DNA from: Opitutales bacterium
GTDB lineage: Bacteria > Verrucomicrobiota > Verrucomicrobiia > Opitutales > Coraliomargaritaceae
Direction of reading: 5' to 3'
Assembly (NCBI GenBank): GCA_049606355.1
Contig: JBMYVL010000005.1
Coordinates: forward strand, 100,806 to 132,805
DNA length: 32,000 nucleotides
The notes below the pieces were generated by a model. That model had not been told where the DNA came from, did not search any database, and saw only the letters and a list, made by a program, of their open reading frames with translations. Numbering within the stretch: the first letter of the stretch is position 1; each line of letters opens with the position of its first letter. Shown here piece after piece: positions 1-32,000 of the stretch. The position numbers and the translations under genes are program-made.

Positions 1-1110
1 CTGCATTGCGCTCACCTTGGGCGCACCGGTAATCGAACCTCCGGGGAAGGTCGCACGGATGCAATCAAACACATCCTTGCCGTCTGCCAAGCTTGCCTTC
101 ACTTGAGCAGTCTGGTGCATGACGCGCGCGTAGTGCTCCAAGTGATACAATTGCTCGACCTGCACCGAGCCAAATTCAGCGACCCGTCCAAGATCATTGC
201 GCTCCAGATCCACAATCATTAAAAGTTCCGCGCGTTCTTTTTCTGACTGCTGTAAGGCCTGCGCATTGCGCTGATCCGCTTGCGGGTCTCCCACACGCGG
301 ACGGGTGCCTTTGATTGGGCGGGTCACCAGCGACTGCCCACGCTTACGCAAAAACTGCTCCGGTGAAGTGGACAGGACCTGTAGTTCGCCCGTGTCGAGG
401 TAGGCGCTAAACGGCGCGGGGTTACCCTGCCGCAATGCGGCATACAACTGCAGCGGGTCGCCGCAAAACGCACTACGGGCGCGCTGGGAAAGATTCACTT
501 GGTAGACCTCGCCACGGGCAATCGACTCCTTCACTTGCTCGATGGCTTTAATAAATTCACTACGCGTAAAATTCCACTGCCAGTCGCCACAGCTCGGCTT
601 CGCGGGCGACTCGCTTGCTGCGCCTTGCTCAAGAAGAGTCCGCAATTCTTCCAAGACGACCGCAGCATCGGCGCGTATGCCGAGAGCGACTAAATACAGG
701 ACCCCGCTGCGATGGTTCAGCGCTGCGATTCCATCATACAAACCAAAATGTAGGTCCGGTATGGCGCGGTCATCGATTGCCTGCGCCTGAATCCGCTCAA
801 TCTGCCGACCGTAATCATAGGCCAAAAATCCAACGGCACCGCCCACAAACGGAATCTCGGTAGTGGCAGTATTGGCATACGGGGCCATCCGCTCGCGTAA
901 GAGCGCCAAGCCATCTGCGCGTGAACCATGATCCACGTACTCGCCATCCTTACCGCTTAGCACCTCAAACGGATCCGCGCCAAAAAAACTCCATTCGCCC
1001 AAGCCATCATTCGATAATGTACTGTCCAAAACAAACGGATGCCGGCGACGTCCAAAACATGCCACGAGGGTCTCCACCGATGGCGGGTTCTGTATTTCCA
1101 AGACCTGCAT
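1..1110 (-). CDS. pabB: Chorismate-binding enzyme, most likely aminodeoxychorismate synthase component I (PabB-like). The 3' end is cut off by the window edge.
   Basis: Absent from the ORF track because it runs off the left edge. Manual reverse-complement translation from the ATG at 1110-1108 is open to nt 1. It reads MQVLEIQNPPSVETLVACFGRRRHPFVLDS...GEVYQVNLSQR...VTRPIKGTRPR...ELLMIVDLERNDLGRV...IRATFPGGSITGAPKVSAMQ. PIKGT, DLxRND and GGSITGAPK are hallmark motifs of the TrpE/PabB/MenF family. About 370 aa before GGSITGAPK fits PabB better than TrpE. Confidence 0.8.
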   Translation of the reverse strand, partial: MQVLEIQNPPSVETLVACFGRRRHPFVLDSTLSNDGLGEWSFFGADPFEVLSGKDGEYVDHGSRADGLALLRERMAPYANTATTEIPFVGGAVGFLAYDYGRQIERIQAQAIDDRAIPDLHFGLYDGIAALNHRSGVLYLVALGIRADAAVVLEELRTLLEQGAASESPAKPSCGDWQWNFTRSEFIKAIEQVKESIARGEVYQVNLSQRARSAFCGDPLQLYAALRQGNPAPFSAYLDTGELQVLSTSPEQFLRKRGQSLVTRPIKGTRPRVGDPQADQRNAQALQQSEKERAELLMIVDLERNDLGRVAEFGSVQVEQLYHLEHYARVMHQTAQVKASLADGKDVFDCIRATFPGGSITGAPKVSAMQ

Positions 1111-1123
1111 TGCTACCGCTGAC

Positions 1124-2263
1124 TCAGTGCTGATTGGCGCGTTGCAACAAATACAAGCCAATCGCTTGGAAAAGGATATTCGGCAGCCAGATCAACAAAT
1201 CCGGACGCAACGTGACACTTCGCTCTAACCAGCTCACCGCAATGAGTAGAAAGTAAAAACTCATCGCGACGACCAAGGCGATTCCCAGGTTCGCATAACT
1301 TTCTTTGCGCCCAACTTTCACGGCAAGCGGCACCCCGAAGATCGTCAGAGAGATGACTGAAAATGCGAGGGCGAAATTTTTCTGGAGATGAAACTGCGCC
1401 TGCAGTCGTTCCGTCGAGAGGCCCGCACCTGCTTCGGCTTCCAGTGCACTTTCTCGGAGGTCCAGCAACTGCGAAAATGTCATGTATTTGACTTTGACGC
1501 GCTCCGCGCTCGGCCGCCCGAAGACTTCATCCAGAGACCACTCAAATGGCAGCTCACCAAAGTCCAGCATATCCAAACTCATCCCACCAAACTGTTCCGG
1601 CGCATCCGGATCACGTTTTTCGGTCGTACCATCCAGCAAAGTTAGCACCAGTGTATTGTCGTCTTCGCGAAAGTCGACGCGCCCTTCACGCCCGCGGATA
1701 AAGAGCTCCACTCGCTTTTGCGCATCTAATTTCCAAAACCACACATCCTCCAACCGCTTGCCCTCGCGACTGCCGGTATAAATCACCGCACCGGGGAACT
1801 CATTGATGAAGCGGCGTGCCTCAATAAAGCTCACGGGGTTTTCACTTACCGCCGTCGCCATCAATTGCTTGTATGCCGTTCGAGACTTCGGCGCATAGTG
1901 CAGGTTCACCATGATGCCGGCAACCACGCCCAGGCTCGCAATCAAAAAAACAGGCGCCGCTATTTGATAGAGCCCCAGACCTGCCGACTTCATCGCCGTG
2001 ATCTCATTTTGCGCGGAGAGTCGGCCGAGTGCCATCAACGTTCCGGTCAACATCCCCAGCGGCAGTGCATAAGCGGCGACGTAAGGAATCAGCAGCGCAA
2101 TCAATTTGATGAGTAGCAGCCACTCGAGTTGGCCGGCTACGACGAGCTCCACAATATCCTTTAGCGCATTGCCCATGAGGAGAACAAAAATAAACAGCCC
2201 CATCGCGAGTAGGGTTGAAACGAGAATTTCCCGAAGGATATGGCGATGGAGTAATGTGAGCAT
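1124..2263 (-). CDS. LptF/LptG-family (YjgP/YjgQ) LPS export permease
   Basis: 379-aa ORF. It has three N-terminal TM helices (ILVSTLLAMGLFIFVLLMG..., LIALLIPYVAAYALPLGML...), a central soluble beta-jellyroll-sized insert and three C-terminal TM helices. This topology and size are typical of LptF/LptG. I cannot tell F from G. Confidence 0.75.
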   Translation of the reverse strand: MLTLLHRHILREILVSTLLAMGLFIFVLLMGNALKDIVELVVAGQLEWLLLIKLIALLIPYVAAYALPLGMLTGTLMALGRLSAQNEITAMKSAGLGLYQIAAPVFLIASLGVVAGIMVNLHYAPKSRTAYKQLMATAVSENPVSFIEARRFINEFPGAVIYTGSREGKRLEDVWFWKLDAQKRVELFIRGREGRVDFREDDNTLVLTLLDGTTEKRDPDAPEQFGGMSLDMLDFGELPFEWSLDEVFGRPSAERVKVKYMTFSQLLDLRESALEAEAGAGLSTERLQAQFHLQKNFALAFSVISLTIFGVPLAVKVGRKESYANLGIALVVAMSFYFLLIAVSWLERSVTLRPDLLIWLPNILFQAIGLYLLQRANQH

Positions 2264-2361
2264 CGGCGGCAGCTTGAGTTCTTAGTTAGTAGTTAGATGT
2301 AGCGCAAAACAACCTGATTTTCGCTCTTCACACTTCTTAGTTCTGCCTCCATGTTCGCCGC

Positions 2362-2931
2362 ATGGATACCCAACCTGACGAAGTCATCCAAATCTTCCGT
2401 GACAGTGGCGCTCTCCTCGAGGGTCATTTCGTGCTGCGCTCCGGCCTGCACAGTGCGCATTTTTTTCAGTGCGCTCAAGTCTGCCAGTACATGGACAAAG
2501 TCACCCGTCTCGCTGAATTGATGGTTGAGCAGCTAAAAGGCTATGGCGCAACCACCGTCGTAGGGCCCGCGATGGGTGGGCTCGTGATTGGTCAAGAAGT
2601 CGCGCGACAGATGGGCCTGCGTTTCATTTTTCTGGAGAAGGTGGAGGACCGGCTCGAGTTGCGGCGTAATTTCAAATTCGCCCCTGGCGAGAAGGTCCTC
2701 ATCGTCGAAGATGTGATCACGCGCGGCGGTCGAGTGGTCGAAGCCATTCAAAAATGCCGCGAACACGGTGCGGACCCTGTGGGCGTGGGTGTTATTGTCG
2801 ACCGCAGCCAGGGTCAAACCAGCTTCGACATTCCGCATCATAGTCTGGCGCAGCTCAGTTTCCCAACTTATGAAGCTGATCAGTTACCGCCGGAACTCCA
2901 AGGGAGCGAGGCGACCAAACCGGGCAGCTAA
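2362..2931 (+). CDS. pyrE: Orotate phosphoribosyltransferase
   Basis: 189 aa. N-terminal GALLEGHFVLRSGLHS is typical of short PyrE. The PRPP-binding loop is KVLIVEDVITRGGRV. Confidence 0.85.
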   Translation: MDTQPDEVIQIFRDSGALLEGHFVLRSGLHSAHFFQCAQVCQYMDKVTRLAELMVEQLKGYGATTVVGPAMGGLVIGQEVARQMGLRFIFLEKVEDRLELRRNFKFAPGEKVLIVEDVITRGGRVVEAIQKCREHGADPVGVGVIVDRSQGQTSFDIPHHSLAQLSFPTYEADQLPPELQGSEATKPGS

Positions 2932-2933
2932 GG

Positions 2934-3233
2934 ATGAAAGCGTTGGTCCCCACCGTACGCCTCACCGGGCAGATTGAAGCACTCTCCTATTTGGCGCTGC
3001 TGGGCATCGCAATGCCACTGAAATATTTCCTCGGGCAGCCTGCGGCAGTGCAAGTCGTCGGTATGGCGCACGGCCTACTATGGATTGCATATGTTGGACT
3101 TGCTGGCCTCGGCTATCTGCAGCGCCGTTGGTCGCTGCGCACGGCAAGCCTGCTACTGCTCGCCAGTTTGCTCCCCTTCGGTCCCTTTGTTGCCGACGCA
3201 CGTTTGCTGCGCCCACTCGAAGCGGCAAAATGA
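2934..3233 (+). CDS. Small integral membrane protein, DUF3817-like
   Basis: 99 aa starting 2 nt after the pyrE stop. EALSYLALLGIAMPLKYFLGQP...GMAHGLLWIAYV matches my recollection of the DUF3817 signature (EG.S.L.L...MPLKY...HG). Three predicted TM helices. Confidence 0.65.
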   Translation: MKALVPTVRLTGQIEALSYLALLGIAMPLKYFLGQPAAVQVVGMAHGLLWIAYVGLAGLGYLQRRWSLRTASLLLLASLLPFGPFVADARLLRPLEAAK

Positions 3234-3283
3234 TTGAGATTTGACCCCACTCGGGGCTCGTTTACTAACAAAGGCGACCTTTT

Positions 3284-3730
3284 ATGCGCAAAGCCTTTGG
3301 CAGATTTCATCGCTCGGCGAGCACTCGCGCCACCTTCGCCCGCTTCGCTTCGGTCGGCGTGACGATTTCAGTGATTGATGCCGGTGTGCTCTATGCACTG
3401 CTAGGCTTAAGCACGAATGTTTATGTGGGACGTGCCCTCTCCATCGCGGCCGCCATGGCAGCCGGCTATGTGCTCAATCGCTACTTCACCTTTCATCATC
3501 TAGAGACGGGACGTGCTTTCTGGCACTCGCTCCTGCGCCATTACAGCGTGCACAGCGTTGGAGCCGTCATTAATGTGGGCGTCTTCGCCATGGTGTTGAG
3601 GCTCGGCCAAATGCTGGGAGGTGAGGTGGCTGCAGCTGCCACCTTACCGCTGATCGGCGTTTGGATTGGTGGCGTCGTCGGAATGGGCTTTAACTTCTTC
3701 TTTTCCAAGCGATTGGTTTTTGACAGCTAA
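3284..3730 (+). CDS. GtrA-family membrane protein (polysaccharide or glycolipid synthesis accessory)
   Basis: 148 aa with four hydrophobic helices. FARFASVGVTISVIDAGVLYAL near the N-terminus, NRYFTFHH in the middle and FFFSKRLVF at the C-terminus are the usual GtrA-like landmarks. Confidence 0.75.
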   Translation: MRKAFGRFHRSASTRATFARFASVGVTISVIDAGVLYALLGLSTNVYVGRALSIAAAMAAGYVLNRYFTFHHLETGRAFWHSLLRHYSVHSVGAVINVGVFAMVLRLGQMLGGEVAAAATLPLIGVWIGGVVGMGFNFFFSKRLVFDS

Positions 3731-3738
3731 CCCGTCCC

Positions 3739-4911
3739 ATGGTCGCGCTTTTTCTCAACAGCATTGGCAGACACCTGAGTTGGTTTGCCTGCGCGTTTTG
3801 GCCCGGGAGCCACGACGGTGCGCCGCTCCGCCCGATGCGCGTCGTCTTCCTGCTGATTGGCTATCCTTTGTTTTGCGGGGTTCAGCTCTGCCACTGGCTT
3901 GGCTTTCTCATCGATGCCGTGTGTTTCCCGGCCTACCGCCAAACCGTTATTCGTACCCCGGTCTTTATTAGCGGCATTCCACGCAGCGGCACGACCTTTG
4001 CGCACCGCAGCTTAGCCAAAGATACCACCCACTTCACCACCGTCAGTACTTGGGAGGCGGCCTTGGCCCCATCGATCGCCGAGCGCAAACTGCTCCGCGC
4101 GCTTGCCGGACTGGATCGGCGTCTGGGTGGACTCGGCGCCCGCTGGCTCGCCGCAGTGCTTTCCAAAATCAGTGGAGACTTTGATGCCATCCATACCGTT
4201 GGGCTCAACATCCCGGAAGAGGACTATCTATGGCTCCTTCCCACAGGCAGTTGCTTCATCCTCCTCATGGCCTTCCCTTTTTCACCCTGGCTCCAACAGA
4301 CCGCTATGTTGGACCGTGCCCCACCTCACCTGCGCGAGCAATTGCTCGACTTTTACACCAGCTGTCTTCGCAAGCACCTCTATGTAAATGGCAGCGAGCG
4401 AGCGATTTTATCAAAAAATGCGGCTTTCGCGACCTGGTGCCCCGCGCTACTGGAGCGTTTCCCCGATGCAAAATTCCTGCTCTGCGTCCGCGAGCCGGAA
4501 GCCGCCCTACACTCCCAGCTCAGTTCGCTACGCACCGCGCGCAAACTCTTTGCTACAGATCCCGACGGGAGCACCACCGCGAGGACCCTTACGCAGATTT
4601 TCAGCCACAGTTACGCGACGCTCGCGGCATTCCTCCGCGAGCAACCCGCGCACAAGGTAGCGGTTGTTGTCCAGAGCGACCTACAGGCAGCGCCGGGCGC
4701 TGTGCTCCGCGCAGCAGCCAAACAGCTTGAACTTCCTCTGGATGCGGCCTGTGAGGCATATCTGGAAGCGCTCCAACAACCGCACCGTAGTGCCCATCAG
4801 GCCATCCTCAGTCGTGAGGAACTTGACCCAATCCAAATCGATGTTTGCCTGCAATCGGCCTACCAAAGTATCCTCCAATCAGAATCTCGAATCCCGCTCC
4901 ACCGCTGCTGA
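3739..4911 (+). CDS. Membrane-associated PAPS-dependent sulfotransferase family protein
   Basis: 390 aa. The 5'-phosphosulfate-binding loop is ISGIPRSGTTFAHRSL. Later ILSKNAAF and CVREPEAALHSQLSS segments resemble the 3'-phosphate-binding region of Sulfotransfer_1/3 enzymes. Hydrophobic N-terminal segment VVFLLIGYPLFCGVQLCHWLGFLIDAV. Starts 8 nt after the GtrA stop. Confidence 0.7.
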   Translation: MVALFLNSIGRHLSWFACAFWPGSHDGAPLRPMRVVFLLIGYPLFCGVQLCHWLGFLIDAVCFPAYRQTVIRTPVFISGIPRSGTTFAHRSLAKDTTHFTTVSTWEAALAPSIAERKLLRALAGLDRRLGGLGARWLAAVLSKISGDFDAIHTVGLNIPEEDYLWLLPTGSCFILLMAFPFSPWLQQTAMLDRAPPHLREQLLDFYTSCLRKHLYVNGSERAILSKNAAFATWCPALLERFPDAKFLLCVREPEAALHSQLSSLRTARKLFATDPDGSTTARTLTQIFSHSYATLAAFLREQPAHKVAVVVQSDLQAAPGAVLRAAAKQLELPLDAACEAYLEALQQPHRSAHQAILSREELDPIQIDVCLQSAYQSILQSESRIPLHRC

Positions 4912-4912
4912 C

Positions 4913-6076
4913 ATGGAAAAGCCCTCGTCTCAAACGCCAGCCACATCGAAGGACGATGCACTCGAGCGGAACGCCTCCCCCGCCGCTAAACTGCGTGTGG
5001 CATTCTTCTCCGATTCCCTACCCGAACGAAACGGAACGGGCGCTTACTACCACGACCTCGTAGGGCAGCTAGCCCCTCAACTTGCTGCGATTGAGGTTTT
5101 TCAACCCCTGGACCAGGTGCGCTACCTGCGCTTGTCGATCCCCATGCCGGGCGACCCCATGCAGCGCCTCACCACACCAAATCTTATTCGTATCGCCAAA
5201 GGCTATCGGGCGCTACAGCCGGATCTCGTTGTCGCCGTCACCCCCGGTCCTTTTGGTTTGTTGGGCCTTTACCATGCACGGCGCAGTGGCGCGCGTTTCA
5301 TTACCGCCTTCCATACCGACTTCGAGCAACTCGCGCGGATTTACTGGCGCCCGCTCTCACGCAGTATTTGCAACGCCTACCTGCGCACTGCAAACCGTTA
5401 CTTGTGTAAACACAGCGCCACCGTACTGGTGAACAATTCCAAGCTTCGCTCCGACGTCGAACAACTGGGCGCCAAGCACGTGGAGGTCATGGGTACGCCA
5501 CTACAACCGAGCTTCCTGAGCAAAGCGATGCGCCCACCACCGGATGTGATTCAACGCATCTGCTTCGCTGGACGCCTCGCAGCGGAAAAAAATGTCGACC
5601 AAATCATTGCCGCCGCCGCCCACTTCCCGGACATTGAATTTGTAATCGGCGGAGAGGGTCCGTTACGGCGTAGCCTCGAAGCCAGCGCAGCGGCACTCAA
5701 CAATGTGCGCTTTACCGGGTGGCTCACCCGCGAAGAGCTGATCGATTTATTGGACAGTGCCAGCTTCCTGTTGCTGCCCTCGAAGCTGGAAACATTCGGT
5801 TCGGTTGCGCTGGAAGCGATGGCGCGCGGCCGACCCGCGCTTGTTTCCGCGAATGCCGGGATCCACGACTGGCCCCTGCTGCGTGCGGGCCTGATTGCCC
5901 TACCCAAAGGGCAAGACCTGGCCGATGCCATCCGTGCATTACTGCAGCTCTCCACAACTGAGCTCCACCACAAAGCTCGAAGTGCGCGAAATGCTGCCGA
6001 GCAACTCAATCGCGAAACAATTGGTCAGTGGGCCAGCGTGCTTGCCAACTATGCCAGCCACGCTCCACCGCGATGA
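4913..6076 (+). CDS. Glycosyltransferase family 4 (GT-B, Glycos_transf_1)
   Basis: The track ORF 4664-6076 is trimmed to the in-frame ATG at 4913, 1 nt after the sulfotransferase stop (MEKPSSQ...). RVAFFSDSLPERNGTGAYY forms the N-terminal GT4 domain. The C-terminal E-X7-E motif is LLPSKLETFGSVALEAMARGRPAL. Confidence 0.85.
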   Translation: MEKPSSQTPATSKDDALERNASPAAKLRVAFFSDSLPERNGTGAYYHDLVGQLAPQLAAIEVFQPLDQVRYLRLSIPMPGDPMQRLTTPNLIRIAKGYRALQPDLVVAVTPGPFGLLGLYHARRSGARFITAFHTDFEQLARIYWRPLSRSICNAYLRTANRYLCKHSATVLVNNSKLRSDVEQLGAKHVEVMGTPLQPSFLSKAMRPPPDVIQRICFAGRLAAEKNVDQIIAAAAHFPDIEFVIGGEGPLRRSLEASAAALNNVRFTGWLTREELIDLLDSASFLLLPSKLETFGSVALEAMARGRPALVSANAGIHDWPLLRAGLIALPKGQDLADAIRALLQLSTTELHHKARSARNAAEQLNRETIGQWASVLANYASHAPPR

Positions 6077-6774
6077 AAGCATTACTGAGCATTCATGACT
6101 GCATGCCGGAAACTTTGGAGCGCGTGCTTACACTGATCGAATGGCTCCAGTCGCTCGGCGTGCCTCCCCTTACCTTGTTGGTCGTGCCCGGGAAAAACTG
6201 GACAGCGAGGCAACTCGAACAACTGCACCGTTGGGTCGAGCAGGGCCACACCCTCGCTGCTCACGGCTGGGACCACCAGACCCAGCCGCGCCGGGCTTAT
6301 CATCGTCTGCACGCCTACCTACTTTCCCGTAATGTCGCAGAGCACCTCGATCTGAACTCCACGGAAATCCTAAATCTCCTCTGTCGCGCCAAAGCGTGGT
6401 TTTCTCAGCACGCCCTCCCCGAACCCGAATTATACGTACCGCCCGCTTGGGCGCTCGGCACACTGCACCGCAACGATTTGGCAAAAGCCCCCTATTGCCA
6501 GATCGAAACAACTCGTGGTCTGTATCAGATCCACAACCAGCGCATCCAGCGGCAATCCTTGCCGCTGGTCGGTTACGAAGCCGATACCACACTCCGCGCA
6601 GCCTTCCTGCGTCGCTGGAACCAGGCACAAGCAGGTCGTGCGCAGCGCCGCCAGCTGCCGCTACGTATTTCGATTCATCCGGACGACTTACAACTCCGTC
6701 TTGCCGACCAAATGCAAGCGCAGCTCTGCGCCGTCACAGAATTCCTTCATTATCGCGATGTATCTCCTAACTGA
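6073..6774 (+). CDS. DUF2334-type predicted polysaccharide deacetylase-like protein
   Basis: Trimmed to the ATG at 6073, which overlaps the GT4 stop as ATGA. MKALLSIHDCMPETL...TLLVVPGKNW...GHTLAAHGWDH...YVPPAW... resembles the DUF2334 family as I recall it. The family assignment is from memory only. Confidence 0.6.
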   Translation: MKALLSIHDCMPETLERVLTLIEWLQSLGVPPLTLLVVPGKNWTARQLEQLHRWVEQGHTLAAHGWDHQTQPRRAYHRLHAYLLSRNVAEHLDLNSTEILNLLCRAKAWFSQHALPEPELYVPPAWALGTLHRNDLAKAPYCQIETTRGLYQIHNQRIQRQSLPLVGYEADTTLRAAFLRRWNQAQAGRAQRRQLPLRISIHPDDLQLRLADQMQAQLCAVTEFLHYRDVSPN

Positions 6775-7285
6775 GGGCGAAACCGAACGGTTGTATTTTC
6801 AGGCGTTCATCGCACAGTACGGCTGCCACGATGTCGCAGTCGCTCGGGGCCGCAGTTCAGATCCACTGCGTCTCGTTAGCGAGGCCATTCAAGCACGTTT
6901 GCCGAATCCAGACACCTGGGTCGTGCTCGATGCTGAACTCCACGACAGTGATCCCACGCGCCAACGACGCTTCCACAAAGCGCTGCGACAAGCCGCGCGC
7001 TATGACATTCGCATGGCCATCGCAGAACCCTGCTTTGAGGCGTGGCTACTCAGCCACCTAGACCTCCACAAGGATTATCGATTCAAGCAAACGAGCGCTT
7101 ACTTCAGCACTCTACTCGAACAAAAGACCGGGCTTGTGTATCAAAAAAGTCACTACGCAGCGGATTATTTTGTGCGCGCGGATCGCTTAGCGATCGCGCG
7201 ACAATCCCCCGTCGGCCGGCGTGGACTGTCACACTTAATTGAGTGTTTATTGAATCGCGCTGATTCCTTCACTCAGCGTCCCTGA
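6758..7285 (+). CDS. RloB-like (Toprim-related) protein, orphan
   Basis: Trimmed to the ATG at 6758, a 17-nt overlap with the preceding gene. MYLLTEGETERLYFQAF matches the RloB N-terminal signature (..vcEGekTE.nYF). IRMAIAEPCFEAWLLSHL matches the C-terminal signature (ia.SNPcFElWlLlHf). The central acidic motif reads VVLDAE. Confidence 0.6.
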   Translation: MYLLTEGETERLYFQAFIAQYGCHDVAVARGRSSDPLRLVSEAIQARLPNPDTWVVLDAELHDSDPTRQRRFHKALRQAARYDIRMAIAEPCFEAWLLSHLDLHKDYRFKQTSAYFSTLLEQKTGLVYQKSHYAADYFVRADRLAIARQSPVGRRGLSHLIECLLNRADSFTQRP

Positions 7286-7692
7286 AAACTGAGTACAATG
7301 CGCCGCTCATGACTGCGAGCGCGGTGCTCCCACAGGAACACGCCCTGCCAGGTACCCAGGCAGAGGCGTCCATCCACAAAGGGAATCACTTCAACCGTGC
7401 GCGTGAGTGCCATCTTAATGTGGCTCGGCATATCATCGGGGCCCTCACAGGTATGCGTAAAATCCGGATCTCCCTCAGGGACTAAACGATCTATAAAGCG
7501 CTCCAAATCACGCCGAGCCGATGGATCGGCATTCTCCATGATAACCAAACTGCAACTGGTATGGCAGCAAAACACAGTAACTGCGCCTTCCTGCAAACCG
7601 GAATCACGCAAGCCAGTCGCGATTGCATCTGTAAATTCCGCGGTCGATTTGCCCGGCGCCCGGACTGTGATTGCTTGTGTATAGACTGCCAT
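7273..7692 (-). CDS. yjbQ: YjbQ/UPF0047 family protein (secondary thiamine-phosphate synthase-like)
   Basis: 139 aa. VTVFCCHTSCSLVIMENADPSARRDLERF...HIKMAL...LGTWQGVFLWEHR is the characteristic YjbQ pattern. Its 3' end overlaps the convergent RloB-like gene by 13 nt. Confidence 0.85.
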   Translation of the reverse strand: MAVYTQAITVRAPGKSTAEFTDAIATGLRDSGLQEGAVTVFCCHTSCSLVIMENADPSARRDLERFIDRLVPEGDPDFTHTCEGPDDMPSHIKMALTRTVEVIPFVDGRLCLGTWQGVFLWEHRARSHERRIVLSFQGR

Positions 7693-7785
7693 GCTGAAAC
7701 CTTATGAAGGCGGCGGTGGTATTTAGCAAAAGAATGTCGCAAGTTTAATCTTTTTCCGCGGCGCTACCGCGCGTATAAACAATGG

Positions 7786-8217
7786 ATGCCTTTGTTGATT
7801 CGCGAGCTGAGCACCCTTAGCCTGTTGGTCGCACTCGGGGTCACCTATTCGCTCCTCACTGGGCCGGCCCCACGACCATGGGCACAAGCGACGCCGCCTG
7901 CCGGGGCGATTCGTGTAGCAGATGCGGCCGTACTCAATGTGCTGTGGATCGATGTGCGCAGTCGTCGCGCCTACGCAACTGGCCACATACCGGGCGCAGT
8001 GAGTGATCCTTCGGATGGCTCTGAATCGGGGCGGTTTGAATGGATGGAGGCATGGCTCGCCGCACCGCGCCCAATTATAGTGTACTGCGCGGATGCAGGC
8101 TGCGACCAAAGTCGTCAACAAGCGGAGCGATTGCGGAGCGATCTCCCGAATGCAGAAATTTATTACCTAGAAGGAGGATGGGCCGCATGGCAGGCTTACG
8201 CAACTACCTCAGATTGA
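7786..8217 (+). CDS. Membrane-anchored rhodanese-like domain protein
   Basis: 143 aa. N-terminal anchor LSTLSLLVALGVTYSLL. Rhodanese landmarks are VLWIDVRSRRAYATGHIPGAV and the active-site strand and loop IIVYCADAGCDQS, followed by YYLEGGWAAW. Confidence 0.75.
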   Translation: MPLLIRELSTLSLLVALGVTYSLLTGPAPRPWAQATPPAGAIRVADAAVLNVLWIDVRSRRAYATGHIPGAVSDPSDGSESGRFEWMEAWLAAPRPIIVYCADAGCDQSRQQAERLRSDLPNAEIYYLEGGWAAWQAYATTSD

Positions 8218-8624
8218 TCCTGCGCTTGAGCCTTGCCGGTGTATTTGTCGTGGCAGCACTTCCAAAGCTCCAGGATCCGGTCGGTTTCGCAGTCAGCATC
8301 ACAGGCTATCGCGTGGTTGGCACAACGACTGCGGCATGGCTCGCACTCATCCTCCCGTGGCTTGAGCTCGTCTGCGGAATTGGACTGCTCATTCCATGGT
8401 TGCGCCGCGGCAGTGCGCTGATCCTCAGCTGCCTTTTAACGCTTTTCGTAGGGCTGCACCTTAGCGTGGTCGCACGGGGCCTATCGATTGATTGCGGTTG
8501 CTTCGCATTTGCAGAGGCGACCCCCGTACATCCCTCAATAGTTATCCTCCGCACGGTGCTCCTGCTCATTGCCAGTCTTTACCTATTGTGGAGCGATGGG
8601 GGCGAGCGTGGCACTCGACCCTAA
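8187..8624 (+). CDS. MauE/DoxX-family redox-associated membrane protein
   Basis: The track ORF 8040-8624 is trimmed to the ATG at 8187, which lies 9 nt after a strong AAGGAGG (8171-8177). Four TM helices. LPKLQDP..F and the IDCGCFAF motif are typical of MauE-like proteins. Overlaps the rhodanese gene by 31 nt. Confidence 0.7.
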   Translation: MAGLRNYLRLILRLSLAGVFVVAALPKLQDPVGFAVSITGYRVVGTTTAAWLALILPWLELVCGIGLLIPWLRRGSALILSCLLTLFVGLHLSVVARGLSIDCGCFAFAEATPVHPSIVILRTVLLLIASLYLLWSDGGERGTRP

Positions 8625-8672
8625 TGACTTCAAGTCTTGCTTGTTGTAGCCGTCCGCCTATCCCCTTCCATT

Positions 8673-9344
8673 ATGTTACGTACCATCTTTCGCCGCAGCA
8701 TCGGAGTCATTGGCCTATGCCTTTGCCTGACCGCGCAGGCATCGACACTGACCTGGGATCGTACCGAAGTACGGATGGAATTGCAGCCACACGAAACGGA
8801 AGCGCAAGCGGTCTATACGGTAACCAACAATGGTACGGATCCGCTGCGTATGGACCGTTTGGAAACAAGCTGCGGTTGCACACTCGCCAAGATCGACCGA
8901 AAAATTCTGCGCACCGGTGAGTCTGCTCGCATCACTGCGATTTTCAATAAGGGGAAGCGGCAAGGGAAGAACCACACGACCGTAAAAGTCTACATGGAGG
9001 GGAAATCTGAACCGGTCGCCGTGCTGCACATGGTGGTGCGCATCCCACTATTGGTAGAGGCAACTCCGCGGATACTCTATTGGAAATCCGGAAGCCTTCA
9101 GACCGAACAGCAGATTCGCTTGGCCCTCGATCGCCGCTATATGGATCGCCTGACGGCAGTTGATTATGACCGGCAGCGCCTCACGGTGATTCAAGAGTCG
9201 GATCCGGACGGCAAAGTTGACTTCATCCTGCGTGTCACCCCAAAACGTTTCGACGCCTCATTGCGGGATACCATCGTCATCCATGCCTCGGGACCTGACG
9301 GTCTGCGCGCGGATGCGCGTATTCATGTATTTGTGCAGCCGTAA
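8673..9344 (+). CDS. Secreted DUF1573 domain protein
   Basis: Trimmed to the ATG at 8673, giving the signal peptide MLRTIFRRSIGVIGLCLCLTAQAS. The beta-sandwich-like N-terminal domain carries the DUF1573 hallmark LETSCGCT (CGC at 8871-8879). Confidence 0.75.
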   Translation: MLRTIFRRSIGVIGLCLCLTAQASTLTWDRTEVRMELQPHETEAQAVYTVTNNGTDPLRMDRLETSCGCTLAKIDRKILRTGESARITAIFNKGKRQGKNHTTVKVYMEGKSEPVAVLHMVVRIPLLVEATPRILYWKSGSLQTEQQIRLALDRRYMDRLTAVDYDRQRLTVIQESDPDGKVDFILRVTPKRFDASLRDTIVIHASGPDGLRADARIHVFVQP

Positions 9345-9360
9345 AACAACCGTACGGATA

Positions 9361-10833
9361 TCAAGCAAGATCGTACTGATCGATCCGTTTGCGCAGCGTG
9401 GCACGTGTCATGCCGAGAATTTTCGCAGCCGGGGCTTGCTTCCCTCCAGTCTCCGCCAGAGCGCGAGCAATGAGTGCCCGCTCCGCATGCTCTAGGATGT
9501 TACTGCCCTGCTCCGCGCGCAATTGCTGATATGCCGCGTCGAAGGGCGCTACTGCGGGAGCTCCCAACTCCGTATCCAAGTCGGGCGCAGCTGCAGCTGT
9601 TGCAGTCGACTCCGCCAGAACTGGCAAGTCTCCGACCGAATCAATAACCTCCTGCGGTAAATCCTTGATCAAAATACTATCACCCTGCGCCATCACCGCG
9701 CTGCGATAGATGATATTTTCCAATTCGCGAACATTGCCCGGCCAGCGATACTTCGAAAGTACCTCCAGTGCCTCTGGAGCAATCGACTGGGTCGATGCCT
9801 TGCGATCACTGGCGAGTCGCTTCAGGACAAAATCAATTAACTGCGGTACATCCTCCATGCGCTCGCGCAGGGGCGGCAGCTGAATCCGTACAACATTGAG
9901 TCGATAATAGAGATCTTCACGAAAGGTTTTCTCTGCCACCATCGTTTCCAGTGGCTTGTTGGTCGCCGCCAGCATGCGCACATTGACTTTGATGGTTTCG
10001 CTACTGCCGACCCGCTGAATTTCGCCTTCCTGTAAAGCACGGAGTATTTTGGTCTGCGTCGGCAGCGCCATATCGCCAATCTCATCGAGGAAAATGGTCC
10101 CTCCATCACATTGCTCAAATTTACCAATCCGCTGACCCGTGGCGCCGGTAAAAGCACCCTTTTCATGTCCAAAAAGCTCACTCTCAATTAGATTTTCCGG
10201 GATCGCCGCGCAGTTGACCGCGATGTAGGGCTGTGTGGCCCGCAAACTGTTTTGAAAGACGGCGCGCGCAATCAACTCCTTACCCGTGCCACTTTCACCG
10301 GTAATCATTACGGTCACATCGCTGGCGGCAACTTGGCCGATGGTCTTAAAGACTGCCTGCATCGCGGCAGAGCTACCGATAATGCCGCCTTCGATATCTT
10401 CTTGGCTCACGCTGGGGCCAGCATCGCCCTCCGCATGAGCTTTATCGAGATCCGCGGAAGCGGCTAAGGCGGCCTCTGTCAGCGCGAGGATCTTCTTCAG
10501 ATCGAACGGCTTCATAATATAATCGAAGGCGCCAAACTTCATGGCCTCAATCGTCGTCTGCGTGGTGCCATAGGCCGTCATCAAAATGATCATCGCATTC
10601 GGATTAATCCCGCGCAGATGCTGGAGCGCTTCGATTCCGCTCATTCCCCCCATGCGATTATCCAACAGGATCACTTGCGGATTGTACTGCTCCGCGGCCG
10701 TCAGGCCCTCCTCGCCGCTCGCGGCTTCGACGACCGTGTAGTTGCGGGCAGACAGGATACGTTTGAGCGAGTAGCGCAAGTCATCGTCATCATCGATCAC
10801 GAGCACGATGGGTTGAGTAGCTTTACTTGGCAT
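9361..10833 (-). CDS. Sigma-54-dependent response regulator (NtrC family: REC + AAA+ + Fis-type HTH)
   Basis: 490 aa. The REC domain (VLVIDDDDD..., [13 protein letters not shown] in IMKPF) is followed by a Walker A site GESGTGKE. The sigma-54 contact loop is EKGAFTGA. Also present are [21 protein letters not shown] and a C-terminal [19 protein letters not shown]. Confidence 0.92.
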
Positions 10834-10952
10834 GCAGTTACGGTTCAGGTGTTGGGCGTGGAGACGGACTATTCATTTGGCAGAAAGCTATCCCAAGAGC
10901 AGCTTCCGTACCGTATGCCCCAGCAAAGCTCGGGCGTGCCGCCTTCGCAAGT

Positions 10953-11459
10953 CTACAGCGCGCGATATTTTGCCCACAGGTGGGCAAAGGACCAGGCAAA
11001 ATCCCGAGGGCGCTCCGCCAACCAGGCATCCAAGGCAGGTAGATCCACCCAACGCCCCTCGCTGATTTCATCTGGGTCCAAGACAAAGGGTCCTTCGGCA
11101 CAGCAACGGTACACCCACACAAACTCCTGCCCCGTTTGTAGGCAGGCAGGCTCCTTAAAGACCGGAATCAATTCGGATTGCGGCACTAGCCCGATTTCCT
11201 CGCCGAGTTCACGCAGTGCCGCCGCCGCATAGCTTTCGCCATGATCCACGTGGCCGGAGCAAGAGCTCACCCACTTTCCGGGGGCAGTATCCTTTTGCAG
11301 TGAGCGACGCTGCAAAAAAAGCTGCCCCGCCGCATTGAAGACAAATATGTGCACGGCGCGATGAAGCAGGCCCTCGCGGTGAACCACGCTGCGCGCCTCG
11401 CTGCGGATGACCACATCGTTGGCATCGACCACATCAAAAAGTTCATCCGCGGGGTTCAT
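10953..11459 (-). CDS. NUDIX hydrolase (IDI/YfcD-like subgroup)
   Basis: 168 aa. The Nudix box is [23 protein letters not shown] (GX5EX7REUXEEXGU). The preceding [31 protein letters not shown] is typical of the IDI-like Nudix clade. Confidence 0.8.
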
Positions 11460-11593
11460 AAGAGGAAAGACGGGGCAAGCGAAGTAAAGTCATGCCACTT
11501 TGTCAGTGTCACGCACTGCTTTGTTCAATAAATCCGCGCGACAGCCCAAAATTTCATCCACACCACTCCCCTGCAGGCTGAGGCCGCCGCTCA

Positions 11594-12574
11594 TTAGCGA
11601 ATCAAATCCTTAAAATCCTCAAACTGGCCGGTAAATCCACCCGGGACTCCCTTATGAATGACGGCGACGGCGTCATGCGAGTGCAGCGACTCTAAATGAG
11701 CACAGGCAACCTGAAAGTCAGCGATGCGCGACTCCGCAGCGAGTTGCTCGTACAGTAAGCGCGCTGCGTCTTCGACGAATTTGGTGAACGCCCCATTCAG
11801 TTCCGCAAAGGCCTGCTCATCCTCACGCTTCACCATTACCTGCGTCTCGGTCTTGAGCGCCTCTAAGCAGAGTTGCTGCAGCGCCTCAATGCTCAGATGC
11901 TGCCCCTCAGCCACTTCCACACTGACACGTGCGGTACTGCGCTGCGAATGCGGGATGCCGTAAATATTGCGACTATCGCGTGCATGCTCGGACAGTTCCG
12001 ACGAGCACGGACAAGCAGAGGAGTAGATGAAGTCGAAATGGATGTATTTCCGAAAACGGTCGAGCTCGTCGACCTTACCTTCAAACGCACTGCGGTAGTA
12101 CTGCCAGCCCTCGAGCCCGCTGCGCAAACTGGACTTGAGGATCGGATATTCAAACTCCAGCTTGAGTTGCGCACGATGGGCGCGAATCTCCCGCTTGTAC
12201 GCCTCGAGAATCGCCTGCAGTAGATCCGGCGTAAATATACGCTCTTGGAACTCATAAAAGACCCGCATGATGCGCGACATATTGATGCCCTTCTGGTCCG
12301 CCTCTAATGAGACGGTACCCGTCACCGAGGTTTCCAATGTGTGCGTATCCGAGCTCGGTGTGATGTAACGCAGCGGTAAACGAAAGTTGGAAATCCCGAC
12401 CTTCAAAATCGGCACATTCGCCCCAAAAATCTCGCGCGCATCTGCATTCTGCATATCCGGCAAACTGGCACGATACGCATCGGTCAAGACGAACTCGTCG
12501 TCATAGACTTTATTGGGCTGCGCACCATGGCGAGCGGGCGCCTGTTGCGCTGCACTGTCCTGATTATTTTTCAT
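11594..12574 (-). CDS. folE2: GTP cyclohydrolase I type 2 (GCYH-IB, FolE2/MptA family)
   Basis: 326 aa. LPDMQN near the N-terminus, [24 protein letters not shown] (KGxHMSRF-like) and the [12 protein letters not shown] cysteine motif match FolE2 landmarks. Confidence 0.75.
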
Positions 12575-12668
12575 TGAAATTGTGAAACCCCACGGAGCTA
12601 GAGATGTACCTGGCAGACCTTGACCAAGAACGGCGCCAACTGCAAGTACCTGCTGCGATTGTGGAGCG

Positions 12669-12687
12669 TAGCAAGAAAATCATTATC
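12669..12687. promoter_or_regulatory. Fur-family (Fur/Zur-like) box candidate in the folE2 / MBL divergent intergenic region
   Basis: tagcaagaaaatcattatc matches 14 of 19 positions of the classical GATAATGATAATCATTATC box, and the right-hand 11 nt (AATCATTATC plus the preceding A) match perfectly. It lies about 95 nt upstream of the folE2 ATG and about 66 nt upstream of the MBL ATG. Confidence 0.25.
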
Positions 12688-12752
12688 CGCGCAGACGCAA
12701 GCGTGTAAAAATGCTTTGCGAGCGAGCGCTTCGCCACTCAACCTGCTGCAAA

Positions 12753-13538
12753 ATGTCAGCTGATTTTAAGATCTTAGGTTCCAGTAGCAGTGGCAACTGC
12801 GCCCTACTTCGCACCGGACAGACACGAGTCTTGATTGATGCCGGTTTCTCGGGGAAGCGTATTGGCGCGATGCTCGAAGCGGTCGACGAGCGCATTGAAG
12901 CGATCGATGCCGTCTTCTTAACCCATGAACACAGTGACCATGCACAAGGCATTCGCGGATTGGCGCGCTTCGCCGACCTGCCGATCTTTGCCAATCGCGA
13001 CACGGCCGATGCGGTCCAAGCCAAACTCAGCAAACGCCCGAATTGGCAAATCTTCGAAACCGGCAGCGCGTTTCGCTTTCGCGACATGGAGATACGCTCA
13101 TTTGCGCTCCCCCATGACGCCTATGATCCCGTCGGCTACACCTTCCACTGGGGGGAAGACGGCGACCTCATCTCCCCGCGGCAAAGCCTCGCCTGGGTCA
13201 CCGACCTCGGCTACATGCCTGCGCACGTGCGCGAACACATTCGCGGGGTTGAAACACTGGTCATTGAGGCCAATTACGATGAAGCGCTGCTGGAGCAAGA
13301 CACCAAGCGCCCGTGGTCAACCAAGCAGCGCATACGCGGACGGCACGGCCACCTTTCCAATACAGCCGCCTTTGAGGCAATCAACAGCTTGAACGGCGAT
13401 TCCCAGCTGCGCGAAGTGTACCTGGCTCATTTGAGTCGCGACTGTAACACCGTGGAGCGTGTGCGCGCGACTTTTGCAGGGCTGCACGCAGCCAATCGTT
13501 TCGCCATAAATGTTATCGACCCGGCCGCCAGTAACTGA
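12753..13538 (+). CDS. MBL-fold metallo-hydrolase (YycJ/PhnP-like)
   Basis: Trimmed to the ATG at 12753 ([19 protein letters not shown]...). The metal-binding motif is [12 protein letters not shown], followed by later conserved D/H residues (VTDLGY, HLS). Confidence 0.8.
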
Positions 13539-13566
13539 CCTGATAACACTCTTATTTAGACAAACC

Positions 13567-14991
13567 ATGGATATCGGATATCGTAAAACAAAGATTATTT
13601 TCACCGTCGGTCCTGCGACGATGGAGGAAGCGGTGCTGGAGCGCCTGATTGAAACGGGCGTAGACATCTGCCGCATTAACATGGCACATGCGGATCATGA
13701 GTGGACCCGTGAAATTATCCGCCGGGTGCGGCGCGTGGGTGAAAAGTGTGGTCGTCAGATTGCCATTCTAATGGATGTTAAAGGTCCGGAAATTCGCACG
13801 GGCGACGTTCCTGAAACCTACGCACTTGAAGTCGGCGAACGCCTCGACTTCACCTACGGGAGCGGGATCGGCAGTACCGGCGCGGATGGTGTGCGCCGCG
13901 TCGACGTCAACTACCCGGGACTCATGCAAGATATCAAGGTCGGCGACACCGTGCTGGTCGACAGTGGCTTGATTCGCCTCAAAGTGCTCGAAATTGAAGA
14001 CGCCCGCGTGCGTACCGAAGTGATCATCCCGGGGCCACTGGGTAATCGCCGCCATATTAACCTGCCCGGCGTGCGCGTGAATTTGCCGGCGCTGACCGAG
14101 AAAGACCAAGCCGATGTGGATGTCGGCATCGAAGCTGAGATTGACTTCTTTGCACTGTCCTTTGTGCGCGAACCGAACGATCTCGACATCTTCCATCAGT
14201 ACCTTGAGGAACGCGGCTCCAGCGCGAAAATCATTGCCAAAATTGAAGACCAGCAAGCGATCAGCAACCTGGAAGGCATTATTAAAGCTTCGGATGGCCT
14301 AATGGTTGCGCGAGGCGATCTGGGTATCGAGTGCCCCTTTGAGGATCTGCCGCTCATTCAGAGTCGGGCAGTCCGAATGTGTATCCAAAACACCAAGCCG
14401 GTGATCGTGGCCACACACATGCTCGAATCGATGATTGAGTCGCCGATTCCCACACGTGCGGAGGTCACCGATATCGCCAATGCGATCCGTGAACAAGCAG
14501 ACTGCGTGATGCTTTCCGGCGAAACCACCGTGGGCAAATATCCGGTCGAATGCGTTGAAGCGATCAATCGCATCGCTCATCGTACTGAGCGGGAGCAGAA
14601 GGAGGTCTTGCGTCAGGATCTGCAGCTCAATCTGCCTCGCTCGATGATGTTGCGCGCGGCCGCACAACTTGCCGCCAACATGCAAGCCACTGCCATCTTG
14701 GTCTTTACGCGGCGCGGCATTTTCTCGCAAAAGCTGTCCTCGCTGCGTCCGCTGGTTCCTATTTACGCGTTCACAGACAATCCGGTACTGTTTCGCCAAA
14801 TGCTTATCATGCGCGGCATCGAACCCTTCTACATGAAATTTGATCATGACCACGAGGCAACCATTCAAGACGCCTTTGCGCGACTGAAGGAGCGCAAATG
14901 GACCAAGCCGGGCGACCCGATCGTGGTGGTCACCAAGCTGTACGCGGGTGAAAAGTTGATCGACAGCACGCAGATTCGTGAGATAGATTGA
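13567..14991 (+). CDS. pyk: Pyruvate kinase
   Basis: Trimmed to the ATG at 13567 ([18 protein letters not shown]). Canonical PK motifs are present: [43 protein letters not shown] and [12 protein letters not shown]. Confidence 0.95.
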
Positions 14992-15015
14992 TTTTACTAT
15001 TTTATTACATCCCCT

Positions 15016-15543
15016 ATGCAAAAATTTAGAGCCCTCCTCCTCCCCCTCGCAATTGTGTTTGGTGCCATCGCTGTCTTTGAGACGGGTGCGCGCTACGGCA
15101 TGACAAACATGCGTGCGTACGCCATCGCCGAGCAGCTCCACAGCCTCACGCAAATTCGCATCACGATTCAAAACGAGGAGCAGGGCACCGCGCAATTACC
15201 CGTGGTCCCGATCGCGCAAATTGATAATCTGATCGCATCCGGTTCCATGCTTCGCGAGATCTGGCACCTTGAGAAAAATGCCAAGCAAGTCTTGGAGAAT
15301 ACTCTGAGCTTTGTGATGCGCGCACGCGGCGCTGAAAATATCATCCAACGATTTGAAGCCGCGCGCGATAGCGAGGGCACGACTGCAGCAAACCAAACAC
15401 AGTTTAATGAGATCATTGCCGCGATTCAATTAGCTCGCACGGAGCTGATCGACAACGCACCGACACCGGTCGCGAGTGAAACGGATGGCGTATTGGCGGA
15501 TGAACCGGCTGCAGAAACATCCGCTGCGAGCGCTGCGGAATAA
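15016..15543 (+). CDS. Hypothetical membrane-anchored or secreted protein
   Basis: 175 aa. N-terminal hydrophobic segment ALLLPLAIVFGAIAVF, a helical middle and an acidic Ala/Glu-rich tail. I recognise no family. Codon usage looks like that of its neighbours. Confidence 0.45.
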   Translation: MQKFRALLLPLAIVFGAIAVFETGARYGMTNMRAYAIAEQLHSLTQIRITIQNEEQGTAQLPVVPIAQIDNLIASGSMLREIWHLEKNAKQVLENTLSFVMRARGAENIIQRFEAARDSEGTTAANQTQFNEIIAAIQLARTELIDNAPTPVASETDGVLADEPAAETSAASAAE

Positions 15544-15549
15544 GGTCAC

Positions 15550-16743
15550 TCAACCGGAGCGGGTAGGCCTGGAGGCGCTACGAAGCCCCTGCCACAAGAG
15601 TCCGCTCAAAGCCATCCACACGATGGCCTGAAAGGAGCTGAGCCAACCAAACAGGCTCAAGCCGACACCTGTAGCTGCAGTCATCAAGCCGCAGGCGAGC
15701 ACCGCTTGCGAAGGTCGGCTTTGAGCGGCGCGCGCCAAGGGGTACAAGGCTCCGGCAAAGCATGCGGCAAGAATCGATTCTAGCCCACGACTGACCGGCG
15801 AATCGAGATGAAGCACGATTCCCAGCGGCAGGCCGCAGAGCACAGCGCGCAGGTAGTACTGCAACCAACGCTGGACCTGCTGCGGCTCAAGCCCGCGAGC
15901 AGAGGGGGACGCTTCGCCCAGTGAGGCACGACTCTGGCACCAACGACCGAAGAGTAACACCGTGAGCAGTGCGGACAAGGGCCACAAGCCCGCTCCTTCG
16001 GCATCGGCGTGAAAGAACGCACGCAACTGCCACCCCGTTAAAAGCACGATACCCAAGGCCACCAATAAATCATAATGCAGGAGACGCGCTTGCAGGGAGC
16101 GCCATGCGGGCACGATAAAATGGCTGCCGCCGACCAGTAGACTCAAGATCGCGAAACAGAGCTCCAGCAGTCGGAACAAGCCGTGCAAAGAAGGGTCGAG
16201 CGAGGTGGTGAACTGTGGTGTGGACAGCAGCAGACCGTTTAGCGCGAATATACCACACAACACCCAGCGCCAAGTTAGGGGCGACCAACGCGCCGTCACC
16301 CCCTCGCGAAACGGCGCCGCGCTGTAGCCGAACGACCGCAATTCCGCGAGGAAGGCGGCTAAATCGAACGCCCGCGGTTGCCACTGCATCCATAGGCTGC
16401 GCCCTTCAAGACTCACGCGTGCCTGCTCTGCCCCCTGCTGTCGTTTAAACAGGTGCTCCACCAGCCACGCGCAGCCCAAGCAACTCAAGCCATCCAAGCG
16501 GAGTTGGCAGCGGCACCCCTGAGCTTCGCTGGTAGCCTGCAACGCTGCAGCCCAGGCGAAGGCAGCGCGATCGACTGCAGCCGCATCGACTGGACGGCCG
16601 GCCTCATCTCGCATCGCGTAAAAGGTCTCAAGGCCTGCCTCGCGAATGCGCTCATAAACCTGCGCGCAGCCTGCACAACAAAACTCAGCTTTCTTAGCGG
16701 TTGCGGCAAAGGTCGTACCGCAATGTTTGCAGATCTGTTTCAT
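15550..16743 (-). CDS. Membrane protein resembling the N-terminal module of a P1B heavy-metal ATPase (Cys-rich metal-binding domain + HMA-like domain + TM helices), with no A/P/N catalytic domains
   Basis: Trimmed to the ATG at 16743 (MKQICKHCGTTF...EFCCAGCAQVYERI), the CxxC...CCxxC pattern of the CcoI/FixI-type N-terminal metal-binding domain. LRLDGLSCLGCAWLVE is HMA-like (GMxCxxC). GGSHFIVPAWRSLQARLLHYDLLVALGIV and LLFGRWCQSR mirror the pre-actuator TM region of Cu/Zn ATPases. I saw no TGE, CPC, DKTGT or GDGxND motifs. Confidence 0.65.
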   Translation of the reverse strand: MKQICKHCGTTFAATAKKAEFCCAGCAQVYERIREAGLETFYAMRDEAGRPVDAAAVDRAAFAWAAALQATSEAQGCRCQLRLDGLSCLGCAWLVEHLFKRQQGAEQARVSLEGRSLWMQWQPRAFDLAAFLAELRSFGYSAAPFREGVTARWSPLTWRWVLCGIFALNGLLLSTPQFTTSLDPSLHGLFRLLELCFAILSLLVGGSHFIVPAWRSLQARLLHYDLLVALGIVLLTGWQLRAFFHADAEGAGLWPLSALLTVLLFGRWCQSRASLGEASPSARGLEPQQVQRWLQYYLRAVLCGLPLGIVLHLDSPVSRGLESILAACFAGALYPLARAAQSRPSQAVLACGLMTAATGVGLSLFGWLSSFQAIVWMALSGLLWQGLRSASRPTRSG

Positions 16744-16790
16744 TGTCTCGCCGGTCCTCGCGCTTGCCGAAGCAAGCCCATCCACTCCGC

Positions 16791-19700
16791 TTACGATGCA
16801 TCAAAGCGCTCGATGCCCTTACGTACATCGGCGAGAAACGCAGCCGCACCGACGCCATTCACCCAGCGATGATCAAAGGTGAGCACGAGCGACACGACTT
16901 CCATCGTCCCTCCATCCGAGGACTTCGGATCCGGTAAGGTGAAAGGCGCACCAATAAAGAGCGTCGCGACCGATGGCGGCACGACCACTGGGATCGCCGA
17001 GCGCACATGGTAAGCGCCCATACTGGAAATCGACACTGCCACGCGATTTTTGGAGGCCACTTCGCCCTGCCGGGTTGCGCGCAAGGCGGCGTTGAAAGCC
17101 TCTGGAAACTGTGCCCAGTCGAGGGTGTTGGCTTCTTTAACCACGGCCGTCTCCAAAACATCCCCCGGCAAAGCCACCGCCACGCCAAGGTCAATCCGCT
17201 CAGGATCATGCATCAACTCACCGCCGCGGATAAACGAGGCAAAGCGCTCGTGTTTTTGCATCGCCTGAAGCACCGCCCATGCAGTCATCGTCGCAGTCGA
17301 CAGGGTGCCGCCGCCGGCCTCCTTACTGCGCAGGCGCGCATCCCGCACGGCCTCCCAACGGCAGGTCATATCAATCGTCGCCGGAACGATGCCCTCCAAT
17401 TGGCGAATGGCTTCCATCGAAAGCCCCGCGGACTTCTTCAAACTGGCATAATCCTGCGGGGCCGTTGTCACCGCAGGGGCTGCGGTGGCGGACTGCGTGG
17501 CAACCGAGCGGCTGACTTTTAAGATCGCGAGCTCCTGCCCGACTTTGACTTCGTCCGCTTCGGCAATTTTCCACTCCTGCAACACACCATCTGTATCACA
17601 TTCGATCGGGAAGACCGCTTTATCGGTCTCCACTTCACAGAGCGCATCATCCGCCTGGATAGGATCCCCGACTTGCTTGAGCACGGAAACAACCCGCGCC
17701 ACGCGGATCCCCTCCCCTAAAATCGGCACCGTAATGACTTTTTCGCTCTCTTCCATCATTGCTTGCTCCATCGCTATCGTAGTATCAGGTGCGCCGCCCG
17801 CAGTCGGGTGTGTAACTGCTTCGACATCCAGTTTGAGTGAAGCCTGCAATGTCGAAGCGAGCAAGCGCTCGATTGCGGCCAGGATTCGTTCCTTATCAGG
17901 TAAAGCCGCATATTCGTAAATTGGGTTGAAGCCGACATGCACATCCGCCTTCGAGACAATCACTGGTGGGCTCTTCAGGGCTTCCAGCAGGGCACGTTCA
18001 CTGCATAAGTCTGCGACAATCATCTGGCCGACGCTGGCGCTGATGTTATCTTCCTGAACGATCAGCAAACGCCCGGTCTTTTGCACGGATTCAAGCAGTG
18101 CCGCCCGATCCCACGGCGCAATCGAGCGCAGATCGATACACTCCACCGAGAGCTGAGTATCCATGCCAGCCAAGGTCTCTTCGACCAATTCCACGCAGTT
18201 CCCCCAAGTCACCAGCGTCAACAAATCCCCCTCACGCACGCGACGTGCCTTGCCGAGCGGGATCGCCTCTACCGGAGCGACCGTCGCTTGCTCGGCCCAC
18301 ATTAAATGCTTGGGCAGGAGAATAATCGTTGGGTCTCCACCCTGCAGGGCTGTCCAAAAAAGGCCTGCGGCATCATTGGGCGTCGACGGCACGACGACAC
18401 GGATACCGGGAATGCGCGCGAACGAAGCTTCGCCCGCCTGACTGTGCCACAGCGCACCGCCGGGCAGGTAACCGCCACAGGGCGCATAAATAACCAGTGG
18501 GCATTGCCAATTGCCAAAACTGCGCCAGCGCAGGGTCGCCATATTCGAAACAAGTTGATTCCAGCCGGGGTATATAAAATCGACAAACTGTATTTCGAAA
18601 CAGGGACGTTTGCCATAGGACGCCAGCCCCACGGCCACACCCATGATGGTCGATTCCGCCAAGGGCGAATTAACCGCGCGCGACGGATCTTTCGTCGACA
18701 GCCCTTTGGTTAAATTAAACACGCCACCTTTCGGATCCGCAATATCTTCACCAAAAAAGACCACGTCGGGCAGGGTATCCATCGCGCTATGGAACGTGCG
18801 GTTGACTGCATCCAACATCCGGCAGGAGGGCTCCAGCTCAACCGTTGGCGGAGTCGGATTGACCGGTTCGCCGACGAGGTGCAAGGTACTCTCACTGGCG
18901 AGTGGATCGGTCGCACCGCTGGCAATTCGGTAGGCCTCGCGGACTGCTTCGCGTGTACTCGCTTCGAGCTCGGCAGCCGCCGCCTCGGTGAGCACGCCTT
19001 CATCAATCAAGCGCTGCTGGTACAGTACGATCGGATCGCGCGCGTGCATCGCTTCCAGTTCATCGGCGGCGCGATACATGCGCTGATCATCGGCGCTCGA
19101 ATGATTGGAAAAACGCTCCACATCACACCAGATAAAGGCGGGGCCCTGCCCCGCTCGTGCGCGTGCCACCGCCTCCCGGCCGGCAGCTGCCACCGCTTCG
19201 ACGTCGCTACCATCCACGCGCAACCACTCACGTTGATCGAGCACGCCCAAGGCCAAGGGATTGGTCCGCTGCGTCGATGTACTGATCGCGATACGGTTGT
19301 CCTCGACGACAAAGACCACCGGCAGGCAGCGCTCTTTGGCAAAACACACCGCTTCAAAAAAATCACCCTGGCGCGCAGACGCTTCGCCCAAGGAAGCGTA
19401 CACTACGTTCGACTTCCCATCGAGCTGCATCCCCCAAGCTGCCCCACAGGCAGGTAGAAGATGCACCCCGACCGGAGAGGGATGACTCCAAATATTGAGC
19501 GCGCGATCACTGAAGTGGCCGGTCAATTGGCGGCCGCCACTGGAGGCCTCGCGCTTTGCATAAAAAGCCAAGGCCAGATCATGATCACTGAGGCCCCGCT
19601 GCAGGCAAAACGCACGATCGCGGTAATAGGGAAAGGCATAATCGTCCGGCTCCAGCTCCAGCGCAATCGCTGCCAAGGCCTCATGCCCCATGCCGGAGAT

Positions 19701-19838
19701 ATGGAACCAACCCTTCCCCTGCCGAATGAGACTTTGTTCGCGTAAATCACCCAGCCGGCTGCGCCAGAGTGTGTGGAGCAACGCCACGCGTTTGTCTGAG
19801 CCGAGCTGCACCGTCGCAGTTGAGTCGTTGTGTGCCAT
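16791..19838 (-). CDS. Fused 2-oxoacid dehydrogenase: E1-alpha + E1-beta + lipoyl domain + E2 acyltransferase core in one 1015-aa chain
   Basis: Approximate domain limits: residues 1-320 E1-alpha, 338-662 E1-beta, 700-776 lipoyl domain, 803-1015 E2 core. E1-alpha carries the TPP motif [38 protein letters not shown]1-beta shows [24 protein letters not shown] and [13 protein letters not shown]. The lipoyl domain is ITVPILGEG...[13 protein letters not shown]. The E2 core shows VSISSMGAY and [16 protein letters not shown]. Confidence 0.85.
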
Positions 19839-19926
19839 TAGGATGAAATTGAGCAGCTGCAGAATCCGAAGCTGCGCGGTCTATAAATACTCGCGCTGAA
19901 TTCCCAAGCAAGGACGAAACCCGTAC

Positions 19927-19964
19927 GGAAAATGTAAAAGCTAGGCGACGCAAGCGGCGCCTAG
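19927..19964 (-). terminator. Candidate intrinsic terminator after opcA
   Basis: The 24-nt near-perfect hairpin ctaggcgacgcaagcggcgcctag (19941-19964) has a 7-bp stem, one mismatch, 2 more bp and a tetraloop. On the minus strand it is followed by CUUUUACAUUUUCC. The stem begins at the opcA stop codon. Confidence 0.4.
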
Positions 19965-20941
19965 AAAAACAGGGCTTCCGCCAAGGCTTGCTCCGCTGCC
20001 AGGGCTTTCACGTGTGTGGGCACGTGCTCCACATGTTGGCCAAAGTTGGCATCGATAACGCCACGAGAGGCTTCCGCCAACTTACGCCACTTGAAAAAGC
20101 GCTCGTCCACATAGGCAAACTCCAGACTCAACAGGCAGTCGCTGGCTGCATCGTCGCACGGCAGAATCTCTGTCGCGATCGCAGCAGTCTGGTCTGCTGG
20201 TGCGCACTCCCGCAGGCAATCGAGGGCCCAGTCCATTAAGCGCTGCGCCTCGCCGCGCATGCTCGGACAATGGCGAATGGTGATTCCCTGGAGCCCGGCA
20301 TACAGTTGCTCACTGGAATAACCGCTCAAAAACTGGCCAATTGATTGGCGCACCGGCAACAGGCGCGCCTTGGCAAGGTCATGCACGCGTCCCGGTTCAG
20401 GCCAGTCGAGTTGCTCCAAGGCGGCGGACTCTAAACTGCTGTCGTAGACGCAGCGCCGCACGCCCACCAAGAGATTGTTGAAATACTTCTCGATACGGTG
20501 CGCGGGGACTTCGCTGAACCAATGGTAGGTCGGCAAGTCGCCCTCCAGCCAGACCGATACCTGATTGGAGAGATAGCCGAAATCCTCGGGCTTATAGCGG
20601 AGCAACAGTGCTTCACAGCAGCACATTTCCCGATGCGAATCACCAATGTAACACTGGCTAAAAAGCTTCGCGGTCATCGACCCATCCTCGATCGCATGGC
20701 TGGGGCATAGCACGATAATGCGACTCGGGTAGCGCTGGGCAAAGCGAATGAGCGCATCAAAGCGCGCCCGCGCCGCCTCGGGAGCCACCTCTGCACCAAA
20801 ATGCAGGACCACGTTCATTTGCGAGGCGCGAAACTCGGTGGGCGCATCGGTGGTATCGGTCGCCCACATCGCCGCCAGACGCTCGGTCACCTCACGCACA
20901 GGGAGTTCAATCCCCGGCAGCACATCGATCAGTTCAGACAT
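19961..20941 (-). CDS. opcA: OpcA-like glucose-6-phosphate dehydrogenase assembly protein
   Basis: 326 aa, immediately downstream of zwf on the same strand. FRASQMNVVLHF, PSRIIVLCP, CCCEALLLRY and WLEGDLPTYHWF correspond to the OpcA pattern (RAstlNLvv, P.R.Ivl, vC.E.i.l, LL..DLPv.LWW). Confidence 0.7.
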   Translation of the reverse strand: MSELIDVLPGIELPVREVTERLAAMWATDTTDAPTEFRASQMNVVLHFGAEVAPEAARARFDALIRFAQRYPSRIIVLCPSHAIEDGSMTAKLFSQCYIGDSHREMCCCEALLLRYKPEDFGYLSNQVSVWLEGDLPTYHWFSEVPAHRIEKYFNNLLVGVRRCVYDSSLESAALEQLDWPEPGRVHDLAKARLLPVRQSIGQFLSGYSSEQLYAGLQGITIRHCPSMRGEAQRLMDWALDCLRECAPADQTAAIATEILPCDDAASDCLLSLEFAYVDERFFKWRKLAEASRGVIDANFGQHVEHVPTHVKALAAEQALAEALFF

Positions 20942-20965
20942 GTTCCGTAGTTCAGCGCGTCAGTT

Positions 20966-22522
20966 TCAGCCGGAGCGGCGCCATTGGTGGCCACCCTCCT
21001 CGAGTAATTGCTCACTTGCCTCGGGCCCCCAGGAGCCGGCGGCATATTCTTCGAGCCCCTCGGCACCACTGGCGGCCCAGTAATCAAGGATCGGCGTGAT
21101 CAATTTCCAGGAGGCCTCCGTCTCATCGCCGCGAATGAATAAAGTACTATCGCCGACCATTGCGTCCAGAATCAGACGCTCGTAAGCCTCCGGTGTGTTC
21201 GAGCCGAATGTGGTCGCATAACGGAAATGCATCTTCACCGGTTGCGTGCGGGTTTCCAAACCGGGTATTTTTGAATTCATCACCAGCGTCACGCCCTCAT
21301 CAGGCTGGATGCGGATCACCATCGTATTCGCGGCGACGTCAAATTTCTCCCCTTCCGAAAAAAGAATCCCCGGCGGGCGCTTGAACTGGATCGCGATTTC
21401 ACTGGTACGGCGTGGCATCCGCTTACCCGAGCGAATGTAGAATGGTACGCCCTTCCAGCGCCAATTATTGATCGATAGCCGTAAGGCTGCGTAGGTCTCC
21501 GTTGTCGACTCAGCCGGGATATCGACTTCCTCGGCATAGGCTTTGACGGGCTCGCCGTCGACCAGGCCTTTCGCGTAGCGTGCGCGGACCACATCCCCCG
21601 CGGCTGGCTGCAGCTTCAGCGGCTGAATCGCTTTGAGGACCTTCACCTTTTCATCGCGGATCGACTCCGGATCGAGCGAGACGGGCGGTTCCATCGCCGT
21701 GAGTGCCACCAACTGCATGGTATGATTCTGAATCATATCACGCAGGGCACCGCTGGTATCGTAGTAGCCGCCACGGTTACCCACCCCTAAGCTCTCTGCG
21801 ACCGTAATTTGCACGTGGTTGACGTGCTCGCGATTCCACATCGGCTCAAAAATCGAATTCGCGAAGCGCTGCACCAACAAATCCTGCACCGTTTCTTTAC
21901 CGAGGTAGTGATCGATGCGGAACACTTGCGACTCCTCAAATACCTGATTGATGGAGGCATTCAGCGCACGGGCAGACTCCAGATCATGGCCGAAAGGTTT
22001 CTCAATGATCACCTTCGACGCGTATTTGCTGTGCACATGCGCACTCGCCAACCCACTGGCCCCTAAGTTGGCAATGATCGGCTCAAACACACTGGGGGGT
22101 GTCGAAATATAAAACAAGCGCTGCACCTCACGGCCGAGCTCTGCTTCGATGGCATCAATCTTCGCCGCCAGCGAAACAAAGGCTTCGGGGGCATCGTAGC
22201 CACCCGTGTGGTAACAGGTGTTGTGCCGCACGCGCTCCCAGATTTCCGCATTCATTGGTCGACGTGAAAACTCGCCAATCGCTTGGTCCATACTCTCGCG
22301 GAATTTAGCATCTGCCATCGGCTTGCGGCCAAAACCAATCAAATGAAACTCGCCGGGCAGTAAGTTATCTACGCCGAGGTTAAAAATAGCAGGTACCAGC
22401 TTGCGGGCAGTCAAGTCACCGGAGGCGCCAAAGATCACCACCACCGTGGGCGGTGCGCCGCGGTGCTTGCTCAAGCCCTTCAGGAAGGGGTGCCTAGATT
22501 CGTCAGTTGTGGTCGTCATCAC
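20966..22522 (-). CDS. zwf: Glucose-6-phosphate 1-dehydrogenase
   Basis: 518 aa. The NADP site is VVIFGASGDLTARKL. The catalytic signature is RIDHYLGKETVQDL, followed by EKPFGHDL. The track start is the GTG at 22522. The ATG at 22519 is an equally plausible start. Both overlap the yraN stop codon. Confidence 0.95.
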   Translation of the reverse strand: MMTTTTDESRHPFLKGLSKHRGAPPTVVVIFGASGDLTARKLVPAIFNLGVDNLLPGEFHLIGFGRKPMADAKFRESMDQAIGEFSRRPMNAEIWERVRHNTCYHTGGYDAPEAFVSLAAKIDAIEAELGREVQRLFYISTPPSVFEPIIANLGASGLASAHVHSKYASKVIIEKPFGHDLESARALNASINQVFEESQVFRIDHYLGKETVQDLLVQRFANSIFEPMWNREHVNHVQITVAESLGVGNRGGYYDTSGALRDMIQNHTMQLVALTAMEPPVSLDPESIRDEKVKVLKAIQPLKLQPAAGDVVRARYAKGLVDGEPVKAYAEEVDIPAESTTETYAALRLSINNWRWKGVPFYIRSGKRMPRRTSEIAIQFKRPPGILFSEGEKFDVAANTMVIRIQPDEGVTLVMNSKIPGLETRTQPVKMHFRYATTFGSNTPEAYERLILDAMVGDSTLFIRGDETEASWKLITPILDYWAASGAEGLEEYAAGSWGPEASEQLLEEGGHQWRRSG

Positions 22523-22977
22523 TCGGAGTTACGGGCTGTGTAATGTTTGTGAAAAAGCGGAATGTTTGGGTAGTGGCGTACTTTGCCTACGCCAGCGGCG
22601 GACAGTGCGACGTCGATAATGTCAAAACGGAAGGATTTCGGTGGTGATTGCAACTGCTTTAAATACTGCCGACAAGTGCGATGCAAGACCGCCTTCTTGT
22701 TGGCGTCGATTGAATAATAACCGGAAACGAGCGCATCCTCCGCACGCGTGCGCACTTCGATAAAGACCAAAACCGCGCCATCGCGGCAAATGAGGTCCAG
22801 CTCCCCGCGACGACCCCGCCAATTGCGCGTGATCACCCGATAGCCCAAAGTACGCCTGCAGTAATATGCCGCCAGCGACTCACCGTAGGCTCCGCGCTCC
22901 GCGCGCGTGCTCTGCAAGTGGAGCGGTCGTGGCTTGGTAAAGGGTAAGCGCGCGAACGCGCGCTGGAAAAGATTCAT
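22519..22977 (-). CDS. yraN: YraN-family (UPF0102) endonuclease-like protein
   Basis: Trimmed to the ATG at 22977. GESLAAYYCRRTLGYRVITRNWRGRRGELDLICRDGAVLVFIEVRTR is the YraN core (GE..A..yL...Gy.il.rN.r...GEiDlia.d...lvFvEVK.R). Confidence 0.8.
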   Translation of the reverse strand: MNLFQRAFARLPFTKPRPLHLQSTRAERGAYGESLAAYYCRRTLGYRVITRNWRGRRGELDLICRDGAVLVFIEVRTRAEDALVSGYYSIDANKKAVLHRTCRQYLKQLQSPPKSFRFDIIDVALSAAGVGKVRHYPNIPLFHKHYTARNSE

Positions 22978-23092
22978 GCGGTAGGCTTGCAGGTTGAATG
23001 CGGCTCGTTGATGGTTACCTTTATCTTTTCCTGAGTCTCTTAAATCCAAAGCAACGATCAAGACTGTAGCTCAAAATCCCGATTATCTCATC

Positions 23093-24121
23093 GTGGGAGC
23101 CGGCATTGCTGGCTGCTTGCTGGCCTGGCGCCTGCAAGCCGCCGGGCAGCGCGTGGTCGTGATCGGAGATAGCCATGCGCCCAGTGCCTCCGCGGTGGCG
23201 GCCGGGGTGATCAATCCCGTCACGGGGCGCTGGGCCGTCAAGTCCTGGCGTATTGATGACTTACTGCCCGAGGCCGAAGGGCTCTACCGCCAGCTGGAAG
23301 CGGAATTAAACCTCCGTGTCTACCACCCGATGCCACTGCGGCGCTTTTGTCAAAACGAGGCCGATCTGAAGCGTATCGGGCGCCGCCTGCGCAACCCCCG
23401 CTACGCCAATGTCCTCGGAGCGCTGCACCCGCAAGGGGACAGCCCCTCCGCGATTCAGGACCCACATGGCAGCTTTGACATTCTCGGCGCTGCCTATGTC
23501 GACCTGCCGGAACTGCTGACAGCGCTACGACGCCGACTCCCCTTCATCGATGCCCGCTTTCACCACGCCGCATTGCAACGGCGCGGCACGCTTTGGCACT
23601 ACGAAGGCTTCACGGCGCCGCGGGTCATTTTTTGCGAAGGTGCGGCCGTCGTCGACAACCCATGGTTCGACAGCCGTGCTTTAGCGCCCGTCAAGGGGGA
23701 GACACTGCTGCTTGAGTATCCGGGGCTCGAGCTGCCACATTCGATTTACCACCATCGTAAATGGTTGCTGCCCTATGGCGCCCACCGCTATCGCATCGGC
23801 GCCACTTACAGCGAACAGTTTAAATCGGCTGCGCCCACGGCATCGGCCGCCAAAGAACTCCTCGAAGGCGCGCACGCCTTCCTCGGCCGCCACCGCGAGT
23901 TGCACATTATTACCCAACTGGCGGGCATTCGGCCGAGCACACGCGATGCCCGCCCACTAATCGGCAGGCATCCGAGTGAGCCCGGACTTTATTTATTCAA
24001 CGGGTTGGGGTCCAAAGGAGCCTCGGTCGCGCCACTGATGAGTCGGCATTTTGCCGAGCACCTGCTGCACGGCACGCCACTCGAAGCGGAAGTCGACCTG
24101 CGTCGCTTCGCGGAAGCCTGA
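23093..24121 (+). CDS. FAD-dependent oxidoreductase (DAO family; possibly MnmC oxidase-domain-like)
   Basis: 342 aa from the GTG at 23093. The dinucleotide-binding motif GAGIAGCLLAWRLQAAGQRVVVIG sits at the extreme N-terminus. The in-frame upstream codons encode DYLI, the expected beta-1 strand (see finding). The C-terminal NGLGSKGASVAPLMSRHFAEHLL resembles the G.LGSRG...APL tail of the MnmC oxidase domain and other DAO enzymes. Confidence 0.7.
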   Translation: MGAGIAGCLLAWRLQAAGQRVVVIGDSHAPSASAVAAGVINPVTGRWAVKSWRIDDLLPEAEGLYRQLEAELNLRVYHPMPLRRFCQNEADLKRIGRRLRNPRYANVLGALHPQGDSPSAIQDPHGSFDILGAAYVDLPELLTALRRRLPFIDARFHHAALQRRGTLWHYEGFTAPRVIFCEGAAVVDNPWFDSRALAPVKGETLLLEYPGLELPHSIYHHRKWLLPYGAHRYRIGATYSEQFKSAAPTASAAKELLEGAHAFLGRHRELHIITQLAGIRPSTRDARPLIGRHPSEPGLYLFNGLGSKGASVAPLMSRHFAEHLLHGTPLEAEVDLRRFAEA

Positions 24122-24130
24122 GAAGCGAAA

Positions 24131-24709
24131 ATGGAGCCACCGATGCGCCTCACCGAAATCGTCCATCACGAACTCGAGCGTCACCTCAACCCGGGAGACT
24201 GCGTGATCGATGCGACCGCGGGCAACGGCCACGACAGTGCCAAACTCGCGACCTGCGTCGGCGCCAGCGGGCACTTGCTTGCCATCGATTTGCAACCTGC
24301 CGCGATTGCGGCGACCACGGAGCGCCTCGAATCCTTGGGGCTAACGGATCGCTGCACGTTTCTGTGTGAGGACCACGCTGCTGCGCTGCACACGCTCCGC
24401 ACTGCCTACGCGGGGCGCATCAGCGCAATCGTGTTTAACCTCGGCTACCTGCCGGGGAGTGACCACCGCATTCAAACCGAGCCGAGCACGACCGTCGCCG
24501 CACTGGAGGCCTGCCCGACACTGCTACGGCCCGGCGGCTTACTACTGGTAACCGCCTATCGTGGACACCCTGGGGGTGCCGGCGAAGCCGCTCAAGTTGC
24601 CACGTGGATGCAGCAACGCCACAATTGGGAAGTGCGCGCACAGGAGCCCACCGCTCACGGGACACGCATACCGCCGATTTTGTGGCAGGCACGAGTGCCC
24701 GGCCCCTGA
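24131..24709 (+). CDS. YtqB/MnmM-type class I SAM-dependent methyltransferase ('putative rRNA methylase' family)
   Basis: 192 aa. VIDATAGNGHDSAKLATCVGASGHLLAIDLQ, IVFNLGYLPGSDHRIQT and AYRGHPGGAGE match the three blocks I recall from B. subtilis YtqB (DAT.GNGHDT, FNLGYLPGGDK.I.T, YHGHPEG). Starts 9 nt after the oxidoreductase stop. Confidence 0.7.
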   Translation: MEPPMRLTEIVHHELERHLNPGDCVIDATAGNGHDSAKLATCVGASGHLLAIDLQPAAIAATTERLESLGLTDRCTFLCEDHAAALHTLRTAYAGRISAIVFNLGYLPGSDHRIQTEPSTTVAALEACPTLLRPGGLLLVTAYRGHPGGAGEAAQVATWMQQRHNWEVRAQEPTAHGTRIPPILWQARVPGP

Positions 24710-24787
24710 TCCACGCGTGGCGAACCAGCGACCCGCATCCTGTGCCGAAGGAGCCGCCTGCAGGCGACCAAGCGCTCGTAGACGTAG

Positions 24788-27277
24788 CTAGGGTTGCAGC
24801 GCACCGAAGTCGATGTGGCGCAGCTCCAAGAAATCGCCCGGATACTGCCGCGAGACGCGGAAATGAATGCGTGCCTGATGCGCGCTCGGCGGCGCTTGAA
24901 ACGGGATATGAATGCGCTGCTCCCCCGCGGAGGCCCCCACGGGAACTTGCAGCGGATAATCAAAGCGGAGGCGCTGCCCCTCACGATCCAACCAGCGCAC
25001 CGTGAGTTGAATGCGGTCATCGGGACTCACGCGATAAGCCAAGCGACACTCGAGTAGGTACCGCGCTTCCCCTTGGACCTGCACCTCGGTCGCCATTGAG
25101 AAGGCATCCGCACCACTGACACGTAGGCCGGAAGGCCCCTCTGCGGAGGATCCCACGGGCGCGAACTGTAACTGCTCTGCGGGTCGAAAGTCGATGCGCC
25201 AATCACTGATGCGCGGCAAGTGCGGCGGCAGGAAGCTGCGCGCCTGGCTCGCCGGATCCGCGTAGTGGAGCGCCGCATTGGGCAAAAGCGATTGCACTCG
25301 TTGCGGTCCTGCAGCCCAGGACTTCGCCGCAGCAATTGCATCGGCATACTCGGCCGCACCTTCGAACTCAATTGCCGCGCCAGTTCTTGCCAAGGCAGCA
25401 ATGGCGATCGGCACTGGGTCCGACTGCAACACGTTCATAAATGACTGCAGGCGCGCGTGCAGGGGATCCGCGACCAGCGCCTGCCCATAGGCTTCGAAGG
25501 CGGCGCGCGCCTGAATCAGGGCCGTCACCTCAGCCCCTGTCACGCGATTGGCGAAACAGGCCTCGAGCAGCGTAGCGCGCGCCTGTTGGTAGGCTGCCTG
25601 CATCTCCGTAAAGGCAAAGGCATCTGACACCACTTGCACACGGGCGAGGCGGCGCGAGTCGTCCGCCACCGCAAGTTTGGCACGCTCGAGACAAGCGCGC
25701 AGTTTGGCCAGTACTTCCGGAGTAAACAGCGCGACCCCGGCCTCATCCTTGTAATATTTAATCCACTCCGCTTTACCCGCGTGGGCATTACGGTGCGCCT
25801 CCGCTTCTGTATAAAAGGCGCGCATCGAACTCGCCGCGGCACCAAAAAACTGCGTGTAGTATTCCTCCAGCAGGGCGGCGCCATCCTGCCACGGGTCCCA
25901 GAGCAACTCAGCCGCCAGCCAAGCCTTCGCACCATCCAAGCCCCAGGCGGAGGGCAATTGTGAAAAGAACACGCTGACCCGATTGGCAGCGAGGTGCTGC
26001 AGGCTCTCCATCAGCCACTGATTGAATTGCCGCGGGTACGGCAGTGGCGCACCGAAATAGTAGTCCCATGTGGCGATCCGTGATGCGCCCGAGTTCGCCC
26101 AACGTTCGATGAGGGCACGGTCTTCGGCGCGGTAGTTTGGGTCGTGCCACTGCGCGCGGTCGGAGGTCAGCACCGGCATCACGTTTGGGTGCAGTGGAAT
26201 CGACGGCGATTGTTCGGCCCAGTAGTATGCGAGCGCGGTCAGATAGCGATCTTCGCCCGCAGGGGTGCGCCACAGCTCTGCTCCGGATGCGCCATCCTGC
26301 TGCTGCGCCTGTAGCGCCTCCAGCGCCTCGGCGACTTGATTCATAAAACCGAATACCAGATCGGTATAATTCGGCCGACTGCGAAAATAACGAACCGGGC
26401 CAAGCGCGGCAGCGGTACGTGCGGAATCGTCGAAGTAACAGTTATCGTTAATCGAAAGTGAGAAACTGCGGCTGGTCGGATGGTCCTGAAAATGCCGCCA
26501 AGCGGCCTGCGCCGCCCACTGAACCGCACGCGGATGGGTGAGGTCCGGCTGTGGATCGTACTTGCCGCTGCCGCTTGGCGCGCGGCGGGCGCCATACACT
26601 TCCGCAAAAAGCTCCGGCTCCCGCGCGAATAGCTCGGGCGTGAATACTTTGGCGAGCGCATGGTTGAAGCGATACCCGCCGACCAAGCGATTGCGCCGCC
26701 CATAGTCGTTTTCCATCGGGGACAGGCGGCGCTGCACAAAGACCGGCGCTTCGCGCCAGGGCCGTTCCGGGAAATGCCGTGGCACGGCCCCGACATACTC
26801 GAGGCCGATGGCTTCCGGCCAGTACCAGCGCGCACCCAGCATCTCTGTGCACAGTGCGTAGAGTGCATTCGACAGGCCGTTGTCAGATGGGGAACGCACA
26901 GTCACGCGGTTACGCTGGCGCGCGATTGAAAAACTACCCGCCACGGAATACCCCTGCCAGTCAGCGAAGCGCCGCACCGGGAGGCGTTGCACTACAATCG
27001 CTGGCTTGGGCAGGACTGCCTGCCGCTCGCCTGCGGCGGATTCCAGCTGAACCAACTCCAGCGCGGTGCCGACGCGTTCCAACCAAACCGTTTGCAAGTC
27101 CTTCGCAGCGGCCTGCAGCGCTTCACTGGGCTCCGGCGGCAGCACCAGCGATTGGATCGCAGTCAGTAACAAACGCGCCGAACCCGGCCGCGCCTCCGGC
27201 TTCCACGAATGCGCGCGCGGGGTCGCCGACAGCGTTAGCGTCGACAGGATGAAGGCGATGAGAAATCGTTGGCACAT
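24788..27277 (-). CDS. Large secreted protein, possibly a DUF4838-type glycoside-hydrolase-like protein with a C-terminal beta-sandwich (CBM-like) domain
   Basis: 829 aa. The signal peptide is MCQRFLIAFILSTLTLSATPRA. The central region is rich in W/Y/F (WYWPE, FNHALAKVF, FSLSINDNCYFDD, ATWDYYFGAP), which suggests a carbohydrate-active fold. The DUF4838 assignment is a recollection, not verified. Confidence 0.55.
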   Translation of the reverse strand: MCQRFLIAFILSTLTLSATPRAHSWKPEARPGSARLLLTAIQSLVLPPEPSEALQAAAKDLQTVWLERVGTALELVQLESAAGERQAVLPKPAIVVQRLPVRRFADWQGYSVAGSFSIARQRNRVTVRSPSDNGLSNALYALCTEMLGARWYWPEAIGLEYVGAVPRHFPERPWREAPVFVQRRLSPMENDYGRRNRLVGGYRFNHALAKVFTPELFAREPELFAEVYGARRAPSGSGKYDPQPDLTHPRAVQWAAQAAWRHFQDHPTSRSFSLSINDNCYFDDSARTAAALGPVRYFRSRPNYTDLVFGFMNQVAEALEALQAQQQDGASGAELWRTPAGEDRYLTALAYYWAEQSPSIPLHPNVMPVLTSDRAQWHDPNYRAEDRALIERWANSGASRIATWDYYFGAPLPYPRQFNQWLMESLQHLAANRVSVFFSQLPSAWGLDGAKAWLAAELLWDPWQDGAALLEEYYTQFFGAAASSMRAFYTEAEAHRNAHAGKAEWIKYYKDEAGVALFTPEVLAKLRACLERAKLAVADDSRRLARVQVVSDAFAFTEMQAAYQQARATLLEACFANRVTGAEVTALIQARAAFEAYGQALVADPLHARLQSFMNVLQSDPVPIAIAALARTGAAIEFEGAAEYADAIAAAKSWAAGPQRVQSLLPNAALHYADPASQARSFLPPHLPRISDWRIDFRPAEQLQFAPVGSSAEGPSGLRVSGADAFSMATEVQVQGEARYLLECRLAYRVSPDDRIQLTVRWLDREGQRLRFDYPLQVPVGASAGEQRIHIPFQAPPSAHQARIHFRVSRQYPGDFLELRHIDFGALQP

Positions 27278-27388
27278 CTGAGTCCTACAGAGTATTCTGT
27301 GCCATCCCTTGATGGCGCCCGCATGTGGGGTTTTCCAGCACCAATTTTACCGACAAGCGGCAGCGCCATTCGCTCCAGGGACCAGCAA

Positions 27389-28096
27389 CTAAGGACGGCG
27401 TCTGTGCAAAACGACCAGGCCGCAGACGATCCCGAGTGCGAGCGTATAGGCACGCGGTTCGGGGATCCCGATTAATTGGATATTATCCATACCGACGACC
27501 CCGTAAAATTCATCGCCAATTGCCGAATAGCCGAGCGTCGACGAAAAAATCCGAAAGCCCTTAATATCAGCGAGTGTTGCCGCAAAGGTATCGGTGCCGA
27601 TGCCTCCAGATAAATCACCGACTCGATGCATGGCGCTCTCACTGATCGTGAAGCTGGCACTCCCCCAGCCACTCAGCGGAGCGAAATACACCGGTGTATC
27701 ACTGACCCACCATGTTCCCGTACTGATTTGCGGATTGGTGACATTGGAAAGCCCAAGGCGAAGATAAACCGGATCGGAATCACTCCAATTATTAAAATCC
27801 AGCTGCAATTCCACAATGCCCCGCGCCACGAAATCACCGGTCCAGTCGCTGCCCGTATTGCGGGCAATCACCTTGTTGCCCCGGTCATCGCTGAGGATTC
27901 CAACCGGCTTCCGCAGATAATAATCGCCCAGCGTCTGCCCCTCTACATCGCTGCGCTCGTAAAAGGCGCCCTGCCAGCCCTCGAGGTCCTGGCTGAAATC
28001 ACTCAGCGCCGCCACATAGTTCGACCCGATCGCTGCGGGCACGCCACCCGCGATGCAGCAAAGGGTACCGATCGATCGCCATAAAAGTCTCATCAC
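27389..28096 (-). CDS. PEP-CTERM sorting-domain protein
   Basis: 235 aa with an N-terminal signal-like segment. The C-terminus IGIPEPRAYTLALGIVCGLVVLHRRRP has the PEP motif, a TM helix and an Arg cluster, as expected of exosortase substrates. Confidence 0.8.
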   Translation of the reverse strand: MMRLLWRSIGTLCCIAGGVPAAIGSNYVAALSDFSQDLEGWQGAFYERSDVEGQTLGDYYLRKPVGILSDDRGNKVIARNTGSDWTGDFVARGIVELQLDFNNWSDSDPVYLRLGLSNVTNPQISTGTWWVSDTPVYFAPLSGWGSASFTISESAMHRVGDLSGGIGTDTFAATLADIKGFRIFSSTLGYSAIGDEFYGVVGMDNIQLIGIPEPRAYTLALGIVCGLVVLHRRRP

Positions 28097-28107
28097 GATA
28101 ACAAACG

Positions 28108-29544
28108 CTAGGCAGTAAGGATCCCCAGCGGTGACGCGGGATTGGCAAAGCTAAAATTATGAATGTTCGGAATCACCGTACTCATCTCCGACTGAGGCAC
28201 ACCAAACCAAGCCGCCAGTTCACACATATAGGCATCCGTGGACGTCGACGGAAGGATGCGGCCGCGACCGACATCATTGGGCCCGCCATTCGCAAGGATT
28301 GGGTACTCCCCAAAAATCTCTCCCCCGTTGGCACTGCCACTGATAATGAAATGATTGCCGCCCCAAGCGTGGTCCGAACCACTCCCGTTGGACGTCAAGG
28401 TACGCCCAAAATCCGAGGCAGTGTACAGCACCACGTTATTCTCCAAGCCAAGGTTCACGACTTCCGACCAGAAGGTTTGAATCGCTTCATTGAGCTCCAC
28501 AAAGAGTCCTGCTTGCGGTGCAATGACCTCGTTGTGGTGGTCCCACCCCCCACGCTCCACAAAGAAGATTTGTCGATTCATGTTCAGCGCTGTGCGCGCT
28601 TCCATAATCTTTGGAATCATCGCCAAGCGCGCGCGTGTGGGTGTATAGTCTGCCACTGCGGCAGGATCGAACGGCACCGCTAAGCCGTCCAAAGCACTTT
28701 TGAAGGCAATCGATGCATCAATCGAACCGCGGTTGGCCTGTGCCAGTGTCTTCGAGTAAATACTGTGGTAGTGTTGGCTGAGCACATCATCCACCGCCAA
28801 ACGCAGCGTCGGATCCTGACTGTAGTCCCGCAGCTCCACCGCGCCGCCGGGGTCGGTGATATAAGGGATGGTGGTCAGCCCCGATTGCAGGACATTGGTT
28901 CCCGACAGCGAGATATTCATCGCAAAATTGCTCTGCTGATTCGCGTGGGCCATCACTTCCGCCATACGGCCGGCCCAGCCCTTTGGACTGGTGCCCCGCA
29001 CTTGCGGCACCAGCGTCTGCCAGTGCACCTGATGGTCCGGGTGAGAGAACAAGCCTTCGGGCAAGGGCTTCGTCCCATCATTGTACTGCGCCAGCGAGGT
29101 GGGCTCGATCAGCGAGCCCACGTTACTGACAAAGGCCAAATCCCCCTGATCATAGAGTGTTTTGAGAAAGGGCAAGTCCGGGTGAATCCCGAATTCACTG
29201 TAACCCGCACCGCCCGATGCAGTTTGCATTGCCGATGTAATCGGCAGCAGATCTTCCCTACGGTGCGCTAATCCATCACTGCTATCTAAATAAGTACCCC
29301 CCCGCGCAGTCGCATACTCATTATAGGCACTTTGCTGGCGCGGCACCAACATATTAAAGGAGTCATTGCCACCATTGAGAAATAAACAAACCAGCGCCTT
29401 GTAATCGGAAAAATTGGAAGCGGACGCGGCGCCCGCAGTTAAACGGAGGGACAGCAAGGAGGACAAGAGCGAGGCGCTACCGATCGCCGCGCAATTTGCC
29501 TGTGCTAAAAACTGCCGTCGTGAGATCTTGTGCTTCCCATTCAT
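28108..29544 (-). CDS. DUF1501 domain protein (sulfatase/alkaline-phosphatase superfamily) with a Tat signal
   Basis: 478 aa. The twin-arginine signal is KISRRQFLAQANCAAIGSA. ERGGWDHHNE and SDFGRTLTSNGSGSDHAWGG correspond to the DUF1501 conserved blocks (GGWDTH, FGR.P..N..GRDHW). Confidence 0.85.
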   Translation of the reverse strand: MNGKHKISRRQFLAQANCAAIGSASLLSSLLSLRLTAGAASASNFSDYKALVCLFLNGGNDSFNMLVPRQQSAYNEYATARGGTYLDSSDGLAHRREDLLPITSAMQTASGGAGYSEFGIHPDLPFLKTLYDQGDLAFVSNVGSLIEPTSLAQYNDGTKPLPEGLFSHPDHQVHWQTLVPQVRGTSPKGWAGRMAEVMAHANQQSNFAMNISLSGTNVLQSGLTTIPYITDPGGAVELRDYSQDPTLRLAVDDVLSQHYHSIYSKTLAQANRGSIDASIAFKSALDGLAVPFDPAAVADYTPTRARLAMIPKIMEARTALNMNRQIFFVERGGWDHHNEVIAPQAGLFVELNEAIQTFWSEVVNLGLENNVVLYTASDFGRTLTSNGSGSDHAWGGNHFIISGSANGGEIFGEYPILANGGPNDVGRGRILPSTSTDAYMCELAAWFGVPQSEMSTVIPNIHNFSFANPASPLGILTA

Positions 29545-29545
29545 A

Positions 29546-31786
29546 CTAATACAGGGTGTTGAATTCAGGAGTGAGCGTGATCAAGCTTGCCAAGTACTTG
29601 GCCTTGTCGGCCCCGCTTCGATTGCTCGAGTCAATTGCCGTTGCCAGGGTTTGCAAATTTACGGCACTCAACCGCCCCGCGCAGAGCAAGGTATTGAGGT
29701 GCTCGAGCAGAGCCGTCGTGTCGTGACTGATCGAAGCTTCGTAGGCATAGTCGCCAATCACCGCGTCCTGGTAGGGGTTGACTTTCTGCCCAATATTGCC
29801 CGGCACTGAATTGGGATCCGATGGATCGGCATCACCACCCGAGATCCCATGGTGGATGACCGTGCTCAGTGCATTCGCCAGATGTAAACTACTGACGTCA
29901 TTATGAATTTGAAACTCGGGGGCGGTCAACTGCTGCTGGCCAATCACCCCATTCGGACTGTAATCAGGACGATAGAAATTAAACACCGAGGGCGCCTCGT
30001 AAGGGCCTTGCAAAAATAAATCTTTCAGCCCTTTGAAGTAAATCCATTCATACGGCCGCCGCGATTCCAGGCCGAAGGCACGCGCCACGTGCATTAAGCG
30101 TATGAGTGGCTCCCGCAGCTTGCCATGATTGGGATCGTAGGCGAGGTGGTGCGAACGCGCCTCCGGGTGTAGCAGCACCGCCTTAATCGTCGCCACCATA
30201 TCCCCGCGCTGGCCAGTGCCTGAGCCTTGGTAGTACCCGGTCTTAAACGCTTGTGCAACGGCCTCAATGTAAGCCGGGGAGGGATTGGAGATCGTAAAGC
30301 GCTGAATCAAGAAGCGCGCGAAGAAAGGCGGCGTGTTTGCATGATTGAAGAGGTGGTCGAGCAGGCCCTCGACATCATTGCGCACTCCTTGGGCATTACT
30401 GCTAAACGGGCCGAGCTGCGAGCCATCGAGCAAGGTCTTCGGGCTGAAGTCGTGCCAGCCGGCCTGAATCCGCATCGGATCCACATAATTGCCAAAAAAT
30501 ATTTCGATGTTGCCGCGGTCACGTGGGCGCCGCAGGCCGGTAAACACTTTGGCAAATTCAAAGATGTCGTCATTATCATAGGTGGGTATGGCCTTCCCCT
30601 CCGCATCCAGTTGAAGCGTTCCATCCTCATTCAGCTCCCAGAGGCCGATCGTAAACAGCTGCATCACTTCCCGCGCATAATTTTCGTCGGGGAAAGTGCC
30701 CTTCGTCACATTGGCTTTACGGTTCTCAATATGCGACAGGTAGTAGCCCATGTGCGGGCTCCACGTGACCTCGCTCAGCACATCGCGAAAGTTACCAAAG
30801 GCGTGGCGCACGAAGATGTCATAATAATTGAGCCAGCGCTCCGTCGTTGCGGGTTGATTGCTGCCCTCAACGCCGACCACAAAGTACTGGCTGAGCGCCC
30901 ATGCAATCCGCTGCCGCAGTTGGTCGGGGGCATGGAGCGCCGCTTCATACCAGACGATTTTTTTGGTGTCCTCCATTGGATAGGAAACGTTCCAAATGTG
31001 CCCCGAGTGCGCGGTTGAGTCCTGCGCATGCGAGCCGATCTTCGGGACACCGTTCCAATCCAAGTTGCCCGTATGCTCTGCCGCATCGATCGGGCTGCCA
31101 TCGGCAGCAAAAAGGCCTCCGTGGCCAGGCAAGGGGCAGTTCCAATTGGTCTTGTATCGAGTTTGACCCCGATAAAATGCCAAGCGGTGCCCCAGAGCGG
31201 TATCGTGACCCACCTCATTCGGCAGGTAATTCGCATTCGCAGACTGATCGACAAAAGCCGGGTCGCTGCGCTGGCGCCAGTAAGCGCGGTGGTAAAAGGG
31301 GCTCAGCGCAATTTGCTGATCGATCCACGCCTCGTAACTCGCCAGGTCCAGCGCACTTGCTGCCGCCACCCCAGGGAAGGCCTCGATCTCACTGCGTCGG
31401 GGGCCAAAAGTCGTCTGCTGTAGGAAGCGGGCCGCCAGCGCGGCATTGCTGGGAGCCACCAGACTCGCAGGTGCTCGTTTGCGGTAAAACCCTGCCGCAC
31501 CGCGCGGCATGGCCAGCGCTTGGTCGGTGCTGTCCGCTACACCCGTAATCGGGTAAGCATGCGGGAAGCTCGTCTCCCAAACGCCCGCGTAGTTGCGCGC
31601 CACCGGCACCCACTCCTGCAGGTCGCTGGAGAACTCGATGATTTCCATCGGCTCAATCGTGTCTTTCAGCAGCACCTGAGCCTCTGCCCCCTGTAGCGTG
31701 ACCGCATACGACTCCTCCGCCGCCAGCGGAGCGCTACACAGCAGCAGCGGGAGCCAGTAAACAGGCCAAGCGCAGAATGGTTTCAT
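29546..31786 (-). CDS. DUF1800 domain protein (secreted)
   Basis: 746 aa. The signal peptide is MKPFCAWPVYWLPLLLCSAPLAAE. FPDENYAREVMQLFTIGLWELNEDGT is the characteristic DUF1800 block (NENYAREL.ELFTLG...Y.E.DV). Its stop lies 1 nt before the DUF1501 start, the usual DUF1800/DUF1501 pairing. Confidence 0.85.
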   Translation of the reverse strand: MKPFCAWPVYWLPLLLCSAPLAAEESYAVTLQGAEAQVLLKDTIEPMEIIEFSSDLQEWVPVARNYAGVWETSFPHAYPITGVADSTDQALAMPRGAAGFYRKRAPASLVAPSNAALAARFLQQTTFGPRRSEIEAFPGVAAASALDLASYEAWIDQQIALSPFYHRAYWRQRSDPAFVDQSANANYLPNEVGHDTALGHRLAFYRGQTRYKTNWNCPLPGHGGLFAADGSPIDAAEHTGNLDWNGVPKIGSHAQDSTAHSGHIWNVSYPMEDTKKIVWYEAALHAPDQLRQRIAWALSQYFVVGVEGSNQPATTERWLNYYDIFVRHAFGNFRDVLSEVTWSPHMGYYLSHIENRKANVTKGTFPDENYAREVMQLFTIGLWELNEDGTLQLDAEGKAIPTYDNDDIFEFAKVFTGLRRPRDRGNIEIFFGNYVDPMRIQAGWHDFSPKTLLDGSQLGPFSSNAQGVRNDVEGLLDHLFNHANTPPFFARFLIQRFTISNPSPAYIEAVAQAFKTGYYQGSGTGQRGDMVATIKAVLLHPEARSHHLAYDPNHGKLREPLIRLMHVARAFGLESRRPYEWIYFKGLKDLFLQGPYEAPSVFNFYRPDYSPNGVIGQQQLTAPEFQIHNDVSSLHLANALSTVIHHGISGGDADPSDPNSVPGNIGQKVNPYQDAVIGDYAYEASISHDTTALLEHLNTLLCAGRLSAVNLQTLATAIDSSNRSGADKAKYLASLITLTPEFNTLY

Positions 31787-31798
31787 ACTCGTGGGGAC

Positions 31799-31812
31799 AA
31801 AAAAGGGGGGGG
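31799..31812. repeat. Homopolymeric A6G8 tract (C8T6 on the coding strand of the downstream operon)
   Basis: Read directly: ...gtggggac aaaaaa gggggggg atcaaag.... It lies 13-26 nt upstream of the DUF1800 ATG (31786) on the opposite strand. Confidence 0.9.
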
Positions 31813-31910
31813 ATCAAAGCCTATGATTATGAAGTTTTTACAAATTACAAGTCGGGAGTTGCGAATGATGCCTGTCGTGCCCTCCCCGCTGCCGGGAAGG
31901 AGACAAAGGA

Positions 31911-32000
31911 ATGGCAGCAGTGCCCCGCGCCACGCCAACCGGCGCGTGCGGCACTTTTGATTGGCCTTGGCAGCGATCTGCTACTACTTCTCGACACACC
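31911..32000 (+). CDS. Possible 5' end of an unidentified CDS running off the right edge
   Basis: The ATG at 31911 is preceded by GGGAAGGAG (31894-31902) at 8-nt spacing. The frame is open to nt 32000 (MAAVPRATPTGACGTFDWPWQRSATTSRHT). It is too short and too featureless to assign. Confidence 0.2.
   Translation, partial: MAAVPRATPTGACGTFDWPWQRSATTSRHT

Follow-up and report, generated by a model that had tools for sequence, protein, structure and literature searches.

Textbook 2-oxoacid dehydrogenase complexes are megadalton assemblies of variable stoichiometry, in which an E2 core recruits E1 and E3 through a PSBD (peripheral-subunit-binding domain). The canonical branched-chain complex (BCKDH), as in Thermus thermophilus, Pseudomonas putida and human, is built from three separate chains: an E1b alpha2beta2 heterotetramer, a 24-meric E2b whose PSBD follows the lipoyl domain and precedes the core, and E3. 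Actinobacterial OdhA and trimeric AceF have lately been put forward as challenges to the textbook view. In OdhA/KGD, a “two-in-one” 2-oxoglutarate dehydrogenase, an E2 domain and a large homodimeric E1 of the E1o type share one polypeptide, in the order E2-E1 and with no lipoyl domain, that of AceF being borrowed (PDB 8p5r-8p5x; PMC10415282); the protein assembles as a homohexamer in which E1 dimers combine with two E2 trimers (PMC10415282). The eukaryotic E2o (DLST) has a 24-mer core and a separate E1o. It lacks the PSBD, in whose place an Ala/Pro-rich unstructured loop is found, and its E3 is recruited via the adaptor MRPS36/KGD4 (PMC9974300).

We analysed a stretch of 32,000 nucleotides (hereafter the window) from an Opitutales bacterium (contig JBMYVL010000005.1). 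Positions 16791-19838 on the reverse strand, to which all coordinates below refer, form one ORF of 1015 aa with an ATG start and a stop codon at 16791-16793. The initial annotation, made from the sequence, had read four modules in this single ORF, and both the ORF list and a Pfam profile search agree: five domains, all above their gathering scores (the Pfam cut-offs), follow one another in the order E1_dh, Transket_pyr, Transketolase_C, Biotin_lipoyl and 2-oxoacid_dh. The E1 alpha module (18912-19748) corresponds to E1_dh (residues 31-309, E = 4e-56, 190.6 bits for a cut-off of 22). An alpha/beta connector (residues about 310-340, 18819-18911), located between Pfam matches and mostly coil in the model, joins it to the E1 beta module (17883-18818), made of Transket_pyr (residues 341-512, E = 4e-31, 108.3 bits, cut-off 27) and Transketolase_C (residues 529-652, E = 3e-19, 69.6 bits, cut-off 25.9). 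Linker 1 (residues 664-697, 17748-17849) leads to the lipoyl domain (residues 701-773, 17520-17738; E = 7e-16, 58.2 bits, cut-off 22.1), which is all-beta in the predicted model. It is followed by linker 2, rich in Ala, Thr and Pro (residues 777-805, 17424-17510), and by the E2 acyltransferase core (residues 806-1015, 16794-17423), with the 2-oxoacid_dh match at residues 821-1012 (E = 1e-24, 87.5 bits, cut-off 23). The first about 660 residues have the architecture of the fused E1 alpha-beta proteins known as “2-oxoisovalerate dehydrogenase E1 component”. There are many such E1ab-only proteins (600-760 aa, 35-50% identical to the fusion); they stop after Transketolase_C, whereas the fusion goes on with a lipoyl domain followed by an E2 core. 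We infer, with moderate confidence, that the chain is a functional single-chain E1 plus E2 of a 2-oxoacid dehydrogenase, and that its activity is most likely that of the BCKDH of this bacterium.

The predicted catalytic residues are intact in every module. The ThDP/Mg2+ motif, G-[DE]-[GA]-x(24-27)-[DN]-N, is present as G151-E152-A153...D180-N181 (nt 19296-19388, with the G151 codon at 19386-19388 and the N181 codon at 19296-19298). His246 (in NHSSADD) and His465 (in WHSQ) match by motif His291-alpha and His146-beta' of human BCKDH, two residues that the PDB 1ols title names, and are thus the putative pair of reductive-acylation His; Glu395, also mapped by motif, may be the beta-subunit Glu that activates ThDP. 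Together with the Pfam order, these residues assign the E1 part to the heterotetramer (alpha/beta) type. The lipoyl domain combines the Biotin_lipoyl fold with a DKA-type motif (ETDKA, in the context EVETDKA) that contains the predicted lipoylation site, K740 (nt 17619-17621). The E2 core has the E2 fold in the model, Ser939 as the predicted Ser/Thr of the oxyanion site, and a DHRxx[DN]G motif, D989-H990-R991-x-x-N994-G995 (nt 16854-16874), in which H990 (codon 16869-16871) and N994 (codon 16857-16859) both fall within FDHRWVNG. All codons quoted in the initial annotation (G151, N181, K740, H990 and N994) are where it had placed them. In an alignment of 90 sequences, H52-E53, Y72-R73, G151, D180-N181, H246, E395, H465 and K740 are invariant, as are S939, D989-H990-R991, N994 and G995 of the E2 core. 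K740 is also invariant in a more divergent alignment of 16 sequences, in which N994 is nearly so. We dropped Glu152 of the Mg motif as a marker of BCKDH, given that this residue is Glu in the clade of the window and Asp in the majority consensus of the family (GDA).

The Asn at His+4, DHRxxNG rather than DHRxxDG, had been pointed out initially. It is not anomalous, and we rejected the idea that it marks an E2 that is odd or inactive: the fusion family keeps this Asn invariantly or nearly so, and it is native in the E2p of A. vinelandii (Asn614, according to the titles of PDB 1dpb/1dpc). In E. coli E2o, the D379A variant retains 9.5% activity (PMC5986005). The AF2 model of the E2 core (pLDDT 83) superposes on solved E2o, E2p and E2b cores with TM 0.72-0.80, and on the E2 domain of OdhA with TM about 0.73. 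The core is otherwise divergent. Its identity to solved cores is only 18-24%, its N-terminal helix is shortened, and its short C-terminal tail reads IERFDAS, where the family motif is IExFx[LIV] and close relatives end in ...ERFDLV. Because of this divergence, the assembly of the core may be atypical.

The chain has no PSBD. This had been proposed for the short stretch that links the lipoyl domain to the core, the usual position of the PSBD, and the three approaches used here agree. E3_binding (PF02817), expected to be the one missing domain, gave no Pfam match in the window protein even at E<=1, nor in 17 relatives at E<=0.01. A regular expression search of the linkers found PSBD-like motifs in none of 90 homologs. 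In the AF2 model linker 1 is disordered (pLDDT <50), and residues 777-818 also have pLDDT <50, with a single 4-residue helix and no helix pair. A cryptic PSBD in either linker was therefore rejected. Across the 90 homologs both linkers are unconserved, with lengths of 34-58 aa (linker 1) and 22-61 aa (linker 2). Free variation in the linkers, next to conserved domains, is the mark that purifying selection leaves on a multidomain protein in working order. The eukaryotic E2o, likewise without a PSBD (PMC9974300), is a precedent for such an E2. The ORFs of the window include no E3 gene, as initially noted, and no lipoate ligase gene, and a regular expression for the E3 active site (class-I disulfide reductases) had no match in the window or within +-10 kb in 80 related loci.

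The fusion combines features of several known systems. With canonical BCKDH it shares the ThDP/Mg motif, the two reductive-acylation His, the lipoyl-Lys in DKA and the Ser/His of E2, as well as the closest solved E1 and, in many orthologs, a catabolic acyl-CoA neighbourhood. It differs from canonical BCKDH in being one chain instead of three, in a stoichiometry fixed at 1 E1ab : 1 lipoyl : 1 E2, and in the disordered linker of 22-61 aa that replaces the PSBD of E2b, so that it does not qualify as a canonical E2 chain (lipoyl - PSBD - core). Neither does it belong to the E2-E1 fusions of the OdhA/KGD type, in spite of the E1 and E2 domains on one polypeptide: the order is reversed (E1-lipoyl-E2), the E1 is a fused alpha plus beta, and the lipoyl arm is built in. 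The resemblance to OdhA is limited to the E2 domains.

The substrate was approached through E1 relatives and gene neighbourhoods. Among solved structures, the E1 part is best matched by the BCKDH E1 of Thermus and human. The closest solved alpha chain is that of Thermus 2-oxo acid dehydrogenase (1um9_A), and the best structural match of the beta module is Thermus BCKDH (1um9_B; 39% identity, TM 0.87). About 25 loci of Chthoniobacterales type have crotonase, acyl-CoA carboxyltransferase-beta and HMG-CoA-lyase-like genes beside the fusion. In one locus (L076) the crotonase gene overlaps the start of the fusion by 4 bp, with carboxyltransferase-beta and 3-hydroxyacyl-CoA dehydrogenase genes next on the same strand; here the fusion shares its operon with the crotonase and carboxyltransferase-beta genes. 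In a rough tree the verrucomicrobial fusions form one clade. Our preference for BCKDH (EC 1.2.4.4 / 2.3.1.168) is founded on the solved E1 relatives, the liu-like neighbourhoods of the orthologs, the gene order of L076 and the single clade. In the clade of the window itself the fusion is accompanied by zwf, opcA, pyruvate kinase and a gene for a membrane protein, and not by leucine-catabolic genes, so that the BCKDH context is carried over from orthologs at 45-50% identity.

It is rather unlikely, although worth weighing, that the same single-chain enzyme is instead a pyruvate dehydrogenase (PDH) that makes acetyl-CoA. The best NCBIfam models are indeed those of PDH E1 beta (NF008854, 1e-56) and PDH E1 alpha (TIGR03181, 3e-56), but all NCBIfam scores are far below the curated cut-offs, and those of the two PDH models are less than half of them. 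Similarly, the E1 beta of Geobacillus PDH scores nearly as well as that of BCKDH, but the top structure and sequence matches are BCKDH E1. The window does place the fusion among central-carbon genes: zwf (20966-22522) and an opcA-like gene (19961-20941) lie upstream on the same strand, separated from it by a 122-bp gap, and pyruvate kinase lies on the other side. The order zwf-opcA-fusion was found in five further Opitutales loci, but elsewhere in Opitutales zwf-opcA is downstream of the fusion, and among the fetched loci this neighbourhood was not found in Chthoniobacterales. The zwf/opcA link is thus lineage-specific synteny only, confined with pyruvate kinase to some Opitutales loci with differing gene orders, while the conserved co-oriented neighbours are acyl-CoA and leucine-catabolic genes.

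An exhaustive search also revealed sister fusions. About 40 representative clusters have the architecture E1ab-lipoyl-KAS III, and further proteins are E1ab-lipoyl-E2-ACP (P0128), E1ab-lipoyl-KASIII-KR-ACP (P0190) and E1ab-lipoyl-thioesterase (P0151). They share the E1ab-lipoyl front end with the fusion at 33-39% identity and likewise have no PSBD, but they come from other, metagenomic lineages, and what serves as their acceptor differs from a plain, CoA-dependent E2 core. The E1ab-lipoyl-E2-ACP arrangement is similar to two glycolyl-ACP systems, QncN/QncL and NapB/NapD. In several bacteria BCKDH is the source of the branched primers for iso and anteiso fatty acids. This role, the sister fusions themselves and the scattering of E2-type fusions among them in the rough tree all speak for a module devoted to supplying acyl groups for the synthesis of lipids or secondary metabolites (e.g., of branched-chain fatty-acid primers) rather than a catabolic enzyme. 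We regard this as improbable for the verrucomicrobial proteins, since their C-terminal part is a plain E2 core without ACP or KAS, and their conserved neighbours are catabolic. It also overlaps with the BCKDH explanation, because one BCKDH can fill both roles. The sister fusions with KAS III, thioesterase and ACP nonetheless hint at unrecognised 2-oxoacid routes into lipid or polyketide synthesis.

The catalytic cycle of the fusion may be outlined as follows. By canonical chemistry, two chains would pair via their fused alpha-beta E1 parts and so form the ThDP sites. E1 would decarboxylate the 2-oxoacid and reductively acylate Lys740 of its own chain, whose domain would swing between two disordered linkers of about 35 and 30 residues; the arm would then hand its acyl cargo over to the E2 core at the C-terminus, presumably a trimer with the active site at subunit interfaces, and on to CoA. 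With E1 covalently tethered, the PSBD would have become dispensable and been lost. We infer that the E3 partner, a dihydrolipoamide dehydrogenase encoded elsewhere, re-oxidises the arm, either with no stable docking, like L-protein on H-protein in glycine cleavage, or by binding some other site. As to the oligomeric state, the dimer-forming E1 and the trimer-forming E2 could close into a hexamer, as in OdhA/KGD, or into a larger cage. A 2-fold E1 fused to a trimeric E2 had initially raised a question of symmetry, for which the OdhA/KGD homohexamer offers a solved precedent (PMC10415282).

We tentatively propose, as a possibility that falls somewhat short of an even chance, that the fusion is a minimal, self-contained “three-in-one” enzyme (every chain with E1, swinging arm and E2 of its own, in a hexamer or small cage, with E3 acting in trans and undocked) within a modular E1ab-lipoyl-X family, and, jointly with this, that the particle would be held by E1-dimer and E2-trimer contacts rather than being a PSBD-decorated 24/60-mer E2 core. 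If such a family exists, the arm would hand its cargo to a fused E2 core, KAS III, thioesterase or ACP-linked domains, and the KAS III members would bypass free acyl-CoA. A natural and widespread verrucomicrobial enzyme that tethers E1, brings its own lipoyl arm and lacks a PSBD would depart from the textbook view in a second, independent way. It would also be simpler to experiment with, as a system of just one gene and E3 in which to address what architecture active-site coupling needs, how E3 finds an undocked lipoyl domain and how dimers and trimers make closed assemblies.

The fusion is a real, conserved design across the phylum Verrucomicrobiota. At least 240 protein clusters have the same five Pfam domains; among the matches listed, 120 clusters at 74-80% identity and 120 further clusters at 48-51% are all five-domain. 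The fusion gene was present in all 80 fetched reference-genome loci, 78 of them under Verrucomicrobiota-lineage names; we rely on these 80 inspected loci, the count of 511 relatives possibly including ordinary E2 lipoyl domains. This architecture is the norm in 80 or more species-level genomes, almost only under Verrucomicrobiota-lineage names. About 70 loci are clear of contig ends, and about 69 of these hold one uninterrupted ORF of about 1000-1150 aa, the sole exception (L014) having a single in-frame TAG early in the E1 beta module. That TAG is what speaks for a decaying gene or inactive relic, or for an artefact in which an overlooked stop or a frameshift merges separate E1 and E2 genes. 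Such a reading is effectively refuted and very improbable in view of the intact loci, which come from independent assemblies including genome-scale ones, the more than 240 clusters of identical architecture, the invariant or nearly invariant catalytic residues in sequences only 48-80% identical, and the variable linkers between conserved domains.

The initial annotation had asked how widespread the fusion is and knew of no characterised E1ab-lipoyl-E2 chain. The protein is no one-off, being common in at least 80 genomes. We found no published description of the E1-lipoyl-E2 architecture in the open-access literature, which is weak evidence of absence. The architecture is already in databases under generic names and apparently uncharacterised: the automated names are “thiamine pyrophosphate-dependent enzyme” and, from JGI, “2-oxoisovalerate dehydrogenase E1 component”. 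Under such names the E2 role goes unannotated, with consequences for the metabolic reconstruction of Verrucomicrobiota.

A promoter and terminator scan around the fusion gene gave nothing above shuffled expectation. Only 5 bp past the stop codon of the fusion, on the same strand, starts a gene for a 411-aa membrane protein (15550-16785) with ATPase-cat_bd and an HMA-like N-terminus, which is probably co-transcribed with the fusion; this neighbour recurs in about 10 Opitutales loci.

The ORF at 16791-19838 (- strand) starts with ATG and encodes 1015 residues, as the initial annotation had it, and its translation reproduced every residue and codon position quoted there: G151 (19386-19388) and N181 (19296-19298) of the ThDP/Mg motif, K740 in EVETDKA (17619-17621), and H990 (16869-16871) and N994 (16857-16859) in FDHRWVNG, all on the - strand. 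The claimed order of E1alpha, E1beta, lipoyl domain and E2 core was recovered as five Pfam domains, far over their gathering scores: E1_dh (residues 31-309), Transket_pyr (341-512), Transketolase_C (529-652), Biotin_lipoyl (701-773) and 2-oxoacid_dh (821-1012). The domain that binds peripheral subunits (PSBD; E3_binding in Pfam), whose absence had been predicted, gave no Pfam match in the fusion, even with the threshold relaxed to E<=1. NCBIfam detected the same modules, each far under its curated cut-off, and the protein thus falls in no curated equivalog. No solved chain among the structure matches covered all the modules.

In the alignment of homologs, the linkers behave quite unlike domains in their conservation. 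Across 90 sequences, the E1beta-lipoyl linker (34-58 aa) and the lipoyl-E2 core linker (22-61 aa) are biased in composition and unconserved, and PSBD-like motifs were found in the linkers of none of the 90. In the AlphaFold2 model of the fusion (mean pLDDT 76), residues 664-697 and 777-818 have pLDDT <50, and the sole structure within them is a four-residue helix ahead of the first core helix, which leaves no two-helix PSBD fold. The E2 core modelled in isolation (pLDDT 83, pTM 0.83) superposes on the solved cores of E2o, E2p and E2b as well as on OdhA's E2-like domain (TM 0.72-0.80, at only 18-24% identity). Pfam, homologs and model all support a single-chain E1ab-lipoyl-E2 protein without PSBD, in which stoichiometry is fixed at 1:1:1 with no docking domain. 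We also observed that the window copy ends in GIERFDAS (residues 1011-1015 at 16794-16808, - strand), while nearly all close relatives end in GIERFDLV (or DLT, DLI, similar), and the C-terminal motif IExFx[LIV] is kept in the fusion family. Since the C-terminal tail of canonical E2 cores mediates trimer-trimer contacts, the DAS tail may matter for the assembly of this protein.

A search of 5.8 billion proteins revealed at least 120 clusters at 74-80% identity to the fusion, all full length and with the same five Pfam domains, from Coraliomargarita, Lentimonas, Puniceicoccaceae, Opitutaceae and Opitutales, some of them on contigs of 4-5.4 Mb. A profile search added at least 120 further clusters with these domains at 48-51% identity, named Chthoniobacterales, "Spartobacteria" or Verrucomicrobiota. 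Scanning one genome per GTDB species identified at least 80 loci with the fusion, and all but two of the 80 examined carry Verrucomicrobiota-lineage names. With the exception of one locus (L014), a single ORF of ~1000-1150 aa ending in DHRxxNG was found wherever the contig end did not truncate the gene (~70 complete loci). An origin of the fusion by sequencing error is excluded by the shared architecture of the many clusters and by these uninterrupted ORFs, which together identify it as a conserved, widespread trait of Verrucomicrobiota. The sole interrupted copy, at L014, has an in-frame TAG (8972-8974 of the locus) near the start of the E1beta module, which cuts the ortholog into E1alpha (362 aa) and E1beta-lipoyl-E2 (655 aa) pieces; a sequencing error may account for it, or the gene may truly be a pseudogene or split. 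The two loci with other names come from bins labelled Polaribacter (L011) and Burkholderiaceae (L064). Their fusion genes are typically verrucomicrobial (68% and 40% identity in the lipoyl and E2 part), probably reflecting mis-binning rather than transfer.

Every module has residues that are invariant across an alignment of 90 sequences spanning 48-80% identity: the alpha part has H52-E53, Y72-R73, G151, D180-N181 and H246; the beta part, E395 and H465; the lipoyl domain, K740; and the E2 core, S939, D989-H990-R991, N994 and G995. In a more divergent alignment of 16 sequences N994 was nearly invariant; S939 was not among the conserved columns listed for it. Judged by motif, H246 (NHSSADD) and H465 (WHSQ) appear to correspond to the two reductive-acylation histidines of human branched-chain 2-oxoacid dehydrogenase (BCKDH), whose residue names were taken from the title of PDB 1ols. 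DHRxxNG had been pointed out in place of DHRxxDG, yet it is no anomaly: Asn at His+4 is conserved family-wide and is natural in Azotobacter vinelandii E2p (Ser558/His610/Asn614; titles of PDB 1dpb and 1dpc), and Asp379Ala at the equivalent position of E. coli E2o kept 9.5% activity (PMC5986005). The motif is therefore no warning sign.

The closest solved E1 chains were the beta (1.4e-61, 39% identity, TM 0.87) and alpha (3e-38) chains of the Thermus thermophilus branched-chain 2-oxo acid dehydrogenase, followed by human and Pseudomonas putida BCKDH and, among the beta-chain matches, by Geobacillus pyruvate dehydrogenase (PDH). The neighbourhood of the fusion varies with clade. In ~25 Chthoniobacterales-type loci, it is flanked on one side by aspartate kinase and threonine synthase, and on the other by genes for a crotonase-family hydratase, a protein resembling HMG-CoA lyase (215 bits, cut-off 246) and an acyl-CoA carboxyltransferase-beta. 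One locus (L076:7089-14760, + strand) has an apparent operon of crotonase, fusion, acyl-CoA carboxyltransferase-beta and, after a gap, 3-hydroxyacyl-CoA dehydrogenase, all on one strand, with the fusion start overlapping the crotonase by 4 bp. Neighbours of the crotonase, HMG-CoA lyase and carboxyltransferase types are downstream steps of branched-chain amino-acid catabolism. Given these neighbours in orthologs and the E1 similarity, a fused BCKDH is the best assignment and somewhat the likelier one; that the protein is a PDH, the main rival, seems rather improbable.

The window itself shares the order zwf-opcA-fusion with five other Opitutales loci, usually followed by a membrane protein, and zwf-opcA adjoins the fusion, upstream or downstream, in several Opitutales loci. 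The shared order appears to be lineage synteny, and no functional meaning is evident. For the gene after zwf (19961-20941, - strand), the match to the G6PD assembly protein OpcA is confined to the N-terminal domain of the latter (4.9e-11). The membrane protein (15550-16785, - strand; 411 aa) starts 5 bp past the fusion stop and is also found downstream of the fusion in ~10 Opitutales loci; its N-terminus matches PF12156 (metal-binding, cation-transport ATPases) and, weakly, HMA, and no ATPase domains were found in it.

The combination of a dimeric E1 with a trimeric E2 had been raised as a symmetry puzzle. It has a precedent in actinobacterial OdhA/KGD, where an E2 domain fused to E1o forms an 800-kDa homohexamer with E1 dimers as blades and one E2 trimer on each side, two in total (PMC10415282). 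By analogy, a hexamer of ~660 kDa would be the simplest closed form of the fusion; larger cages are possible. Loss of the PSBD is common to the fusion and eukaryotic E2o, in which an unstructured Ala/Pro loop takes its place and E3 is recruited via MRPS36 (PMC9974300). As first noted, no lpd/E3 gene is among the window ORFs, and a search of the 80 fetched loci turned up none within 10 kb of the fusion, so E3 would have to come from elsewhere. Two of the puzzles raised in the initial annotation, the Asn and the symmetry, thus have precedents.

Aiming at the wider family, we scanned 1.84 billion representatives exhaustively with HMMER. The E2-type fusion comprises only ~10-13 clusters at 50% identity. 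In ~40 further clusters (1090-1170 aa; e.g., the proteins P0147, P0152 and P0170), none of them in the window, the E1ab-lipoyl front end is kept (its first ~780 residues are 33-39% identical to the protein in the window) and the E2 core is swapped for a FabH-like KAS III (ACP_syn_III and ACP_syn_III_C). This architecture suggests that the acyl group may pass straight from the lipoyl arm to the condensing enzyme. Other proteins combine E1ab-lipoyl with E2 core and ACP (P0128, 1227 aa), with KAS III, KR and ACP (P0190, 1942 aa), or with a thioesterase (P0151, 1091 aa); the first resembles a fused QncN/QncL-type glycolyl-ACP system. No PSBD match was found in the KAS III, ACP or thioesterase variants. 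A rough neighbour-joining tree built on the E1 region groups the E2-type proteins of Verrucomicrobiota in a single clade and disperses the other E2-type fusions among KAS III-type and E1ab-only proteins, suggesting that the E1ab-lipoyl unit has been joined to different acceptors more than once.

The relatives in this wider family have almost no names in the databases, and public sequences of the fusion bear generic labels from automated annotation, either "thiamine pyrophosphate-dependent enzyme" or "2-oxoisovalerate dehydrogenase E1 component", with "2-oxo acid dehydrogenase subunit E2" an occasional one. We found no description of an E1ab-lipoyl-E2 single chain in the open-access full-text literature; its chemistry is known, but it is organised covalently in an unusual and, it appears, uncharacterised way.

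Elsewhere in the window, two overlapping ORFs (6028-7285, + strand) lie beside sulfotransferase and glycosyltransferase genes: one DUF2334/polysaccharide-deacetylase-like (6028-6774), the other RloB-like (6515-7285), a match that may mark a defence-related gene. Genes for DUF1501 (478 aa) and DUF1800 (746 aa) proteins form an adjoining pair at 28108-31786 (- strand).
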